A stretch of DNA of 64,000 nt from a virus. Position 1 is the first letter of the stretch. Every line of letters begins with the position of its first letter. Made by a program: the position numbers and the translations under genes. The notes beneath the pieces were generated by a model. It was not told the DNA's origin. It ran no database searches and worked only from the letters and a program-made list of their open reading frames with translations. The stretch is from the IMG/VR virus record IMGVR_UViG_3300022932_000015, positions 30,210 to 94,209 of that record. One strand, written 5' to 3'. This document shows positions 1 through 64,000 of this stretch, piece by piece.

Positions 1-696
1 ATCTAAGGCAATCTCAAAATCTTTATAATAATCATAATAGGCTTGTAGAACTTTAACATAATTAGGAACCCACAATTCTAAATCAGGAGCTAGGACATTC
101 GGTTTAAAGAGCTGTTCAACATATTTTTCACCTTTGCCTTTTAATCCAATCAATCCATCTCCTGGTTGACCACATATCATATCAGACCAGAAAGCTGTAT
201 CTGCTTCACCAGTATTTACAGTTACCCATTCATTTTTCTTCCAATTGTAATGTGTACCTTCTAGAGACAATAAATCTTTATCAATTGCAGTAATAAAACT
301 ATCTTTTATATTTAATCTTGTGATATTGACAGCATCATCCACTTCCAAACCATTAACTTCCACAGCCTTCCACCGCTGAATCATAGATTGTTTAGTAAAT
401 TCCCAGAACTTAGGCTGCTTAGCATTTCTATTAGATTTATATAAAGGATTGATGGATAGTCTATTTATTATGGTATTCTTACCTTTTACAAAACCTATAT
501 AATCAGTAAATCCACCAGAAGACAAAATATTATCCATAAGAGAATCCAAAGAAGCTTCTATTTGTCTTTCTGACTTATCCTGATAAACAAATTTATTATT
601 CTCTCTGAGTGGATTTCCATTAGCATCTAATACTTTATTTGGATGGAAAGCTATATAAGCTATACTATCACAATCTATAATAGCTATCTTACCCAT
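1..696 (-). CDS. 5'-3' exonuclease / phage RNase H (T7 gp6-like), runs off the window edge
   Basis: Own translation from ATG at 696: MGKIAIIDCDSIAY...YKSNR...LEVDD...IDKDL...GQPGDGLIGLKGKG; PIN/FEN acidic motifs and H3TH; open to position 1. Confidence 0.85.
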   Translation of the reverse strand, partial: MGKIAIIDCDSIAYIAFHPNKVLDANGNPLRENNKFVYQDKSERQIEASLDSLMDNILSSGGFTDYIGFVKGKNTIINRLSINPLYKSNRNAKQPKFWEFTKQSMIQRWKAVEVNGLEVDDAVNITRLNIKDSFITAIDKDLLSLEGTHYNWKKNEWVTVNTGEADTAFWSDMICGQPGDGLIGLKGKGEKYVEQLFKPNVLAPDLELWVPNYVKVLQAYYDYYKDFEIALD

Positions 697-859
697 TTTT
701 ACTAATAAATTTAATTAAATCTTCAATATTTTTACTCTTTATGACGTCTTCACTACTAAGAGTACCATTAAGATACTCTGTAGATTTATCTCTTTTTACT
801 GCATTCCAATAGCCTGTATGAGGATTAAAATGCAAATAATAACTATATAAGTTTTCCAT
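689..859 (-). CDS. hypothetical protein (56 aa)
   Basis: Own translation MENLYSYYLHFNPHTGYWNAV...; fills the gap between co-oriented genes. Confidence 0.6.
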   Translation of the reverse strand: MENLYSYYLHFNPHTGYWNAVKRDKSTEYLNGTLSSEDVIKSKNIEDLIKFISKNG

Positions 860-860
860 G

Positions 861-1307
861 TTATTTAAATTGTTTCAATTTATAGATATAATTTGTATCA
901 GAAGCATATTTAACATCAACTAAAAACTTATAATAATCCCCTCCTTTATAATTTATATTTTGAAAGTGAGCATAATGAATTAAAGATTCTCTCCAATTAG
1001 CATAATGTCTAATACTATTACCTTTCATAAAACCAAAGAGATTATTGTGATTTCTAAAAGCTGAAGAGGTATAATTACCAGTTTCCAATTTAGATTGTGC
1101 TATTACAATGTTAGGACATTCTATTTCTAGTATATCCATCAACTTATTAAAGTTATCTTCATTGAATTCTTCTAGACAAAGAGTATCTTTTTTATTAATT
1201 TTATTATCTTTGGGAGGGGTACTATTGAAACAAGCTACCAACACCCAAGCATAAAATACAGATATAGCCAATCCAAAACATGCTACTATTAAAATATTTT
1301 TATTCAT
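861..1307 (-). CDS. GH73 glucosaminidase (FlgJ-like) peptidoglycan hydrolase with N-terminal membrane anchor
   Basis: AQSKLETG, NNLFG and YASDxxY motifs; hydrophobic N-terminus. Confidence 0.8.
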   Translation of the reverse strand: MNKNILIVACFGLAISVFYAWVLVACFNSTPPKDNKINKKDTLCLEEFNEDNFNKLMDILEIECPNIVIAQSKLETGNYTSSAFRNHNNLFGFMKGNSIRHYANWRESLIHYAHFQNINYKGGDYYKFLVDVKYASDTNYIYKLKQFK

Positions 1308-1584
1308 CTTTCTTTTCTTTAGGTAATTCTATTAAACTTAATGCTTTGAGAATACCACTTTCTAAGGCAGCTTCGTAACTTCCATAATTTACCTCATCTA
1401 TGTAGATTTCTTGAATATAAAATCTAAAGATCTTAGTAGACTGAAAGTTTACAACAAATAGGTTTATTTTAAAGATTTCTCTTAAAGCTTTTTGTACTAA
1501 TCCTTGAGAAACATTATCAAATAATTCAAAACCCTTCTCAACAGCAAGTTTGTACGTTTCAGGCTTTATTAATTCCTCTGTCAT
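1300..1584 (-). CDS. hypothetical protein, paralogue of 17801..18235
   Basis: LAVEKGF...SYEAALESGILKALSLI resembles IAKEKRF...YYEAFNKAIEEAFKLI. Confidence 0.6.
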   Translation of the reverse strand: MTEELIKPETYKLAVEKGFELFDNVSQGLVQKALREIFKINLFVVNFQSTKIFRFYIQEIYIDEVNYGSYEAALESGILKALSLIELPKEKKDE

Positions 1585-1585
1585 A

Positions 1586-2008
1586 TTATTCTTTATCAGG
1601 TTCAGATGATACAGACTTTAAACTAGCATAGTATTCTGTTTCCAATTGATTAATATTTCCAATTTTATTAAATACTTTATTAGCGGCTTCAGTGAATTCT
1701 TTCATCTTAGATTCAGAAAGTTTCTTTAATTCTTCTTCCTTTGCCTTAATTTCTCTTTTAAGAAGAACGTGTTTGTCTAATAATGAAATTAAATCTGCTT
1801 TAATTTCTTTTTCAATGCTTTCTTTTTTTTCTTTCAATAATCCTGTAACTATACTAGCTACAACATCTTTTTTAACTTTCTTTATAGGAAATAAGTTTTC
1901 TTCTCCTCCAACAATTGCAACCAATTTTTTAATAGTTGTATCATAGTTTTTAACTACCTTATCTTCACCACCTTTATTTTCTACCGTATTTTCTGTTTGA
2001 TTTTCCAT
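1586..2008 (-). CDS. hypothetical coiled-coil protein
   Basis: ORF track; tight operon packing. Confidence 0.6.
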   Translation of the reverse strand: MENQTENTVENKGGEDKVVKNYDTTIKKLVAIVGGEENLFPIKKVKKDVVASIVTGLLKEKKESIEKEIKADLISLLDKHVLLKREIKAKEEELKKLSESKMKEFTEAANKVFNKIGNINQLETEYYASLKSVSSEPDKE

Positions 2009-2009
2009 A

Positions 2010-2390
2010 TTAAAATTTTATATTTTCTATTGTTTTAAAATTAATTGTATTTATTGATAGGTTTGAGAGTATTGTTAACTTAAGTGATGTGAAATCTATT
2101 TTACTAAAGTAATTTTCAAAGATTTCAATGGTACCATCATTATCGTAGTAGTTATTGGTAGTAATACTGTTGATTTGTCCATCAACTATTTGTATTCTAA
2201 GCGCTTTTAAAAGCATTTTTTGTTGTCTCCAATTTCCAGCATACCCCTTAAGTCTGTTAAATAAAACTCCTCTAACTTCGGTTTCAGTTACTAAAAAATC
2301 TCTTTTAGCTTCAGTCCACCTATATAAGACTTCATTACATTCTTTTATGATGGTCTCTATCATAAATTTACTGATTTGTTGATGGTCCAT
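2010..2390 (-). CDS. hypothetical protein
   Basis: ORF track; operon packing. Confidence 0.55.
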   Translation of the reverse strand: MDHQQISKFMIETIIKECNEVLYRWTEAKRDFLVTETEVRGVLFNRLKGYAGNWRQQKMLLKALRIQIVDGQINSITTNNYYDNDGTIEIFENYFSKIDFTSLKLTILSNLSINTINFKTIENIKF

Positions 2391-2898
2391 AGTATTTGCT
2401 TTTTATCATTTCTACGCATTTTAAGACATTTTTTTGATCATTAGGTTCAAAGAAATCTACTACAAATCCATTTTTAGTAAGATATTGTTTAAACATCTTC
2501 CTTTTGATTGGATAAGAGTCATTTCCCCAACCTTTACATTCAATAATCCAGCCTGTTTTGGTTTTTTTATCAACACAAACAAAATCAGGTGTATAAGTCA
2601 TAGGTCTAATTTTATTAGTTACTTCTCCTAAAACTACCTGTTTTTTCTTAGTATCTTTTACAGTTTTAAGATGAGCTTCAACAGCAACTCCAGAGAAAAC
2701 AAAAGCTTCTATTAGAGTTATTGTCCAAGACTCTCTACCAAAATCATGAATATTGTTAGATTTCAAAGCTTTATATGTAAATAATTCAAGATTTGAATCA
2801 AAGCTCAAGCCATCAAACATTGATTTTTTAGCATTTTTGACTTTGGAACCATCCATAGTCTTTATAACCTTTTTTCTAATTATCCTCTTTTTCTTCAC
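2368..2898 (-). CDS. PD-(D/E)XK nuclease, T7 endonuclease I / DUF1064-like resolvase
   Basis: FDSxLE, YTPDF, IECKG motifs. Confidence 0.75.
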   Translation of the reverse strand: MKKKRIIRKKVIKTMDGSKVKNAKKSMFDGLSFDSNLELFTYKALKSNNIHDFGRESWTITLIEAFVFSGVAVEAHLKTVKDTKKKQVVLGEVTNKIRPMTYTPDFVCVDKKTKTGWIIECKGWGNDSYPIKRKMFKQYLTKNGFVVDFFEPNDQKNVLKCVEMIKSKYYGPSTNQ

Positions 2899-3307
2899 GA
2901 GCTTTAATTTTAAGTATATTGTTAAATTTAGTAATATACTTAAATCCCAACATGTAGAAATCTATTGTACTATCTACTAATATAGAGTAGGCATTTGTCT
3001 GTACATTAATTTCATTGACATCTTCTTGATTATTCTCAAAGTGTATATCAATGTTTAGATCTTTTATTGTTTGAATTTTATCAACTATCGTACCTACAAT
3101 TATAGTATGTCCTGCATCTAAATTATATTGTTTAGCAATTGCATTAATATAGACACTACTACTATTTGCAGTAATAAGATATAATTCTATATTAAACTTT
3201 TCGCAAGTCTCACAGGGATCATCATATGATAATCTTTTTAGAAAGTCTCTAAATTCCTGTCTATTATAGCTTTTAGTTGGTTCAAAACTAACTTTTAATT
3301 TCTCCAT
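2876..3307 (-). CDS. hypothetical protein, possibly a degenerate HAD fold
   Basis: Likely start MEKLKVSF at 3307; KVSFE...LITA...DIHFENN resembles HAD motifs without the catalytic Asp. Confidence 0.4.
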   Translation of the reverse strand: MEKLKVSFEPTKSYNRQEFRDFLKRLSYDDPCETCEKFNIELYLITANSSSVYINAIAKQYNLDAGHTIIVGTIVDKIQTIKDLNIDIHFENNQEDVNEINVQTNAYSILVDSTIDFYMLGFKYITKFNNILKIKAREEKEDN

Positions 3308-3755
3308 TATTTCTATATTTAAATAATAATCCACTACTATTGGACTCTGCTGCTTTATTAACACTCTTAGTTAATTGACTGTATATTGTCCCTTTAGGGA
3401 TATTACATAAATTACTAGCAATATTTAATCCATTAAAAGAAGCTACTAACTCATTGTCTAGGTTATAAACGTCTATTACAGTATTTGAAGGTTTTAGGAA
3501 AGGATTTCCTATTCTTTTTTTAATGTCTCTAATACCTTCTCTTCCTATTCTTGCTTTTGTTAGAAACGTATTATCAGGTAATACTATATAATCTTTTCTG
3601 TAAATTTTTTCTTTAGTATAAGATATAAATAAAGGACGTTTACCCTTTATATGTGAAAAGTATTTACCTAATACTTCTGCATTACTATCATATACTTTTA
3701 TAAATTTACCAGAACTATCGTATTGGTAACATTTTTGTTTTGGTCTTCCACTCAT
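3288..3755 (-). CDS. NUMOD1-repeat DNA-binding protein (homing-endonuclease-derived)
   Basis: Two NUMOD1-like units, CYQYDSSGKFIKVYDS and DVYNLDNELVASFNG; no nuclease motif seen. Confidence 0.65.
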   Translation of the reverse strand: MSGRPKQKCYQYDSSGKFIKVYDSNAEVLGKYFSHIKGKRPLFISYTKEKIYRKDYIVLPDNTFLTKARIGREGIRDIKKRIGNPFLKPSNTVIDVYNLDNELVASFNGLNIASNLCNIPKGTIYSQLTKSVNKAAESNSSGLLFKYRNNGEIKS

Positions 3756-4747
3756 ATTTTCTGTTTTAAATATTGTTCAACTTTTTCAATACCTTCATTC
3801 TTTATTTTGTCACTAAGATCTTTAGCTTCATCAATATAGAAATAGTCTATATTAAAGTTTTCCACCATATTCTTAGTAGCATTTTTACCTTCATCATCAT
3901 TATCAAAATTACAAATTACTTTCTTAAATCTACATTTAAGTTCATTAAAAATTTCTATGTCTAATTTATTACTTTCTGCTTGTAAAGCTACTGCATTATA
4001 ACCTAGAGTATAATAACACATTACATCCTTTAGTGCTTTTGTTATTATTAACAAATCTCCAGTATCAGGAAGTTGGCTAAATCCTTGGAGAGTTCTACTA
4101 TCAACATTGCTAAACCATCTAGGATTAGGTTTTATAGTCAAAGGCATATATATTTTATATAGCCCTGATTTAAACTCATAAGCATAAATTGGGTTTGCTC
4201 TTGAATACTCTAGTACATAGTGTGTGTTGCCTTTGTTTATAAAAACATGAGTACAGCTATGTACATTATATTTGTTTAAGGTTTCAAAATCTATTCCATA
4301 TTGATTCCAATATTCAAAATCAGCTAAAGTGAAATTTTTAGTAACTATATTTATATTAGTCAGTTTCTTTACATACTTTGGTCTTTCAGCTTCTAATGCA
4401 TTTGATATTAGAAGTTTTGGATCCATGTTAAGTCTTATCTTTTTTAAGCCAAAGTCATTAGCTACAATATTTAATACTTCATGCATACTATTGCATGAGT
4501 ATTTGTATTTTACATAATCAAAAGGATGGAAATAATCTCCATTACCATAGTCTTTGTAATAAAGACCTCCTGAGGCACTTTGAAGTACTCTACAGGAGGC
4601 TTTAGTATCATTATAAAACTCTGATAAAAATGATCTATCTATCTCTTCAAAATTAGAACAATACTTTTTAAATATATCGTAATCTGAAACTCTTAGCTTA
4701 ATTTCATCTAGCGTTATAGGAATATAAGCATCACTAAAATTAAACAT
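3752..4747 (-). CDS. dnaG: DNA primase (DnaG/TOPRIM type)
   Basis: IITKALKDVM, FDNDDEG and KDLSD TOPRIM motifs; N-terminal YKDYGNG region. Confidence 0.85.
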   Translation of the reverse strand: MFNFSDAYIPITLDEIKLRVSDYDIFKKYCSNFEEIDRSFLSEFYNDTKASCRVLQSASGGLYYKDYGNGDYFHPFDYVKYKYSCNSMHEVLNIVANDFGLKKIRLNMDPKLLISNALEAERPKYVKKLTNINIVTKNFTLADFEYWNQYGIDFETLNKYNVHSCTHVFINKGNTHYVLEYSRANPIYAYEFKSGLYKIYMPLTIKPNPRWFSNVDSRTLQGFSQLPDTGDLLIITKALKDVMCYYTLGYNAVALQAESNKLDIEIFNELKCRFKKVICNFDNDDEGKNATKNMVENFNIDYFYIDEAKDLSDKIKNEGIEKVEQYLKQKI

Positions 4748-4766
4748 AGATAGATATTAGTTAGTC

Positions 4767-5330
4767 CTAGAATGGTAATCCAGATCCAGTATTAGCAGTT
4801 GCTACTGGTAGTCTTTTTATATTTTTTTCAGGACTGAAATATAATTTAGTTTCATTTGAAGGTACTTTTACTGATTCAGCAAAAACACCTAGACCAAAAG
4901 TACTAACAATATATCTGTTTCCAGAAGTTGCTAATTTCTCTTCTCCAACAACTTTCAATTTAAATTCTCTACCAACGCAAAGAGCTGATAATTTAGCTGC
5001 TAAATCTTCAGCAGATTTTGCTTCTGGGATTTTAGCTTTTGCAGCAGCCTCTTCTAAGGAATGAGAAGCAGCTACTATTGCTAAAATAGCATTTCTACTC
5101 ATTTCCCAAGCAGTTTTCTGACTTCCAGCGCTTAATACTGTGTTTAAATAATAGCGATTAGATAATTTGTATCCATTATCATCTATTACAGTAAACTCAA
5201 TAAAAGGAGTTTGTTTTAATTCACTTAAACCATTAGTAACTGATTCTATTTTTACATTATGAATTCCTGGTTGGATTGTTGGGGTCGAGCCTCCTTTATT
5301 AATTTCTGCGTCATTAAAATTAAATTCCAT
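4767..5330 (-). CDS. single-stranded DNA-binding protein (DUF669-like OB fold)
   Basis: IQPGIHNVKI start and C-terminal LPF tail; lies between Sak4-like ATPase and primase. Confidence 0.7.
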   Translation of the reverse strand: MEFNFNDAEINKGGSTPTIQPGIHNVKIESVTNGLSELKQTPFIEFTVIDDNGYKLSNRYYLNTVLSAGSQKTAWEMSRNAILAIVAASHSLEEAAAKAKIPEAKSAEDLAAKLSALCVGREFKLKVVGEEKLATSGNRYIVSTFGLGVFAESVKVPSNETKLYFSPEKNIKRLPVATANTGSGLPF

Positions 5331-5399
5331 GATTTACTTTTAGTTGTTATTAATTAATATCTTTTAGATACTTGTTTTTATAGATACATTTTTAAGACA

Positions 5400-6041
5400 T
5401 TATTTAACAAATTCTAGTATTTTATCAAAAATAAATTTATTGTCATTATCTATTGTTTGTACATCTTCACCGAAGATGTCTGGTGGACATTTAGCAGAAG
5501 TTCCTTCTCCTACTAAGCTATAATAATATTCAGGTTTCCCCTTATCATTAAACTTTTTGTCACCATATAATACTATGGTAAACTCTTTTTCACACGTTGA
5601 TTCAAATTCTTTTCCTTTTACCTTCAATCTTTTTTCCATATTTCCTTCTATTCCTAAGATCTCATAATGTCCAGTAACAAAAACTTCTTTTTGTATACCT
5701 TTAACATATTGAAAAAATCTCCCAACTTCTTCATTATACATATTCCATATATCAAATCCTTTTTTACTCCTACGACACTCCGCCAACAAAAGATCAATAT
5801 ATGCACTAAAACTATCAATAATTATACAATCTATTTCAGTATTTTTTGCATATTCTGCCATGCAGTCTAAGACCTCAATATAGCTATTGGGTCTCTTATG
5901 ATATTTAAATTTATTTTTAAAAGGTAGAGGCTTATTCTCGACATTAATAAATCCTGTAGTATCAGGATTCATATTTCTATTTGAATAAGTTTTACCACTT
6001 CCAGATTGAGATATCTCTAAAATCTTATAATAATCTCTCAT
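5400..6041 (-). CDS. Sak4-like AAA ATPase (AAA_24) recombination/annealing protein
   Basis: Walker A SGSGKT, Walker B IIIDS, VTGH, SAKCP. Confidence 0.8.
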   Translation of the reverse strand: MRDYYKILEISQSGSGKTYSNRNMNPDTTGFINVENKPLPFKNKFKYHKRPNSYIEVLDCMAEYAKNTEIDCIIIDSFSAYIDLLLAECRRSKKGFDIWNMYNEEVGRFFQYVKGIQKEVFVTGHYEILGIEGNMEKRLKVKGKEFESTCEKEFTIVLYGDKKFNDKGKPEYYYSLVGEGTSAKCPPDIFGEDVQTIDNDNKFIFDKILEFVK

Positions 6042-6042
6042 A

Positions 6043-7104
6043 TTAGATTTTTAAGGAATTGAATGTTTGTTCATTCATTTCATTAGGTAAAGGCAGTTCC
6101 TCAAAGTAACCTGCTTGAGGCTTAAATAACAATCCAATAGCAATATTATCTCTAGATAATCTATTTTTTATAATTTTTAACATTCTAAATGATCCTTTTA
6201 AATTAAAAGGAAATCCTTCAACATTAATATTATAACCAATACAAGTATCCATGTCCATCTTATAGGCATTCATGAGTCCTAATACAATATCAGCATCTTG
6301 ATATGGAGTAGTAGAGTCTTTGAAATCAGTTTGTTGAGGAGATATATCTACACCCTTAAACTTCTGTCTTTCAACACTACTTAATCCTTGATTAAACTGC
6401 TGAAGATCAAAATGAGTCATACCAAACATATTACGTGTACTAACTTGGTATTCAGAGTATTTATCAAGGTTCTGCTTTAAATCAAAACCTCTTTCTCTTT
6501 TCAAAAGGGCAATATGGTCAGTAATTGTAATGTTGTATTCTTCAGTGTTATGAGGTTTAAACCTAACGATTCTCTGCTTAGAATGCCCATTCTCATCTAC
6601 ATAAGTCTCATATTCAAATTCCCCTCTCTGGGACATAAAATCCCACCATTCTTTATAATTTCCTGTAGGATTTGAGGACTCCCATCTCCACATAATCTTA
6701 GAAAAAATAGCTTCAAGATCTGCTTGCTCACTTTCAACCAATTTTTCTTCATCAGAATTCATCCTTTCATCACCTAATCCCATTATCCTTTCTGGAGGAA
6801 TAATGATATCATATTTATTGTAAATTATCTGAGACATCCAATTAGCCTTCTTTACTTCTTCTCTTATTTCATAGGAGTAGTAAAAAATATTAATTGGTAT
6901 ACCCTTTGCTTTTGCATCTTGTATAGCATTTAATATAATAAAATCCACAAATGTTGTTTTAGCAGCACCTGACATTCCACCTATTAAATATATACATGCC
7001 TTTTGAGTATAGAATAGATACTTATTTATTCTATTTAACCCATTTCTCAAGCCTTGATATTTACCTTCTAATCCTTCCTTTATTCTATTCTTAAATTGTG
7101 TCAA
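6043..7104 (-). CDS. dnaB: DnaB-like replicative helicase
   Basis: GMSGAAKT, YSYE, DHI, QQFN, QDADIV, KNR motifs. Confidence 0.85.
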   Translation of the reverse strand: MTQFKNRIKEGLEGKYQGLRNGLNRINKYLFYTQKACIYLIGGMSGAAKTTFVDFIILNAIQDAKAKGIPINIFYYSYEIREEVKKANWMSQIIYNKYDIIIPPERIMGLGDERMNSDEEKLVESEQADLEAIFSKIMWRWESSNPTGNYKEWWDFMSQRGEFEYETYVDENGHSKQRIVRFKPHNTEEYNITITDHIALLKRERGFDLKQNLDKYSEYQVSTRNMFGMTHFDLQQFNQGLSSVERQKFKGVDISPQQTDFKDSTTPYQDADIVLGLMNAYKMDMDTCIGYNINVEGFPFNLKGSFRMLKIIKNRLSRDNIAIGLLFKPQAGYFEELPLPNEMNEQTFNSLKI

Positions 7105-7705
7105 AGTTAGTTTTTGTAACTACTGTTAGATCTATATTTTCATTAGCTTCATCTAAATACTGTTCCCAGTTTCTTTGTTGTAAAAAAGTAGCAAATGCGG
7201 CTAAAAAAGGTAAGTCATTTGCTTTCTGTTTCTCTAAATAATATAGTTTAACACATCTTATAATTTTAGTATGTAATTCTAAATTTATAATACCATTTTT
7301 AATAATAGTAGATTTATAGAGCTTAATACATCTTTGTAAATCTCCATGTAATCTTCTAATACCCCCAGTCTTTGTAGGAACTTTGGAAGGATAAGTATTT
7401 TTCAATTCAGAAAATAATTCATTAAATTCTACATTGTTATTTCTTATTACATCAAATAGAGAATTTCCTAATGGCGTTAATTTTATAGAGTCAAAGCTAA
7501 TATCTATTATATTATCTACAATGATAAATCCTTTCTCATGTAATTTTGAAAAGATACCTGTCTCTATTCTTCCACAATTACTTGTATATTCCACTATTAA
7601 TCTTTCTTTATTTTCATGTAGACAAGCTAATACAAAAAATTCTTCCAGTTTTAGCTTATGTTTAATCGCTATCTCAAAATCAATATTTAATTTAAAATCT
7701 TCCAT
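7091..7705 (-). CDS. putative replication initiator / helicase loader
   Basis: N-terminal wHTH-like region, YPSK...ATFLQQRNWE; directly upstream of dnaB. Confidence 0.5.
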   Translation of the reverse strand: MEDFKLNIDFEIAIKHKLKLEEFFVLACLHENKERLIVEYTSNCGRIETGIFSKLHEKGFIIVDNIIDISFDSIKLTPLGNSLFDVIRNNNVEFNELFSELKNTYPSKVPTKTGGIRRLHGDLQRCIKLYKSTIIKNGIINLELHTKIIRCVKLYYLEKQKANDLPFLAAFATFLQQRNWEQYLDEANENIDLTVVTKTNFDTI

Positions 7706-8788
7706 CTAATTTAGATAAGATATTTTTGTCTGATCAAAGCCCTCTAAAGCAGATTTAACCCATTGTTCGTCTATAGTGTTTTCATAACATAATATATGAA
7801 TAGTTGAACTATCATCAACACCAAGTCTTAAAAATCTTCCTATTTTTTGAGAACTTTGAACTTCATTACTATAAGCATGTAAGATTATGCCAACTCTTAA
7901 ATTAGGTATATTAACTCCTTCATTTAATTGTTGAACAGTAGCTAACGTGTTTATAGCATCATCTTTAAACAGCTGTAGATTTCCTAAGGAATCCTTGTTT
8001 TTTGAATGATAAGTATGATAACTTAATCTATCTGCCTGATCTTGAGTATTTGCAAATATTAGACACTTATCAGTTATCTGAGCAAGTAACTTTAAAGTCT
8101 TTAATTCCTTTGACCTAAAAGATTGAAGATTTTTCATTCTCATGATTCTCATCATCCTCAGTTCTACTGCAGTCTTTGCTTTTTCTACTCTTGAACACCA
8201 ATAATCATAAGTACTCTTCTCTGAAGTATACCATACCTTATTATTCTTTTCCACTTTTATAGTTTTTTCAGCATTTAAAGGTAGATAATGAACAATCATT
8301 TTATAATCATTCAAGATCTTGTCAGCAATTGCAGTATCAGTTTTATACTCATAAATTATTGGACAATATGTACTGATCATAATACCCTTCTGAGATTTCA
8401 TAGATTTAGGTGGTGTACCTGTCAATCCCAATATTTTGCCCGAATATTTATTTAAAGACTGTTGATGAGAAAACAACAAATTATGCACCTCATCAAAATA
8501 AATAATATCATATTGACTTAAGTCTTCTTTGTTAAGAGAACGGTAAGTACAATATGATATATTCTCGTTCAAATATTCAACTTTATAGTTTATTATTTCA
8601 TGTTTCCAAGCTTCAAAAATAGATAGGACTTTACCAACTACTAGATATTTAGCATCCTTTCTATAGTTATTAATCATATGTTTAATTCCTAACAAAGTTT
8701 TACCAGTACCCATTGAAGAAGCAACTGTAGCTCTATGTAAAGGATCTAATAAGCCTAATATCTCATCCTGAATACTATCTTTAGTCAT
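7706..8788 (-). CDS. superfamily 2 helicase
   Basis: MGTGKT, DEVH, LTGT, EGVNIP, QKIGRFLR. Confidence 0.9.
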   Translation of the reverse strand: MTKDSIQDEILGLLDPLHRATVASSMGTGKTLLGIKHMINNYRKDAKYLVVGKVLSIFEAWKHEIINYKVEYLNENISYCTYRSLNKEDLSQYDIIYFDEVHNLLFSHQQSLNKYSGKILGLTGTPPKSMKSQKGIMISTYCPIIYEYKTDTAIADKILNDYKMIVHYLPLNAEKTIKVEKNNKVWYTSEKSTYDYWCSRVEKAKTAVELRMMRIMRMKNLQSFRSKELKTLKLLAQITDKCLIFANTQDQADRLSYHTYHSKNKDSLGNLQLFKDDAINTLATVQQLNEGVNIPNLRVGIILHAYSNEVQSSQKIGRFLRLGVDDSSTIHILCYENTIDEQWVKSALEGFDQTKISYLN

Positions 8789-8796
8789 AATTTGTA

Positions 8797-9231
8797 CTAT
8801 TTTACTTTTAAAAATAAATTATTTAACCAGTTATTTAAAACATCTGACGTAGGGTTAATAAGATGAATATATTTCCTAATATCGTTGTCAAGATACCATT
8901 TAACATATCCTTTACTAGTTCTTAGATCTATTCCTAATCCTGAAGCTTTATTCATTAACACTTCTGTTCCTGTATAATATAGCCATATATGTCTACCATT
9001 ATTTTTAGTTGGATATCCAAAATGAGTTTTAAGCTCTTCACTAATATTGCTAGGAATATTACTAAATCCATCTATCTCACCATGTTTATCAATATCCAAT
9101 ATAACATATGGATCATGGGGACAGATTGCCAGTCCATATCCTTCAGGAACATCTCCTTCAAAATATATCTCATCTGGAACCATACTCCATTTAACAGTAG
9201 GTTTTTTGTCTCTTAACAAAAAAGATTTCAT
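8797..9231 (-). CDS. bifunctional primase-polymerase (Prim-Pol) catalytic domain
   Basis: VILDIDKH, TKNNGRHIW, GIDLR motifs. Confidence 0.75.
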   Translation of the reverse strand: MKSFLLRDKKPTVKWSMVPDEIYFEGDVPEGYGLAICPHDPYVILDIDKHGEIDGFSNIPSNISEELKTHFGYPTKNNGRHIWLYYTGTEVLMNKASGLGIDLRTSKGYVKWYLDNDIRKYIHLINPTSDVLNNWLNNLFLKVK

Positions 9232-9482
9232 TAGAATATATATGCTTTTTTTGCTGCTGCAGTAGTCCAGAACTTCTTATATTTTCTATCTTCACAATAT
9301 CTATATAATCTATCTATTTCCTGTCCTAAAAATGAATCGTTAACTATTTCTTTAGACAATTCTTCTTTTAATTTATCTTTACTCAATCCTAAATGTTGAG
9401 CATATCCAATTAGGATCACAATTGATGAGTTTCTTTCACCTTCTTCAAAAGTTATATTATTATCTTCTATGAATTTTCTCAT
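9231..9482 (-). CDS. PriCT-1-like primase C-terminal domain protein
   Basis: EGERNSSI...G motif; adjacent to the Prim-Pol ORF. Confidence 0.5.
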   Translation of the reverse strand: MRKFIEDNNITFEEGERNSSIVILIGYAQHLGLSKDKLKEELSKEIVNDSFLGQEIDRLYRYCEDRKYKKFWTTAAAKKAYIF

Positions 9483-9484
9483 GT

Positions 9485-9667
9485 TTAAATATTTGAATAT
9501 GGGTTAGCTAAAATCCATTGGTTTAATTCTTCTCTAGAACTAAACCCTAAACCCTGAAAATCTCCTTGACCTACTTTACTCCAGGTCTCTTTATTATTAA
9601 GGAGATTATTCTTAGGATCACTTTTCATATTCCGCAACTCATTTAATAAGTTATCAATTTCACTCAT
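9485..9667 (-). CDS. hypothetical protein
   Basis: ORF track; operon packing. Confidence 0.5.
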   Translation of the reverse strand: MSEIDNLLNELRNMKSDPKNNLLNNKETWSKVGQGDFQGLGFSSREELNQWILANPYSNI

Positions 9668-10404
9668 TATATTAATGTTTTTAATGTTAACAATTCTTCA
9701 GGTGTTATTTTTTGGTCTCTCTTCCAAACTTGAAGTATTTTTAGTACTACTTCAAATTGCTCAATAGTATCATTAAAAAACTTACTACCCTTTTCTGTCT
9801 TATAATAATTTTCAGTCTTAATTATCTCTTCAATAATTTCAATATACTTATCTGTAACAGAAGATAAATTATATCCTCTGCCAGTATATTTAATAACTCT
9901 TTCAAACTGTCTGAGTAGTCTTTTTGTACTCCAGAAATCTGCCTTATAAAAGTAAGGATTCCACTTGTTCCAAGTTCCTTCTAAATCGGAAGTCTCTCTT
10001 AGAGAAAGTACTTTACCTGTTTTAATATCATAAGCAGTAGTTATAATGTCTAAGTCAAAGTTAGAAATTACATCAAAACAGTTCTTTTGGTACTGTTTAA
10101 ATATAACATTTACATCAACTAATAGATTATATTTAAATTTAATTGTGATTAATCCTAATTGTTCTAAAGAGGATCTATCGCTATTAATATAATCTTCAAA
10201 TTTATGTTTCTCTAAAGGATCTAGAATGGTAAACATTAGATTATAATGCATGAAAAAAAGTATCTTGTTAAAGCTACTCTTATCATATACAAATAAATCA
10301 ATGTCCTGCCCCTCAAAATAATCTAATAAACAACTTCCTGTAATACAACCATTTATTTCTTGTTTCTTTAAAAGAGTTATTGCATTATTTATTTGTTCTT
10401 TCAT
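9667..10404 (-). CDS. Pol-beta superfamily nucleotidyltransferase
   Basis: ITGS..L...QDIDLF signature plus NFDLDI. Confidence 0.65.
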   Translation of the reverse strand: MKEQINNAITLLKKQEINGCITGSCLLDYFEGQDIDLFVYDKSSFNKILFFMHYNLMFTILDPLEKHKFEDYINSDRSSLEQLGLITIKFKYNLLVDVNVIFKQYQKNCFDVISNFDLDIITTAYDIKTGKVLSLRETSDLEGTWNKWNPYFYKADFWSTKRLLRQFERVIKYTGRGYNLSSVTDKYIEIIEEIIKTENYYKTEKGSKFFNDTIEQFEVVLKILQVWKRDQKITPEELLTLKTLI

Positions 10405-10515
10405 TTAGTTTTTTTAAAATATTTAATAACTTATAGTATACCCGCAGTCTACACCTGAATATCAGGACTGTACTACCTATTTAATCCCTCGGATAGGGGA
10501 ATTATTAAATTGTTT

Positions 10516-11007
10516 TTATTTTAGTTTTTCAGCATTGATTTTAACAGCAGCTAAAATAGTTTCAACACTATAAATAGCATCTAACTTCACTAAAGCTTCT
10601 GAGAAATAATCACCTACATTTTCAATGGCATCAATTATATCAAATTGATTCATTAATTTATTGATTTTTTCAATTTCACCTTTGTTATCTTCAAATTTTA
10701 CATAATCTAAAGCAAATTGAACTAATTCATCATTAATTTTACTTGTAGGTTTTTCAGGTACTTTAACATACTCTTTTACATTCTTAGCATTAATTCCAGC
10801 TAATACAGAAGCCTTGATTTCTTCTAAATTATCTATTTTCTCACATTTAAATGTTTTATCTTTGATAGCTTCCGCCAACTTTACAACATATTCTGCTGAT
10901 TTCTGTTGTTGTACAAACTCTCCATGATATACAGGTTTTTTAGTTGCTTTACTAATTAAGTAACCTGCAGGATTTAATTCTAATTCTGTTGCTTTTAAAA
11001 ATTCCAT
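10516..11007 (-). CDS. hypothetical protein
   Basis: ORF track; A-rich leader. Confidence 0.65.
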   Translation of the reverse strand: MEFLKATELELNPAGYLISKATKKPVYHGEFVQQQKSAEYVVKLAEAIKDKTFKCEKIDNLEEIKASVLAGINAKNVKEYVKVPEKPTSKINDELVQFALDYVKFEDNKGEIEKINKLMNQFDIIDAIENVGDYFSEALVKLDAIYSVETILAAVKINAEKLK

Positions 11008-11040
11008 TTGTTTTTCGGTTTTTTGGTTTATATTTGATTT

Positions 11041-11979
11041 TTATGTATTTATTGTATTTATCCAGTCTTTTACCTTATGTGTCTCCTTAGGATCAAAACA
11101 TCTAGCATAACCTGTGATATTATCACTAGTTTTCTGGGTATGTAAAGAGTATAATGTTTCCACTTTAAAGTTACATAATTTGTCTTCTTTCTCTACTCCA
11201 GGACTATCATCATCTCCAAAAGATATAACTGTATTGTATTCTTTATACTTGCCAATTATTTCTTTGAACATTATGCTTTCATTTGAATATCCAGATAATC
11301 TTGCTATTTCTATTATATCAGAAGTAGGTACATCCTCATAATCTATAAGTACACTCTTACCACTAGTTATTAAGATATCAGCAAAGAATTTCTTTGACAT
11401 TAATTTTGCTAAATTGGTAATAGATACTACTATAGATTTTGGTATAGAACCAGAAACATCTAATATCAACAAATTTTTCATGTTGTGTTTGACATTACCA
11501 TATCCAATATTTAATCCTAACTGTTTGTTAAAGGCTAATGGATCAAATTGGACTTCATCAATGATATTGGTTTGTATAGCAGATTTTAAATCTTCTAGCC
11601 ATTTTGGCAATATTTTAAGATCTGATAATTTATCAAAATCTACAAAATACTGGTCTTCAACAAACTCATCCATTGTTATTTCAGGCCTATCTCCTCCCCC
11701 TTCACCATAAATACCACCTGAATGTAATTTATAATTTTTGATACCATTAATATTGTATCCTATACGCTTAAGACAATCTAACCACTTTACTGGAATACCA
11801 GTCCTCTGGCACGATTTATATAAAATTTGGAATTCTAAGAATATAGTAATAAAACTTAATTCTGATTTGGTACCTATAATATAAGGTAGTCCTTTTGGAA
11901 GTTTTTCAAAATCTTCCTTATCTTCAACTAAGAATATCGGAGGTAACTCGACTTTTCTGCTTATAATTTTTGTTATCAT
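11041..11979 (-). CDS. VWA (MIDAS) domain protein, likely partner of the MoxR ATPase
   Basis: LILDVSGSI MIDAS motif, SFGD; overlaps the AAA gene. Confidence 0.75.
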   Translation of the reverse strand: MITKIISRKVELPPIFLVEDKEDFEKLPKGLPYIIGTKSELSFITIFLEFQILYKSCQRTGIPVKWLDCLKRIGYNINGIKNYKLHSGGIYGEGGGDRPEITMDEFVEDQYFVDFDKLSDLKILPKWLEDLKSAIQTNIIDEVQFDPLAFNKQLGLNIGYGNVKHNMKNLLILDVSGSIPKSIVVSITNLAKLMSKKFFADILITSGKSVLIDYEDVPTSDIIEIARLSGYSNESIMFKEIIGKYKEYNTVISFGDDDSPGVEKEDKLCNFKVETLYSLHTQKTSDNITGYARCFDPKETHKVKDWINTINT

Positions 11980-12748
11980 CTTTTATGATTAATTTTAATA
12001 GACTTAAATATGGAACTTCTTCTCCTTTTTTGATGTTTAATTGTAATATATCCATTGGAGCTTTTATTTCTTTACTAAGATAAGGCATAAGCAGATCACT
12101 ATAAGGACTTTCCAAGTCACAACCTATTTGATTTATTGCTTTTTCAATACTTCTTGGAGTTACAAAATCCCATTCATTTTGTTCAAACTTTTCTTTAGTT
12201 ATTAATAAAGACAGATTATTTGAAATTGATTCAGGCATTCCATATCTATTTTTTAATAGTTTCTGAAACTCAGTACTGTTGAATTTTAAATCATATCTGA
12301 TAAACCTTTCTTTGATCTGTGGAGTTAAATTAATTAGTCCTTGAGGATTAGAAGCAGCAACAATCATAACATCAGCCAATCTTTTACCAGAAGGTAACAT
12401 TCTATCTTCTAATAAATTTAACACAGCATCTAAAGTTTGTTTTAATGTTCCATTGAACACTTCATCAAAGAATAGTACATCTCCATCATTTAAGGAATTC
12501 AGCTCATGACTATCATATACAACTAACTTCCCAGTATTTACATCTGGCATTACCATTCCAACTACTTCGTTAGGCATTCTTTGACTCAAAGTTATCTTCA
12601 CTATTTTAACATTTTTGTCCTCCACAAATTTCTTGATTATTGTAGTCTTTCCTATTCCAGGATTTGACATAAATAATGGGACTGTTTTTCTCCTTAGTAT
12701 AGGATTATCATATGTTTTATTCAAAACATCAAGCATTAATTCTTCCAT
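11924..12748 (-). CDS. MoxR-like AAA+ ATPase
   Basis: PGIGKT, LFFDE, AASN, ERF, TPRS; the frame extends upstream through one TAG to an ATG at 12985. Confidence 0.85.
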   Translation of the reverse strand: MEELMLDVLNKTYDNPILRRKTVPLFMSNPGIGKTTIIKKFVEDKNVKIVKITLSQRMPNEVVGMVMPDVNTGKLVVYDSHELNSLNDGDVLFFDEVFNGTLKQTLDAVLNLLEDRMLPSGKRLADVMIVAASNPQGLINLTPQIKERFIRYDLKFNSTEFQKLLKNRYGMPESISNNLSLLITKEKFEQNEWDFVTPRSIEKAINQIGCDLESPYSDLLMPYLSKEIKAPMDILQLNIKKGEEVPYLSLLKLIIKDDNKNYKQKSRVTSDILS

Positions 12749-12985
12749 TCCTTTGTTTTCTTGTTTTATTTTAATATTCTTTGAAATAGCCCATTCGTGA
12801 AACGTAAATATTTTATAACTTTCACTAATATAAAAGTCTATTGCACTATACCCTGATCCAGCTAGATTTATACATGATCTTTCCTTATAAACTTCCTAGG
12901 AAGCATTGTCATACCATGTAGATCCTAGTATTTCTGAAACTTTATCCCACTCTTCTTGTGTTTCGCATTTTACTACTTCATTCAT
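12749..12985 (-). pseudogene. amber-interrupted N-terminal extension, in frame with the MoxR ATPase
   Basis: ATG at 12985 abuts the upstream stop; MNEVVKCETQEEWDKVSEILGSTWYDNAS*EVYKERSCINL...; single TAG at 12896-12898. Confidence 0.55.
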
Positions 12986-13300
12986 TTATCTTACACCTAT
13001 TCTGGTTAAAAAATCTACTAAATAACTAAGATCCTCATCACTATAGTCAGGTTCTTTTATTTTTGTTACATTATATGGTTTGCCAATTCTATCATATTCA
13101 AATACTTCATTATTTGTAGCATATCTCCAATTATTTTCATTATTCCAGCTAATTTGTGGAAAACCATTAGTACTACTACCTGCTATGTCTAACAAAGGTC
13201 TAATATGACTAAAATCTTCACGTTGTTTGTATACATAATTCCTTTTAAAATTAATTGATTCGTCATTCAGTACGACTATATATTCATTTTTCTTAAACAT
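12986..13300 (-). CDS. hypothetical protein
   Basis: ORF track; contains WRYATxxE. Confidence 0.6.
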   Translation of the reverse strand: MFKKNEYIVVLNDESINFKRNYVYKQREDFSHIRPLLDIAGSSTNGFPQISWNNENNWRYATNNEVFEYDRIGKPYNVTKIKEPDYSDEDLSYLVDFLTRIGVR

Positions 13301-13306
13301 TATTTT

Positions 13307-15202
13307 TTATTTAGTCCATGAGTCACTTATTGTTATATCACTTAATACTGGTACATTTGTTATAATTTCTCTACCAGCTGATTCCATTATTTCCTTTTGT
13401 ATTTTAGCCCATTCATCAACATAGGATTCTTCAACCTCACAATCTATTTGATCATGTACAGTCATGACTATAAATACTTTATCTTGTAATCTGTTAGCTT
13501 TAATATAATCTCTTAGTAATACTAAAGCTCTCTTGGTCATCTGACCTCCACTAGCTTGGATTGGGGTATTCATTGAAGCTCTTTCAATAACTCCTATTTC
13601 CTTAAAATCCATATCTTGCTTTACAGGTTTCCAATTTGGGAAGTATCTAATGATCTTATATGGAGCAAAACTCCTTATATAACCCTTTTCTACACCATAA
13701 TTCTTACATGATACTAAAAAACTGTTAAGCTTAGCTGTAGCCTTAAAATAGTTCTTAATAATCATATCAGCAGCATCTATACTAATAGATAAGGTATCAG
13801 CGAGCTTATACTTGGACATACCATAGACTAAGCCAAAGTTTACAGTTTTAGCAGCATCTCTATAGCTTTTACCTCTAAGATAGTCTGGTTTATTTCTAAC
13901 TTCTTCTAATGATACATTGAATACCATTGAGGCTACATTAGAATGTAAATCCTCTCCTTTATTAAATGCATCTACCCAAAGAGGTTCCTCACTACCAAAA
14001 GCCGTGAGTCTTAACTCTTGTCCAGAAAAATCGCAGCTTACCATTTTAAATCCTGATCTAGGCACAAAGCAATTTCTATATTCTATTTTAGCTGGAATAT
14101 TCTGCATATTAGGAGTTTTATCTCTTTTACTACCAGAGCTAACTCTTGTAGTGTCTAATATCTGCCAAAAACTAGTATGAATCCTATTTGTTGTAGGATT
14201 TATATATTTTAGAAATTTTCTGCCATAAGTTGTAACAAGTTTTGCTTGTTTCTTATAATCTATGAATTTTTTGATTAGAGGATAATCATTTTGATATTTA
14301 GTCAAAAATCTCTCATTAGTACTATCCAAATCCAATCCTAAGTCTTTGAATACTTTATTCATCTGAGTAGGACTGGACCACTTTATATCAACATTTCTAC
14401 TATGCTCAAAACCTTCTTCAAATCCAGCAAATAAATTACCTTGGACCTTGGTCTTAATATACTTATCTAGACTAGGAATACTTCTAATAAAATCATCTAA
14501 TTCTTCCTCATATTGTATGGTATTTAAATTGGCTTTTTCTGCTAATTCTAGCCAAGCTTCTGAATTAAAACCCATACCATTGTATTCAATGTCACCTAGA
14601 GCTAGACATGCTTTGAATTCGTTATCTACCCATTCTTCAATATCTAAAGATTGTATTAAAGCATATTGTTTCGTCCTAATTTCTGTAAGACACTCAACAT
14701 CCCCTATACCATAGACTATTTGCTGTTCTGTAAAGGGATTACCATTTAAACTAGTAAACTGATTTCTAACAGATTTATCAAGTTTATGATCCGTGTATTT
14801 TTCTGCTAGTTTATCTAGAGATAGTCCTCTATTCTCTAGCCCATTAGTAATACAACATTCTGCTAATAGTGTATCATAGATGTTATCAAGCTCAATTCCA
14901 TGGAACTTTAAAAATTTGTAATCAAATTTTAAGTTTTGACCAACCACTAGTTTTTTGCTCAATATAGATTTAAGAGGTAATATATCAACACTTCTTACAT
15001 CAAATACATAAGAAACATTCTCATGATTCAATTGAAGCATGACTATACGATTTTTAAAGTCAAAGAATCCTTCAGTCTCAGTATCAAGATTTACATAAGA
15101 TACATTTTGTAGCCAATTTAGACATTCATCTATACTACTAATAGTATAAAGTGAACTTTTAATAAGTTCTGCATTTCCCACAAAATATACTTTGCTTTCC
15201 AT
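13307..15202 (-). CDS. polA: family A DNA polymerase with 3'-5' exonuclease domain
   Basis: ExoI DTETEG, ExoII NLKFD; motif A DFSGQELR, motif B RDAAKTVNFGLVYG, motif C VHDQ. Confidence 0.95.
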   Translation of the reverse strand: MESKVYFVGNAELIKSSLYTISSIDECLNWLQNVSYVNLDTETEGFFDFKNRIVMLQLNHENVSYVFDVRSVDILPLKSILSKKLVVGQNLKFDYKFLKFHGIELDNIYDTLLAECCITNGLENRGLSLDKLAEKYTDHKLDKSVRNQFTSLNGNPFTEQQIVYGIGDVECLTEIRTKQYALIQSLDIEEWVDNEFKACLALGDIEYNGMGFNSEAWLELAEKANLNTIQYEEELDDFIRSIPSLDKYIKTKVQGNLFAGFEEGFEHSRNVDIKWSSPTQMNKVFKDLGLDLDSTNERFLTKYQNDYPLIKKFIDYKKQAKLVTTYGRKFLKYINPTTNRIHTSFWQILDTTRVSSGSKRDKTPNMQNIPAKIEYRNCFVPRSGFKMVSCDFSGQELRLTAFGSEEPLWVDAFNKGEDLHSNVASMVFNVSLEEVRNKPDYLRGKSYRDAAKTVNFGLVYGMSKYKLADTLSISIDAADMIIKNYFKATAKLNSFLVSCKNYGVEKGYIRSFAPYKIIRYFPNWKPVKQDMDFKEIGVIERASMNTPIQASGGQMTKRALVLLRDYIKANRLQDKVFIVMTVHDQIDCEVEESYVDEWAKIQKEIMESAGREIITNVPVLSDITISDSWTK

Positions 15203-15439
15203 CTACTCTTTTGTTTCAAATTCTATCAACAGATCAGTGTAGCCTTGCATTAACAGATTCTGGAATAAAATATCCAAAAACTGTTCACCACATTGAACGT
15301 TAACATTTATTATTACTGTATCCTTTTCTTTATTATACTTTCCTATTGGATTACTCTCTACTATTCCAATTAAATATTCTTTATAAGGATCAAATCTAGA
15401 GTTTATATTCTGTAATATTTTAATGTTTGAATTTCTCAA
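15203..15439 (-). CDS. hypothetical protein (TTG start)
   Basis: ORF track; abuts the polA start. Confidence 0.45.
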   Translation of the reverse strand: MRNSNIKILQNINSRFDPYKEYLIGIVESNPIGKYNKEKDTVIINVNVQCGEQFLDILFQNLLMQGYTDLLIEFETKE

Positions 15440-15452
15440 TTTATTTCTAATA

Positions 15453-15481
15453 AAAAATCCCAGAAATTTTCCAGGATTTTT
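15453..15481. terminator. probable intrinsic terminator hairpin
   Basis: AAAAATCC...GGATTTTT inverted repeat between genes. Confidence 0.45.
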
Positions 15482-15503
15482 GTTATTATTGCTTTTTGTT
15501 GTA

Positions 15504-16352
15504 TTAATTAAATTTTTGATTTACAACTAATTCATCACTTGCTTCTTGCCCCCAAGCTGTTACTACTAAGTAATGTTTTTTATTTTCGTAAAATACTGGA
15601 AATAATACAACAGGATCAGGAATATGGATTTTAGATATTTTAACACCTTCAACTTCATATCCTTCCATGTTAAAATCTTTAACTGGGGCTGCTATTTCTA
15701 AAGGAGATTTATCATATATTTCATTTATATAATAACTATGAGTGTGATAATTATTTTTACTTCTTTCAATAGATATTTCTTTACTAGTATTAAATAAATA
15801 TAACTTTCTAGAAATGCTATTATTTGTTATTCTATTTCTCCCATATAAAGATATTACCTCTTCTTTATGATAATAACAAGCATCTTCTTCATCTACTTTA
15901 AAATTACTAATATCTTTAAGATTTTTATCAGGTACAGTACCCTCATATCTATCTACTGGACCATATACCAAATTATATTTATTACATATTTTGATTACTG
16001 ATTCCTCAGTTATAAATTTGTACAATGGATACTTTTGAGTAAAATAATTAATAGCCCTGTTTAGTTCTTTTTTAGATTTATTTTCGTTATTAATAGTATT
16101 TAATCTTTGAATTTCTAAATCTGCATCTTTACATTCTTTTGTATTAGTAAATCCCAAATCTCTTAATTTTTTAGATTTATCTATTAAATCTTGTAATTCA
16201 GTTTCATTAGATTTTAATATTTTGGATTCTGCTAATAACTTATCAACTTCAGAATTAAAAGATTCATGAATCTCATCAATTATTTCATTGATCGTTTTGT
16301 TTTTAGTTATTACTTTATCCTCTTTTACCTGTTTTTCAAAAATTTTCCACAT
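15504..16352 (-). CDS. hypothetical protein
   Basis: Likely start MWKIFEK at 16352; ends DPVVL...VTAWGQEASD. Confidence 0.65.
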   Translation of the reverse strand: MWKIFEKQVKEDKVITKNKTINEIIDEIHESFNSEVDKLLAESKILKSNETELQDLIDKSKKLRDLGFTNTKECKDADLEIQRLNTINNENKSKKELNRAINYFTQKYPLYKFITEESVIKICNKYNLVYGPVDRYEGTVPDKNLKDISNFKVDEEDACYYHKEEVISLYGRNRITNNSISRKLYLFNTSKEISIERSKNNYHTHSYYINEIYDKSPLEIAAPVKDFNMEGYEVEGVKISKIHIPDPVVLFPVFYENKKHYLVVTAWGQEASDELVVNQKFN

Positions 16353-16374
16353 AATTTGCTTTTTTAAATCCACA

Positions 16375-16764
16375 TTAACTTGTCTGATACTTATCATTAT
16401 CATCACCTAAAAAATATCTAGCTCCCTTGGGTATTACCATTTTTACTACCCTAAGTTCCGATACCTTACTACGAATTCTGAGGTATTCAGCAGCATCCTT
16501 AGTGATAAAAGCATGCAATCCGTCGTTTATATTAATCTTATAAACTCCCCACCAAAATGAATGCACCCCTATATCAAATGGCTTTTTCTTGTTAGTTTGG
16601 TAATATAAGAATCCCTTGTGATATTTGAAACCTTGATAGGGAGACTTATTATCCTTGTCTAAGACTTTATATACAACTCTATCTCTTCCAGCTATTTTTG
16701 GATTTTTAGTATATTCAATAGCTGTACTTTCATTGTTAAATTCTTTATCTACTGTTAAACACAT
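16375..16764 (-). CDS. hypothetical protein
   Basis: MCL...VYK...SPYQ...GLHAF...IPKGARYF pattern. Confidence 0.65.
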   Translation of the reverse strand: MCLTVDKEFNNESTAIEYTKNPKIAGRDRVVYKVLDKDNKSPYQGFKYHKGFLYYQTNKKKPFDIGVHSFWWGVYKININDGLHAFITKDAAEYLRIRSKVSELRVVKMVIPKGARYFLGDDNDKYQTS

Positions 16765-17011
16765 ATTTTTGTTTTTTATTATTTCTTTTTATATCTGCTA
16801 TTACTTTTTCCATAAACACTATTGCTTTTTGATTTCTTTCTTCAATAGATATTTTATTAAAGTATAATATGTCTGAAATACCCTCTACTATAGACTCAGC
16901 AGATATTTCATTTATAGGATTTTTAATCCTACTATTACCCATTTCACAAAGAGGACAGTCTATCATACTCTCATTTGGGTGTTTAGCACATGCTCCGTAC
17001 TTAATCTGCAT
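16745..17011 (-). CDS. small Cys/His zinc-finger-like protein
   Basis: CAKH...CPLC. Confidence 0.55.
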   Translation of the reverse strand: MQIKYGACAKHPNESMIDCPLCEMGNSRIKNPINEISAESIVEGISDILYFNKISIEERNQKAIVFMEKVIADIKRNNKKQKYVFNSR

Positions 17012-17012
17012 T

Positions 17013-17486
17013 TTATTTTATTTTTTCGATTAGTAAATATTCTCCAACGTGTTCTTCTGCTTGTTGCCATTTATTCATATCTAATTGATATAGTTCTTCA
17101 CTATTACCACTATATTCGTATAAGGGTCTAGTAGGGTATGAATATGGATTTATAATAAAACACTCTTTAGAAGTTAATAGGCTATCCCATGAATCCATAA
17201 GATCGTGTAATAAATATTCATTAAAATGATAATGAAAGTAGGTGTTAGAATTATAAATTATTTTAGGCTGTTTTACAATCATTTTAACCTCTTCTTCTGT
17301 TGCTTGGGAGGCGAGGCAGATGATTTCAAAGTCGAAAGGAATATCAATTGCTTCGTACGGATCATACTCATTTTCTGTTATGCGGTACATAAGAATACCA
17401 TTAGCAATACCTTCGAATTTTTGAAATCCATTTGAACCTCTTGGCACCTTAAGTGCGTATACTGTTTCTGTTAGTTGTTTAAGCAT
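17013..17486 (-). CDS. hypothetical protein
   Basis: ORF track. Confidence 0.6.
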   Translation of the reverse strand: MLKQLTETVYALKVPRGSNGFQKFEGIANGILMYRITENEYDPYEAIDIPFDFEIICLASQATEEEVKMIVKQPKIIYNSNTYFHYHFNEYLLHDLMDSWDSLLTSKECFIINPYSYPTRPLYEYSGNSEELYQLDMNKWQQAEEHVGEYLLIEKIK

Positions 17487-17488
17487 GG

Positions 17489-17755
17489 TTAAATATTATT
17501 AAGAATTTCATCAATAAAATTAGAAGACATTTCATCTTGCTCTTTTGAGGCTCTATGAGTAATATCAAATGCAATTACTTTATTAGACTTCTTTTGATTA
17601 ATGAAATCTTCTAACTTTTGATAGCTATCTGAATTTGCATAGAGATTGATATGGGTATCGTTTCTCCAATCATTGTCAATTTTTAATTTAACAATAAATC
17701 TGTGTGTAAACCCATCAAATTCTTTTTTAGAATATTTTGTTTCTGTATTACTCAT
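17489..17755 (-). CDS. hypothetical protein
   Basis: ORF track. Confidence 0.6.
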   Translation of the reverse strand: MSNTETKYSKKEFDGFTHRFIVKLKIDNDWRNDTHINLYANSDSYQKLEDFINQKKSNKVIAFDITHRASKEQDEMSSNFIDEILNNI

Positions 17756-17800
17756 ATCTATTTATTTTTAATTAGTTAATCTAACACTATTGAAAGGGGG

Positions 17801-18235
17801 TTATATCAGTTTAAATGCTTCTTCTATTGCTTTGTTAAAAGCTTCATAATAGTCTTTATGATAACCTACATTAGCCCTTCCAAATATATTTAACTCAAAT
17901 TTATCTTCTGTTATCAAATCACCGTGTCCGCTGAATAAAAGTTCTTTTTCTATTTTTCTAATTGGGTCAACATGAATAAAAATATTGTGTTCATTCCTAA
18001 ACCAGTCTATCAACTCCTGAAATGAAGGCGCGCAAACTGAATTTTTATAATCAGAATTTTTTCCAAGCCTTCCTATGTCGTCAAAATTGTCAGATAAATC
18101 ATCTGTTGTAAAAAAGAAGTTATTGGAAGGATTTTCATACTCAGGTTTACCAATATGGCAGAATAAACAAGGTTCATTAAATCTTTTTTCTTTTGCTATT
18201 ACAGCTAATTCGTATGATATAAATAAATGTTTCAT
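17801..18235 (-). CDS. hypothetical protein, paralogue of 1300..1584
   Basis: ISYELA..AKEK.F, APSFQELIDWFR, YYEA...AI..A..LI. Confidence 0.65.
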   Translation of the reverse strand: MKHLFISYELAVIAKEKRFNEPCLFCHIGKPEYENPSNNFFFTTDDLSDNFDDIGRLGKNSDYKNSVCAPSFQELIDWFRNEHNIFIHVDPIRKIEKELLFSGHGDLITEDKFELNIFGRANVGYHKDYYEAFNKAIEEAFKLI

Positions 18236-18390
18236 GTATTTGGTTTTAGTGATTGGATGGTTTAAATAGTAGATATAGAATTACTTTAGTTAATACGCTT
18301 GATAAAAATATAGCGAATACTACTTTAATTGGTAGAAAAAATACACATGCAAAACAACCTATAAATGTTGCTGCTATTTCTGTTAATAGT

Positions 18391-18627
18391 TTATTTACTC
18401 CTTTCATAAGCTGCAATTAATTCTTCGTTATTTAATTCATCTAAAACTAAGATGTTCTGTTTATCTCTCCATTCAAGGAATTTTATAAGCTCCTCGGTAT
18501 ATTCCTTCCCTGCATTTAATTCAGAGCATTCTCTTAGTAAATTATAAAAACTTTCTTCAATCTTTTTAGTATTACTATTATAATACTCTAGACCTCTACT
18601 ATTAAATAACTCTTGTTTTGTCTTCAT
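18391..18627 (-). CDS. hypothetical protein
   Basis: ORF track. Confidence 0.55.
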   Translation of the reverse strand: MKTKQELFNSRGLEYYNSNTKKIEESFYNLLRECSELNAGKEYTEELIKFLEWRDKQNILVLDELNNEELIAAYERSK

Positions 18628-18800
18628 TACTTCGTTGCTTTATCTATTGGGTTAGACAATACATCCCACAAGTCTGGATATTGTTTCAATACTCCTCTCT
18701 GAGCTAATAAATTTCTTGCTTCTATTAAACCATTTAGCATGGCTTCTGCAGCATCAAATAATTTTATTTTATTCTTTTCTTCTATTAATTTATCTTCCAT
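18627..18800 (-). CDS. hypothetical protein (57 aa)
   Basis: Own translation MEDKLIEEKNKIKLFDAAEAML...; TAATG coupling to the next gene. Confidence 0.55.
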   Translation of the reverse strand: MEDKLIEEKNKIKLFDAAEAMLNGLIEARNLLAQRGVLKQYPDLWDVLSNPIDKATK

Positions 18801-18867
18801 GAATTATTATTTATAATGGTTATTAAAAATAATGGGACTATATCCTTTTAGACATAATCCCATTACA

Positions 18868-19029
18868 TTATCTAATTACTGTTACGCTATGGTACTTGCC
18901 TCCTGATAAATCATGTGCTATATCTTTGGCAACTTTATCTACTTTACCTAAATTTTCTTTAAAGAAGGTATCAGGTAAGTTGATCACCTGTTTGTTTTTA
19001 CGTGTTTCGTCAAAATAAATTGTTAACAT
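18868..19029 (-). CDS. hypothetical protein (53 aa)
   Basis: Own translation MLTIYFDETRKNKQVINLPD... Confidence 0.5.
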   Translation of the reverse strand: MLTIYFDETRKNKQVINLPDTFFKENLGKVDKVAKDIAHDLSGGKYHSVTVIR

Positions 19030-19376
19030 ACATTCAAAGTTTTTAGTTGTTGTTTTTCTGTATTTAGTTTTGCTTTTACAATTAGGACTATTAGTTCATC
19101 AAAGAACTTCTCAGCTCGTTGTAATCTTCTAATATTTATTATATCATCAAATTTACAAATATCATAATCTCTCCATCTCAATATTGAATTTACTGCTTCA
19201 ATATAAGTCTGCTTGGTATAGCCATTTAGAGATCCATTAGGATACTTATTTATGAACTTAATAATACTTTCTAATTGGTAATTAGATAATCTACCCAAAC
19301 AAGTGGGTTTTCCTTTCCAGAAATATAGCATATTGCAATATTTATCTACCTCTGGATTTATTATGTCTTTAATCAT
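19023..19376 (-). CDS. hypothetical protein
   Basis: ORF track. Confidence 0.55.
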   Translation of the reverse strand: MIKDIINPEVDKYCNMLYFWKGKPTCLGRLSNYQLESIIKFINKYPNGSLNGYTKQTYIEAVNSILRWRDYDICKFDDIINIRRLQRAEKFFDELIVLIVKAKLNTEKQQLKTLNVC

Positions 19377-19424
19377 ATTTATTTGGTTTAGAGTTAATAG
19401 ATTTATATAAAAACTTAGTTGACT

Positions 19425-19595
19425 CTACCTTCCAAATAATTTTCTTTTTAGAGATAAAATTTGATCTTGTACCTTATTAAATTTGATTTCATTGAACATA
19501 GTTGGTACTGCTAGTTTTCTAGAGTTTCCATAAAATTCTGCCCAGCAGATAAGTTCGTCTAACTTTTGTGCATTGTTTTTTATTCCGTTTTCCAT
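19425..19595 (-). CDS. hypothetical protein
   Basis: Likely start MENGIK at 19595 after an A-rich leader; the upstream part of the tracked ORF looks non-coding. Confidence 0.5.
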   Translation of the reverse strand: MENGIKNNAQKLDELICWAEFYGNSRKLAVPTMFNEIKFNKVQDQILSLKRKLFGR

Positions 19596-19758
19596 GTATT
19601 TGTTTTTAATTGTTAGAAGTAAAATTGAAATTATACCAAGCTCTATACTGTTAGTCTTTAATAGGGCTGGGATGTGACACCTATTGATATAATTTACTCT
19701 GGGACGAACCTTTCGATTCTCTAGATCCACCAATCTATTTTTAAAGAATAGATAAACT

Positions 19759-20244
19759 TTAACCAATCTTCTTTTTCTTTCTAATGTCAGAGATAACTTG
19801 TCTTCTTACATTGTATAATTCACATATAGACTTTATAGTCTTGTGTGGATTGTTTTCAATATCTTTCAAGACTTTTTCTATCAATTCAGTAGAATACTTT
19901 TTGTTTACTGGAATATTACCCTTCTTGAATTTGTATGATTCCATATTCATAAGTGGTAGTCTGCCTTTTTTGTAGGCATCTTTCATGTTATCAGAATGTG
20001 TACCTAAAAATAGATGTTTAGGATTAACACATAAAGGATTATCACATTTATGACAGACAAATACATTTGAATCATTTATTTCACCATACTTAAGTATATA
20101 TGATAATCTGTGACTATCAATTATTCTTTTCTGATATCTTATAACTCCATAATTACCTCTCATTCCTGCTTTCCATTCCCAACAATCTTCATCATTATTA
20201 GTTACTCTTACTTTACTCCAGAATCTTTCGATTATAGTACTCAT
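19759..20244 (-). CDS. HNH homing endonuclease
   Basis: CWEW, SHRLSY, VCHKCDNPLCVNPKHL..GTHSDNM; start reassigned to MSTIIERF just after the tmRNA 3' end. Confidence 0.85.
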   Translation of the reverse strand: MSTIIERFWSKVRVTNNDEDCWEWKAGMRGNYGVIRYQKRIIDSHRLSYILKYGEINDSNVFVCHKCDNPLCVNPKHLFLGTHSDNMKDAYKKGRLPLMNMESYKFKKGNIPVNKKYSTELIEKVLKDIENNPHKTIKSICELYNVRRQVISDIRKKKKIG

Positions 20245-20257
20245 TTGTTTTAATTTG

Positions 20258-20646
20258 TGGAGCTGGACAGGTACGATCTGTCGTGTTCCATAATTCATTA
20301 TTAATTTTCTACAAGTTTAGCATATCTTTTTCTCCTAATGCAGGATATTTGATTCTTAATCAAAAAAGCAACACATTGGCTAGTTATAGTCTTCCTATGT
20401 GTGAAGTGGTTGACTTTCCAATATTAGGCTGCTAACTCTAATTCTGCAATTGGGGCAGATGTCAATTTAATGACTTTTGCTGAAGCGCTTTTTACAACTG
20501 CAAGAACATCAGCGATGCCTCCTACTTCGTTGGTTATTACAACATTGTCCGTTAGAACTTGAAACCATAGATTAAAGTGATAGATAACATCTCACTACTT
20601 GCTTATCAATAAATTATTACAGAGTCTATAGCCAACTCTCAGCCCC
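20258..20646 (-). ncRNA. ssrA: transfer-messenger RNA
   Basis: 5' GGGGCTG pairs with 3' CAGCTCC-A including the G3:U alanine wobble; T-arm GACAG-ATCGTAC-CTGTC; internal ORF ending ...AELELAA-TAA (stop 20424-20426); 389 nt. Confidence 0.9.
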
Positions 20647-20755
20647 AATTCTTTATACTTTACTTTAATCCCTTTTTACAATTAAGATACTAAGGATTGT
20701 TTAAAGAATTTATTTTTTACTATGTTAGTATAGTTAATATTATGTGTATTAAAAT

Positions 20756-20818
20756 ATAAGTAACTTGACTATTAGAATTGTAGTTGTTGTAATTCGAGTT
20801 GTTGAACACTAAACTACT
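20756..20818 (-). repeat. DGR template repeat TR2
   Basis: 63 nt, non-coding, AAC/AAT-rich; ungapped match to 20904-20966 with 15 mismatches, all at TR adenines. Confidence 0.95.
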
Positions 20819-20831
20819 AGAAGTTATAATA

Positions 20832-21281
20832 TTAACGTTGAATGATTTTGTATAAATGAGCATAATTCTTACCTACAAAATCAGAGGTTTTCTGATCTTT
20901 GAAATAAGCAACCTGACCAATAGAACAGTAGCTGCTGTAATCCGAGCTGAGGAACACCAAACCACCTTTTTTATCATTCTCATGATAAGGATACCATTTC
21001 TGTTGGTCATGATCAGTCCAATCTAAGATCCAATCTTCATTAAAGAATTTTTGTACTTGTTTTAATTGAGCAACTGCTACATGAAATTCTATCTCTTCTG
21101 GTGTGAATAAATTAGAAAAGTGCTCTGATTTTACTTCATATTCTTTCAAAGCTCTACATATACTTGGATAATCAGCTCCTATTTTGAATAAATCTGCGGG
21201 AGCATTTACTACCTTTTCTAGTTCCATTATTGTTGCTTTTAGCTCATTGATTTTTTCCTGAGCTTTCTTTTTATCTGTCAT
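20832..21281 (-). CDS. DGR target protein 2 (149 aa)
   Basis: Contains VR2; ATG overlaps the RT TGA; paralogue of target 1. Confidence 0.9.
   Translation of the reverse strand: MTDKKKAQEKINELKATIMELEKVVNAPADLFKIGADYPSICRALKEYEVKSEHFSNLFTPEEIEFHVAVAQLKQVQKFFNEDWILDWTDHDQQKWYPYHENDKKGGLVFLSSDYSSYCSIGQVAYFKDQKTSDFVGKNYAHLYKIIQR
20904..20966 (-). repeat. DGR variable repeat VR2
   Basis: Encodes GGLVFLSSDYSSYCSIGQVAY; TR2 in the same frame reads SSLVFNNSNYNNYNSNSQVTY. Confidence 0.95.
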
Positions 21282-22225
21282 AAGTATTTATTTTTTAAGT
21301 TTATACTATTACAATGAGATAACCATCCATTGTAGCTTGCTATTGATTTTTTATTATTATTTTTCCTGATCATTCTTATAAATCTTAGTTTTATACTCTT
21401 TCTCAGTAAAATATGTGTATGATAAGATTTATATCCAAGGAAATCTATTCCTCTAGATTTTACAGGAAATATTTGATAATTTGATTTTATTTTAAGTTTC
21501 AAATTTACATTTAGATATTGCTCTATCAAATGTAATATTCTGTGTAATTCTTGTTTATTGCTTCCCAATATAACTAAATCATCACAATATCTAAAATAGT
21601 ATTTTACTTTTAAAGTTTCTTTAATCCAATGATCAAAATAGCTTAAATAAAAATTAGCAAAATATTGAGATAGATAATTTCCAATAGGTTGTCCTTTACA
21701 ACTATCTATTATATTACTCAATAAACTCAGTAGATTTTTATCTTTAAATTTCTTGAGTAATAATTCTTTTAAAATATCGTTATCAATGTTTGGGTAGAAC
21801 TTTTTGATATCTAATTTTAAGCAGTATTGAGTCTCCTCTTTGTTTTTTAATGCTTTATTTAGAGAATTTAGACCTTTGTGTATACCTCTATTCTTTATAC
21901 AGTTATAAGTATCTTTAGTAAATGTTGATACAAATATAGGTTCTAAAATATTCATTATAGCATGATGTACTATTCTATCTGGGTAATAGGGTAACTTATA
22001 TATTTCCCTTTCTTTTGGATCAAAAATTGTGAATATTTTGTATTCTGACGTGTTATAGTTATTGTTTAATAGTATTTGATTTAAATTTAATATATTATTA
22101 TCATAGTTCTTGTCAAATTCTATTACGTCTTTATTTTTAGATTTACCAATTCTAGCCTTTTTATCGGCTAGTATTAAATTATCTATATCACAAATTTTAT
22201 TATATAAGTTACCTATTCGTTTCAT
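21278..22225 (-). CDS. DGR reverse transcriptase
   Basis: DRIVHHA, KLDIKKFYPNI, GQPIGNYLSQ (DGR-type SQ motif), YCDD, GIDFLGY; 315 aa with no maturase or endonuclease domain. Confidence 0.95.
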   Translation of the reverse strand: MKRIGNLYNKICDIDNLILADKKARIGKSKNKDVIEFDKNYDNNILNLNQILLNNNYNTSEYKIFTIFDPKEREIYKLPYYPDRIVHHAIMNILEPIFVSTFTKDTYNCIKNRGIHKGLNSLNKALKNKEETQYCLKLDIKKFYPNIDNDILKELLLKKFKDKNLLSLLSNIIDSCKGQPIGNYLSQYFANFYLSYFDHWIKETLKVKYYFRYCDDLVILGSNKQELHRILHLIEQYLNVNLKLKIKSNYQIFPVKSRGIDFLGYKSYHTHILLRKSIKLRFIRMIRKNNNKKSIASYNGWLSHCNSINLKNKYL

Positions 22226-22323
22226 CTTATACTTCTTAAGTCTCTTTCAATAGTTTACTAAAGACTCTTTAAGTTTGTTATCTTTTACCCAGTGGTATGG
22301 TTAATACTAATTAGTCTAAAATA

Positions 22324-22382
22324 TAATAAGTAGAGTAGTTAGAATTGACATTATAGTTGTTCACGTTATTCAGTACCTAACT
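22324..22382 (-). repeat. DGR template repeat TR1
   Basis: 59 nt, non-coding; ungapped match to 22472-22530 with 15 mismatches, all at TR adenines. Confidence 0.95.
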
Positions 22383-22395
22383 AAAACATTTAGTA

Positions 22396-22749
22396 TTAAC
22401 CTAAATATGAATTGTATAATTTTATAAGCTCATTTGCCATCACTCTTGCTGTATCTTCTTTCTTATAATAGTAAGAAGCAGAGAAGTGAGAAGTGACACA
22501 ATAGCTGTACACGCTACCCAGCACCCAACCATCTTCTTTAGAAAATCTAAAATATGGTAGATACTTATATTCATTACCATTGTTAAAGTCTGGTTCCCAT
22601 ATTTTGTCATCATTATCTAGATAGTTTTTTGCTTTGATTATCGTCTCTAAACTGTAAGATATCCAATCTTTCTTCCTTCTAAATTGATGTTCTACATATC
22701 TTTGATGACCAACTTTAAATAATATTTTCTCAGCTTCTTCTAAACTCAT
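22396..22749 (-). CDS. DGR target protein 1 (117 aa)
   Basis: Contains VR1; WEPDF...YKYLPYF motif paralogous to WILDW...QKWYPYH in target 2. Confidence 0.9.
   Translation of the reverse strand: MSLEEAEKILFKVGHQRYVEHQFRRKKDWISYSLETIIKAKNYLDNDDKIWEPDFNNGNEYKYLPYFRFSKEDGWVLGSVYSYCVTSHFSASYYYKKEDTARVMANELIKLYNSYLG
22472..22530 (-). repeat. DGR variable repeat VR1
   Basis: Encodes GWVLGSVYSYCVTSHFSAS; TR1 in the same frame reads S*VLNNVNNYNVNSNYSTY. Confidence 0.95.
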
Positions 22750-22754
22750 AATTA

Positions 22755-23150
22755 TTATTTTTCAGATTTTTCCTCTTTACTTAATTCTTTGATTTGTTTA
22801 TCTAAGAATGATGAGACTAACTCACTTGTTTGAGAAGGTATTTTACATATGCTTGTATCCTTTGATATCCAATCAATAGTCTTGCCCCCAGCTATAATTA
22901 ATATTGCTTCATTTTTAGATGGTGTGAGAGTTATGCCTATTATTGCAATACCAATTAGAATAAATGCCCATATTATTTTCCATCTGTTCTTTCTAGTGTA
23001 TATCTCATTATCATCTCCCTCTATATGATTTATAAACTTTATAAAGTAGAATAGTACCATCATTGCTATCCCTATAGTTAATATAGCATTGAACATTCCA
23101 TTTAAAGAATCTAGCCTTGTTAGCCAATATAATTTCCAATATATATTCAT
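22755..23150 (-). CDS. membrane protein
   Basis: Two hydrophobic segments; YWLTRLD and PSK motifs. Confidence 0.65.
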   Translation of the reverse strand: MNIYWKLYWLTRLDSLNGMFNAILTIGIAMMVLFYFIKFINHIEGDDNEIYTRKNRWKIIWAFILIGIAIIGITLTPSKNEAILIIAGGKTIDWISKDTSICKIPSQTSELVSSFLDKQIKELSKEEKSEK

Positions 23151-23174
23151 ATTTTTATGTTTTAGTTGTTTTTA

Positions 23175-23363
23175 TTAATTTTCATTGTACATTGATATAT
23201 ACTCTATTATTAAGGCTATCATTATCAGTGGTAATCCTAATACGCATATTGTTAACATTAACATCACGGAGTAAAATACATTAAAGTCTTCTAGTATATC
23301 GAAGACAAATAGTCCTAGTATAAAGAAATTTAATGCAAAGTAAATTGTTATCATTATTTCCAT
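23175..23363 (-). CDS. small membrane protein
   Basis: Almost entirely hydrophobic, 62 aa. Confidence 0.5.
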   Translation of the reverse strand: MEIMITIYFALNFFILGLFVFDILEDFNVFYSVMLMLTICVLGLPLIMIALIIEYISMYNEN

Positions 23364-23480
23364 ATTTCATTTTTAAATTGTTATTAATGGTTATTATAAT
23401 AAACCCCTCTAGGAAACTGGAATAACCTAAAGGGTTTATTATACTGAAAGTAAGCTTAGATAAGCTTTACTTCTTTGTTG

Positions 23481-23551
23481 ATGCTCTACTAGGACTCGAA
23501 CCTAGATTAATTCCCGAGAGGAATTCTCCTATCCAGTTAGAGGATAGAGCA
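23481..23551 (-). tRNA. atypical tRNA, tentatively Glu(CTC)
   Basis: Acceptor TGCTCTA/TAGAGCA, D-loop AACTGGAT, anticodon arm AATTC-CTCTCGG-GAATT, T-arm CTAGG-TTCGAGT-CCTAG; 71 nt, no encoded CCA. Confidence 0.7.
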
Positions 23552-23592
23552 CACATTACATGGCTATAATATTAATTAACTATCTAATTGAA

Positions 23593-24045
23593 TTATGCAT
23601 TCAATTTAGCTTTTGAAGCTAAAGAACTAGATACAACTGGTTCTGAGATGCTATCATGTTTGATAAATACATCTTCTACATCTGCATCTTCAGTGTATTC
23701 TGTTTTGAAGTAGATTTGAGCTCCACCTTTTAAACACATACCACCATCTGGTCCTGCTTGTTTAGGTTTCATACCTAACTCTTGAGTTAATGATTCAGTA
23801 GTTACAATTCTTCCAGGTAATTCTAATCCATCGTGGATCTCACCTAATTGAACTGCCTTCATTGCATCATCATAGTTTACTGTTTTTAAAGCAGATTTAA
23901 CTTTTCCTCCTGCTACTGCTGATCCAAATGAGAATTTTCTTTCTTCAATGCGGATGTAACCATACTGTTTACCATCTTTACCTAATTCTGGATTTTTTGT
24001 TACGATTACACCTGTTGTTGGGTTTGCTGTGATTCTTACTGACAT
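23593..24045 (-). CDS. hypothetical protein (beta-rich)
   Basis: ORF track; A-rich leader. Confidence 0.7.
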   Translation of the reverse strand: MSVRITANPTTGVIVTKNPELGKDGKQYGYIRIEERKFSFGSAVAGGKVKSALKTVNYDDAMKAVQLGEIHDGLELPGRIVTTESLTQELGMKPKQAGPDGGMCLKGGAQIYFKTEYTEDADVEDVFIKHDSISEPVVSSSLASKAKLNA

Positions 24046-24220
24046 GATTTCTTGTTTTTGATTGTTTATAAATTGTTTATTTGTTGTTTGATATAATTAT
24101 ACTCCTATATCAAGAGTAATAAAAATTAGCTAATATATCACGTAGATTGTTGGATGTGTTTAGATCTTATTATAAAGATGATTTGAACAATTGTAATATA
24201 TCTAGCTAATTTTTAAATGC

Positions 24221-24619
24221 TTATAGTAAATACTTTGTAAAAGTCTGGAGAGTATTATCATACTTTATTCCTCCTGCTATTACATTTCCTGGTTCGCTTA
24301 ATTTTATACCTGATATTATATACCATTTATCTATTGGCGCATTCGTATCAATATATATTGTTTTAGATCTGTTTTTATAGCTAACTGTTACTTCATATAC
24401 AGAATTATACTCTAATACTGCTATGAAATTGTTGTTAATCATCATATTAGATGAACTATTATTAGTTTTGTTTACTATTAATAATTCAAACTCTTCTGAG
24501 TCTATAAATTTATTATCCACTTTTATACTTAAGTCAAGTTTTATAGTTTGTCCTATACTATTGAAGGATAATGCTACTAATGTGATTATTAGCATTAATG
24601 AAGTCATCATTTTTTTCAT
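24221..24619 (-). CDS. exported protein with Sec signal peptide
   Basis: MKK + hydrophobic stretch + SIG-Q cleavage-like site. Confidence 0.6.
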   Translation of the reverse strand: MKKMMTSLMLIITLVALSFNSIGQTIKLDLSIKVDNKFIDSEEFELLIVNKTNNSSSNMMINNNFIAVLEYNSVYEVTVSYKNRSKTIYIDTNAPIDKWYIISGIKLSEPGNVIAGGIKYDNTLQTFTKYLL

Positions 24620-24848
24620 TGGTTATTGTTTGTTTATGAGTTGTTAATTGAAGATTGCTAGGTGAATGTACATGTTTTGTGCTAATGTATGCTGTATCCA
24701 TGACATTGAGTACCTTTCACTTGGTGTTCTGTCTAATGCGTTCATGGGTTTATTGTTTAATTGTTGTTTGAAAACCTATTATATACCCATAAACATTAAA
24801 GAATTTCATTTCTAATGATTTACAATGGAATATATAATAGGCACTATT

Positions 24849-25181
24849 TTAGTTTAGATATACTTTCCTAGAAGATTTTATTGTTCTATCTAGTGTATAT
24901 ACATTGTTGTTTTCATATTTCTTTAAAGCCGTAATTAGATTATGATTGAATCTTAATACATCTCTTCTTAGATGTTCTTCTTTGGCTTCATTCTCTAATC
25001 TTTTAGTTCTTGTAAATTCTACGTACTCTAATCTGTTTAGAGTTTGGCTAATTTCTTCACCTTTGTAGTTCTTTGCTTTTACTACTTCGTATTGCACATC
25101 TTTGTTTTTCTCTGATCCATGTACTGGAACTATTGATGTACCTAGAAATATTGTTGTTGCTATGAATTTATGTTTTCTCAT
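24849..25181 (-). CDS. hypothetical protein
   Basis: ORF track. Confidence 0.55.
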   Translation of the reverse strand: MRKHKFIATTIFLGTSIVPVHGSEKNKDVQYEVVKAKNYKGEEISQTLNRLEYVEFTRTKRLENEAKEEHLRRDVLRFNHNLITALKKYENNNVYTLDRTIKSSRKVYLN

Positions 25182-25364
25182 ATTATTTATATTAGTTATG
25201 TATTTGAAAAGTAGCTCTAACTACTTGTTGATTAGACTTTCGTTAGAGCTTGAAACTTTTATAAATCTTTAGTTTGGACTTACTGGTGCAAAGAATTATA
25301 GAACCACCTCACGTATAGTATTCTTGTCTAATTATCACATCAGATTCAAACCTAACTATCTTCT

Positions 25365-25475
25365 TTATAGTCCCATTGGAATATTTGATCCAACTACTAA
25401 TATGCTTGTCATTTCTCCTGTTTGAGGATGTTGTACAATTTCATTGTATTTTACTACATTGTTTAAGGCTTTCAT
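25365..25475 (-). CDS. small protein (36 aa)
   Basis: Own translation MKALNNVVKYNEIVQHPQTGEMTSILVVGSNIPMGL with A-rich leader. Confidence 0.4.
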   Translation of the reverse strand: MKALNNVVKYNEIVQHPQTGEMTSILVVGSNIPMGL

Positions 25476-25968
25476 AAGACATTGTTTTAGATTGTTTATA
25501 TTTGTTGAATTGTATTGTTTATCTCTGGTTTTTACACTGATACCTCATTTGGCCTGGTCGCTGTTTTTATTGATCGAGTATTAGTGTCATCAAATCTACT
25601 TAACCCCTTATATGTTTGAATATTTGCAGTAGTTGAAAGTTAAGTTGCTACCTTTGAAGTAGCGAGATATTGATTATTATTTAATAAGTGTGCTGAATAC
25701 TTGTTTTTACACTATTAACGACTTCTTATTAAATTTTTTTTAATGTTATTACCTGTCCGATTTCTAAGCGGAATAAAAAGATATAACCAATCACCTCCAT
25801 GTTAAGATTTAATACCGTCAAACGGAACACTTTGGAGCATTTTAAATTGAAATTATATCTATTATCTTTACACAGAACAACGACTACTTAGATTAGTCTA
25901 TAAGATACAAGATTTTATTCTTATACAATTTATATTTATTACTGTTCTGCTTCAAGCAGGTAAATGTG

Positions 25969-26274
25969 TTATATATTATCTCTTAGTATTAAGAGTTCAA
26001 TATCACAATATTTTGAGCATTCACCTACAAATCTTTTGTTATCATATATTTTAATAGTATCTATGTGAATATCTAATTGATAATCTCTTAGATGTACAAA
26101 ATCTTTATGATGACTGAAATTTACTCTGAATGTATCATCTTGTAATTTACAATTGAATACATCTGATGAATCAGAATATCTAAATTCTTCTGGAAGATCT
26201 AATATTGGTTGTTTTGGTTGTTGTTTACAACTAACTAGTATTGTAATTAGGAGTAATGTTAATATTGTTTTCAT
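25969..26274 (-). CDS. putative lipoprotein
   Basis: MKTILTLLLITILVS-C lipobox. Confidence 0.65.
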   Translation of the reverse strand: MKTILTLLLITILVSCKQQPKQPILDLPEEFRYSDSSDVFNCKLQDDTFRVNFSHHKDFVHLRDYQLDIHIDTIKIYDNKRFVGECSKYCDIELLILRDNI

Positions 26275-26662
26275 AGTTTTATAGTATTATTGATTAATAA
26301 TTCATTTATGATTTGATCAAGGACAGTATAATAGAGTTATTATAGTAGATATTATTGCTTTAATTGTTAGTAATATTCTTGTTTTTTTATCAAACGATTC
26401 ATAGAGCTCTATTAGTTTTATTCTATTTGGCCAATCTGTCATTATTGAAAATAGAAACATTATTGTTAATGTTATCATCTTATTTGATTTAGCTATATTA
26501 TTATTAGTGAATTGTAATATTGTGATTGTTGTTAAAGTGATGATTTGCTGGGTGTGAGTACAGTGCCAATCAATTGAACACTTAAATTACCAATCAAATC
26601 ACTCTAAACTAATTAATTAGACTAATAGTCTCCTACCAATTTAGTAGGAGCTATTAATAGTG

Positions 26663-26830
26663 TTAAGATAAATAGATTATAGCATCACCTTCAAGTTTAA
26701 TCCAAAGACTGTGTAATTCTTTTAATGGAAATAGAGTATATTTAGGGTCAGATGGTGTTTCATCATTAGTAAATCCTATTAAATAATGTCTATCTCCAGC
26801 TTCTGTGTGTAATAAGATTGCATATTTCAT
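26663..26830 (-). CDS. hypothetical protein (55 aa)
   Basis: Own translation MKYAILLHTEAGDRHYLIGF... Confidence 0.5.
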   Translation of the reverse strand: MKYAILLHTEAGDRHYLIGFTNDETPSDPKYTLFPLKELHSLWIKLEGDAIIYLS

Positions 26831-26934
26831 GGTAGTTTATGTTTAATAGTTAATAATAGGTTAGTTACAAAATCCCCAAGCCAGTATCACAAAAGTTACT
26901 CTGGTCATGGGGATTTTTTCTGCAATCGTTCACT

Positions 26935-27381
26935 TTACAGCTTTTTTAAGTGTATTAGTTTACCACTTTTAGTCTTTATTATAGTCTCATTATTACTTGC
27001 AGAGTAATTAAAAGACAGATATAGCTCTTTTCTATATACACTATCAATTATATCTAGTGATGTATTTACATACTCTAGTTTATATTTTAATGTATCTTTT
27101 ATTGAGCTATATGGATTGTGGTAAAATCCTTTGAATTTGTATTCAAATTTTGCGTCAGCCATTATTGTATCTGTTACTCCAGCTGGATTATATATAAATT
27201 GATATATCCCCTCAAGGCAAGCTCCATACTCTCCACATTTTGAGATTGGTTTCTCTATTTGTGGTGTATTTGGTTCTTCAATAGGCTTAATTTCTTTTTT
27301 CTTGCAGCTAATCATTGTACATAACATCATTAATATTATACAGCTTATGATTAGGTTTAGTATTAACAATAGTTTTTTCAT
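26935..27381 (-). CDS. putative lipoprotein
   Basis: Hydrophobic leader then IS-CKKKE. Confidence 0.65.
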   Translation of the reverse strand: MKKLLLILNLIISCIILMMLCTMISCKKKEIKPIEEPNTPQIEKPISKCGEYGACLEGIYQFIYNPAGVTDTIMADAKFEYKFKGFYHNPYSSIKDTLKYKLEYVNTSLDIIDSVYRKELYLSFNYSASNNETIIKTKSGKLIHLKKL

Positions 27382-27498
27382 GATTTCTAGTTTTTAAGAA
27401 GCTTATTATTCTATCATATGTGTATGGAAACAAATTGGCATATTAGTCTCTGGACTTCACATGAGTTGAATAATAAGCTATATTTTATTAAGAGTAGT

Positions 27499-27765
27499 CT
27501 AATATTGTGTATCTGCTAATTGGAGTGATTTTAGGGAAGATTGAATACCTGCAGTTTTGACTGCAAATAAAACTGTTTTTATTTCACTAATTAATTGATT
27601 ATCAGCAATTTTATTGTTTGATACATTATTTATCTCTCTTTTTGTCATTCCAAATAACTCTTTGTAGATATTATTTATCCTATGTTCTACAGGTTTTGTA
27701 TAAATAGGTAATTTAGTAGCTCTATCAATAATAGGCTTACCATTTTTAGATAATAATTGACTCAT
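27499..27765 (-). CDS. hypothetical protein
   Basis: ORF track. Confidence 0.55.
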   Translation of the reverse strand: MSQLLSKNGKPIIDRATKLPIYTKPVEHRINNIYKELFGMTKREINNVSNNKIADNQLISEIKTVLFAVKTAGIQSSLKSLQLADTQY

Positions 27766-27873
27766 GTTTTCCAGTTTTAGTTGATTAATAAGTAATTAGC
27801 TACTAACAATATACTACTATATGTAAAAGAGATATGATAGAGCGTAGTATGTTGAGAGTAGCTAATGTGTGAG

Positions 27874-28074
27874 TTATAGAATAGAGAACTCCAAGAATAT
27901 TGTATCACCAGTGTAATGAGCTTTAAGTAAATCAGGATGTAGTTGATCTTTACTAATTGCTTCATAGTCCTCAGGTAGGATAATTACTGGTATATCTTGG
28001 ACTTTAGTTTGTTGTATAGCCCAACATGTGAATGCTATACAGAATATCAGGAATAGGCAGATTATAGTTTTCAT
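27874..28074 (-). CDS. small exported/membrane protein, likely paralogue of 25969..26274
   Basis: MKTI + hydrophobic leader; shared LPE(D/E)(Y/F)...DT...F pattern. Confidence 0.55.
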   Translation of the reverse strand: MKTIICLFLIFCIAFTCWAIQQTKVQDIPVIILPEDYEAISKDQLHPDLLKAHYTGDTIFLEFSIL

Positions 28075-28169
28075 AATATTAGTATTAATGTGTTAATAAT
28101 AACTCCTAACCTGCTAGTTTGCACTCACTCCTCAGAGAGGAAACAAGCATATTGGTTAGGAGTATGTGA

Positions 28170-28436
28170 TTAAGCTAGGTGTAACCATTTACCCATGAAT
28201 ACTTCACCAGATTGAGGATTAATCATCTCATGGTCTTGTACTTTGTATAATGGGAATAGCTCTGATTCTTGTATCTTAGTGCCAACATCTACTTGCTTAG
28301 AGCCAGAGATATAGTAGGTTTCTTTCTTTACTTTGTCTCCAAAGATAGCACTTTTAATGATAGTCTCTGCTTGTAATTTAGTTACAAATCCTCCTTTGCT
28401 GTTAGGATTAGATTGAGTTGCCACAAATGTTTTCAT
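28170..28436 (-). CDS. hypothetical protein, first gene of the leftward arm
   Basis: ORF track. Confidence 0.7.
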   Translation of the reverse strand: MKTFVATQSNPNSKGGFVTKLQAETIIKSAIFGDKVKKETYYISGSKQVDVGTKIQESELFPLYKVQDHEMINPQSGEVFMGKWLHLA

Positions 28437-28553
28437 AATTTCCAGTTATTAATACGTTGTATAGGAAACCATTTTCCTACAAAGTTTAGTAGGGGTAGTG
28501 TTTATTGGAGTGTTCTGAATAAACATATTCACAAAAAATTTTTAAAAAATTTA

Positions 28554-28585
28554 TTTGGTAGTTATATTATTAATGGCTACTTTTG
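28554..28585 (+). promoter_or_regulatory. Bacteroidota housekeeping-sigma promoter
   Basis: TTTG (28554-57), 20 nt spacer, TACTTTTG (28578-85) matches the TTTG-N19..21-TAnnTTTG consensus. Confidence 0.8.
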
Positions 28586-28628
28586 CTAGTATAAAAATAT
28601 AACAAAATTTTACTTAATAAAACAACCA

Positions 28629-28949
28629 ATGGAAAGAGAAGAAGCAATTGCTTTAGAAACAAAGCTTAGAAACAAGTTAAATGATATTGCCTATACATAT
28701 TATAAAGAACCAAAGGATGAGGGTGTAGTAATACTAAGCTCTCTGTACCAAGAAGCTTTAAAACATTGTATGACAAGTTATACTATAGTAGGAGAAACTC
28801 TAGTAAAAGATAGTCCAAATAGTTCAGACAAAAGTATAGCTACATATACTGGGTTAAATGGATGTAAGTATATTTTGATCTTCACAGACACTAAAGATAC
28901 TGATAAATTTAAAGTATACATGAATCTTGATATAGATAAAAATGGCTAG
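28629..28949 (+). CDS. hypothetical protein
   Basis: ORF track; first gene after the promoter. Confidence 0.6.
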   Translation: MEREEAIALETKLRNKLNDIAYTYYKEPKDEGVVILSSLYQEALKHCMTSYTIVGETLVKDSPNSSDKSIATYTGLNGCKYILIFTDTKDTDKFKVYMNLDIDKNG

Positions 28950-29112
28950 TACATCAGAATACGAACAACATCAATTTTTTAAAATGTCTAAACAAGAAAT
29001 CAGAATTAAGGAATTGGTAAATCTTTTAAAGATAAATGCTAGAAGAACAGATAATACTAAAAAGACTATTAATATTGTAATAGAATTAATGAATTTATAT
29101 TATGAAAAATAA
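28942..29112 (+). CDS. hypothetical protein (56 aa)
   Basis: Own translation MASTSEYEQHQFFK...; overlaps both neighbours. Confidence 0.5.
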   Translation: MASTSEYEQHQFFKMSKQEIRIKELVNLLKINARRTDNTKKTINIVIELMNLYYEK

Positions 29113-29548
29113 ATATTATACACCAGAATTAGAAGAATTTCATATAGGATTTGAATATGAAGTCTTAATGGTATTAGATCAAGATACTTGGGATAATACA
29201 AAAATAAGCAAAGAAGGATTTAATCAGAACTTTGATAGAATCTTAAATCATCCAGAACAATGTAGAGTTAAATATCTAGATAAAGAAGATATTGAAAGCT
29301 TTGGTTTCAGGAGAAATGGCAGATCAATAGATGATTGGTATTATCTAAACAAAACAGTAGAAAGAGCTTTATCAGCTCATAGAGATTACAGTATATCTAT
29401 ACAACATGATTTTGATACAAATCAAGGAATAGTAATTAGAGGTTTTGAATGGGAGGATTTAAAAGGAACAGAAGAAACGTTATATAGAGGAACTTGCAAG
29501 AATAAATCAGAATTTAAAAAACTAATGAAACAACTAAACATATGCTAA
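29102..29548 (+). CDS. hypothetical protein
   Basis: YYTP..EEFH.GFEYE...RVKYLD.EDIES.GF...NKSE...LMKQL. Confidence 0.7.
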   Translation: MKNKYYTPELEEFHIGFEYEVLMVLDQDTWDNTKISKEGFNQNFDRILNHPEQCRVKYLDKEDIESFGFRRNGRSIDDWYYLNKTVERALSAHRDYSISIQHDFDTNQGIVIRGFEWEDLKGTEETLYRGTCKNKSEFKKLMKQLNIC

Positions 29549-29790
29549 CAAAACAAATCCTATATGATTTAGGGTGGGTAGAACATTCTGATAGTTCAAA
29601 AGGACATCTTAATACTATTTATTTTCTAAATGAGTATGTATTAGATGTAATTCCAGAACCTACTTTAAATAGTAAAGAGTATATAATTAGGTTATCAAGA
29701 AAAGAAGATTATAATAATGCTTTCTATAAGGAATTATTTACAGATAAAGACACATTAGAATACACAATGAAACAATTAAATATAATATAA
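29542..29790 (+). CDS. hypothetical protein resembling the C-terminal half of 29102..29548
   Basis: Both end MKQLNI(C/I). Confidence 0.55.
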   Translation: MLTKQILYDLGWVEHSDSSKGHLNTIYFLNEYVLDVIPEPTLNSKEYIIRLSRKEDYNNAFYKELFTDKDTLEYTMKQLNII

Positions 29791-30002
29791 TGAACACTTA
29801 TTCAAAGAATTTCAAAGATTACCAAATTAAGTATGTGACTTATGAAGATGGTAAAAAAGTAATACACCTAAAAATGGGTGTAAAGAAAAGATGGTATGGA
29901 GATCATTTGAATTATGATAGTATGAGTCAGATAATCAATATAGATACAATCTTCAAGCTAAATGAAGCTCATAAAAGATTAAAAAAAGAAGAAGAATACT
30001 AG
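29790..30002 (+). CDS. hypothetical protein
   Basis: ORF track. Confidence 0.55.
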   Translation: MNTYSKNFKDYQIKYVTYEDGKKVIHLKMGVKKRWYGDHLNYDSMSQIINIDTIFKLNEAHKRLKKEEEY

Positions 30003-30022
30003 GTTTTCTAAGAAAAAATGCT

Positions 30023-30030
30023 TATATTTG
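30023..30030 (+). promoter_or_regulatory. Bacteroidota -7 promoter element
   Basis: TATATTTG directly before a ~290 nt ORF-free region. Confidence 0.55.
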
Positions 30031-30033
30031 TAT

Positions 30034-30326
30034 AGTACACCTGTGGTTAACACAGACCACCCACGAGGGACTTAGTTAAATAGTGGGTTAGAAGTTGGAT
30101 AATAGTCTGCAGACTTGAAATAATAGTCAAACATAGCTGGATGAAGTTTCTCCGATAGTGTAAAAAGGTTCTTTATAGAGGGATTAATACATTGGGAACA
30201 TGAGCTACAAGGTAGGCTTTTGAATTGACAAGACAAAGTTTCCATTAGGGCTAAATACTGGTATTATGAAATCTAAGAACTAATCCAAAAAGACGAGTCT
30301 AACTCTGAAGGGGAAAACTATGTTTA
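30034..30326 (+). ncRNA. candidate structured ncRNA, unidentified
   Basis: No ORF, higher GC than flanks, several complementary segments (see finding). Confidence 0.5.
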
Positions 30327-30354
30327 ATTATAATCAACTTAGTTATATAATAAA

Positions 30355-30386
30355 TTTGGTTATTATAACAAATGTTGTTATATTTG
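30355..30386 (+). promoter_or_regulatory. Bacteroidota promoter, probably leaderless transcript
   Basis: TTTG-N20-TATATTTG, with ATG at 30390. Confidence 0.8.
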
Positions 30387-30389
30387 TAT

Positions 30390-30713
30390 ATGGACACATT
30401 GAACATAAACATACCCTCTAAAAACATTACACGTTCTATCCTAGAATTATTGAATCCTTATTTAGGATACCTTACTCCCGTAGAGCTATCTCTTGTAGAC
30501 TTAATTATAAGCAATAATATATCTAAAATAGATAGTACAACAAGAGCTAAGATTAGAGGATTGTCTAATTTAGACAAATACACATTTAACAACTATATCA
30601 AAAAGTTAAAAGATAAACAAGTATTGTTATTAAAAGATAATATCTTACTTATGAATCCAAAGATAGTAGGAATGACTAAGTCTAAATCTATTAATGTAAG
30701 TTTCTATGAGTAG
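30390..30713 (+). CDS. putative winged-HTH DNA-binding protein
   Basis: LT..EL...FNNYIKKLKDK.VL; start reassigned to MDTLNI. Confidence 0.55.
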   Translation: MDTLNINIPSKNITRSILELLNPYLGYLTPVELSLVDLIISNNISKIDSTTRAKIRGLSNLDKYTFNNYIKKLKDKQVLLLKDNILLMNPKIVGMTKSKSINVSFYE

Positions 30714-30933
30714 TAGCAAATTGTATGATGAGATTATTAATATTCTTTATGAAAAGTTTAAAGACTTTAGAATCTCTAAAGCTGAGATAGAAAGAATGGT
30801 GGATTCTCAGTTTAAAGTAGCTAGAGAGAGTATAGGAAAGAAACAAGCAGAAGTAACCATGTTTCCATATTTAGGAAAAGTAGTACCAACTAAAGCACAC
30901 CAAAGATATGTCAATAGTAAACAAAAGTCTTGA
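30706..30933 (+). CDS. HU/IHF-like small DNA-binding protein
   Basis: ISK.EIE..V.SQF...V.FPYLGK pattern. Confidence 0.5.
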   Translation: MSSSKLYDEIINILYEKFKDFRISKAEIERMVDSQFKVARESIGKKQAEVTMFPYLGKVVPTKAHQRYVNSKQKS

Positions 30934-31117
30934 GATCATAAACGGATGGGGAAATTATATATTTCCTAGTAGTGAAGTTGAAGAGCTAGCTAAAAAGAGA
31001 GCTGAGATATGTGGTCCTTGTGAAAACAATGTAGATGGAAAATGTGCTATTTGCCACTGTCCATTAGTAGCTAAGACTAGAAGTACAATATCTAATTGTC
31101 CAATACAACTATGGTAG
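30908..31117 (+). CDS. Cys-rich small protein
   Basis: R..IC..C...C..C.C....K.R.....CP..W. Confidence 0.6.
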   Translation: MSIVNKSLEIINGWGNYIFPSSEVEELAKKRAEICGPCENNVDGKCAICHCPLVAKTRSTISNCPIQLW

Positions 31118-31380
31118 TAGAGTTTGAAGTTATAAATAGCTATCCAGTGTTGGATAAGGGAGTTAGTTGTGCTAGATACATTCCTAGGAGAACTACTCAA
31201 AAGAAACTGTTTACCATAGAGAATATGGAGGTAGAGGAGTATAGTGATTTCAATGGTAGAGTTTGTTCTAGGTATTGTACAACTAAGTATGGTACAGATT
31301 ATTACAGACTCAATATCCCATATGAGACTATGAAGACCAAATATTTTATGCCAATAGAAGTAAAAGGATTAGGAAAATAA
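31111..31380 (+). CDS. hypothetical protein
   Basis: ORF track, ATG at 31111. Confidence 0.55.
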   Translation: MVVEFEVINSYPVLDKGVSCARYIPRRTTQKKLFTIENMEVEEYSDFNGRVCSRYCTTKYGTDYYRLNIPYETMKTKYFMPIEVKGLGK

Positions 31381-31781
31381 TGCAAAAAGAAATACTAATA
31401 CCTATATATGGATGCTCAGTATTTGTCCAAGTAACTAATGATATATTAGCTGCTAACAAATATTTAAAGTTACACTATGGTATTAGTGAAGATCTTTCAG
31501 ATTGTAGAGGAATAGTTTTTAACCAAATATCACCTGTCTATAAAGCTAGGATATTTGTTATGCTAATACAATACAATGAGAATAAAAAGGAGTATTGGGA
31601 TACCATAGGACATGAGATGATGCATTTAACTCAAGACATTCTTGAATCAAGACAAATATATTTTAAAAGGAAAGATTCTAATGAATCATATGCTTACATA
31701 CAAGGCCATCTAATGGCAGATACATATGATTTATTTGACAAAGCGTATAACAAATATAAACGATTAAAAACTAAAAATTAA
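31380..31781 (+). CDS. zincin-like metallopeptidase domain protein
   Basis: HEMMH...NE.YAY. Confidence 0.6.
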   Translation: MQKEILIPIYGCSVFVQVTNDILAANKYLKLHYGISEDLSDCRGIVFNQISPVYKARIFVMLIQYNENKKEYWDTIGHEMMHLTQDILESRQIYFKRKDSNESYAYIQGHLMADTYDLFDKAYNKYKRLKTKN

Positions 31782-31786
31782 AAACT

Positions 31787-32053
31787 ATGGAAGAAAAAAT
31801 CAAAAATCTTAGTGAATTAGAAATAATCAATAACAAAATTAGTGAAATAAACAAAGTACTTGGTCTTTTGAATACTAAATTGTTAAATAATTTAAATACA
31901 TTAAGAGGAGAAACTATAGATAAAAAGGAAGTTAACAATCCAAAGTCAGAGCCTAATGGTTTAATTGAAAAGTTAAATTGTGAAGTATCTTGCATAGAAA
32001 ATAGACTGGGTGATCTTGAATTAATGTTAATTGATTTAGCTCATTACATTTAA
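31787..32053 (+). CDS. hypothetical coiled-coil protein
   Basis: ORF track. Confidence 0.55.
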   Translation: MEEKIKNLSELEIINNKISEINKVLGLLNTKLLNNLNTLRGETIDKKEVNNPKSEPNGLIEKLNCEVSCIENRLGDLELMLIDLAHYI

Positions 32054-32059
32054 GATATT

Positions 32060-32623
32060 GTGGTAAAGATAGTAGATCTCAAAGATAATAAGGTTATCAT
32101 AGCTCCTGAATGCTTACTAATAGATCCATTCAAATCTATTTGGGAAGCTGATAAGACTGTGGAGAAGATAGAAGCTACTAAAGTAATAAAGTACTTATGG
32201 TTCTTTATTGACTTTGGTAGTCCATATTTTATGTATCAAGAGGAACAAAGGCATGATTTAATTCTGGAATACGTTTTAGGTGACAAAAACTTTAAACAAC
32301 CAAAGAACTTAGAATCTATAATTAAATCATATCTAGATGCTAATCCTAGACCAGCTGTAGAGATGTTATCTTCTGCAGTTGAAGTTGTCCATAAGATGAA
32401 AGATTTTTTTAAGTCAGTAGACTTTACAGCAACTCAAACCAATAAAATGGGAGTAGAGGAATTTACTTATGATATTGATAGAATAACTAAAGCTATCATG
32501 ATGATGCCTAAGCTGATAGACTCACTTAATCAAGCCACAGAGTTAGCCAAGAAAGAACAAGCAGGAACCTCTAAGGTCAGAGGTAATGCACAAACAAGTA
32601 TGTTAGAAGATAATAAATTATAA
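32060..32623 (+). CDS. protein upstream of terminase, possibly small terminase subunit
   Basis: Position and helical character, C-terminal KVRG. Confidence 0.45.
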   Translation: MVKIVDLKDNKVIIAPECLLIDPFKSIWEADKTVEKIEATKVIKYLWFFIDFGSPYFMYQEEQRHDLILEYVLGDKNFKQPKNLESIIKSYLDANPRPAVEMLSSAVEVVHKMKDFFKSVDFTATQTNKMGVEEFTYDIDRITKAIMMMPKLIDSLNQATELAKKEQAGTSKVRGNAQTSMLEDNKL

Positions 32624-32624
32624 T

Positions 32625-32927
32625 ATGGACCACACAACTGAGACACATTATTCAAAAATAATATTAAACAACTCCAAAGAAGTAAAAGGAGATTTTAAGA
32701 GATCTATACTAACTATAGTACCATTGGATTCTACAATTAAAGAATTTAAACTACATGGGATTGATACATGGATATTAGAAGACGAGTACAAATCTCTTGA
32801 AGAGAATAATATTGATATTAATAATATAAGAGTGATGGCTTACGTTGAAGGAAGATATTCTCCTTATAATAAAGAAGGTAATAATATCCTATCTGCTGAT
32901 GCTTACCAATTACATATTATCTATTAG
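32625..32927 (+). CDS. hypothetical protein
   Basis: ORF track. Confidence 0.5.
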   Translation: MDHTTETHYSKIILNNSKEVKGDFKRSILTIVPLDSTIKEFKLHGIDTWILEDEYKSLEENNIDINNIRVMAYVEGRYSPYNKEGNNILSADAYQLHIIY

Positions 32928-32929
32928 AG

Positions 32930-35020
32930 ATGGTAGGAAAAGATAATCCATATATACCACCAGTAGATAGATTTACTCACTCTAGTGAGTTTAACTATCT
33001 AGCTAGGTTATTTACAGAGAATAAAAGCTACTGTAATATACCTGTAGGTACTTTTCAACATCTAGAGTTCTGGAGAGATGTTAAGGAAAAGTGTATAAAT
33101 GGTATGACTAATAGTGTTGGAATCAATATTACAGGTCCTCATTTCTTTTATCTAAATTTTTGTAGAATATTAGGAGAAAACCCACTTACTGGAAGGAAGA
33201 CTAAAATATTTCCTAAGTTTGTAGATATTGATTATGAATACTTCCACATGATTAACTATTGTAGAAACAATGGTAAGAATCTAGTAGCAGTAAAAGGTAG
33301 GAGGGGAGGTTGGTCTTATAAGGGAGCATCAGTAGCTAGTCATGAATTTACATTCTACCCTGAATCTAAGAACGTAATTGGTGCATTCTTTGGGAACTAT
33401 AGTCAGAATACTATGGATTTCTGTTTAGACAATTTGAACTGGTTAGCAGAAAATACACCATTTGGACATATTAGAAATCCCAATCTTAGAGATTCAGTAA
33501 TGTCTAAATATGAAAAAAATATTAATGGAGCTAAAATATGGGCTGGTTATCATTCATCTATAGAATCCTATAGTTTCAAAGATAGACCAGGGGCTGTTGT
33601 AGGTAAGTCTGCAAGTTGGTTATTGTTAGATGAAGCTGGTTTGTTTCCAAATATTACAGAGGCTTGGGGATACACAGAACCTCTAATTAAGGATGGTAGT
33701 AATGCTACAGGAAATGCTATTATCTACGGATCCTCAGGAGACATGGATTCTGGTAGTAGGTATTTCTATGAAATGTTTACAGATCCTAGAAAGTATAATA
33801 TGCTAGAATTTGATGATCCAGATAACCCGCAAATCAAAATTGGATTTTTCAGTAGTTCAACTAAGGGTAGGTGGGGTAAATGTCAAAATCCTAAATCTGA
33901 ATGGTATAACAAACCAATGGTAGATGAGGATGGTAACTCTAATAAAGAAGCTGCCTCTGATGACTTAGATTTTGAAAGACAAAGAGCAAGATCAGGAAAT
34001 GATCCTAAAGCTTATCATGCTGCAGTAACTCAATTCCCAACAACATGGAAAGAAGCTTTTTTGAGAAATAAATCTAATGTATTTGGATCACCTGATATGT
34101 TAGAATGGCTAGGAAAGTTAGAGAATACACCATCATTAAGAGCACAGAGTCAAGTTGGGGAATTGTACTTTGATACAGATGTAGAACTAAAGTGGAAGCC
34201 TAATGATGAATTACATCAAATCATAAACTTCCCTTTAAAAGCCTCAGAAAATGAAGATACTTCAGGAGCTATAGTAGTATGGGAACATCCTGAAAGAGGT
34301 GAAACTGTAGAAGATATAACAGGTCTCGTTCCTAATTGGTTATATATTGCAGGATGTGATCCCTATGATCAAGATAAATCAGAATCTGGATCTCTAGGTT
34401 CATTCATGGTTTACAAAAGATTTTATCAAGCTAACAAGACACATGACATATTAGTAGCTGAATATACTGGAAGACCAGAGAAAGCAGATATGTTTTATGA
34501 GAATTGTAGAAAGCTATGTATCTATTATAATGCTAAGTGTCTGTATGAAAATCAATTAAAAGGATTAAAGACATATTTTGAGATGAAGAATAGTCTTCAT
34601 TACTTATTTGAACAACCTGGAATTATCAAGGATATTGTAAAAGATTCTAGAGTTCAAAGGGGTTATGGAATTCATATGAATAGAGGAAGTAATGGAATCA
34701 ATGGTATTAAGGATCAATGTGAGATCTACCTTAAGCAATGGTTATATGAAGAGAAAACTGATGTTAATGGTAATAAGTTTCTAAACTTTCATACTATAAA
34801 ATCAATTCCACTATTAAAAGAACTAATAGCTTATGATAGAGAAATAAACACCGATAGGGTTATAGCATTCATGTTATGTATATTACAAACAAAAGAATTA
34901 CACAGAATACATGTAGAAGAGCTATCTAACATAAACAGTGGAGAGATAGATTTTCTTACTAAGTTTTACAAAAAAAACACTATATTTAACAAGGGCAAGT
35001 TATCAAAAGCCTTCAGATAA
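32930..35020 (+). CDS. terL: terminase large subunit
   Basis: Walker A-like KGRRGGWS, Walker B LLLDEAG, nuclease AGCDPYD, YEN, DRVIA; followed by portal. Confidence 0.92.
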   Translation: MVGKDNPYIPPVDRFTHSSEFNYLARLFTENKSYCNIPVGTFQHLEFWRDVKEKCINGMTNSVGINITGPHFFYLNFCRILGENPLTGRKTKIFPKFVDIDYEYFHMINYCRNNGKNLVAVKGRRGGWSYKGASVASHEFTFYPESKNVIGAFFGNYSQNTMDFCLDNLNWLAENTPFGHIRNPNLRDSVMSKYEKNINGAKIWAGYHSSIESYSFKDRPGAVVGKSASWLLLDEAGLFPNITEAWGYTEPLIKDGSNATGNAIIYGSSGDMDSGSRYFYEMFTDPRKYNMLEFDDPDNPQIKIGFFSSSTKGRWGKCQNPKSEWYNKPMVDEDGNSNKEAASDDLDFERQRARSGNDPKAYHAAVTQFPTTWKEAFLRNKSNVFGSPDMLEWLGKLENTPSLRAQSQVGELYFDTDVELKWKPNDELHQIINFPLKASENEDTSGAIVVWEHPERGETVEDITGLVPNWLYIAGCDPYDQDKSESGSLGSFMVYKRFYQANKTHDILVAEYTGRPEKADMFYENCRKLCIYYNAKCLYENQLKGLKTYFEMKNSLHYLFEQPGIIKDIVKDSRVQRGYGIHMNRGSNGINGIKDQCEIYLKQWLYEEKTDVNGNKFLNFHTIKSIPLLKELIAYDREINTDRVIAFMLCILQTKELHRIHVEELSNINSGEIDFLTKFYKKNTIFNKGKLSKAFR

Positions 35021-37593
35021 TGGATAATAAAGACTCATATAACAATGGTGGCAGTAGCTCACTACCTCAACAAAAATTACCTTTTAGCAAGAAGAATAAG
35101 GAATGGGGTAAGGCTTGTATAAATCACTACTCAAACTACAGATATACTAATGGGACCAATATTAGATCAGAGAGGTTTAAGAAGTTAATAAACTATGATC
35201 TATACAATGGGAAGGTAAATTTTAAGGATGTAGAGAATATCTGTAATCCAATGGGATTAGCTGATTCTACATGGGCTAGTAGATTTCAACACTATGACAT
35301 TATATCTGAACCTATAAGATTACTTATTGGAGAAGAGACAAAAAGACCTGATAATCATATAGTTGTCTCGGAATCTCCATTAGATATTAATAGAAAGAGT
35401 CAAGCTTTGAAGGATAAAATCATGGCTTTCCTAGAAGACTCTTTAGTAGCTAAAATTGATCCTAGTCAAATAGATCCAAATAACCCTCCTCAAACACCTG
35501 AACAAATATTAAAATTTGAGAAGTATACACCTTCTGATATAATAGAACATAAGTCAAATCAATTACTTAAGGTTCTGAAGAAAAAAATAAATACTAAATT
35601 ACTATTCTCCCAAGGCTGGAAGGATGCCTTGATAGCTGGAGAAGAGATCTATTGGATAGGTATACTAAACAATGAAGTATCAATGAAAAGAGTTAATCCA
35701 ATTAACTTAACTGTTATACTTGATGATGATACCAACTATATTGATGATGCTATTGCAATTGTTGAGGAAAGAATGCTAACAGTCTCAACAATACTTGATG
35801 AGTTTGGAGATGATTTAAAACCAGGAGACTTTGATAAATTGAATGATTACTCAAGAGGTGTATTTGGTAGCTTTATGAATGCTGGTGGTTATGAACCACA
35901 GTTTGAAGTAATAAATGATCAAAATGCTTTTGTTGGTGTTACTCCAACTAATGTAACTGGAAACAATAATGCTCAGAACTATGCAATAAGAGTAACCAGA
36001 GTAGAGTGGAAATCTATGCAAGAGATTGGTGAACTAACATATACTGATGAAAATGGTGAGATAGTAGTACAGATAATTGATGAAAACTTTAACTTAAAAC
36101 TGTTCAAAGAAGTTTATCCTGATGCATTAGTAGAATGGTTTTGGATTAATCAGGCTTGGGAAGGTGTTAAGATAGGTCAAGATGTCTATGTTGGAGTTAG
36201 ACCGAAACCAAATCAAAGACGTAGAATGGATAATCCATATTACTGTAGATTAGGTTATACTGGGTTTATTTATGAAGCAACTAACTCACAATCAGTTAGT
36301 TTAGTAGATAGATTGAAACCTTATCAATACTTATATGATATTATAGCTTACAGACTTGAGATTGCTTTTGCTTCAGATAAAGGTAAAGTATTCTTAATGG
36401 ACTTAGCTCAAGTTCCACAAAGTCATGGAATGGATTTAGAGCAATGGATGCATTATCTAAAAGAGATGGGTATTGCATTTGTCAATAGTTTTGAGGAGGG
36501 GAAGAAGGGTGCTACAGTTGGGCAAACATCAAGATTCAACCAATTCCAGGCTTTAGATCTAAGCCTAGCACAATCTATTCAGCAATATATAAATATGCTG
36601 GATTATATAAAGAACCAAGTATACTTTGTATCTGGTGTGACTCCACAAAGATTAGGAGCTATTAACAATACAGAACTTGTTGGAAATGTAGATAGAGCTG
36701 TAACACAGTCAGCACTAATTACTGAATACCTCTATGAAGCTCATGGAGAGGTTAAGAGAAGGGCATATACTTCAATGATAGAAGTTGCTAAGATAGCTTA
36801 TAAGAATGGTCTAACCACACAGTATGTGTTAGATGACATGGGTATTGAGACATTAAATATAGAGGAACTTGAATTTGAGAATTCTGAATTTAGTGTATTT
36901 GCATCTAATAATTCTAGAGATTTAGATCTTAAAGCTAAATTAGATCAGTTAGTACAAGTAGCTATGCAAACAGAAAAAGCAGATTTATCTACTGTAATTG
37001 ATGTGTTAATAAATGATTCTCCTAGAGATATCATAAGAACCTTACAGAAATCAGAAGAGGAATTCTACCAAAGAAAACAACAAGAAGCTGAAAATCAAAA
37101 CCAACTTCAAGCTCAAGTACAAGAACTTCAGGCTAAAATGCATGAAGAACAACTACAAGATAAACAAGCTGATAGAGAATTAAATCAATATATTGCTGAT
37201 ACTAACAACTCTACTAAGATTGAAGTAGCTACAATAAATGCATTATCTGGTAAGGATGGTCCTAGTGATATGGATGGTAATGGTGTACCAGATGCCATAG
37301 AAGTAGGTAAGCTTGCTCAATCAGAAAGAGAGTTAGCTGCTAAAAACTTCATGGAACAAAGCAAATTAGTACATGAGAAATATAAGCATGAAAAAGAAAT
37401 CTCATTAAAAGAGAAGGAGATAAACTCTAAGAATGATATTGAGAACAAAAAGCTGGAACAAATAAAGGTTCAAAATAAAAACCAAATAGAGTTAGCTGAC
37501 AAAAAAGCTAAACTAGATAAGGAACTAATGGACAAAAAAGTACAGATAGAGAAAATAAAGCTCAGAGGTAAGTCTAATGCAAAAAAGAAATAA
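35020..37593 (+). CDS. portal protein
   Basis: 857 aa after TerL; SLVDRLKPYQYLY, GV..QRLG; long C-terminal coiled coil; crAss-like gene order. Confidence 0.88.
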   Translation: MDNKDSYNNGGSSSLPQQKLPFSKKNKEWGKACINHYSNYRYTNGTNIRSERFKKLINYDLYNGKVNFKDVENICNPMGLADSTWASRFQHYDIISEPIRLLIGEETKRPDNHIVVSESPLDINRKSQALKDKIMAFLEDSLVAKIDPSQIDPNNPPQTPEQILKFEKYTPSDIIEHKSNQLLKVLKKKINTKLLFSQGWKDALIAGEEIYWIGILNNEVSMKRVNPINLTVILDDDTNYIDDAIAIVEERMLTVSTILDEFGDDLKPGDFDKLNDYSRGVFGSFMNAGGYEPQFEVINDQNAFVGVTPTNVTGNNNAQNYAIRVTRVEWKSMQEIGELTYTDENGEIVVQIIDENFNLKLFKEVYPDALVEWFWINQAWEGVKIGQDVYVGVRPKPNQRRRMDNPYYCRLGYTGFIYEATNSQSVSLVDRLKPYQYLYDIIAYRLEIAFASDKGKVFLMDLAQVPQSHGMDLEQWMHYLKEMGIAFVNSFEEGKKGATVGQTSRFNQFQALDLSLAQSIQQYINMLDYIKNQVYFVSGVTPQRLGAINNTELVGNVDRAVTQSALITEYLYEAHGEVKRRAYTSMIEVAKIAYKNGLTTQYVLDDMGIETLNIEELEFENSEFSVFASNNSRDLDLKAKLDQLVQVAMQTEKADLSTVIDVLINDSPRDIIRTLQKSEEEFYQRKQQEAENQNQLQAQVQELQAKMHEEQLQDKQADRELNQYIADTNNSTKIEVATINALSGKDGPSDMDGNGVPDAIEVGKLAQSERELAAKNFMEQSKLVHEKYKHEKEISLKEKEINSKNDIENKKLEQIKVQNKNQIELADKKAKLDKELMDKKVQIEKIKLRGKSNAKKK

Positions 37594-37692
37594 TACAATA
37601 ATAGCTATATAAACTAAATCAAAATAACAGCAAAATATACTTGCAAAGTATAACAAAATCAATTATATTATAAATAATAAAGGGTAAACAAA

Positions 37693-38844
37693 ATGAGTAC
37701 AAAAAACAAGGAAGACAAACAAGGTCAAGTTAATCTTTTAAAAGATTCAATTTTTGATGATGGAACTGATATAATCTTTAATGCAGATGATACAGTAATT
37801 GATGATGAAGTAGAGAACAATCAGGATGATGTTGTAAGTCATGATGAAATCACAGGTGAACCAACTAATGAAGAAGAAAAGAAAGAACCTGAGAAAGTAG
37901 CACCTACTAAAAAACCAGTTAAATTTGAAGCGAAAGAAGTTACTAAAGTAGAAGAGGAAGCTGTTGAAGAACAACATGCATCCCAGATAGCAGTAGTGGC
38001 ATCATTCTTAGGAGAAAGTGGTATTGTTGATTATGACCCAGAAAAATTTGAAGATTCTGAAGAAGGATTAAGAACTTTAGTTAAGGATTCAATTTCCAAG
38101 GGAATTGATGAATACAAAAAAAGTAAGCCTGAAGATATTCAGTTATTTTTAGACTTCGTAGATGCAGGAGGAGATCCTAGAAAATTCCACGAAGTATATT
38201 ATAACAGTACATCTTGGGAAAAATTTGAAGTAAAAGATGATAACTCTGCCAAATATGTTGTAGAGGAATATCTTAGAAGTAGAGGAGATGGTGAAGAAGA
38301 GATCAAGGAAAAGATTGAAGTTTTTGAAACTGGTGGGATACTAGAAAAAGAAGCAAAAAGAAACTTAGCTAGACTTCAAAAAGAAGAATTAGATAATAAA
38401 GCAACTCTTTTGGAACATCAAAAAAGATATGATGATGAACAAAGAGAAATGGCTAAAAAAGAATACGAAGAATTTAAAAAAGACTTCTATTCAAAAGAAG
38501 AGTTAAATGGTTTTAAATTAACACCAGCAGTAAAAGATAAGTTATGGGGATTTATGACTAGCTCAGATAAGAAGACTGGACTGACACCATTACAAAAACA
38601 CAATCAAGAGAACACCAATGCCCAATATTTATATGCTTATTTAGCAATGAATAACTGGAACTTGGAAACATTGCTAACAAAAGAAAAAACAAAAATACAC
38701 AGTGAATTAGCTGATAAACTTAGAAACTCTACAAAAGATAGTAGATCTAAAATAAAATCAGGTCAACAAGATTCATTCACTGATGAAAAGACCTCTAGTG
38801 GCTTTAGCCTATTTAGACAAGCTTTAGAGAATAACAAAATATAA
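37693..38844 (+). CDS. putative scaffold / head assembly protein
   Basis: Highly acidic, helical, between portal and MCP. Confidence 0.6.
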   Translation: MSTKNKEDKQGQVNLLKDSIFDDGTDIIFNADDTVIDDEVENNQDDVVSHDEITGEPTNEEEKKEPEKVAPTKKPVKFEAKEVTKVEEEAVEEQHASQIAVVASFLGESGIVDYDPEKFEDSEEGLRTLVKDSISKGIDEYKKSKPEDIQLFLDFVDAGGDPRKFHEVYYNSTSWEKFEVKDDNSAKYVVEEYLRSRGDGEEEIKEKIEVFETGGILEKEAKRNLARLQKEELDNKATLLEHQKRYDDEQREMAKKEYEEFKKDFYSKEELNGFKLTPAVKDKLWGFMTSSDKKTGLTPLQKHNQENTNAQYLYAYLAMNNWNLETLLTKEKTKIHSELADKLRNSTKDSRSKIKSGQQDSFTDEKTSSGFSLFRQALENNKI

Positions 38845-38875
38845 GATTATTATTAACTTAAAATAAATAAACAAA

Positions 38876-40327
38876 ATGCAAATTAGTCCATTACAAATAA
38901 CAAACATGAATTGGCATGCTGGGTTAACTCAAGATACCCACTTATCCAACTTTTTCATGACTGAACCAGATATTGCTAGTCAGATAGTTACACGTATTTA
39001 TAACAGATCAAATGGTTATAAAAATGCTTTATCTTACTTGACAGGTGGTATGGGTAAATCAAAAGAAATAAATGGTATCCAATATCGTTGGAATATCATA
39101 GGAGACAGCAAAAAAGCAATTATGATTTCAAGAGCAGCATTTGATGGTGCAGGATCTCTTGGTATCAATAACACAACTTTTAAAATTGGAGTAGCTGAAA
39201 AATGGTTCACTGAAGGTGACGTTTTAATTCCAGATGATCCAAGATTCCAAATGAGAGTTATGGGTGAACCAACTAATGATGGTTCAGATTATATCTTAAC
39301 TTTACAATTAGTAACAAACGATGCTACATTATTTGTACCAAGTTCATTGTTATCAGTTGGAAAAGAAGTTTCTAAAGAGTTTAATATCGTAGAACATGAT
39401 CACTCTAGAACATCTGGAGAAACGACATATTCTACTCCATTAATGTTAGAAAACTACATGGCTACATTAAGAAAGAAATATTCGGTAACAGGAGCTGCTC
39501 ACAGTCGTGTTATGTGTATTACTATTCAAAATTCAGAAACAGGTGAAAAAACAACTTCTTGGGTGAAATATGCTGAGTGGGAATTTTGGAAACAGTTTAT
39601 GGATGAGATTGAAATCCACTTAATGTATGGTCAATCTAACGTTAAATCTAATGGTACTACAAGTCTTAAAGGTGCATCAGGTAATGCTATCTTTACTGGT
39701 GGTGGTTTAGAATCACAAATTGCTCCAGGTAACAAACGTTTATATACTACTTTATCAGAAAAAACTATTCGTGATTTCATGGATGATTTATCTTATAATG
39801 GTACAGAAGATGGTCCTAGAGAATATGTAGCTTTATGTGGTAGAGGATTTATGAATCTATTTGATCAAGCTATGAAACGTTCAGTAGGTGCACTTAGTTT
39901 AGTAGATAGTCATTTTGTTTCAGGTTCAGGACAAAACCTTCAATTAGAAGGACAATTCTTGAAATACACTGGATTGAATGGTGATAAAATTACTTTAAAA
40001 GAATATGCTCCATATAATGATCCATTCAGAAATAGGTTAGTTAATCCTCAAACAGGTAAACCTGCTGAGTCTTACAAAGCAACTTTCTTGAACTTCAAAT
40101 CTTATAACAAAGGTGAAGCAAATATCCAAAAAGTATACAATAAAGATCGTGAAATGGTAACTACTTATGTAGAAGGTATGTACGGTCCTTATGGTCCTAA
40201 GAAAAATGGATCTTCTGCTAGTTCAGTAGATGGATATGTATTTGAGGCTATGACAGAATGTGGTATCATGTTAAAAGATCCTACAGATGCAGCACAATTA
40301 ATTCTTGACGTTGATAACTTATCTTAA
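38876..40327 (+). CDS. major capsid protein
   Basis: 483 aa after portal and scaffold; followed by a strong terminator; crAss-like size and synteny. Confidence 0.88.
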   Translation: MQISPLQITNMNWHAGLTQDTHLSNFFMTEPDIASQIVTRIYNRSNGYKNALSYLTGGMGKSKEINGIQYRWNIIGDSKKAIMISRAAFDGAGSLGINNTTFKIGVAEKWFTEGDVLIPDDPRFQMRVMGEPTNDGSDYILTLQLVTNDATLFVPSSLLSVGKEVSKEFNIVEHDHSRTSGETTYSTPLMLENYMATLRKKYSVTGAAHSRVMCITIQNSETGEKTTSWVKYAEWEFWKQFMDEIEIHLMYGQSNVKSNGTTSLKGASGNAIFTGGGLESQIAPGNKRLYTTLSEKTIRDFMDDLSYNGTEDGPREYVALCGRGFMNLFDQAMKRSVGALSLVDSHFVSGSGQNLQLEGQFLKYTGLNGDKITLKEYAPYNDPFRNRLVNPQTGKPAESYKATFLNFKSYNKGEANIQKVYNKDREMVTTYVEGMYGPYGPKKNGSSASSVDGYVFEAMTECGIMLKDPTDAAQLILDVDNLS

Positions 40328-40340
40328 AATAAAAGGTTTT

Positions 40341-40369
40341 AAGGAGTGTACCTTAACACTCCTTTTTTT
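40341..40369 (+). terminator. rho-independent terminator after MCP
   Basis: AAGGAGTGT-ACCTTA-ACACTCCTT followed by a T tract. Confidence 0.85.
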
Positions 40370-40399
40370 AAAAAAGGGAAAATTAAATAAAAAACAATT

Positions 40400-41191
40400 A
40401 TGGGAGAGATTAAACAAATCATTGTAAGACCAGTAGTACGAACTAAATTTTCAGGAGTATCTTCATATGCAAGAACTCAAACTATAATCCAAGGAGCTCA
40501 GTTAGATAAAACAGGGTTATATAAAACAGGATTAACTAGTGAAGAACAAGAACATTTTGAAGTAGAATTAGGTCTTAGAAAAGGTGAATTAAACAAAAGA
40601 AGTCCTTTCTGGGGAGATCTAGAAATAAGACTAAATAATGACAAAATTACAATATTTACAATTGTAAGTCCATTGGATGAATTAAAATATAAAGTGATGT
40701 TAGCACACAGTAAAATTGCTAACTCAGAAGTTGAAGTAGGTAAATCAGCAGACTGTCAGTTCTTTATATATGATCCAGAGGCAGCAGCTCAAATAGAATC
40801 AGCTAAGATTGATTATGAATTAGAAGCTATAGAAGCATTTAGTTCAATGTCCTTAGAACAGAGAAAAAACCTATTAAGAGTTTATGGAAAACGTGGAGTA
40901 GAAGATATGAGTGAAACAATGGTTAGAGCAGAACTTTATAAGAAAATGAAGGAAAATGCTAAGGAATTCATTGAATACTCATCTAAAAAGGAAACACAAG
41001 TAAAAGGAATGATTGAAGCCTTAATTGAAAAAGGAGTAATCAAAAAGAAAGGAACCTACTTTTATAATGGAGAAGATCTATTAGGATCATCTACAGATGA
41101 AGTAGTAGGATACTTAAGTGATATTAAAAATCAAGCTGTGAAGCTAGCATTAGAAAGCAAATTGAAGAAGAAAAAAGAAGCTAAAGTTTAA
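40400..41191 (+). CDS. conserved crAss-like protein following MCP
   Basis: Synteny; GLT.EE...FE..LG...FW. Confidence 0.6.
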   Translation: MGEIKQIIVRPVVRTKFSGVSSYARTQTIIQGAQLDKTGLYKTGLTSEEQEHFEVELGLRKGELNKRSPFWGDLEIRLNNDKITIFTIVSPLDELKYKVMLAHSKIANSEVEVGKSADCQFFIYDPEAAAQIESAKIDYELEAIEAFSSMSLEQRKNLLRVYGKRGVEDMSETMVRAELYKKMKENAKEFIEYSSKKETQVKGMIEALIEKGVIKKKGTYFYNGEDLLGSSTDEVVGYLSDIKNQAVKLALESKLKKKKEAKV

Positions 41192-41193
41192 TT

Positions 41194-41886
41194 ATGGTAT
41201 CAGTAGCTCAGGCACATTTAGAATTTAAATTTAGATTAGATAAAATAGATTCTCTAAATTACCCAGGCTTTTTACCAGAGGAAATTGACTTGTTACTAAA
41301 TCAAGCTCAAGATCGAATAGTTAAACAAAGGTATGGTAAGAACAATTTAAAAAGAGAATCTTTTGAAGAAACTCAGAAGAGAATCGAAGATTTAAAGGAT
41401 ATTACCAGAAATGCATTGATAACTCCTTCAGCATATGCCTCTGATAACATTGATGTAAATGCAAGATTTGTAACATTACCTCAAGATCATTGGTTTATTG
41501 TACAAGAAAGATGTAATGTTACTTATTCAAATTGCGGAAGTACAGTAAATGACACTATTGAAGTAGTACCAGTTAATCACTCAGAGTTTTCAAAGGTAAT
41601 AAAAGATGCCTTTAAAAAACCTGGAAAAGACAAAGTTCTTAGATTAATGGAGAATGGTAGAGTTGAATTAGTTTTTGGTCAAGGTATAACTGGAGTTCTT
41701 TATAGATTGAGATTTATAAAGCAACCAACAAGAGTTCAGCTATCACCAGCCATAGAATTTGATTTTGTAAATAGTGATTTTTTAATATCAGAAATAATAG
41801 ATGAAGCAGTAAAAATAGCTTTAGAAGCTATAGAAGGAAAAAGAACTCAAACCTTTACTCCTTTAATAAACAATACTAACGAATAA
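41194..41886 (+). CDS. head-tail ring/adaptor protein
   Basis: F...LDK.DS...P.F..EEID.LLN.AQ; EI.DEAV..AL; synteny. Confidence 0.65.
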   Translation: MVSVAQAHLEFKFRLDKIDSLNYPGFLPEEIDLLLNQAQDRIVKQRYGKNNLKRESFEETQKRIEDLKDITRNALITPSAYASDNIDVNARFVTLPQDHWFIVQERCNVTYSNCGSTVNDTIEVVPVNHSEFSKVIKDAFKKPGKDKVLRLMENGRVELVFGQGITGVLYRLRFIKQPTRVQLSPAIEFDFVNSDFLISEIIDEAVKIALEAIEGKRTQTFTPLINNTNE

Positions 41887-41901
41887 AAACTAATTAAATA
41901 A

Positions 41902-42453
41902 ATGGCAAAAACAATTAAATATCCCTTAAATTACGCCTTAGGAGAGGAAAAAATGCAAGCTTTTCCAAAAGTACAGTATGAGAAAATAAAAGAGATCATT
42001 GATGCCCTTAATGGTAACAATAGTGTTTTCACTACTAATAATCTTGTGGTTAACAAGAATGTAATTAGAACTATTACACCATACACAGCTACACCAGATA
42101 ATAATACTGGATGGACATTAGCAGGTGTTAAGTTAGGTTTACTAGCAGGTGGAATTAAGACTACAAGTGTAGGAGCAATTACATTAACATTAGATTCAGT
42201 TGCTAATATAATTACATCTTTTTCTAGCGCAGGAGTAACGTTAACAACAGGATCAGTTCTAGAGTTTTTAGTAGATAACAGCCAAGGTGCTAATACTGTA
42301 ACAGTTGCAGTAGATGGAGGAGCTACTATAGCGGTAGCAACCCCTGCAATAACAGGAGGAGCTACATTAACAGTATCTACAGCAAACAAAATAGGAATGT
42401 TCCAATTATATTTAACAAGTCCAACAACAGCTATACTATCAAGATTAGTTTAA
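41902..42453 (+). CDS. putative virion structural protein
   Basis: Thr/Gly/Ala/Val-rich beta protein in the head module. Confidence 0.55.
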   Translation: MAKTIKYPLNYALGEEKMQAFPKVQYEKIKEIIDALNGNNSVFTTNNLVVNKNVIRTITPYTATPDNNTGWTLAGVKLGLLAGGIKTTSVGAITLTLDSVANIITSFSSAGVTLTTGSVLEFLVDNSQGANTVTVAVDGGATIAVATPAITGGATLTVSTANKIGMFQLYLTSPTTAILSRLV

Positions 42454-42488
42454 AAAAAATAAATAATAAAAAATTAAAAAATTAAAAA

Positions 42489-43733
42489 ATGATTCATAAA
42501 GTAACAAACATTTTTGTAGGAAATGGTTCAGCGTTAGAAACTAGTGTTTCTACATCAACTCCTGGTAAATTAGGAGTATTTGGTAATGATAATACAGTTT
42601 TAGCAGCAGCAGAAACTATTTCTACTCCAGGTAAGGAATCTATCTTTATCTCAGAAACTTATGCAGATGGTTCTAGCAAGAAATCAATGTATATCAAAGG
42701 TACTAACCTGATTAATGCAAAATCTGAAGATTATGCTCCAGCAGCACGAGAAGTTTGGGCTATTGGTTATAATCGTAAAACAGCAACAGGATTAATTGAA
42801 GTGAATGCTTCTAGTGATTATACCTTCTCTATCTTATTTAAGAATGATAAAACATTCTATTCAGTTAGACCAGAAACATTTAGATCTACTTTTACATCTT
42901 CTGCATCAGCTACTCAGTTAACTATAGCTACTCAAATTGCAGGTAGTATCAATACTAGTGCATTTAAAATCCAAGTATCTGCTGTAGTGGTAGGTAATGG
43001 TACTGGTATCTATGGTTTAACAGGTGCTACAAATTATGGTGTGGAAATCACTGCTAAAGATATTAATCAATTTACAAGCTCTACTTACAGAGAGAATCGT
43101 GTATACTTCTCAGTATATGTAGATGACTCTACAGGATTTGGAAGCCCTACAACTTGTACTCAAATTCAAGGTAACTCTCAAGGTGAAGGAACTTACAATT
43201 GGGTGTATAACTATGAAAAATACTTATACCAATATGAAGGCTTACAAAACTTAAGAATGTGGCCTACTCAAACTCAATCATTAAATGCAGTATTAACAGG
43301 TCAGTTATCAGCGGCAATTGTTCCAACAGTTACAGGTGTAATAAATCAGGATACAGTTACATTTAGTGCTTCTGTAGCAGCTATTTTAAGAGTTGGTGAA
43401 CTAGTAGAATTAGATGGTACAATGTATGAAATTAAATATTTTATCTCTACAACTGTAGCAGTTTTAACAACTCCATTGACAGCAGCTATCGCAGGTGGAT
43501 CTGCAGCTAAGGTTAAATATTTCTATGACTTAATTGTTCTTGAATTTAATGATACAAGCTTTACAACAGGACCTGATACTGTAAACCGTGCTCAAAAGGC
43601 AGTTTACATTGCTACTCCTGCTATAAATGCAGGTGGTGCTTATACATCTAACTCAACAGAGAAAGCTGCTTTAATAGCGGCATTGAATCCTTGGTTAGCT
43701 TCAACACCATTAGCTCCTGCACCTCTAGCTTAA
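42489..43733 (+). CDS. putative auxiliary capsid / structural protein
   Basis: 414 aa, beta-rich, followed by a terminator-like hairpin. Confidence 0.55.
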   Translation: MIHKVTNIFVGNGSALETSVSTSTPGKLGVFGNDNTVLAAAETISTPGKESIFISETYADGSSKKSMYIKGTNLINAKSEDYAPAAREVWAIGYNRKTATGLIEVNASSDYTFSILFKNDKTFYSVRPETFRSTFTSSASATQLTIATQIAGSINTSAFKIQVSAVVVGNGTGIYGLTGATNYGVEITAKDINQFTSSTYRENRVYFSVYVDDSTGFGSPTTCTQIQGNSQGEGTYNWVYNYEKYLYQYEGLQNLRMWPTQTQSLNAVLTGQLSAAIVPTVTGVINQDTVTFSASVAAILRVGELVELDGTMYEIKYFISTTVAVLTTPLTAAIAGGSAAKVKYFYDLIVLEFNDTSFTTGPDTVNRAQKAVYIATPAINAGGAYTSNSTEKAALIAALNPWLASTPLAPAPLA

Positions 43734-43765
43734 CTAGAGTTTTAAAATAACCCTTTTAAAAACAA

Positions 43766-43812
43766 AAACCCTCTGGTTTCATTATTCTTCCAAATAGTTT
43801 TCCAGAGGGTTT
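43766..43812 (+). terminator. stem-loop after structural gene
   Basis: AAACCCTCTGG / CCAGAGGGTTT 11-bp inverted repeat. Confidence 0.55.
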
Positions 43813-43827
43813 ATATTATTATATAAT

Positions 43828-44403
43828 ATGGCATTAAATTTGAATTTCGATACTTGTGTTATAAACAATTGTAATAGTATAAAATTTACAGAAACAACAG
43901 GTGTTTACTCAGTATCAAATACTGGAGGTTATGGAGCTCCTAATATAACATTAGGGTCTGTTTTAACTGCTGTTCTAGAAGTTACTGATCCAGGAGATGT
44001 AGTAACAAACTTAAATCTTTTTACACATGGATTACCATCCTCTAATCTTTCCTTCTCATACAGCTTTGATGCTATTGATCTAGGATTAAACAATATTATT
44101 GATGGGAAATGGAAATTCAAATATACAATTACCACAGCTTCAGCAACTTATACATTAACAAAGAATGTACTATTCTATTGTAACATGAAATGCTGTGTTA
44201 CACAAACATTATCAGATCTAGTTTTAACAGATTGCACTGATTGCAACAATAGTAACAAAGATTATGATAATTATATAAAACTATCTACATTTTTTGATTC
44301 ACTTAAGAAAGCTGCAGAATGTGGTAGTGTTTCAGAATTTACTAAAATAAAAAAAATAATTGACAAGTTATGCAAAAATAAAGACTGTAAAACTTGTAAA
44401 TAA
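43828..44403 (+). CDS. tail hub-like structural protein with Cys-rich C-terminus
   Basis: ETTG.Y...N.GGYG.PN; DGKW; C-terminal Cys cluster. Confidence 0.5.
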   Translation: MALNLNFDTCVINNCNSIKFTETTGVYSVSNTGGYGAPNITLGSVLTAVLEVTDPGDVVTNLNLFTHGLPSSNLSFSYSFDAIDLGLNNIIDGKWKFKYTITTASATYTLTKNVLFYCNMKCCVTQTLSDLVLTDCTDCNNSNKDYDNYIKLSTFFDSLKKAAECGSVSEFTKIKKIIDKLCKNKDCKTCK

Positions 44404-44428
44404 TAAATAAAATCGTTATATTAAATAT

Positions 44429-45148
44429 ATGTGTGCAGAATGCGATAAAATAGATATACCTCAAGGAGATGAAGGACCTATTGGTCCTACTGGACCAGAG
44501 GGGCCTCCAGGACCATCTGGATTAGCCAACCTAACAGTAACAGATAGTTCAACTATAGACATGTCTCTAACAGCTATAGAAGATGGTTATGACATTACTT
44601 CTAAAGTAAAATATCAATATAGCTTACTAACATTCAAATCTTTTGATAACTCCGAAGTTAGTTACCTAAATCATGTTACTACTTTTACTAATCTATTATC
44701 TCAATATAGTGGTGGTAACAAATATAATGTTTATACTCAACCAAATGATTTGGTAATAAGTAGCGGAACAGTAAATGCTTTACCTGACTTTAATAAAACT
44801 ACAGGTGTATGGACCTGTCCTAGTGATGGATATTACACAATGACAGCATATTTTGGATATACCCCAAATGTTGGGTTTGTTTGGTTAACAACAACACCTT
44901 CATTTGGTTCGGTTTATAATTATATGGTTAATATAAGTACAAATTCAATTTGGGGAGTTTCAAGCACACCATTAACTCCTGATATTAATACAGTATCTGC
45001 TGTCACAGTAACTGTAGGTAGGTTTGAAAAAATAACTGCAGGAACACAAATAGGATTAGGATATTGTAATTTATCTAGTACTAACTGTACTGGAACACCT
45101 CCAGGTATTAGTGGAATTTCTTGGAATATAACAAAAGTTTCTGATTAG
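44429..45148 (+). CDS. collagen-repeat / C1q-like fibre protein
   Basis: G-X-Y repeat GDEGPIGPTGPEGPPGPSG; FN.TTG.WTCP.DGYY C1q-like motif. Confidence 0.65.
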   Translation: MCAECDKIDIPQGDEGPIGPTGPEGPPGPSGLANLTVTDSSTIDMSLTAIEDGYDITSKVKYQYSLLTFKSFDNSEVSYLNHVTTFTNLLSQYSGGNKYNVYTQPNDLVISSGTVNALPDFNKTTGVWTCPSDGYYTMTAYFGYTPNVGFVWLTTTPSFGSVYNYMVNISTNSIWGVSSTPLTPDINTVSAVTVTVGRFEKITAGTQIGLGYCNLSSTNCTGTPPGISGISWNITKVSD

Positions 45149-45423
45149 TGACAACACAAAATATAAATATAGTATTAGCTAACGCTCTAAAATGTTCTGC
45201 AGAAAAAGCGGAAGAAATCTCAGATTTACTTTCTCAAGGAAATGAATGTGCAAATATCAAGATTAGAGAATTAAAAATACTAAATGATAGTATAAATCTA
45301 TTATTATGTTTTATGCCTAATACAGATTACAAAGAATGTTTGTCTGAAAAACAAGCAGAGAATATAATTAATAATATTATGGCAACATGTGATATATGTG
45401 ATTGTCAATTAAATCAAGAATAA
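45148..45423 (+). CDS. small Cys-containing tail hub-like protein
   Basis: ORF track; CLSE...C..C.C. Confidence 0.5.
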   Translation: MTTQNINIVLANALKCSAEKAEEISDLLSQGNECANIKIRELKILNDSINLLLCFMPNTDYKECLSEKQAENIINNIMATCDICDCQLNQE

Positions 45424-45427
45424 TATA

Positions 45428-45775
45428 ATGACACCAGATAATAGTAAATCATATTTACAGGATCTTATAAGGTTGACTAGATATAATCTAATAGCTTGCG
45501 GATTTGAAAAATTATTAGTTAGCAATACAGTGGTTGGCTTAGCTTCAATACCTGATGATGCAAAATACGCCATAATTCAGATTGAGTCAAGTATTTCAAC
45601 ACCTTCTATAAGATATTTAGAATTAGGTAATACGACATTACCAACTACTACCGTTGGCATATCTAGATCAAATTTAGATATAATGGATGTACATGGATAT
45701 CAAAATCTAGTTAACTTTAGAGCTATACAAATTAGTGCAGGAGTTCATAATTTAAACATTCAATATTACAGATAA
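45428..45775 (+). CDS. hypothetical structural protein
   Basis: ORF track. Confidence 0.55.
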   Translation: MTPDNSKSYLQDLIRLTRYNLIACGFEKLLVSNTVVGLASIPDDAKYAIIQIESSISTPSIRYLELGNTTLPTTTVGISRSNLDIMDVHGYQNLVNFRAIQISAGVHNLNIQYYR

Positions 45776-47566
45776 ATGAAAGGACATAGTATACATACAG
45801 CAAACTCTGGATCTACTGGAGGAGGAGGGGGAGGAACATCAGATGCTACAGCAGCAAATCAAGTTATAGGAAATAACAGTTTATCTAGTATTGATGGTAA
45901 ACTTCCAGCAACATTAGGATCTAAGACTTCAGCTCAAAGTCTTTCAGTAGTTCTGGCAAGTGATCAAGGAGCTATAACTGCTAACTTAGGTGCAACAACT
46001 GTTGTATCTACAAATAATAGCAGTACTACTCCATTGGGTATTAGTGGAGTTTTTACTGGTACTGCTGAAGATATCTCTCAATTTGCAGAGATTAGAGTTT
46101 CTGTATTTTCTGATGTAGCTAGTGCTACTGACGGATTGAATATTCAGTTGTCTTCTGATGGGACTAATTGGGATATAAATAATCAATATACAGTACCTGC
46201 AACAACAGGTAAAGAGTTTGGAGTAGGAAGTGGTCCAAGATTTTTTAGAATAGTTTATACTAATAGTGGAACTGCTCAAACAACTTTTAGATTACAAACA
46301 ACTTTACATAAGGTTATAACTAAACCTTCTTCTGTAAGACCTCAAGATAATAGACCAAATGATAATGATATGGAAGAAGGTCTTTCATATAATATGAGTT
46401 ATGATCCTATCAATAATGTGTGGAGCAGAATGCAAACACAAGATTTGGCAATAACTGGCCAGGGAGCACAAACCGCAGTCAGTCAAAATATTATTTTAGC
46501 AACTGCAGGTACAGGATCTACTGATTTTATAGGTTATAGATCAGTTGCTATTCAAATTACTCCAACGGGAACAGTAAGTTCAGGAGCTGTAACATTTGAG
46601 GGTTCAAATGATAATACTACTTTCGTACCTGTTCTTTTGTATGATGATGCCTCGTCAACAGCAAATCCAGTTAGTACATATAATCCATTAACAGGAACAT
46701 CAAGATTTTTTTCTGGACCTGTTCATTTCAGATATTTTAGAGCAAGAATTTCTACTATTATTGGTGGAGGTGGATCTTTACAAGCATTCACCATATTAAG
46801 ACAAACTGCTTTTCAACCAGACATTTATACTATTACTCAAGCTACGGCTGCTAATTTAAATGTCACAGCAACTGTAGCTTCAACCACTCTCACCTCTGTT
46901 GTTCCTGGAGTTGCTGCTACCAGTTTAGGTAAAGCTGAAGATGCTGTTGCTGCCACAGGAGATACTGGAGTATTTGTTTTAGGAGTAAGGAGAGATACTC
47001 AAACAGTTTCTGCTTCTGCAACTGGTGATTATAATGAGATGGCTGTTGATCAGTATGGAAATACTATGATGAGAAAATATGCAACTCAACGTAGAACATA
47101 TTCTGTAGGATTTCAAGTGACTCCTGCTGCAACTGCAACAGATGTTGTTGAAATTATAGGATCAGCAACAACTAATGTTCAAATAACTAAAATATTTGTA
47201 GGAGGTACAGCAACGCAAACAGGTTCTGCGGTAGTTAATTTAATTAGAAGATCAACAGCAGCATCTGCTGGAACGTCAACTAATCAGACAATAGTCCCAC
47301 ACGAAGCAACAGATGCTGTAGCAACAGCAGTAATTAAAGCTTATACTGTCAATCCTACTACAGGTACTTTAGTAGGACAAATACGAAGTTCTAGAATAGG
47401 ATTTGGATCATCTACAGCACCAACCACCCAATATGAATTCTCTTTTGGAGAGAATGGAAAACCAGTTATATTAGCTGGAGTAGCTCAAACATTATGCATA
47501 AACTTAGGTGGAGTGACTATCACAGGAGGAATAATGGATATATCAATAGAATTTACAGAAATTTAA
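45776..47566 (+). CDS. tail fibre / spike-like protein
   Basis: Thr/Ala/Gly-rich; two repeated lectin-like units (S.DG.NW...RFFRI / GSND..TF...RYFRA). Confidence 0.6.
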   Translation: MKGHSIHTANSGSTGGGGGGTSDATAANQVIGNNSLSSIDGKLPATLGSKTSAQSLSVVLASDQGAITANLGATTVVSTNNSSTTPLGISGVFTGTAEDISQFAEIRVSVFSDVASATDGLNIQLSSDGTNWDINNQYTVPATTGKEFGVGSGPRFFRIVYTNSGTAQTTFRLQTTLHKVITKPSSVRPQDNRPNDNDMEEGLSYNMSYDPINNVWSRMQTQDLAITGQGAQTAVSQNIILATAGTGSTDFIGYRSVAIQITPTGTVSSGAVTFEGSNDNTTFVPVLLYDDASSTANPVSTYNPLTGTSRFFSGPVHFRYFRARISTIIGGGGSLQAFTILRQTAFQPDIYTITQATAANLNVTATVASTTLTSVVPGVAATSLGKAEDAVAATGDTGVFVLGVRRDTQTVSASATGDYNEMAVDQYGNTMMRKYATQRRTYSVGFQVTPAATATDVVEIIGSATTNVQITKIFVGGTATQTGSAVVNLIRRSTAASAGTSTNQTIVPHEATDAVATAVIKAYTVNPTTGTLVGQIRSSRIGFGSSTAPTTQYEFSFGENGKPVILAGVAQTLCINLGGVTITGGIMDISIEFTEI

Positions 47567-47591
47567 TCAATATAAAAACCAATCAAAAATA

Positions 47592-48713
47592 ATGAAAAAA
47601 TTATTATCCCTATTAGTTTTATTAATATTCTACAAAAATGTTAATTCGCAATCTTATGTACCTTTAGAAGATACAATTAAATTTAGGTCAGTAAACTATA
47701 CCCCTAAATTAACGATATATAATGATAGGTATATTTATGTTGATACTCTTTTAAGCGAGAGAACTGAATTACCACCATTAGAGTGGGCTTGGATACAATC
47801 TAGACCAGACTTTAAATCTGTTGCTTATAGTGGTAATTATAATGATTTATCCTATTCACCTGATTTAAATCATCTTCCAAACTATTATGAGAAAGGAACT
47901 ATTGATACTATGTGTAAGAACATTCATTGGTTCCCTGATTGGAATGTATCAGGAGATATTCTAAATAAACCTTCAATAGTAACTCCAACAATTACTGGTA
48001 CTGGAATAACTACAGTAACAGGATCCTATCCAACTTTAGTTATTAGCACACCATCAATAACTTCAAGTCAAATTACAGCTGCTTTAGGTACTCCTGCTTT
48101 AACAGTAGAAATAGATGGTTCAGTTACAAATGAAATTGAACTACCAAATCAATCTGGAAATTCTGGTAAATTCCTGATTACTAATGGCTCAGCACCTTCT
48201 TGGTCTCCTGCTTTGATATCTGAAGTAGATGGCTCTATAACTAATGAAATTCAAACTATAAGCAGAAGTTCAAATACAGTTACATTATCTAATGGTGGAG
48301 GAAGTTTCACGTTGACTCCAGTAACAGATTCCCAAACATTGTCTATATCAGGAAATGTGCTATCAGTTAGTGGAGGAAACTCGATCACAATACCATCTAA
48401 TACAATTGTAGCAGCATATACAAATACTGCTTCCGTATCAGGAGGATCAGGCAACGCAGTATTCTATTTAACCTCAGATAAAACATCTACAGGAACTGCT
48501 CTCTATGCAAATGGAAATGTATTTCCAAATCCTATAGTAAATGATTCTAGTAATAATTATACTTATGGTTGGTCATATAATTCAAGTACAAGAGCTCTAA
48601 CAGTGAATGTTAAACAAAATGGTACAGCAATTTTAAGCTTAATAAATGTTCTTACAGGTCCTGCAAATGTGTCTAATGGTACAGTAGTTCAAGTAACAGT
48701 AAATGGAAATTAA
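47592..48713 (+). CDS. fibre-like protein with N-terminal signal-peptide-like leader
   Basis: MKKLLSLLVLLIF...NS-Q; E(I/V)DGS(V/I)TNEI repeated twice. Confidence 0.55.
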   Translation: MKKLLSLLVLLIFYKNVNSQSYVPLEDTIKFRSVNYTPKLTIYNDRYIYVDTLLSERTELPPLEWAWIQSRPDFKSVAYSGNYNDLSYSPDLNHLPNYYEKGTIDTMCKNIHWFPDWNVSGDILNKPSIVTPTITGTGITTVTGSYPTLVISTPSITSSQITAALGTPALTVEIDGSVTNEIELPNQSGNSGKFLITNGSAPSWSPALISEVDGSITNEIQTISRSSNTVTLSNGGGSFTLTPVTDSQTLSISGNVLSVSGGNSITIPSNTIVAAYTNTASVSGGSGNAVFYLTSDKTSTGTALYANGNVFPNPIVNDSSNNYTYGWSYNSSTRALTVNVKQNGTAILSLINVLTGPANVSNGTVVQVTVNGN

Positions 48714-48715
48714 AA

Positions 48716-49003
48716 ATGGCAGATTTAGAAAAACAGACTTTATCTTTAAAAACTGTAATTATATTAATAGTTGCATGTGTAGGTATAATTACTAGTGTTG
48801 TAATAACTTCACTTTTAACAGTAAGTTCTATAAAAGAAGAGATAAAAAGTGTAAAGACATATTCTGAAACAGAAATGAGAATTGTTAATCTAAGACTTGA
48901 TGCTTTAGAAAGACAAGATGTTATACATGATAAAACATTAGAATTAATAGCAAAATCTCTTTCTGATATATCTAAAGATAAAGAATATAAAAAATATAGA
49001 TAA
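48716..49003 (+). CDS. single-TM coiled-coil protein (holin/antiholin-like)
   Basis: One TM plus coiled coil in the lysis cluster. Confidence 0.45.
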   Translation: MADLEKQTLSLKTVIILIVACVGIITSVVITSLLTVSSIKEEIKSVKTYSETEMRIVNLRLDALERQDVIHDKTLELIAKSLSDISKDKEYKKYR

Positions 49004-49260
49004 TGGAAAAATATATAACTATAAAAAATATATGGAAAAGACTTAAATCAGATAGTCCTACCTTCTTCAAAAGATTGAGTATATGGTTAGCTGCTATAAG
49101 TGCAATGGGATTAGCTTTGATTGGATTTAAAGCAGAATATCCAGAGGCTTTAGCCTTTTTCCCAGATCAGTTGGGAGGATATATGTTGGCTGCTGGTACT
49201 TTTGGTATATTTTTATCAAAATTAACTGTTGCTGATCCTGAACAATCAAATATTAAATAA
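49003..49260 (+). CDS. holin
   Basis: Two TM segments, R...P.FFK motif, directly upstream of the putative endolysin. Confidence 0.6.
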   Translation: MEKYITIKNIWKRLKSDSPTFFKRLSIWLAAISAMGLALIGFKAEYPEALAFFPDQLGGYMLAAGTFGIFLSKLTVADPEQSNIK

Positions 49261-49267
49261 CTTAACT

Positions 49268-49723
49268 ATGAAAGCGGTTATTAAAGTAATTAGAGATAAT
49301 TATACAAAAAATTCTACTCAAGGTAAATTGTATTTAAATAATGAGTATATTTGTGAAACCTTAGAAGATGTTTGTAGAGATATTAATAAAGATGGTGATT
49401 TAGATGACAATGGAGAAGGTAAGATATATGGACAAACAGCAATACCAGCAGGTACTTATAAAATGTCGATTATAATGTCTCCACATTTTAAAACATATTT
49501 ATTCTTATTACATAATGTAAAAGGATTTACAAGTATAGAAATACATCCTGGGAATTGGATATCAGATACATTAGGTTGTATTTTAGTTGGATTAGAAAGA
49601 GGTATAGACATGATAAAAGTAGGAACTTCTAAAAAAGCTTTTGACTTTTTAATGTCAAAAGTTATAAAAGGTAAACAACCATTGTTTACAGAATATTCAA
49701 TAACAATAATAGATAAAAAATGA
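49268..49723 (+). CDS. DUF5675-like putative endolysin
   Basis: T.G.L......C.TLE, TAIPAGTY, IHPGN...DT.GCILVG. Confidence 0.75.
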   Translation: MKAVIKVIRDNYTKNSTQGKLYLNNEYICETLEDVCRDINKDGDLDDNGEGKIYGQTAIPAGTYKMSIIMSPHFKTYLFLLHNVKGFTSIEIHPGNWISDTLGCILVGLERGIDMIKVGTSKKAFDFLMSKVIKGKQPLFTEYSITIIDKK

Positions 49724-50121
49724 TAAATAAAATTCCAACTCTGCAGACAATTGGTAGTCAATATTTAAGAAGATTGACACCTGAGTTTATAAACAAACTA
49801 TTAGAATATCAGAAACCAATAGACTTGGTTGATGATGTAGTAATAAATTGGGATGTAAGAAAAGGTTACAATTCTAAAGTAATACTAAAAGGTAATAGAA
49901 CTCTAAATGTACAATTTTTAACTCCTGGAGATTACGGTACTATTGAATTTGTACAAGATGCTGTTGGTTCTAGAGCTATCACATTACCTTCAATTTCTAA
50001 AGTTTCTAATTCAGGTGGAGGTGCATTTACATTAACAACAACTGCTAATGCAATAGATATTGCAACATTTTATTACAATGGAACTACTTTGTATTGGAAC
50101 TTATCAACAGATTTTACATAA
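49720..50121 (+). CDS. tail-associated beta protein
   Basis: QD..GSR.IT.P...LTTTANAIDI motif typical of fibre domains. Confidence 0.55.
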   Translation: MINKIPTLQTIGSQYLRRLTPEFINKLLEYQKPIDLVDDVVINWDVRKGYNSKVILKGNRTLNVQFLTPGDYGTIEFVQDAVGSRAITLPSISKVSNSGGGAFTLTTTANAIDIATFYYNGTTLYWNLSTDFT

Positions 50122-50124
50122 GAT

Positions 50125-52035
50125 ATGATACCTAATAATCAATGGTGGTTCAATAAAGGACCATCTGCAAATAATTATATTAAAGCAACTGGTGGTACTA
50201 TTAGTCGTAATGGTAATTGGTTAATTCATACATTTACTTCAAATGATAATTTTACAATAACTAAATATCCTGAAAATGCTCTTTTATGGGTACTATGTAT
50301 TGGTGGTGGTGGAGCAGGTGCTGGATGGTATTCAGGTGGTTCAGGTGGTGCTGGAGGATATAGAAATATTCCAGGTCATACACCAAGTCTAGGTATGGGT
50401 ACATATCCAATAGTTGTTGGTACTGGAGGAATTGGAGGGATAAATGAAAATTCTGCAGCAGCTGATGGAACAAAAGGTGGTAACTCATCTTTTGATACTA
50501 TATCATCTGCAGGAGGCGGGGCAGGTATTCACTATACTGGATCTAATACTACATTACAAAATGGTGGATCAGGTGGGAGTGCTTATGGTGATTTAGTAGC
50601 TGGTAATAATCCAGCAACACTCCCACCTCAAGGATATGGTGGGGGGGTAGGAGGTTTTCTTAGTGGAAATATCTATCAGGGTTCAGGTGGAGGTGCTTTA
50701 AGAGCAGGTGATACAGGTATTATTTCTGGTGCTTTAGGTGGGTTAGGTGCTACAAATTATATGACTGGTTCAGCAATAGTTTATTCTACTGGTGGAGCAG
50801 GTAATTCAGTAGGTCAAACTGATGGTTTATCTGGCGTTAATCCTGGTGATGGTGGAGGTGGTAGTGGTACAGCAACTGGTCTTGGTGGTAATGGTGCTAA
50901 TGGTATCATACGTATAGCTTACTATTCTCCAATTACATCTCCCACTACAATAGGTAGTTTATATTCTTTCACTTATGCAGCAGCACAGTACGATACCACA
51001 GGTACAGTAACGACTACTTATACTCCTGGAGTATCTGTTAGACTTCAAAATACTAATCTTAACAATAATAATAATTTTATTTATGTAAACAATTACTTTA
51101 GTGATTGTGGTAATAGCATATATTCTACGGATGTTCAATTTAATTCTTTAGGAGCAACAGATTACGGAGCAAGCTTAAGAATTCATTCATTAGTAGCAGG
51201 AAGTATTATATTAAGAGTAGGTGCTGCTACAGGAGTTAATTTAGGAGTAGTCGAAGTATATTATAACAACATCTTACTTCTTACATTAGGTACGTTATCA
51301 ACGATTAATATTGGTGATATTATTAATTATGAAATTAAAATAATTGATAATTCAGTATATTTTAAAGTAATTCGATTAACAGAAGTAATAACAGGTAGCT
51401 ACACATTTGATTACAATTATACAGGTACTCCTAAATATATTCCACCTTCTTATACTTTAGGATTTGGTTCTAGTGGAGGTGATTATCTATTTACCAACAG
51501 TTCTTTTTCCACACTAGATAAAAGAGAATGTGATTTAATGGTTACGTTAGATTCTCGTCCTTATGGTTTATTTGTCACTGGTACTGATCCATCTAATAGA
51601 CTTGCTGGATTATGGCAAACCGCTAATCCAGATAAAAGAGTTTATAATAGTACTGGCCCAGGAGAGACATTATTAAACTTTATTAACAGATTACCTGAGA
51701 TAATTAATTATGCGCCACGCCAATTAGATATCATAGGAATTTTTAATGATGTCGCAGGAGGGAGAACTCCTGCACAAATAGTAGGTAATTTTAATACCAT
51801 TTTATATGAGCTTGAAAATAGAGGTATTATTTGTTGGATTCAAATTAGCCCAATATCAGGAATAGATCAATCTGCAGCTAATGCAGCTGTGGCTGCTTCA
51901 AGACCTGATATAATTATTCCTGAACCAGCAACTTGGAATCCAGTAACAGATCTAAGTCCTGATGGAGGACATTGGACTCCATCTGGTAATAACAAAATAT
52001 ATATTAATCAAACAACCTACATAAAATTACCTTAA
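50125..52035 (+). CDS. glycine-rich tail protein with C-terminal SGNH-hydrolase-like domain
   Basis: HTFT...GGGGAG...GII.IAY glycine-rich domain; blocks LDS, G, GIFND, DGGH. Confidence 0.65.
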   Translation: MIPNNQWWFNKGPSANNYIKATGGTISRNGNWLIHTFTSNDNFTITKYPENALLWVLCIGGGGAGAGWYSGGSGGAGGYRNIPGHTPSLGMGTYPIVVGTGGIGGINENSAAADGTKGGNSSFDTISSAGGGAGIHYTGSNTTLQNGGSGGSAYGDLVAGNNPATLPPQGYGGGVGGFLSGNIYQGSGGGALRAGDTGIISGALGGLGATNYMTGSAIVYSTGGAGNSVGQTDGLSGVNPGDGGGGSGTATGLGGNGANGIIRIAYYSPITSPTTIGSLYSFTYAAAQYDTTGTVTTTYTPGVSVRLQNTNLNNNNNFIYVNNYFSDCGNSIYSTDVQFNSLGATDYGASLRIHSLVAGSIILRVGAATGVNLGVVEVYYNNILLLTLGTLSTINIGDIINYEIKIIDNSVYFKVIRLTEVITGSYTFDYNYTGTPKYIPPSYTLGFGSSGGDYLFTNSSFSTLDKRECDLMVTLDSRPYGLFVTGTDPSNRLAGLWQTANPDKRVYNSTGPGETLLNFINRLPEIINYAPRQLDIIGIFNDVAGGRTPAQIVGNFNTILYELENRGIICWIQISPISGIDQSAANAAVAASRPDIIIPEPATWNPVTDLSPDGGHWTPSGNNKIYINQTTYIKLP

Positions 52036-52051
52036 TTAATCATAAAAAATA

Positions 52052-52651
52052 ATGCTTGATAAAATTAAAAAGAATTTATATTTCATATTTATAACTATAG
52101 TATTAGTAATAATTTTCTTTTGGGGAAAATCTTGTGGATCTTCTTCTAAACAAGAAGACTATAAACCTACAATAAGAACTGTAATAAAACACAAAACAGA
52201 TACTATTAGAGATACTCTTAAAATTACAGAAATTAAATATAAAGGACCAAGAGAATATACAATTGTTGAATATATAAAAGACACTGCTTTTTATAATAAT
52301 CTTTCAAAAAGAATCTATTATGATACTTCTAGAACTAAAGAAGTAGTAATATATTCCACAGATACAGTTGCAGGAGTATTATTTGGTAAAAAATTATCAT
52401 ATAAATTATTAGTACCATTAAAAATAATTGATACTGTAACAGTTGAAACTACGAAAGATAGTCTTATATTTGTACCTAATAAATATGAAATACATGCAGG
52501 ATTGATAGCTAGTCCTAAAATGTTAGCTCCTACGCTTGAGTTTAGTATTAATAGAAGTGTTTATGGTGTTGGCTATGATCCATTTAATAAACAACCAGTA
52601 ATAAGTTACAAATATAGATTATTTAGTTGGACTCCTAAAAAAAGAAAATAA
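52052..52651 (+). CDS. membrane-anchored protein, possibly spanin-like
   Basis: N-terminal TM with KSC, DT-repeat stalk, beta-rich C-terminus. Confidence 0.45.
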   Translation: MLDKIKKNLYFIFITIVLVIIFFWGKSCGSSSKQEDYKPTIRTVIKHKTDTIRDTLKITEIKYKGPREYTIVEYIKDTAFYNNLSKRIYYDTSRTKEVVIYSTDTVAGVLFGKKLSYKLLVPLKIIDTVTVETTKDSLIFVPNKYEIHAGLIASPKMLAPTLEFSINRSVYGVGYDPFNKQPVISYKYRLFSWTPKKRK

Positions 52652-53331
52652 TGCCTACATTAAATCAATTAATATCTGATCAAAGAAATATTGCGGATTC
52701 TGGAGAGAATAATTATTCCTTTAGAATTCCTGATATTCAAATAGCTTATTGGAATCATCAAATAAGATCTAAACTTATTTCACAGGATATAAGTAAGAGA
52801 AAAGATATAACTGATTCTTGGGTGCAGGTAATAACTTGTGTAGCTATAGTTCAGGTAGATGCCTCTGAATGTTGTACTATAACAACAAATTGTTACAATC
52901 TCAGAACTGAGTTAAAAATACCTAAAACTATAGAAACTTATGGTGATAATCTTATATTGAGAGTAACAACCCCCAATGGAAATATTATTGCAAAAAGTAA
53001 CCCTTTTAAGGCTAACTATAATAAATACAATAAATACACCTCTGATAAACCTACTTGGTATATAAAGAATGGTTATATCTATATAACTTCATTTGACCTC
53101 TTAGAAACAATAAATATTTATGGAATATTTGATAATCCAGAAGAATTATCTATCTTTACACAATGTGGAAATTGTTTTAGTTGGGAAGATGAATATCCAG
53201 TTAGTATGAAGATGGCTAGTGATATAACAGATATAGTTGTGAAAACAAAAATATTACCATTCTTACAGTTTCCGCAAGACACTAGTAATGATTCACTATC
53301 ACAAAACCAAATAGGAGGAAAAATTCAATAG
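52651..53331 (+). CDS. tail ring protein
   Basis: Y..NGYIY...GIF.NP.E...YP; crAss-like tail module synteny. Confidence 0.55.
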   Translation: MPTLNQLISDQRNIADSGENNYSFRIPDIQIAYWNHQIRSKLISQDISKRKDITDSWVQVITCVAIVQVDASECCTITTNCYNLRTELKIPKTIETYGDNLILRVTTPNGNIIAKSNPFKANYNKYNKYTSDKPTWYIKNGYIYITSFDLLETINIYGIFDNPEELSIFTQCGNCFSWEDEYPVSMKMASDITDIVVKTKILPFLQFPQDTSNDSLSQNQIGGKIQ

Positions 53332-53811
53332 ATGTTTGTAATAAAGAAAAGGAAAGAAGGAAAGTTTAAAACAGATAATAGTCTGAAAGAATTTTACGAA
53401 GAATATAGAAGAGGAAAGTTATCCTACAACTATAAAATCTACAGTGAAGTTATAAGAGAATTTAATCTTCTTATTATTGATAAATTAATTTCAGAAGCTA
53501 GAACATTGAAACTACCCTATAATCTAGGGTATTTAGGTGTAATAAAGTATGAGGTTAATTTTGATTTAGAGAATCAAAAGAACTGGCTAGTAAATTATGC
53601 TAAGTCTAAGGAACTAGGACATATAGTTTATCATGATGAACCATTCAGATATAGATGGTATTGGGATAAGCAAAATATGAAATTAAAAGGGAAAAGATAT
53701 TATAAGTTTATACCATCAAGATTCTCTCAAAGAGAGATTGCTGCAAATAAATTGAGAAACCCGAATATAGATTATTATACAAAATTAAGTATTAGAGAAG
53801 ATGATAAATAA
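53332..53811 (+). CDS. IHF/HU-like protein
   Basis: KLP..LG.L...VNY.KS....YKF.P.R; position before the tubular and stabilisation genes. Confidence 0.6.
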   Translation: MFVIKKRKEGKFKTDNSLKEFYEEYRRGKLSYNYKIYSEVIREFNLLIIDKLISEARTLKLPYNLGYLGVIKYEVNFDLENQKNWLVNYAKSKELGHIVYHDEPFRYRWYWDKQNMKLKGKRYYKFIPSRFSQREIAANKLRNPNIDYYTKLSIREDDK

Positions 53812-54499
53812 ATTCAAATCTATAAAATCTATACTAGCTGGTCTTTATAGAGACTTAGGTGTAAATACAGAACTTAATGAATCAGATTTATATGAATGGT
53901 GTGCTGAAGCTCTAATGCTTATTGGTTCTTATCCACAATATACTGAAGAGACTGTTATGTTAGATGTAGATAATCATACTTGTGGATTACCTAATAACTT
54001 TCTTTATATCAAAGGAGCGACAGTTAATGGTAAGCCTCTAGCTTGGAATAATAAGTCAATAGCTAGTAATTACAATTGTCCTGAATGTAAAATTCCAACC
54101 TGTTGTACAGAGCACAATTTTTATATTAGAGATTGTAATATATATACATCATTGAATTGTGGTAAATTATGTTTTACTTACTTAGGTATTCCTGTAGATG
54201 AAGATGGTTATCCTCTGATGCCAGATGATGTATATTTTGATAAAGCTTTAAAATCTTATTGTACATATATGTTAGACAGAATACAATTTAGAAAAGGTAC
54301 TCTACCTCAGCAAGTTTTCACAATGTCTGAGAGAGATTGGTTGTGGTATGTCAATAGTGCTAGAGGTAGTGCTTATATGCCTGATACTGCAACAATGAAT
54401 AGATTAAAAAATATTTGGGTTAGACTTATTCCTCAGCAAAGAGCCTATGAAAATAATTTTAATAGCTTAGGTCAACCTGAACAAAGACGTATACACTAA
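53801..54499 (+). CDS. tail tubular/ring protein (P22 gp4-like)
   Basis: Y..IPVDEDGYPL.PD; W.WY...A; precedes the muzzle gene. Confidence 0.65.
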   Translation: MINKFKSIKSILAGLYRDLGVNTELNESDLYEWCAEALMLIGSYPQYTEETVMLDVDNHTCGLPNNFLYIKGATVNGKPLAWNNKSIASNYNCPECKIPTCCTEHNFYIRDCNIYTSLNCGKLCFTYLGIPVDEDGYPLMPDDVYFDKALKSYCTYMLDRIQFRKGTLPQQVFTMSERDWLWYVNSARGSAYMPDTATMNRLKNIWVRLIPQQRAYENNFNSLGQPEQRRIH

Positions 54500-57400
54500 T
54501 GGAAAGTATAACAAACTTTAATGATGGAATGAATTCTGATTTATCAAAATTGATTCCTAGAAAAAACTCTTATGTACAAGCTCTAAACTTTAGAGGGGTT
54601 ACAGAGTTAGGAGAATCTAATGGATCTTTGGTAAATATTAAAGGGAATGAATGTAAAATATCTTTTCCTATCACACAAGATATATTTAAATTACAAGTAA
54701 CAAATATGGGGGGTAATACCAATGACTCCCTAACTATTACTGTAAATGGTAGTTCTACTAGTTCAATAACTATAACTGCAGGTACTTCTGGAATACAGAT
54801 ATATAATTTACTAAAGGCTTTACCTAATTGTTATCAAACAACTAATGGAACTCCAACTACACCAACTTTTGCTGTTGGCTATGGAAAAGATTATGTAATA
54901 ATTTATCAACAGCCTGAATATAAGGATTGTGGTCCTGCAGTACAATCTGTTTTTCCAAACACAGTAGTTAATAGATCCACTTTAGGTGAGGGACAAACTA
55001 GAGGTTATACTCTAATGTTTATTGACACAGCCAAGAATCCACAACCTACTCAAAATAATGGGTCTTATGTGCTAACACATAATAACCTTTATATAATAGG
55101 TTCTACATTTATAGGTGAAGATATATATTTGTTAACTGCTGACGAAGAGGTAGGAATTATTCCAGCTAATGACTCCTTTACAGGAACCAGCCACATATGG
55201 AAATTGAGTATAGATGATATTACTAAACAACATACTTTAACATTATTATATACAAATTACTTAGATCTTACAAGATTCCATCCAGTAGCTCCTTCTGCAA
55301 TTACTGGTAGATATGAAAGTTCTGACATTAAAAGAATTTATTGGACTGATTTTTATTCTAAGATTAGAACGTTAAATGTAGCAGATCCTCAGCTAATGGC
55401 TTATGATCCAATACTCCTTAGTGTTACTCCTAGAGTGAATTTTACACAAGCAATATTACAAGGTATTGGAAGTGGAAGTTTAGATGCTGGATGCTATCAA
55501 CTTAGCTATAGGATGTCAAAAACATTAGGAGCAGTAACCAATATATCAGCAGAATCAGCTCCAGTGTATTTAACTGCTACTCCAGAATCAAATACTTTTG
55601 AAAACTATTATGGAGCTTCTGGTCCAACTGGTAAAAGTATTATCTGGCAGCTTGATAATCTAGACACAAACTATGATCAGATAGAATTTATAGTAACCTA
55701 TAGAAATTATGCATCTATAACACCAACAATAAAATCTTTAGGAACAGTTACATTGTTAAGTAGCATGACTGTAACTTATGCTGATGCAGCAAATGAAGAT
55801 TATGAACCAGTTAATTTAGAAGAATACTTGTTGCTAGCAAATGTATTTACTCATGCTAAAACTGTAGATACTAAAGATAATAGATTATTTTGGGGAAATA
55901 TTAAGGTAGTTCAGAAAGAGTTAGAATCATTTGATTCTAGAGCTTTCAGAGCTAACGATTTAGGACAAATCAAATTGACAAACAATGGTATATCTGGTAT
56001 CTTCACTCCAAGTACTGCTCAGGCAACTCTCTTTACTGAAGATACCATAAATGAATACTATACCTCTTCAGGAGACTATTCAGCTAATGCATGTTATCTC
56101 AAACCTTCAACAGCTACAACAACTAAAATATTAGGTGGAGAAGGAAAATATATATCTTATGAGTTTGGTACACAAAGTATTCAGACAGATGGTAATTTTA
56201 AAATAACATCTGGTTCAAATTATGATATTGCTAATTTACCACTAGCTACATTACTAAGGCCAAATAATCCAGCTATATCTGATATTGATTTAACTTATCA
56301 CTATCCTCAAAATGGTAAGTGGACATCATTAAAACAACCTGAGAGAACTTCTATATTAAGAGGTTTTCAACATGAAGAAATATATAGATTTGGAATTCAG
56401 TTTTTTGATTTAGAAGGTAATCCATATTTTACTAAGTGGATTGGTGATATAAAAATGCCTAGCTATGGTGATATTAATAATAATCCTGATGGTGATGCAT
56501 TAGGTAATGGCATTAATGACTTTAGATTATCTTACGGAGCAGCTAGTAATACAGCTCAATATGCACAGATATTGTATGTAAAATTCACAGTAGATGTTTC
56601 TAGTCTAGAAGGATTAATTGGAGGATATCAAATTGTAAGAGTTAAGAGAGAAGGTTCTAATAGAACTATTTGGGGGTGTGGAATGTTGAATCCCTTCTGG
56701 CCATTAGGTGGTAATGATTTGACAGCAACTTCTGCTGTATTACCTGCTAGTTGGGATGGAAAAAGAGGAGATTTTGTTACTCCTGGACCAGTTAACAATC
56801 CTAATACAAGATATTATTCTCCAGCGCCAACTCAAAGGTCTGTAGAAACATTAAATGTAGATAGCTCTTATGGAGATTTTGATAAATATAAAATGTTTGA
56901 TTGTTGGGATACTGATGCAGGTCTAAGACCAGGATTCTCAGCAGGAGATAAAATATTAATTAGAGGTAGATTAAAGTGTATTAATTACAATGCTGATGGA
57001 GCATATAGAGCTTTCTTTGGTACTAAGAATAATGATTCCTCTGGTAATCCAGTTCCTCCAGATAATCAAAGAATTAATTATCTAGGAACCACACCTCCAT
57101 TTACAACAGATTCTAATAATGATTCAGGAGCACAAGAACCATTTTTCATTATGAAAATGAATTATGAAGCTTCTTATGCTAACTATCAGGCTTTTTTAAC
57201 TTCTGGGTTTGCTCAAGATTTTACTTTGGCTAAGGGAGAATACTTATTAGGTAATACTGCTACAGTTTCTTCTGTTGGAGGAAAACTAATAAAAAACTAT
57301 GGAGAAGATGCTGATACTGGATCAATTGGAGTTACAGGTAATCCATCCTATGGTAAACAAACTTTATTTGTAGAATTTACAACACCATTACATGAGACTA

Positions 57401-59163
57401 CAGCACCATATAACTGTGTAGCAAATGATCCTGAATTTAAAAAATTATTGGCATTATATTACAAGCCTAATAATTCATTATATGGTGGAGCTACTTATGT
57501 AGCAAGAACTAATAATGAATATATAGCTTGTGGAGAATATATACCAGTTGTACAAAATAATATTCCTAGTCCTTATGCAGGATCTTATACCTTCAATAAT
57601 TTTGGTGGAGACACATTTACAGTCATCTATGATATGATGAAAACTGTGAAGAGTAATGGTGCTACTTATAGAGTTTATGAACATAATGGATCTGGTGTAT
57701 TTCAAGGCTTAGCTACTAGACAGGCTAAATTTAGTACTTCATTTTTCTTTCCTTGTACAACTGTCTATAATGCAGAATTAAGAACTGGAGCTCATCCAAA
57801 TAGAAGTTTGCAGAGTGATGGAGGTTATGGAGAAGATGAATATGAATACAATGATTATTGTAATGCAGAATCTGATGTTAAGAAGTTTTTTGCTAAACCA
57901 CTAAACTTTCAATTTACAGACGAATGGATAAATAGAATTTATTTCTCAGAAGTAAAGTTTAATAATGAAACTCAAGATAGTTGGTCAGTATATAATACTA
58001 ATAACTTTTATGATGTAGAAGGAAATTATGGAGGTATAAATTGTTTAATATCTCTTAATGGACAAATGCATTATATACAAGATAGAGGTATTGGTATGTT
58101 ACTAATAAATCCTGTAGCTATGGTAAATGCAGGTATTGGATCTGATGTAAAATTAGGTCAAGGTAAAACTATTGAAAGGCATTTATACAAAGGATTAGAT
58201 ATTGGTACTAAGCACCAATGGTCAGTCTATAGATCTCAAAGCCAAATACTGTTCTTAGATGTAAGACATAAAAAATTATATTCTTATAATGGAGAACAGG
58301 TAACTCCTATATCAGATTTAGGAGGTCAGAGAAATTTTATAGTTAAAAAACTACATGATAATATATTGGTAAATGACAATCCAATTATAGGCAAAGGTAT
58401 ATTAACAACATATGACTATTATCATAATGAATTCCTTATTACATTCTTGAATGAGAATACTGAACAGTTATCAAATAGTACAGATGAATTCTATACAATA
58501 GCTTTCTCAGAATTTCAAAACAAATTCTCAAGCTACTATTCTTTCAAACCAAATATATATATAAACAATAATAAATATTTATTGTCAAATGTAAATTCTA
58601 ATTCAGATATAAAGAGTAGCATATATTTCCATAATTATGGTAGGTATGGAGAATTCTATGGAGTTCTAAACAAGAGTACTTTAAAAACCCTAATTAATGA
58701 TAATCCAAAGTACACTAAGATATTTGATAATTTAATATGGTTATCAGAATCTATAAAAGATAATATTGAATGGTCTGATGATTTAAATATATATCCAGGA
58801 GCTATAACTAATCCTAGTTATCCTGATAATGTAAATAATCAGTCTGATACATTTAATAGAGTAAGAGTTTACAATGATTGGCAGAATACAGACTTTACAA
58901 CTTTAACTCTAGCACCACCTAATAATAACTTGACTAGGAAGGAGAGGAATTTTAATCTACAAATACCTAGAAATAAGTTTGACTATGATGTTAATAATCC
59001 TTCAACAAGTTCTTTGTTTGAGAATTCAAAACTTACTAGAATGACCTTTGGAGAGAGGATAAGAGATAAGTACATAATAGTTGACTTAGAGTATCCTAAT
59101 ACTGCTAATAACAGATTTATAATTAATAACCTTCAAAGTATCTATCGTATTTCTGATAGATAA
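54499..59163 (+). CDS. tail stabilisation / muzzle protein (P22 gp10-like)
   Basis: 1554 aa; F..GMN.D start, YWTD, E.YRFGI.F, FGGD.F, FSSYYSF.P, K.FDN, ERIRDKY. Confidence 0.8.
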   Translation: MESITNFNDGMNSDLSKLIPRKNSYVQALNFRGVTELGESNGSLVNIKGNECKISFPITQDIFKLQVTNMGGNTNDSLTITVNGSSTSSITITAGTSGIQIYNLLKALPNCYQTTNGTPTTPTFAVGYGKDYVIIYQQPEYKDCGPAVQSVFPNTVVNRSTLGEGQTRGYTLMFIDTAKNPQPTQNNGSYVLTHNNLYIIGSTFIGEDIYLLTADEEVGIIPANDSFTGTSHIWKLSIDDITKQHTLTLLYTNYLDLTRFHPVAPSAITGRYESSDIKRIYWTDFYSKIRTLNVADPQLMAYDPILLSVTPRVNFTQAILQGIGSGSLDAGCYQLSYRMSKTLGAVTNISAESAPVYLTATPESNTFENYYGASGPTGKSIIWQLDNLDTNYDQIEFIVTYRNYASITPTIKSLGTVTLLSSMTVTYADAANEDYEPVNLEEYLLLANVFTHAKTVDTKDNRLFWGNIKVVQKELESFDSRAFRANDLGQIKLTNNGISGIFTPSTAQATLFTEDTINEYYTSSGDYSANACYLKPSTATTTKILGGEGKYISYEFGTQSIQTDGNFKITSGSNYDIANLPLATLLRPNNPAISDIDLTYHYPQNGKWTSLKQPERTSILRGFQHEEIYRFGIQFFDLEGNPYFTKWIGDIKMPSYGDINNNPDGDALGNGINDFRLSYGAASNTAQYAQILYVKFTVDVSSLEGLIGGYQIVRVKREGSNRTIWGCGMLNPFWPLGGNDLTATSAVLPASWDGKRGDFVTPGPVNNPNTRYYSPAPTQRSVETLNVDSSYGDFDKYKMFDCWDTDAGLRPGFSAGDKILIRGRLKCINYNADGAYRAFFGTKNNDSSGNPVPPDNQRINYLGTTPPFTTDSNNDSGAQEPFFIMKMNYEASYANYQAFLTSGFAQDFTLAKGEYLLGNTATVSSVGGKLIKNYGEDADTGSIGVTGNPSYGKQTLFVEFTTPLHETTAPYNCVANDPEFKKLLALYYKPNNSLYGGATYVARTNNEYIACGEYIPVVQNNIPSPYAGSYTFNNFGGDTFTVIYDMMKTVKSNGATYRVYEHNGSGVFQGLATRQAKFSTSFFFPCTTVYNAELRTGAHPNRSLQSDGGYGEDEYEYNDYCNAESDVKKFFAKPLNFQFTDEWINRIYFSEVKFNNETQDSWSVYNTNNFYDVEGNYGGINCLISLNGQMHYIQDRGIGMLLINPVAMVNAGIGSDVKLGQGKTIERHLYKGLDIGTKHQWSVYRSQSQILFLDVRHKKLYSYNGEQVTPISDLGGQRNFIVKKLHDNILVNDNPIIGKGILTTYDYYHNEFLITFLNENTEQLSNSTDEFYTIAFSEFQNKFSSYYSFKPNIYINNNKYLLSNVNSNSDIKSSIYFHNYGRYGEFYGVLNKSTLKTLINDNPKYTKIFDNLIWLSESIKDNIEWSDDLNIYPGAITNPSYPDNVNNQSDTFNRVRVYNDWQNTDFTTLTLAPPNNNLTRKERNFNLQIPRNKFDYDVNNPSTSSLFENSKLTRMTFGERIRDKYIIVDLEYPNTANNRFIINNLQSIYRISDR

Positions 59164-59253
59164 TCAACCTGATTATACAATATATTTGGATATTATAACA
59201 ATAATACTTATATTGTATTATACTCATCCAATTATAATAAACTCAATTATATA

Positions 59254-61476
59254 ATGAAAAGTAAAAATAAATATAGCAAAAAACCAACTATACTTCCTAA
59301 GTATTATGTTGGAGGAAATCCAAATTTTAACGAAGAAAACTTTGATACTATGCAAGCTCCTCAAACAGGTGGAGCTAATGATGTATACAATCAAAGAAGA
59401 AGTCAAGGAGCTAACATAGGACAATATGCAGCTTATGGTCAAAGTGCTATGAATTTGGGAAATCAACTTCAAGCTAATAATCAGCTAGATGAATCAGAAA
59501 GACAAATGGCTAATAATCAAGCTATTAACTCTACTATTGATTCTACAGCAGGTTCAGTTTTACCATGGTATGGTCTTGCAAAAGGAGCTTCTAACATGGG
59601 TAAATCTACTTTACCAAAAGATGCTCAGGGAAATATTGTTGGTGGTGGGAATAAAGCTGCAAATGAGATTATGACTGCTGATCATCAACATATGATTAAT
59701 GATATCCAGAATAAGAATTATGTTGCTCTAGGATTAGATTCAATGGGTATTGGTAAGTTTGGTAGAGCTATTAGTCAACTAACAGGACATTCAAATGATA
59801 CTACTGGTGGATGGAAAGGTTATAATAAAGCTTTTGGTGTTACTCCTGATAAGGAGGCACAGTTTGCAGGTGGTGGTATGAATATGCAGCCAAATGCTGA
59901 AGTTGAGAAACAAGAAAATAGTATTTCACCAAGTGGTGAATTTACTCAATTCAATGGACCAAGCCATGAAAATGGTGGTATCCCAACTAATCTAGATAAG
60001 GGGGAAATGATTTTCTCAGACAGACTTAAATTAGGTAAAAAAACATTTGCACAATTAAATAAACCTAATAATACAAACAAAGAAGATAAAATTTTAGATT
60101 CTAAAGATAGTACAACTTTAAGTAAGAAAACTGCAGAGTTAATGAAGTCTGCTAAATTAAGAGTTAGTGAGAACTTGTTTAAGGCTCAAGAGCAACTTAA
60201 GAGAGATAAAGTAATGTCTTATGCAAAGAAGATGGGAGTTGCTGTACCAGAGAATGGAGAGTATGCTTCAGGAGGTCGCTATAATGTACCAAAGTATCCA
60301 TATGGTGGACCTGGAGTCAAAAATGTAACTCCTCCAAATGTGAACTCTATATCTAAATGGCATGAGTGGAATCAAGCACAAGGAAATTTACCAGTAGAAG
60401 GTCATCAAAATCAATACTATAATCCTAAGGAATATGTGCAAACACCAAGTGGATATACTAAAGTTGGAGATGTTGGTAAAACAGTTAACTATAATAATGA
60501 TCCTTCATATACACCATTTTTAAATTTCTATCAACCTAATCAAGTTAATAAGCCAAGCGCTGGAGCTTCATACCAACCTAATGTAAATATAGGTAAGACT
60601 CTACCTAAGTTCACTTATACTAATGACCCATCATTGGGATCTTATGATCAACAATTTGAGAATTATAAGAAAGTTAATGTAGGTACTTTTGCAAATGGGG
60701 GAGTTAATGATCCAGAAGATGATTTAATGATTCCTAAGCAAGCCTATAATCCTTATAACGGATTAATGAATGCTCCAGTTTATAATCCTAGTATGTATGG
60801 TACTGGGAAATATGATCCTGCTGATATGGAACTTAGAGGTAATCCTCAGATTCAAAATGTTCCACAATATCAACCAGATAATATTCCTAGTAATAACTCT
60901 AATAAACCAAACTGGAAAAACATTGCTACTCAAGCAGGATTATTTGCAGCACAAAATGCAGGTAGTATATATGATTTAGTAAATAGACAAAAGCCAGAAG
61001 TCACAAAATATGATAGAATTACTGCAAGTACATTAGATCCAACAGCAGCAATAAGAGATGTAGATTCAGAAACCAAGAGAGCTACTTACAATGTGAGAGA
61101 TGCTAGTGGTGGTAATGCTGGTTCTTATATATCTAATAGAGTTGCTTTAGCTACTCAAAATGCTTTATCAAAAGATAGAGTTAGACAAGAATATGGAAAT
61201 ATAAATGCCCAAATATTAAATAGAGTTGCTTCTGAAAATGCTCAAATATCTAGAGAAGAAACTGAAAGAAATAAAATGGCTAGAGCTAATGCGAGAAGTA
61301 CTACACAATCTGCTATAGGTAGCATTGGTAGTAATACAGTTGGACAATATAGAGATGCTAAAGCTTCTAAATATGATCAACAATCATTAGATAACTTAAG
61401 TGCTTTATATTCTGCTTTAGAAAAAGATCCTCAATTAAAAGCTAAGTGGGAAAAAACTAGAAAAGGATACAAATAA
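59254..61476 (+). CDS. putative injected cargo protein
   Basis: AEVE...GPSHENGGI...IFSDRL motif, repeated (F/Y)A.GG, Asn/Gln-rich. Confidence 0.6.
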   Translation: MKSKNKYSKKPTILPKYYVGGNPNFNEENFDTMQAPQTGGANDVYNQRRSQGANIGQYAAYGQSAMNLGNQLQANNQLDESERQMANNQAINSTIDSTAGSVLPWYGLAKGASNMGKSTLPKDAQGNIVGGGNKAANEIMTADHQHMINDIQNKNYVALGLDSMGIGKFGRAISQLTGHSNDTTGGWKGYNKAFGVTPDKEAQFAGGGMNMQPNAEVEKQENSISPSGEFTQFNGPSHENGGIPTNLDKGEMIFSDRLKLGKKTFAQLNKPNNTNKEDKILDSKDSTTLSKKTAELMKSAKLRVSENLFKAQEQLKRDKVMSYAKKMGVAVPENGEYASGGRYNVPKYPYGGPGVKNVTPPNVNSISKWHEWNQAQGNLPVEGHQNQYYNPKEYVQTPSGYTKVGDVGKTVNYNNDPSYTPFLNFYQPNQVNKPSAGASYQPNVNIGKTLPKFTYTNDPSLGSYDQQFENYKKVNVGTFANGGVNDPEDDLMIPKQAYNPYNGLMNAPVYNPSMYGTGKYDPADMELRGNPQIQNVPQYQPDNIPSNNSNKPNWKNIATQAGLFAAQNAGSIYDLVNRQKPEVTKYDRITASTLDPTAAIRDVDSETKRATYNVRDASGGNAGSYISNRVALATQNALSKDRVRQEYGNINAQILNRVASENAQISREETERNKMARANARSTTQSAIGSIGSNTVGQYRDAKASKYDQQSLDNLSALYSALEKDPQLKAKWEKTRKGYK

Positions 61477-61478
61477 TA

Positions 61479-61510
61479 TTTGGTTATATTAATAATTAAT
61501 CTTAATTTTA
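61479..61510 (+). promoter_or_regulatory. Bacteroidota-type promoter for the homing endonuclease
   Basis: TTTG-N20-TAATTTTA, with ATG at 61515. Confidence 0.55.
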
Positions 61511-61514
61511 CATC

Positions 61515-62105
61515 ATGCTAATTAATAATGTGTCTGGAATTTATAAAATAAGAAATACGAAGACTGATGAATTTTATATAGGTTCTAGTGTGAAATTAAA
61601 TAAAAGAAAAAATCAACATTTTCTAGCTTTAAGAAATAATACCCATTGTAATTCACATTTACAGAAAGTTTATAATAAGTATACTGAAAATAATTTAAAC
61701 TTTGAGATTTTATTTACATGTCCAAAAGAACATCTAATAGAGTTAGAACAACTTTGTATTGATGAACTAAATCCATATTATAATATTCAGAAGGTAGCTG
61801 GAGGTAGTCCTTTAGGATTAAAAAGATCTGATATTACTAGAAGTAAAATTAGCATAGCGCACAAAGGCAAAAAATTAACAGAAACTCATAAACTGAAATT
61901 GGTAAAAGGGAAAGAAAACTATAAAGGTAAAATATACCAATATAGTGTAGATAACAAATTAATTAAAATCTGGGATTGTCTTACAAAAGATATAGCTACA
62001 GAGCTAAATTTAAAAAAACAATCAATACTAGAAGTATTATGTAATCGAAGAAATTCTTTACATGGTTTTAAATTTAAATATGAAAAGGAGGTTTTAAATG
62101 ATTAA
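61515..62105 (+). CDS. GIY-YIG homing endonuclease with NUMOD3/NUMOD1
   Basis: SGIYKI...FYIGSS...R...H...E..C...YN; KISIAHKGKK; IYQYSVD. Confidence 0.9.
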   Translation: MLINNVSGIYKIRNTKTDEFYIGSSVKLNKRKNQHFLALRNNTHCNSHLQKVYNKYTENNLNFEILFTCPKEHLIELEQLCIDELNPYYNIQKVAGGSPLGLKRSDITRSKISIAHKGKKLTETHKLKLVKGKENYKGKIYQYSVDNKLIKIWDCLTKDIATELNLKKQSILEVLCNRRNSLHGFKFKYEKEVLND

Positions 62106-64000
62106 TGAATACGATAGATCCACAAGAAATCCTTATCAATCAGTTTATGTACCTTTACCTTTAGACTATCTTTCTGGTATTGCTAAGGGAATGCAGGGAG
62201 AATATGATAAAGGAGTAAAAGCTTCTGATGATTTTACTAAGTTAGGACAAGCTATTAAAGCTTCTCCAGTTGGAGAAGGTATAAAACAACAACTTATCAG
62301 TGAAATGAAATCTGATATGGATAAAGCATATAACTCCACAAAGTCATATTCTTCTCCTGAGTTTCAAAGAACTGTTCAAGAATTATCTAATAAATGGTAC
62401 AATGATCCTAGGATAACTTACTTAAAAGCAGAAAAGGATTTATTTGAAACTACTCAAAAAGAATCAGCTGATCCTAAGAATGCTCGTAATTTAAATTATA
62501 CCTATAATAAGTTCTATGATCCTAGAACTGGTACCTATAAACAAGCTAAGTCAATAGATGAGCTACCTCTAAATTCTAGAGTTACACAGTATGCTGATGC
62601 TTATAAAGCACAATCAGATATTATGAGTAACATTGCTTCCTCTATGACTGGAGGATCTAAAGGTTATGATTTCTCTCACCCTCAATCAGGAGTAGGTCCT
62701 GGGGGAGAATATTATGCTTTTAATAAAGTTACTTCTCAGGTAGAGAAAGTAAGTCCTGAGATGGTTAGAAACATTGCTAATGCTAGTGTACCTCTATATG
62801 CTAAAACAGATGCAGGTACATATGAGTTACAAAAAGAAGCTCAAAAGTATATTGGAGATAAAGCCTATGGTTTAGACTACGATAAGCTAACAGAGTTGGC
62901 TTCACAAAATGAAGGATATAGTTCGCTATTACAAAATATTAATAATAAATTTCAACAAGATTTAACAGGAGTAGGTAAAAAACAAATCTTTACTAAATCT
63001 AAATTTGATGTTGATAATATGACATTAGGAGATAGAGCAAGAGCTGGTAAAAATGATCAACTAGCTCAATTAGCATCTACAACTCCAGAAATATTAAATC
63101 TTAGAGATAATGGAGATTTAAAATCTGTTATGCCTGAGGGATTGTCTAAATTCTATAACAATAATAATTTAGATTTAAGTAATACAGTTCAAGCAGGATC
63201 TAAAGAAGCTGGAGATAGAATTGCTAACATTGGAGGATATTTGAATCTAGATTTAGCTAGTAGTAATAAATCTAATGATATTAATAAGAATGCTGTTGAA
63301 TACGTTAATAACTTATTTGATTATGGTTCTAAGATATTAGGAGTATCTAAAGGAGAAGTGGCAAAATTATACGGTCAACAAAAAGATGGTTATGCTTGGT
63401 TAAAAGGATTAAATGAAAATCACTTTAGAAATCTAACTCTAGAAAAGAATATTGGATCTACATTACAAGCTCCTGAACAAGCTGCTGCTACTAGTTTCTT
63501 CTTAGGCGGAAAACCAACAGAAAAAGAGGCAGGTAAAGCTATCGCTCCTAATATTAGAAATTCAGAGATTACTGATATGCAAGGTAAATTAGTAACAGAT
63601 AAAGAAGGAATAAATTCAAATAACTTTAATGTATCTTCTATTGGGTTTGATAAGCCTGGTCAAGTTGTTTTATCTGGAGCTGATGGTACTCAATTCTTAA
63701 TGAATACTAATTATGAGACATTTAAAAACATTACCAAACCTATTGTTGATATAAACAAAGGTGCAACAAATTACTTAAAAACTTTTGAGTTATCACAAGA
63801 TCAAAAACAACGTCTTGGTGTAGATAAAGCTCCTGTATTTAATACAACTATTGGTAATGTAAATGTTAAAGGTGAGGCTATTGATTGGCATAATTATAAG
63901 TTAAATAATAACAACTATGATGTTGTTACATTTACTACTAGAGCTAATTCTGGATTACCAGAAGTATATGTTAACTATAAAGTTACAGATAATAATGGCA
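62098..64000 (+). CDS. large putative cargo/virion protein, runs off the window edge
   Basis: Own translation MINEYDRSTRNPYQSVYVPLPLDYLSG...; appears open to the window end. Confidence 0.7.
   Translation, partial: MINEYDRSTRNPYQSVYVPLPLDYLSGIAKGMQGEYDKGVKASDDFTKLGQAIKASPVGEGIKQQLISEMKSDMDKAYNSTKSYSSPEFQRTVQELSNKWYNDPRITYLKAEKDLFETTQKESADPKNARNLNYTYNKFYDPRTGTYKQAKSIDELPLNSRVTQYADAYKAQSDIMSNIASSMTGGSKGYDFSHPQSGVGPGGEYYAFNKVTSQVEKVSPEMVRNIANASVPLYAKTDAGTYELQKEAQKYIGDKAYGLDYDKLTELASQNEGYSSLLQNINNKFQQDLTGVGKKQIFTKSKFDVDNMTLGDRARAGKNDQLAQLASTTPEILNLRDNGDLKSVMPEGLSKFYNNNNLDLSNTVQAGSKEAGDRIANIGGYLNLDLASSNKSNDINKNAVEYVNNLFDYGSKILGVSKGEVAKLYGQQKDGYAWLKGLNENHFRNLTLEKNIGSTLQAPEQAAATSFFLGGKPTEKEAGKAIAPNIRNSEITDMQGKLVTDKEGINSNNFNVSSIGFDKPGQVVLSGADGTQFLMNTNYETFKNITKPIVDINKGATNYLKTFELSQDQKQRLGVDKAPVFNTTIGNVNVKGEAIDWHNYKLNNNNYDVVTFTTRANSGLPEVYVNYKVTDNNG

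Follow-up and report, generated by a model that had tools for sequence, protein, structure and literature searches.

One reverse transcriptase between two template repeats: a crAss-like phage DGR that very probably diversifies two genes from separate templates

What does it mean for a DGR to carry two template repeats (TRs) around a single reverse transcriptase (RT), and do both of them work? The locus considered here occupies positions 20647-22749 of a 64,000-nt window, the whole stretch of phage DNA that was analysed, and reads on the minus strand in the order target1, TR1, spacer RNA 1, RT, target2, TR2, spacer RNA 2. A module is made up of a small target gene, whose variable region (VR) lies near the 3' end, a non-coding TR 12-13 nt further on and a spacer RNA of about 100 nt. 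In the upstream module, the target1 gene (P0001; 22396-22749, minus strand, as are all features that follow), delineated by its ORF and translation, codes for a small phage protein of 117 aa from a family without a Pfam model. Its VR1 (22472-22531) covers residues 74-93, and the gene is followed by TR1 (22324-22383; 22 adenines) and spacer RNA 1 (22226-22323; 98 nt). The RT gene (21278-22225; 315 aa) comes next, and its stop codon overlaps the ATG of target2 (ATGA). The target2 gene (P0002; 20832-21281), likewise delineated as an ORF, codes for a 149-aa paralogue of target1; VR2 (20902-20966) covers its residues 106-126, and TR2 (20754-20818; 24 adenines) and spacer RNA 2 (20647-20753) complete the module. 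A terminator scan of 20200-23400 returned no terminators, and promoter-like sites did not clearly exceed a shuffled background. The two cassettes and the RT are presumably co-transcribed as a single operon. The reading that we develop in the following, and consider very probable, is that this DGR comprises two complete modules around one RT, with each template diversifying its own adjacent gene.

The repeats bear the mark of adenine-directed mutagenesis in both modules. In an ungapped comparison, TR1 (22382-22324) is identical to VR1 (22530-22472) at 44 of 59 positions, and TR2 (20818-20756) to VR2 (20966-20904) at 48 of 63, leaving 15 mismatches and no indels in either pair. These mismatches lie exclusively among the 22 and 24 template adenines, with all non-A positions matching (37/37 and 39/39); were they placed at random, the chance of all of them falling on A would be 4.3e-9 for TR1/VR1 and 1.1e-8 for TR2/VR2. 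The comparison thereby bears out the coordinates, ORFs and mismatch counts (15/59 and 15/63, all 30 on TR adenines) given in a preliminary description of the locus, which had also held that each TR can explain its own VR only. This second claim stands as well: TR1 matches VR2 at 49% and TR2 matches VR1 at 54% of the non-A positions, and as this amounts to about half of them, each TR accounts for its own VR alone. The two templates are themselves only about 46-49% alike at non-A positions and thus old paralogues, and since they are unlike at these positions, each would rewrite only its own gene. An independent scan of 20300-23200 for A-only repeats recovered just the two TR/VR pairs, and in the complete genome of 94,209 nt only one partner matches each TR at all non-A positions, the next best reaching 25/37 and 24/39. 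Further copies of either cassette were absent from viral and metagenome contig collections when searched with degenerate patterns carrying N at each template adenine, in collections from which near-identical records may themselves be missing. The VR-to-TR offset is 148 nt in both pairs, and we considered whether this equality is meaningful; it carries no weight, because it is not conserved, the relatives described below having offsets of 150/168, 170/156 and 169. Read in the frame of its VR, each TR is a series of AAY codons, and the VRs lie inside the protein-coding targets. The preliminary description had put the diversity at 4^22 x 4^24, which holds as nominal nucleotide arithmetic but not for the proteins, as the templates allow about 2e12 (TR1) and 3e13 (TR2) peptide variants. 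In the IMH region, neither VR ends in a GC-rich block at its 3' side; in both cassettes about 7 identical nucleotides follow the last A mismatch.

Is this potential realized in nature? An exact look-up of the RT protein retrieved two contigs, of 94,215 and 6,123 nt, which encode an RT that is identical over its full length at the protein level. The shorter contig codes for variants of both targets (P0003 and P0004). At the protein level, P0003 departs from target1 at eight residues (78, 81, 82, 83, 84, 86, 88 and 89), its other 109 being identical, and P0004 departs from target2 at six (111, 112, 114, 116, 119 and 121), with 143 identical. All 14 variable positions correspond to AAY or TAY codons in the TR, the six of target2 to AAY throughout, and every variant residue is reachable through changes of adenine only; VR codons without a template adenine are unchanged between the contigs. 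As both targets vary solely at codons with template adenines, both cassettes appear to diversify in nature, a conclusion that the comparison largely secures at the protein level. The preliminary description had named adenine-restricted variation in both VRs as one way to check its proposal, and the outcome was thus positive for both targets. One could object that the contigs differ through recombination, or through ordinary point mutation under diversifying selection, rather than through retrohoming, the more so as the second contig enters the comparison at the protein level only. However, 14 of 14 differences lie on TR-adenine codons, and the non-adenine VR codons, the remaining 109 and 143 residues and the entire RT are free of them, and we regard this explanation as exceedingly improbable.

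Related loci add to this picture. We collected 80 of them from IMG/VR, with RTs 60-72% identical to that of the window, and searched each for repeat pairs with mismatches on A only. Variants limited to the VR occur naturally for the upstream target of L005 and for the downstream targets of L011 and L084. Between the single-TR loci L007 and L008, 6,945 nt of sequence show just 11 differences, all of them at TR adenines and all in one VR, and judging from this sequence pair the RT family is active in nature; L006 and L011, identical over 4,241 nt, are uninformative on variation. It could nevertheless be that one cassette of our locus, in all likelihood that downstream of the RT, is a relic that is no longer used and has only kept the appearance of a TR/VR pair. 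Relics do occur, as seen in L009, where the downstream target is reduced to a 53-aa remnant, and in L014, which has the upstream cassette only, and the extra TR/VR pairs of the Zeta crAss-like phage Lera, which contain non-A substitutions, have been judged decayed (PMC12386605). The pairs described here, however, are free of non-A mismatches, downstream targets vary in L011 and L084 too, and, above all, both targets differ between the two natural contigs at template-adenine codons only, by which the relic explanation is already largely refuted. With the RNA evidence below, we consider it very improbable.

If both cassettes are served by one enzyme, what do they offer it in common? The sequences 3' of TR1 and TR2 are homologous, spacer 2 aligning to spacer 1 at 73% identity. 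To characterize them, we used a covariance model, R1, for which only relatives with a single TR were aligned (59 TR-RT spacers); RNAalifold predicts 13 pairs for this alignment, and compensatory changes are seen in 10. In the 64-kb window, R1 has just two matches below E 0.01, directly 3' of TR1 (22335-22225; 40.6 bits, E 2e-7) and of TR2 (20730-20658; 29.3 bits, E 1e-4), the next best having E >= 0.05, and L005, L011 and L084 match the model twice each. Among the eight spacers of twin loci, 91% of the modelled pairs are standard and 9 of 13 show compensatory changes, compared to 26-59% standard pairs when the partners are slid against each other, in an alignment that is fitted to the model and thus favours it. 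The lower score of spacer 2 (29 vs 41 bits) could be taken as a sign of decay, in keeping with a relic, but its helices have been kept through compensatory changes, which speaks against one.

The predicted structure extends beyond the spacers. In cassette 1, the sequence at 22390-22401, spanning the target1 stop codon, is complementary over 12 bp to 22299-22310 at the start of spacer RNA 1 (22401-22390 pairing with 22310-22299); in cassette 2, 20826-20836, spanning the target2 stop codon, is complementary over 11 bp to 20733-20743 at the start of spacer RNA 2 (20836-20826 pairing with 20743-20733). As the end of each target gene, upstream of the TR, can thus pair with the spacer start, the TR would be held as a loop closed by a stem of 11-12 bp. 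The closing stems of the two cassettes differ by a compensatory change, and for 67 full cassettes RNAalifold predicts the long-range stem with an 8-bp consensus, strong covariation and many pair types; a 4-bp hairpin and then an A-run come after it. Within the window, this hairpin lies at 22286-22297 (4 bp) in spacer RNA 1 and at 20718-20730 in spacer RNA 2, and in both it is followed by the A-run and a second helix. The spacer RNA of the locus resembles the Rfam RT-17 RNA (RF03020; Weinberg et al., 2017, PMC5737381). Relative to the RT-17 gathering score of 40.4 bits, spacer 1 falls short with 35.6 bits and spacer 2 has no match at E <= 1; both spacers of L005 and L084 reach 34-39 bits, and the spacer of L010 exceeds the gathering score with 44.9 bits. 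The window spacers are divergent relatives of RT-17 RNA, which model R1 detects. Since both TRs sit on the same type of scaffold, a single RT would serve both. The proposal of the preliminary description, that one RT acts on two genes through two templates, is thereby upheld: there is a single RT, a scaffold for each TR, and variation of both targets on a second contig.

The mechanism by which it might do so can be outlined by analogy with the Bordetella phage BPP-1. In the BPP-1 DGR RNA, a cPRT Stop has been described that is composed of an upstream:Sp duplex, a short stem-loop and adenosines with A-minor contacts; it is needed for cis-primed reverse transcription and marks the end of the cDNA (bioRxiv 10.1101/2023.10.23.563531). 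The present locus shares this succession, here predicted from sequence, with BPP-1 (mtd VR, avd, TR, Sp, brt; see also PMC6182149): the spacer pairs with the region preceding the TR, and a stem-loop and adenosines come next. We therefore propose, with BPP-1 as the template for priming and termination, that transcription of each cassette yields a DGR RNA complete in itself, and that the RT would recognize and bind the scaffold common to both. The scaffold would presumably provide its own primer for cDNA synthesis, which would start from the TR's 3' end and presumably stop at the closing stem. Template adenines would be copied unfaithfully, and the cDNA would then replace the VR that matches it at the non-adenine positions. 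The differences from BPP-1 are considerable. There are two TR-spacer modules, one of them downstream of the RT, the duplex takes its upstream arm from the end of the target gene instead of from avd, and a GC-rich IMH is lacking. The targets are proteins of 117-149 aa, whereas that of BPP-1 is a tail fibre with a C-type lectin fold. Finally, no Avd was found here, whereas the BPP-1 enzyme needs it.

This last point bears on the enzyme itself. The RT, the only one encoded in the genome, matches RVT_1 at 5.9e-18 and phrog_1423 at 2e-117, and it contains the sequences IGNYLSQ at residue 181 and YCDD at residue 213, corresponding to the DGR-type GxxxSQ motif and the YxDD catalytic site; together with its clade placement (see below), this identifies it as a DGR RT. 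Avd is present in BPP-1 and many other DGRs, without being universal. Nowhere in the 94-kb genome is there a match to PF05635 at E <= 1, and the element presumably works independently of an Avd-type accessory protein. As a rule, the DGRs of crAss-like phages are reported to be without Avd (PMC12386605). The 94-kb genome is complete and that of a crAss-like phage, as crAss-type PHROGs are matched by the terminase, the portal and the major head protein; the last of these shares about 36% identity with its Suoliviridae counterparts. Among phages in GenBank, the closest RTs, at 55-59% identity, are likewise annotated DGR RTs of crAss-like phages of the Suoliviridae, in which one TR serves to diversify a lone Mtd-like tail protein. 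The locus lies outside the structural arm of the genome, on a minus-strand arm that also carries a DNA polymerase, an HNH endonuclease and a tRNA, and in its relatives the neighbours include a DnaB-type helicase, an SNF2 helicase, metallophosphatases and an RNA ligase.

How old is the twin arrangement, and how did it come about? L005 and L011 have the same layout as the window, with one TR about 105 nt upstream of the RT and the other downstream, behind a second small target, and their TR/VR mismatches are all on adenine. In L084, the downstream cassette and the upstream spacer are present, the locus being cut by the contig end, and L006 and L071 are cut just past the start of the second target gene. 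In a quick maximum-likelihood IQ-TREE phylogeny, the RTs of these loci and of L009 and L014 form, together with those of Suoliviridae, a clade of 10 members with 100% support, to which the other 62 RTs are the sister clade. The questions of RT placement and of two TRs in relatives, which the preliminary description had raised, are thus answered by a twin layout that recurs in L005, L011 and L084 within one clade. With 94% support, the window's downstream target clusters with those of L011 and L084, and the layout therefore predates the divergence of phages whose RTs now share only about 66-70% identity. In the sister clade, one TR supplies two or three VRs at nearly all loci with repeats, these VRs lying in small paralogous targets arranged in tandem. 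Two complete DGRs in tandem, of which the second lost its RT and left an orphan template to be served in trans by the surviving enzyme, could in principle have given rise to the twin layout, as could a duplication of a target-TR-spacer module. An origin from tandem DGRs would agree with the completeness of both modules save for the RT and with the low non-A similarity of the anciently diverged TR1 and TR2. Against it, spacer 2 is not followed by an RT remnant in the window, L005, L011 or L084, and in the sister clade one TR already supplies a tandem pair of paralogous targets. Given these tandem targets on one TR, the simpler path is that one target was relocated with a copied TR-spacer unit, and we consider an origin from tandem DGRs rather unlikely.

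In placing this two-module DGR among known systems, it should be said that the preliminary description overstated its novelty, as multi-template DGRs are already on record in surveys. A 2024 survey lists 53 of them (PMC11661182), and individual cases are those of Stenotrophomonas SKA14 (PMC6642488) and of the Zeta crAss-like phages Lera and ct1yV3, whose extra pairs look decayed (PMC12386605). In these, too, multiple TRs and multiple targets belong to a single RT locus, and a two-template DGR is therefore a well-documented variant and no new kind of system. However, these reports catalogue layouts, with neither RNA scaffolds nor signs of activity, and the extra pairs of Lera are marked by their non-A substitutions. 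Here, by contrast, both pairs are clean and both vary in nature, each has a scaffold of its own, and the layout is kept within a clade. What is new is the clean and conserved arrangement of two modules flanking the RT, the duplication of the whole putative priming and termination RNA beyond the TR alone, and the natural evidence for both arms working. Closer at hand, the DGRs of the sister clade (L007-L081) and of the Suoliviridae phages cr52_1, cr56_1 and cr115_1 have RTs 55-66% identical and a spacer RNA of the same family. Those of the sister clade also have the small target family in common with our locus, reusing a single TR for two VRs; those of Suoliviridae are unlike it in diversifying one Mtd-like tail protein of about 413 aa.

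What, finally, are the proteins that this DGR diversifies? Target1 and target2 belong to one family of phage proteins of about 120-165 aa, for 95 members of which Pfam yields nothing significant, and a profile search of the family against the PDB returned nothing below E 0.1. Their AF2 models are confident (pLDDT 88 for target1 and 93 for target2) and share a topology of a long helix, a beta-hairpin, a loop and two C-terminal helices, in which the VRs of both form the second hairpin strand and the following loop. With these models, Foldseek found no match in the PDB at E <= 0.001, and the best Z scores in a wide VIA-align search were 4.6 and 4.0, with no C-type lectin entry among the matches listed; matches in BFVD and the ESM Atlas were to uncharacterized phage proteins only. 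The prevailing view places DGR variable regions in C-type lectin folds (PMC8144416) and has tail proteins as the main object of phage DGRs. The target family does not obviously fit this picture of C-type lectins and tail proteins; it may represent a divergent C-type lectin. A more far-reaching interpretation would be that the targets represent a DGR scaffold other than the C-type lectin, acting inside the infected cell, and that the clade runs a two-channel diversification of intracellular binders instead of receptor-binding tail variation. We hold this to be unlikely; neither target has a signal peptide, and the intracellular part of the interpretation draws on this, on their small size and on their location in the replication/early arm and not among virion genes. 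If it were true, the targets might be diversified binders of host defence or of host factors.

Our analysis thus provides natural evidence that one DGR RT can serve two template RNAs and thereby keep two genes diversifying independently. This bears on the specificity of DGRs, which would be provided by the RNA scaffold toward the enzyme and by the non-adenine sequence of the TR toward the target, and on current efforts toward multiplexing engineered DGRs. The locus also points to a widespread family of small phage DGR targets, of a fold without a match so far, that is encoded outside the structural modules.

At template adenines, the dominant type of change in both variable repeats is A-to-G, accounting for 9 of the 15 changes in VR1 (22472-22531, minus strand) and 11 of the 15 in VR2 (20902-20966, minus strand), while 7 template adenines are kept unchanged in VR1 and 9 in VR2. 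The third codon of TR1 (22377-22375, minus strand) is an in-frame TAG, which aligns with the conserved TGG codon of Trp75 in target1. Faithful copying of the adenine of this TAG during homing would yield a truncated target1; Trp75 is retained in both natural variants, that of the window and that of a 6,123-nt contig with an identical RT.

Directly upstream of target1, the minus strand encodes a 131-residue protein of phrog_3878 (22755-23150), a family of unknown function, with two predicted hydrophobic helices; further upstream lies a tRNA-Glu (CTC; 23480-23551, minus strand) called by both ARAGORN and Rfam. In Suoliviridae relatives, the DGR RT is adjoined by a holin gene and lysis genes. At the other end of the locus, directly after spacer 2, lies a tmRNA-like gene (20255-20646, minus strand), which matches Rfam RF00023 over model positions 1-374 with 28.7 bits (E 6.5e-9), below the gathering score of 47, and for which ARAGORN makes no tmRNA call; at its 3' end the gene runs about 44 nt into the beginning of an HNH endonuclease ORF (19759-20298).

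Among the relatives fetched from IMG/VR by RT similarity, the L009 lineage has a decayed downstream cassette: a 53-residue ORF after the RT (L009:1028-1189) matches the N-terminus of the downstream target of another relative, L011 (42% identity, E 9e-7), and the region beyond it is devoid of TR, VR or spacer.

In the sister clade, where one TR feeds two or three VRs at nearly all loci with identified repeats, L069 and L077 have a single TR serving three VRs, located in three tandem small targets. A comparison of two prophage-like records of this clade, L007 and L008, over 6,945 nt shows no differences apart from 11 substitutions, all at TR adenines and all within one VR (positions 2275-2305), the second VR being the same in both; the pair is a clean natural case of DGR activity in the sister clade, here with one TR and two VRs.

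Follow-up and report, generated by a model that had tools for sequence, protein, structure and literature searches.

The window, which is the whole stretch of 64,000 nucleotides analysed here, comes from the 94-kb genome (94,209 bp) of a distant crAss-like phage, and the region described below is a diversity-generating retroelement (DGR) of this phage. All of its features lie on the minus strand, in the order target1-TR1-spacer1-RT-target2-TR2-spacer2. The reverse transcriptase (RT) gene (21278-22225) encodes a protein of 315 aa that was identified by profile searches (phrog_1423, E 2e-117; RVT_1 also matched), and the two motifs by which DGR-clade RTs are recognised, [I/L]GxxxSQ and YxDD, are both present in its translation (IGNYLSQ and YCDD). 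Target gene 1 (22396-22749; 117 aa) contains the variable repeat VR1 and belongs to a small-protein DGR target family, being homologous to other targets; target gene 2 (20832-21281; 149 aa), an ORF identified by homology and by its match to phrog_11581, has a start that overlaps the RT stop. A confident model of the target protein fold (pLDDT 84.8) had no Foldseek match in the PDB, and in a metagenome search for nearer relatives the RT identity never exceeded 66%.

A profile search across the 94-kb genome found no gene for the accessory protein Avd (PF05635), nor was Avd found among the neighbouring ORFs of the window and its relatives in searches of Pfam, NCBIfam and PHROGs. Avd is present in about 74% of DGRs and hence is not obligatory; DGRs lacking it were documented by Wu et al. 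(PMC5758913; 2018 survey, about a quarter without avd).

Each template repeat (TR) differs from its variable repeat (VR) at adenines only. TR1 (22324-22383) matches VR1 (22472-22531) over 60 nt with 15 mismatches, 15/15 at TR adenines, and the same count holds for TR2 (20754-20817) and VR2 (20902-20965) over 64 nt. Because no other base has changed in the second pair, there has been no drift in TR2/VR2 since the last homing event. Judged by their sequences, both cassettes look working, since each TR lies inside the same conserved folded RNA, of the kind that such RTs need.

RNA elements around each template repeat

Both TRs are enclosed by a duplex, the 5' strand of which lies just upstream, in the 3' end of the target gene, and the 3' strand just downstream. 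In cassette 1 this closing duplex is an inverted repeat of 12 bp: its 5' strand (22390-22401) holds the target-1 stop codon TAA (22398-22396), and its 3' strand (22299-22310) ends in an ACC that is conserved in the family. The repeat of cassette 2 has 11 bp, with the target-2 TAA (20834-20832) in the 5' strand (20826-20836) and a terminal ACT instead of ACC in the 3' strand (20733-20743), by which one G-C pair is lost; this duplex is almost all A-U and retains one of two conserved G-C pairs. Both duplexes are backed by sequence, fold, shuffles and covariation. The arms are 79-82 nt apart, and the TR is separated from the 3' strand by a linker of 13 nt in cassette 1 (22323-22311) and 10 nt in cassette 2 (20753-20744). 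Candidate TR:spacer pairings, read from the sequence, span 4-6 bp only, and none is conserved between the two copies.

A short hairpin begins 1-2 nt past the closing duplex, in the same register in both copies: 4 bp with a 4-nt loop in copy 1 (22286-22297; fold, Rfam, covariance model and covariation) and 5 bp with a 3-nt loop in copy 2 (20718-20730; fold and covariance model). Each hairpin is followed by an A-run and a single-stranded linker (22267-22285 in copy 1, seen also in relatives; 20699-20717 in copy 2, from fold and covariance model), which by analogy with Handa et al. may correspond to the A-minor adenosines and the Thumb Ring. Then comes a long stem-loop, a putative RT-binding element, which in copy 1 (22239-22266; fold, Rfam, covariance model and covariation) contains the conserved UAGUA/GAA interior loop and a 7-bp stem (22266-22260 with 22245-22239), and which in copy 2 (20667-20698; fold and covariance model) has a 7-bp stem as well (20698-20692 with 20673-20667). 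The module closes with a AAGTATAA tail. Tail 1 (22227-22234) is the counterpart, in the alignment of relatives, of a family-conserved AAGCAAAGG just before the RT start codon, while tail 2 (20653-20660) has no downstream ORF in the ORF list. The whole RNA module is about 180 nt long.

The inverted repeats, hairpins, 7-bp stems and tails had been described in an earlier note, made from the sequence alone, and every position given there proved exact. Its compensatory pairs and G-U pair were also borne out, as the two copies differ by five double (compensatory) changes (two in the closing stem, one in the hairpin and two in the long stem), share one conserved G-U and have lost one terminal pair.

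Minimum-free-energy folds give all three helices in both copies, together with a candidate outer helix by which the long stem would reach into the start of AAGUAUAA. Each closing repeat by itself is better than about 98% of shuffles. The fold stability of the single sequences was not above that of shuffles (z -1.0 and -0.5), so that the support for the scaffold comes from comparison with relatives and not from thermodynamics. A pseudoknot of the conserved 3' tail with the 5' strand of the hairpin was dropped after checking alignment A3 by eye, because relatives with an altered hairpin strand retain the same tail. Promoter-like sites were no commoner than in shuffles.

Covariation among related cassettes

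A covariance model (R1) was trained on 64 relatives, with the window sequence excluded, and it recovered both spacers: spacer 1 with 51.8 bits (E 5e-8; 22222-22305) and spacer 2 with 39.9 bits (E 1e-5; 20654-20738). These are exactly the two R1 sites in the 94,209-bp genome, the next match reaching 18 bits; the further remote TR cassettes for which the earlier note had proposed to search the genome were not found with R1 in the 94 kb. The R1 motif precedes the RT in 80 IMG/VR loci (83 matches), and it gave 77 matches in 80 metagenome loci, none of which was in the training set.

In an alignment of 67 homologous cassettes, 91.9% of the cells in the three helices (closing duplex, small hairpin, long stem) are paired, versus 36-46% in slid controls, and double changes occur in 24/25 pairs. 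The covariation score was 0.558 versus about 0.1, a value reached by 0/500 shuffles. By helix, double changes were found in 11/12 pairs of the closing helix, and covariation in 4/4 pairs of the short hairpin and 7/7 pairs of the long stem, in which the UAGUA/GAA interior loop is conserved. The AT-rich subclade alone is 84.9% paired, versus 35-56%, and de novo consensus folding yields all three helices, closing duplex included. The A-run is invariant in 65 relatives, and the duplex of the family terminates in a conserved GG/CC pair adjoining the hairpin. An absence of covariation across homologues had been named beforehand as a result that would speak against the scaffold; this objection fails, as covariation is strong. 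In line with the earlier note, the scaffold is a genuine one, present in duplicate and maintained by selection.

Relation to known DGR and Rfam RNAs

The RNA as such is not new: it matches the published architecture of the Bordetella phage DGR RNA and Rfam RT-17. The DGR RNA of phage BPP-1 (avd 3' end-TR-Spacer) is known from a cryo-EM structure of the RNP (Handa et al., bioRxiv 10.1101/2023.10.23.563531), in which an upstream:spacer duplex ("cPRT Stop") is followed by a short stem-loop, unpaired adenosines that dock into G:C pairs at the duplex end, a single-stranded ring, and an RT-binding stem-loop with interior loops. Upstream:spacer duplexes of this kind were predicted in 207/278 DGRs (10.1101/2023.10.23.563531). 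In BPP-1, re-forming the duplex by compensatory changes did not bring back the cDNA. BPP-1 also forms a TR:spacer template:primer duplex, whose priming adenosine lies 2 nt ahead of the duplex strand. The order of elements is the same in the phage studied here: an upstream:spacer duplex (12 bp and 11 bp) with G:C pairs at its hairpin-proximal end, a short stem-loop straight after it, then adenosines, for which an A-minor role may be assumed by analogy, then a single strand and finally, at the 3' end of the spacer and directly ahead of the RT gene, a long stem-loop that has interior loops and would likewise be the RT-binding element. Unlike BPP-1, however, the phage has neither an Avd gene nor an Avd-binding stem-loop at the spacer 5' end, the distance from TR to duplex strand is 10-13 nt (in BPP-1 about 58 nt), the 5' strand is part of the target gene (of its 3' end) and not of avd, the RNA as a whole is about 180 nt in length, and a single RT is accompanied by two copies of the scaffold.

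The spacer part is a near-member of Rfam RT-17 (RF03020). Spacer 1 aligns with this model over its full length at 35.6 bits, below the gathering score of 40.4, whereas spacer 2 gave no match to RT-17 at E up to 10. Among relatives the scores lie at 34-44 bits, and L003 and L030 reach the gathering score. RT-14 (RF02921) was matched with 27.3 bits, below its gathering score of 48.1, and at gathering thresholds no Rfam family had a match in the window. Hairpin, A-run, the stem with UAGUA/GAA and an AAGCA tail are shared with RT-17, but the Rfam model lacks the closing duplex. Both RT-17 and RT-14 are RT-associated motifs described by Weinberg et al. in 2017, who proposed a role in DGRs for RT-10 only and left the others open (PMC5737381). 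For annotation, this makes RT-17-type motifs markers of DGR template cassettes and a spacer model a means of locating extra or remote TRs.

DGRs in which one RT is accompanied by more than one template repeat and target are known from Zeta crAss-like phages (Lera/ct1yV3, with three TR-VR pairs; PMC12386605) and from Stenotrophomonas (two TRs; PMC6642488). A scaffold per TR is not described in these two reports, whereas here each TR comes with a complete one. Lera, moreover, possesses Avd, and changes at bases other than adenine occur in its extra pairs, whereas both pairs here are adenine-only. The retron msr-msd RNA is similar in that its template lies within flanking inverted repeats and in that a structured RNA is recognised by its own RT, but retron RTs fall into a separate clade, VR and adenine mutagenesis are absent, and msDNA is made instead of a homing cDNA. 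Cis-priming of retrons from an internal 2'-OH is a parallel named by Handa et al. (10.1101/2023.10.23.563531).

One reverse transcriptase with two scaffolds, and alternative readings

Very probably, the locus carries two copies of a cis-acting DGR RNA scaffold, one per TR, which both serve the single Avd-less RT of 315 aa. Directly behind the duplex around the TR, each copy has the short hairpin, then the invariant A-run and about 15 nt of single strand, and last the long stem-loop, whose interior-loop bases are conserved; among about 70 relatives these helices covary. By analogy with the Bordetella phage RNP, docking of the RT would fall to the long stem-loop together with the single strand, while the duplex, with the hairpin and adenosines, might position the template and make polymerisation end where the TR has its 5' end. 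The cDNA may be cis-primed from an RNA nucleotide in the linker of 10-13 nt between TR and 3' strand, and, mutagenised at adenines, would take the place of the adjacent VR. The earlier note had taken the scaffold for the RT-recognition and priming RNA; a conserved scaffold is indeed present, but the closing stem, going by BPP-1, would be a polymerisation-stop and positioning duplex and not the primer. As the phage has no Avd gene and no Avd-binding hairpin, the mechanism of the Avd-dependent Bordetella system can be transferred only in part. For cassette 2 the RT would have to work in trans; this cassette probably shares a transcript with the RT and target 2, since there is no terminator between them.

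Since Wu et al., it has been an open question how DGRs manage mutagenic reverse transcription without Avd. For this question the clade provides an RNA that is compact and comparatively well defined, which retains the duplex, the hairpin with A-run and the putative RT-binding stem and in which the Avd-binding hairpin is absent. The phage is a natural internal replicate: as one RT reads two diverged scaffolds, the requirements for the cis-elements can be tested directly. This suggests a smaller chassis for DGR-based tools of targeted mutagenesis. Rather improbable is an extension by which the locus would be a minimal Avd-independent DGR, made up of the 315-aa RT and a portable, trans-acting RNA of about 180 nt in two orthogonal copies, where the differences between the duplexes keep each strand paired with its own partner on a shared transcript and ribosomes terminating in the 5' strand gate the folding. 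Gating of this kind would tie mutagenesis to the translational state of the target.

Such a role of the stop codon bears on the claim of the earlier note that the closing stem covers it. This is so in both window cassettes; as a conserved feature it did not hold, because the stop codon lies within the 5' arm in only 5/9 related cassettes (both window cassettes, L001a, L007a and L010) and 3-12 nt upstream of it in L001b, L007b, L067 and L080b. The stop within the arm looks incidental, arising from the GGTTAA sequence of the arm and from tight packing of the genes. The overlap in five cassettes speaks for, and the upstream position in the other four against, a reading in which the inverted repeat is mainly a translational device to mask or unmask the stop codon, or else a DNA element for target recognition or recombination. 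The latter has a precedent in the Bordetella phage DGR, where a DNA hairpin near the VR is reported to serve target recognition (PMC3240598). However, a spacing of 79-82 nt between the arms is unfavourable for a cruciform, G-U pairs are tolerated in the duplex, which fits RNA and not DNA, and, as in the solved RNP, the 3' arm keeps a fixed register with the hairpin, so that we consider this reading highly improbable. The idea that repeats and hairpins arose by chance, or are terminator-type hairpins of AT-rich DNA, could draw on the many imperfect inverted repeats of the region (129 pairs) and on the weak folding z-scores; yet it is already contradicted by the independent detection of both spacers with R1, by the covariation of the helices and by the terminator scan (zero terminator-like sites in 20100-23600), A and not U follows the hairpin on the coding strand, and it can practically be dismissed.

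It might also be supposed that cassette 2 is a decaying duplicate, similar to cassette 1 through common descent and with a TR2 that is no longer functional. Spacer 2 scores 12 bits below spacer 1 with R1, lacks a nearly invariant C at the duplex end and has no Rfam match, and no RT gene lies downstream of the cassette. Decay is nevertheless highly improbable in view of the five double compensatory changes between the copies, set against only one lost terminal pair, and of the 15 adenine differences between TR2 and VR2 with all other bases intact. A second cassette in the same synteny (RT-target-TR-spacer) is moreover found in three related phages (L001, L007 and L080), which have retained it despite RT identities of 66-71% and target identities of 25-43%. 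That TR2 is functional, as the earlier note had argued, is thus backed both by its adenine-only mismatches and by this conservation of the second cassette, which very probably shares the RT with the first. TR/VR mismatches are likewise confined to adenines in L001, L007 and cassette b of L080, and a further relative, L125, carries an additional cassette upstream of the RT.

Layout of the retroelement and its two scaffolds

The diversity-generating retroelement (DGR) lies on the minus strand of a 94,209-bp virus genome, which is judged complete and whose large terminase is ~35% identical to crAss-like phage terminases. It comprises target gene 1 (22749-22396; 117 aa), template repeat TR1 (22383-22324; 60 nt), spacer 1 (85 nt, between TR1 and the RT), the reverse transcriptase (RT; 22225-21278; 315 aa), target gene 2 (21281-20832; 149 aa), the start of which overlaps the RT stop, TR2 (20817-20754; 64 nt) and spacer 2 (~95 nt, ending at 20647), and no terminators were found between these parts in the stretch 20100-23600. 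The RT matched the PHROG DGR reverse-transcriptase family (E 2e-117), and it contains the motifs IGNYLSQ and YCDD. The variable repeats VR1 (22531-22472) and VR2 (20965-20902) are both offset from their TRs by 148 nt, and each differs from its TR by 15 mismatches, 15/15 at TR adenines.

Each TR is enclosed by a closing stem (5' arm upstream, 3' arm in the spacer), followed by a small hairpin, an A-run, a linker and a long stem. The positions in the earlier note proved exact throughout: those of the inverted repeats, the stop codons within both 5' arms, the hairpins with A-runs, the 7-bp stems and both AAGTATAA words. Between copy 1 and copy 2, both partners of a pair have changed twice in the closing stem, once in the hairpin and twice in the long stem; a G-U pair occupies the same position in both, and one terminal pair is lost in copy 2. 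Minimum-free-energy (MFE) folds reproduced the three helices in both cassettes, with z-scores (-1.0 and -0.5) that are weak, as expected at 20-30% G+C, so that thermodynamics alone is insufficient to carry the claim.

Covariation of the scaffold among relatives

For comparison we took loci carrying RT relatives: 80 from IMG/VR, at 60-72% identity, and a further 80 from metagenomes. In the IMG/VR loci a shared motif directly precedes the RT start. It opens with ACC and a 4-bp hairpin; an invariant A-run and ~15 nt lead to a bipartite stem, with UAGUA and GAA in its interior loop, and the motif closes with a AAGCAAAGG tail. A covariance model trained only on the spacers of 64 relatives and scanned over the whole window, filters off, matched at 22222-22305 (51.8 bits) and 20654-20738 (39.9 bits), with all other sites at or below 18.4 bits. 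These are its sole matches in the complete genome, where the search for further remote cassettes suggested by the earlier note thus yielded none. Applied to the 80 metagenome loci, none of which was in the training set, it produced 77 matches and placed the motif before nearly every RT.

The closing stem recurs in relatives. In all ten cassettes of the AT-rich subclade (both of the window, those designated a and b of loci L001, L007 and L080, and L010 and L067) a 5' arm shortly before the TR pairs with a 3' arm ending 0-2 nt before the hairpin, with a single bulge in two of them; in the GC-richer majority the same duplex is present, its distal sequence being different and one G bulged. A conserved co-varying scaffold, as proposed earlier, is borne out by the homologues: across 67 cassettes 91.9% of cells were paired, versus 36-46% with slid partners, the covariation score was 0.558 versus ~0.1, none of 500 shuffles attained the observed values, and both-sided changes occurred in 11/12 closing pairs, 4/4 hairpin pairs and 7/7 long-stem pairs. 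The AT-rich subset by itself reached 84.9% paired (versus 35-56%), and consensus folding of 57 GC-richer full-length cassettes recovered the closing duplex de novo. The proposal that this stem covers the target stop codon holds for both window cassettes, in which the codon lies within the 5' arm; this is so in five of nine cassettes examined and the stop is 3-12 nt upstream of the arm in the rest, so the overlap is not a conserved requirement.

A cassette of target, TR and spacer downstream of the RT is also present in L001, L007 and L080, with adenine-only mismatches in L001, L007 and cassette b of L080. The metagenome relative L125 has an extra cassette of TR and scaffold that lies 2.1 kb upstream of its RT (L125:207-395 and 2270-2500), with its own closing duplex and its own VR (15/16 mismatches at adenines). 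Multi-TR DGRs are on record (PMC12386605; PMC6642488), and in the literature on them we came across no account in which every TR has a complete scaffold of its own.

There is a small chance that copy 2 is impaired, because it has ACT where ACC is nearly invariant, an almost pure A-U duplex and a lower model score than copy 1. AAGTATAA is retained in cassette 2 though no ORF follows there, and both MFE folds pair its opening bases with sequence 5' of the long stem; it may be either an RNA component or a remnant of the RT translation start region. The 5' arm of cassette 1 (22382-22400) is 79% complementary over 19 nt to the 3' arm of cassette 2 (20733-20751), and the two could conceivably pair with each other within a single transcript, a possibility weakened by the compensatory differences between the duplexes.

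A compact variant of a known RNA

The RT-Avd-RNA particle of the Bordetella phage was solved by Handa et al. (bioRxiv 10.1101/2023.10.23.563531). In that RNA the spacer pairs with the 3' end of avd, the upstream gene encoding the accessory protein, and the "cPRT Stop" consists of this duplex, a short stem-loop and unpaired adenosines docking into G:C pairs at the duplex end; it is needed for cis-primed synthesis and marks the end of synthesis, and is followed by a single-stranded "Thumb Ring" and a long stem-loop, interrupted by interior loops, that binds the RT. Such duplexes were predicted in 207 of 278 DGRs (same source). The window elements agree in order and spacing with those of that RNA, and their duplex likewise ends beside the hairpin in a conserved GG/CC pair; no part of the RNA family is more conserved than the A-run. 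The spacer portion is a near-member of Rfam RT-17, which belongs to the RT-associated motifs that Weinberg et al. 2017 (PMC5737381) described: spacer 1 scored 35.6 bits (cut-off 40.4) and relatives 34-44 bits, two of them above the cut-off; spacer 2 had no Rfam match.

Unlike in the Bordetella prototype, the scaffold is duplicated, the 5' strand comes from the target gene itself rather than from avd, and there is neither a detectable Avd (in the genome or cassette neighbourhood, here and in relatives) nor space for an Avd-binding hairpin, since the interval between TR and 3' strand is only 13 nt in cassette 1 and 10 nt in cassette 2. DGRs that lack Avd are already established as a class, but how they operate is an open question (Wu et al., PMC5758913). 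The window structure is a variant of the known RNA that is compact, duplicated and Avd-less. The helices, their covariation across homologues, the duplication of the scaffold and the adenine-only divergence of both VRs are shown directly, and overall the earlier interpretation of a putative RNA for RT recognition and priming is supported. By analogy, the long stem and the single strand would form the docking site of the RT, positioning and stopping would fall to the duplex, hairpin and adenosines, cDNA would be cis-primed from the short linker, and the RT would act in trans on cassette 2.

Target proteins and neighbouring genes

DGR targets across the RT clade form one small-protein family (117-168 aa; phrog_11581; mutual identity 25-43%), with members at window 20832-21281 and 22396-22749 (minus strand), L035:1907-2287, L018:1402-2275 and others. 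Some relatives have tandem paralogous small targets before a single TR (L018:1402-2275 and L043:1422-2289; 33% identity, E 2e-15). AlphaFold modelled target 2 with confidence (pLDDT 84.8) as a mostly helical protein whose VR falls in a low-confidence loop; Foldseek found no match for the model in the PDB, so it is not an evident C-type lectin fold. Immediately upstream of target 1, a 131-aa ORF (22755-23150, minus strand) has weak matches to families of pilin-like conjugal-transfer and membrane proteins (NF045849, E 2e-5, below cut-off) and is not an Avd; a tRNA-Glu gene (anticodon CTC; 23480-23551, minus strand) lies ~700 nt upstream of target 1. One base past cassette 2 begins a tmRNA-like gene (20255-20646, minus strand; Rfam RF00023, 28.7 bits, cut-off 47, E 8e-10; no ARAGORN call), in which GGGGCUG at the 5' end pairs with the acceptor strand CAGCUCC at the 3' end. 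Its 3' end runs into the beginning of an HNH endonuclease ORF (19759-20298). We speculate that RNase P, by processing the tmRNA-like RNA at its 5' end, could define the 3' terminus of the second DGR RNA.

Follow-up and report, generated by a model that had tools for sequence, protein, structure and literature searches.

A crAss-like phage carries a diversity-generating retroelement with two private templates for two small non-structural proteins

Results

A retroelement with two target genes lies among replication genes

The sequence analyzed here (the window) is a stretch of 64,000 nucleotides that spans positions 30,210 to 94,209 of virus record IMGVR_UViG_3300022932_000015, and the positions below count from its first letter. 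The source virus is a crAss-like phage with a genome of 94,209 bp. Its MCP was 35–39% identical to the MCPs of crAss-like phages, and phages of Flavobacterium and Cellulophaga were also among the matching records. A nucleotide search of the phage-record collection gave no match to this phage except in the reverse transcriptase (RT) gene.

The plus-strand block of the genome holds TerL (32930), the portal, the MCP (38876) and virion proteins, with virion or tail-like genes from ~42.5 kb; ORFs of 3,602 aa and 1,212 aa come after the virion genes. The minus-strand block, which takes up ~43 kb of the genome, encodes primase, Sak4, a helicase, an ATPase, DNA polymerase A, an HNH endonuclease, DNA and RNA ligases, NAMPT and ribose-phosphate pyrophosphokinase. 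The diversity-generating retroelement (DGR) belongs to the minus-strand block and lies ~5–7 kb from its upstream end, where the surrounding ORFs are small and unannotated. The original prediction had placed the targets on the strand opposite to the tail module and more than 20 kb away from it. By measurement, the cassette is 20–27 kb from the tail-like genes, on the strand opposite to the structural module, with TerL nearer (~10 kb). Since the DGR sits within the block of replication genes, away from TerL and the tail-like genes, the predicted term 'early arm' is reasonable as a description of its position. A sigma-70 promoter scan gave the same result as shuffled controls and thus carries no information on timing. 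We infer early expression and intracellular action from gene position and the missing export signals.

Table 1. Features of the DGR cassette, with positions in the window
Feature	Position	Strand	Description
T1 (target 1)	22396..22749	-	ORF, 117 aa; short family form without N-terminal helices
VR1	22472..22531	-	T1 codons 73-93; 60 nt
TR1	22324..22383	-	Non-coding template of VR1; sits in the 170-nt gap between T1 and RT
Structured RNA between TR1 and RT start	22219..22302	-	Rfam RT-17 RNA (RF03020), sub-threshold
DGR reverse transcriptase	21278..22225	-	315 aa; GxxxSQ = GNYLSQ, YxDD = YCDD
T2 (target 2)	20832..21281	-	ORF, 149 aa; full-length family member
VR2	20902..20966	-	T2 codons 106-127; 65 nt
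TR2	20754..20818	-	Non-coding template of VR2
Spacer after TR2	20650..20753	-	Aligns with the spacer after TR1 (alignment read by eye)

Read along the minus strand, the order is T1-TR1-RT-T2-TR2, that is, target, template, RT, target, template (Table 1). The RT matched RVT_1 in Pfam (6e-18) and phrog_1423 in PHROGs (2e-117). It was 55–66% identical to the RTs that adjoin relatives of T1 and T2 in other TR/VR-bearing cassettes, and 60% identical to the RT of phage cr52_1. The ATG of T2 overlaps the stop codon of the RT gene (ATGA), and T2 is translationally coupled to RT. In both cassettes, the variable repeat (VR) lies exactly 148 nt upstream of its own template (TR). VR–TR homology stops abruptly, with no GC-rich block (IMH) visible, and the spacers after both TRs are conserved. 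The segment that follows TR1 matched the RT-17 RNA with 35.6 bits (E 2.6e-4), below the gathering score of 40.4; this structured RNA is presumably the DGR RNA spacer. No RT-17-like match was returned by Rfam after TR2. When aligned by eye, the TR2 and TR1 spacers share a stem with two compensatory changes (AGTCT/AGACT versus AATCC/GGATT). The cassette contains no Avd-like ORF, and Avd is not universal among DGRs. A 98-aa ORF that accompanies related cassettes is absent from the whole genome (best tblastn E value, 0.9).

All template-repeat mismatches fall on adenines

VR1 differed from TR1 at 15 of 60 nt, and all 15 mismatches were at adenines of TR1, which has 22 of them. Likewise, all 16 mismatches between VR2 and TR2 (65 nt) were at TR2 adenines, of which there are 25. 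The probability of every mismatch landing on an adenine is ~3e-7 for the first pair and ~2e-7 for the second. Each TR has seven AAY codons, giving ~1e12–2e12 possible T1 proteins and ~1e14 possible T2 proteins. TR1 contains an in-frame TAG, which is TGG (Trp) in VR1; this is the sole stop codon reachable from either TR.

To find further targets, we scanned with the template adenines masked, allowing up to six further mismatches in the window and up to eight in the whole 94,209-bp genome. The scan returned just the two VRs and two TRs, and no further VR was found in the window or the genome. Consequently, no fibre or other structural gene is targeted, which bears out the earlier impression that the fibre genes contain no TR match.

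Variants of both targets from another assembly were found in the protein collection, each listed on a 6,123-nt contig, and were compared as proteins. P0001, a 117-aa variant of T1, has eight residue differences, all within the VR and at A-templated codons. P0003, a 149-aa variant of T2, has six, all of them AAY-templated. Outside these positions, both proteins are identical to those in the window. Because the differences are confined to A-templated codons, both cassettes have been rewritten in natural populations. It is hardly credible, then, that the cassette is a relic, with A-specific differences of old date and a DGR that has stopped working. Such a reading could draw on the lack of a classical GC-rich IMH and of an accessory gene, and on the in-frame TAG of TR1, but the RT is intact, neither TR/VR pair has a single non-A mismatch, and the second assembly of the same phage differs at just these 8 + 6 positions. 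Taken together, these results establish a genuine, recently active DGR in which each of the two targets has a private template and no tail protein is targeted.

T1 and T2 are small paralogs with no detectable lectin relationship

Over 64 aa, T1 and T2 are 30% identical (BLASTP, E 4e-4); together with the ORFs, this confirms that the DGR targets are two small paralogous proteins. The core motif proposed from these two sequences holds in two alignments. Neither protein has a TM or signal-like segment, as had been claimed from the letters: the maximum 19-residue hydropathy was 0.59 for T1 and 0.69 for T2. Their pI values were 6.8 and 5.95, respectively.

An AF2 model of T2, built from a 70-sequence alignment, had a pLDDT of 94.1. 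It consists of helices at residues 4–26, 31–34, 38–45 and 61–81 followed by a long conserved loop, a beta-hairpin (95–102 and 108–116), a loop and two C-terminal helices. The extra N-terminal segment of T2, originally described as coiled-coil-like, is modeled as the helix of residues 4–26. In this model, the AAY-templated residues (111, 112, 114, 116, 117, 119 and 121) are predicted to lie on the second hairpin strand and in the following loop. Avd, a small basic four-helix-bundle protein, was also considered as an identity for T1 and T2 and was rejected on the basis of the two pI values and of the helices and beta-hairpin of the T2 model.

DGR variable proteins with a C-type lectin fold include Mtd, TvpA, TaqVP and AvpA. 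Foldseek of the T2 model against the PDB gave no match at E≤1e-3, C-type lectins included, and the family profile (see below) found nothing below E 0.039 among PDB sequences. Aligned by hhalign with the CLec-type tail target of phage cr56_1, the profile scored a probability of 0.14%. Matches in BFVD were uncharacterised phage proteins only, several of them from crAss-like phages. Thus, a lectin relationship is not supported, none being detectable by Foldseek, profile or hhalign searches.

The target family recurs in Bacteroidota phages, next to replication genes

We searched 1.84 billion proteins with a profile built from four sequences of the shared C-terminal domain. At E≤1e-3, the resulting family comprises 1,946 cluster representatives, of which 356 remain at E≤1e-10. 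T1 matches the family profile with an E value of 2e-20 and T2 with 4e-45, and T1 is 48% identical to family member P0148. Most members are 120–200 aa long with the domain at their C-terminal end, and about one in twelve of the top matches is a two-copy fusion. Pfam has no family for T1, T2 or 70 homologues, and PHROGs gave only a weak match of unknown function, to T2. No hit was obtained by tblastn of T2, P0054 and P0062 against 50,697 phage records, and a 182-aa member from locus L042 was the only query to reach LoVEphage and crAss-like phages by tblastn. Most bacterial genomes with family members belong to Bacteroidota (Flavobacterium, Chitinophagaceae, Sphingobacteriales and Bacteroides), and the family recurs in Bacteroidota phages of gut and environmental samples. 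Cultured phages with members are the Bacteroides phage Versailles, BI-TP1 and PV4-TP1.

Relatives of the domain are encoded in 151 stretches of IMG/VR. A DGR RT (55–66% identical to that of the window) lies within ~1 kb in 75 of the 82 loci examined. Two or three family genes were present in 49 of 60 distinct loci, and a fusion in one; the first family gene had a median size of 156 aa and the second of 127 aa. The common layout has a single TR, located just upstream of the RT, that both VRs match, and locus L072 has three targets on one TR. In 60 of the 82 loci, the RT is followed by the conserved 98-aa ORF (phrog_19665). Besides the window, the split layout, with a target and a TR on each side of the RT, was found only in L003/L004, L007 and L016/L017, which, like the window genome, are without the 98-aa ORF. 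Some family members come from viral contigs (62% and 90% complete) in which no RT was detected.

In other phages, the annotated neighbors that we sampled were all replication, recombination or DNA-modification genes, and none was structural. Exonuclease VIII, a replication initiator, helicase, MuB-like and FtsK-like proteins were found nearby, and further neighbors were an SbcC-like recombinase, a helicase, a DNA methyltransferase and a DNA polymerase. SbcC, NinB, a replisome organiser and a DnaC-like loader flank the Versailles gene, and methyltransferases and RtcB the gene of LoVEphage. By genomic context, then, the T1/T2 family is consistently non-structural.

The family includes a published target whose template also serves a tail fibre

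The original prediction took it as established that characterised phage DGRs diversify receptor-binding tail proteins, but the premise that phage DGRs hit tail proteins only is outdated. In Quimbyvirus, the DGR has a second target, ORF 84, which lies far from the structural module and on the opposite strand, with methyltransferases, a nuclease and a tRNA ligase as neighbors (PMC8008677, Benler et al. 2021). The same paper calls the second target of Quimbyvirus and LoVEphage C-type-lectin-containing, a label that our searches did not confirm for this family; its supplements hold no text on the basis of this lectin-like label for ORF 84. LoVEphage QVQ57199.1, the match of the 182-aa member from L042, is a hypothetical protein whose neighborhood agrees with the description of ORF 84 (PMC8008677). 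Our family profile (first row, T2) aligned with QVQ57199.1 over its full length (hhalign probability 99.1%, E 1.6e-18), which places T1 and T2 in the family of the published non-structural target.

In agreement with the publication (PMC8008677), the RT of LoVEphage is divided among three frames. In this phage, one TR serves two VRs. The VR of the tail-collar fibre differs from it by 13 adenine mismatches and one other, and the VR of the small protein, 15 kb away, matches the same TR with 19 adenine mismatches and no others. A similar arrangement was found in cr52_1. Its gp91, unannotated in the record, belongs to the family (hhalign 98%), lies far from the RT and has a 65-nt VR with 14 mismatches, all at adenines, to the TR of the tail-protein target of that phage. 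Because one template serves both proteins in LoVEphage and in cr52_1, the variable segment works in a receptor-binding tail protein too. Owing to this sharing, the 'minimal CLec fold' raised for T1 and T2 keeps some plausibility, even though none of our searches supports it.

The exchangeable segment keeps alive the main rival to an intracellular role, namely that T1 and T2 are virion-associated adaptors or adhesins whose N-terminal helix docks on a fibre, the capsid or the tail tip, so that they would serve host recognition as in BPP-1. All phage DGRs studied experimentally diversify receptor-binding proteins (PMC8144416), and the Versailles homologue is annotated 'tail protein' in its record (by HHpred against PHROGs). 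Nevertheless, we consider an adaptor role unlikely: on unrelated backbones, the sampled annotated neighborhoods are replication and recombination blocks on the non-structural strand, the family profile shows no affinity to the cr56_1 tail target, and the DGR of the window phage has no tail target whatsoever.

The same exchange of segments, and a gene for a two-TM protein that lies 6 nt upstream of T1, would also suit an action outside the cell, after lysis or by unrecognised export, in which T1 and T2 would form a coat on host surfaces or on mucus, or would block competitor phages. This seems improbable given that the two proteins lack a signal peptide or TM segment and that no link to secretion genes appeared in the sampled family loci.

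A further proposal, which we regard as very improbable, is that the targets also act as the accessory factor that this DGR is missing, substituting for Avd or the 98-aa ORF with a role in retrohoming. Consistent with this, there is no Avd-like gene by the cassette, the genome lacks the 98-aa ORF, and T2 occupies the slot right after the RT, to which it is coupled. Against it, family members are far from the RT in LoVEphage and cr52_1, or occur in the viral contigs without one; neither T1 nor T2 is basic; T2 is modeled as alpha/beta and not as a four-helix bundle; and hypermutation of an essential cofactor would defeat itself.

In an RT tree, obtained by a quick, unfinished search, RTs of tail-target DGRs were interleaved among those of small-target DGRs. 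The pattern suggests repeated switches or additions of targets within a single RT lineage.

Discussion

Phage DGRs are usually explained by retargeting of tail fibres. The phage described here devotes its whole DGR, with two separate templates, to a pair of small soluble proteins whose genes lie apart from the structural ones. We think it reasonably probable that this is a working DGR which diversifies two non-virion paralogs, made together with the replication-arm genes, as hypervariable binders inside the infected cell. Each template would be included in the operon transcript, and the RT would turn it into adenine-mutagenised cDNA that would then replace the template's own variable repeat and so open up the ~1e12–2e12 T1 and 1e14 T2 proteins calculated above. 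T1 and T2 would not be parts of the virion; they would be made along with the products of the replication arm and would bind within the infected cell. Their likeliest ligand may be a fast-changing factor of the host or of a rival phage, for example a defence protein. A counter-defence role is our leading guess, on the basis of neighborhoods such as the methyltransferases and RtcB of LoVEphage.

The long and short forms may act as a pair. A heteromer would fit the pairing of family genes in 49 of 60 loci as well as the natural fusions. One such two-domain fusion, P0004, was folded as a proxy for contact between T1 and T2, and the model (pLDDT 72, pTM 0.45) was too poor to define an interface. 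A bolder version, which we find doubtful, holds that the family is a new, non-lectin DGR scaffold and that its long and short forms make a heterodimeric, antibody-like intracellular binder, whose two independently templated surfaces would neutralise proteins of host defence or of rival phages.

There is one earlier, brief publication of a phage DGR target that is small and non-structural (PMC8008677). What is new is a crAss-like phage with a DGR devoted solely to small non-structural proteins, as well as the combination of two independent TRs, a fixed 148-nt geometry and no accessory gene. The targets belong to a family of ~1,900 sequence clusters without a Pfam model or a detected structural relative. 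If they do act inside the cell, they would be a natural set of programmable binders at work in the cell, and the conflict between phage and host would have a new front. The site of action is directly testable, since cultured carriers exist (Versailles, BI-TP1 and PV4-TP1).

Comparison with known systems

Like the mtd-avd-TR-brt cassette of Bordetella phage BPP-1, the present DGR shows the signature of adenine-specific mutagenic retrohoming, from a TR to a VR near the 3' end of the target gene. The single TR, Avd, GC-rich IMH and trimeric CLec tail-fibre target are features of BPP-1 only, none being seen here.

With the DGRs of gut crAss-like phages (LMMB, cr52_1, cr56_1 and the epsilon and zeta groups), it shares the Crassvirales-type phage, a homologous RT and the lack of Avd. 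Three papers on crAss-like DGRs describe tail or RBP targets only (PMC7290462, PMC11054128, PMC12386605). Whereas those published DGRs hit a tail-fibre or receptor-binding protein with a C-terminal CLec domain, encoded in the structural block, only small non-structural proteins are targeted here.

The tandem small-target cassettes of temperate Bacteroidota phages in IMG/VR, which run long target, short target, TR, RT and 98-aa ORF, have the same target family, RT lineage, long and short paralog pairs and replication or recombination neighborhood. In these, a single TR supplies two or three VRs; in the window, one TR lies on each side of the RT, and the 98-aa ORF is absent.

In LoVEphage and Quimbyvirus, the target is of the same family as T1 and T2, and like them it is small, without an export signal, encoded on the other strand at a distance from the structural genes, and variable near the C-terminus. 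The LoVEphage protein has an insert of ~25 residues before its VR, which is 113 nt long, as compared with 60–65 nt for the VRs of the window. The target there is 15 kb away from the RT and has its TR in common with the tail-collar fibre, whereas in the window the two targets lie on either side of the RT, each with a TR to itself.

Enzyme genes and small ORFs around the DGR

The minus-strand arm that bears the DGR also codes for nicotinamide phosphoribosyltransferase, ribose-phosphate pyrophosphokinase, a nucleotidyltransferase, an RNA ligase and a DNA ligase. Taken together, these enzymes resemble a kit for NAD+ salvage and RNA repair, and possibly serve in counter-defence. A two-TM protein gene ends 6 nt upstream of the first target, T1. 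In the same arm, upstream of the DGR, we observed a run of small ORFs whose N-termini resemble those of signal peptides or lipoproteins (window 24221-27381, minus strand).

Features of the minus arm and of comparison loci
Feature	Location	Strand	Remark
Minus-arm enzyme genes	G000 (genome coordinates of the window phage) 15-30 kb: L143 4993-6582, 9092-10000; L142 16181-17263; L143 3069-4199, 7223-8278		
tmRNA-like element	window 20255-20646	-	Rfam RF00023, below gathering score
RT-17 RNA-like element	window 22219-22302	-	Rfam, sub-threshold
Two-TM protein gene	window 22755-23150	-	phrog_3878
tRNA-Glu (CTC)	window 23480-23551	-	between DGR and upstream small-ORF cluster
Signal-peptide/lipoprotein-like small ORFs	window 24221-24619, 24849-25181, 25969-26274, 26935-27381	-	
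98-aa ORF	L013 5415-5711; L025 5879-6175; L059 5792-6088		phrog_19665, unknown function
Phage Versailles WAK79127.1	L141 4863-5444		small-protein family member, Bacteroides phage, cultured
cr52_1 gp91, YP_010112135.1	NC_055888.1 83524-83928 = L135 3977-4381		small-protein family member, 134 aa

An RT-17-like RNA and a candidate accessory ORF

Between TR1 and the start of the RT, Rfam returned a sub-threshold match to RT-17 RNA, scoring 35.6 bits against a gathering score of 40.4. The corresponding segment that follows TR2 gave no Rfam match; it could be aligned with the post-TR1 element, and the alignment contains a stem with two compensatory changes. In tandem-type small-target DGRs, a 98-aa ORF is conserved immediately 3' of the RT, at L013, L025, L059 and 57 other loci, and is a candidate DGR accessory factor. 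Neither the window genome nor the split-type cassettes contain this ORF.

Family members in other phages

Gp91 of the gut crAss-like phage cr52_1 is a second, remote DGR target that is not annotated as such. Its 65-nt VR differs by 14 mismatches, adenine-only, from the TR of the tail-protein DGR of the same phage, which lies about 57 kb away. We also observed five to six in-frame stop codons inside the RT genes of cr52_1 (six TAG; L001 / L136) and cr56_1 (L002), a pattern consistent with the reassignment of stop codons that is known from some members of the crAss-like group.

The family member of phage Versailles is recorded as a 'tail protein', although its gene is flanked by NinB/Orf and replisome-organiser genes. 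This label may be wrong, perhaps having arisen from the resemblance of the variable segment to tail-protein DGR targets.

A tmRNA-like element beside TR2

Directly downstream of the TR2 spacer lies a tmRNA-like element. RF00023 aligned over its full model length (E 5.6e-9) with 28.7 bits, below the gathering score of 47, and ARAGORN did not call this stretch as a tmRNA. In cr52_1, an annotated tmRNA is located about 2 kb downstream of gp91.
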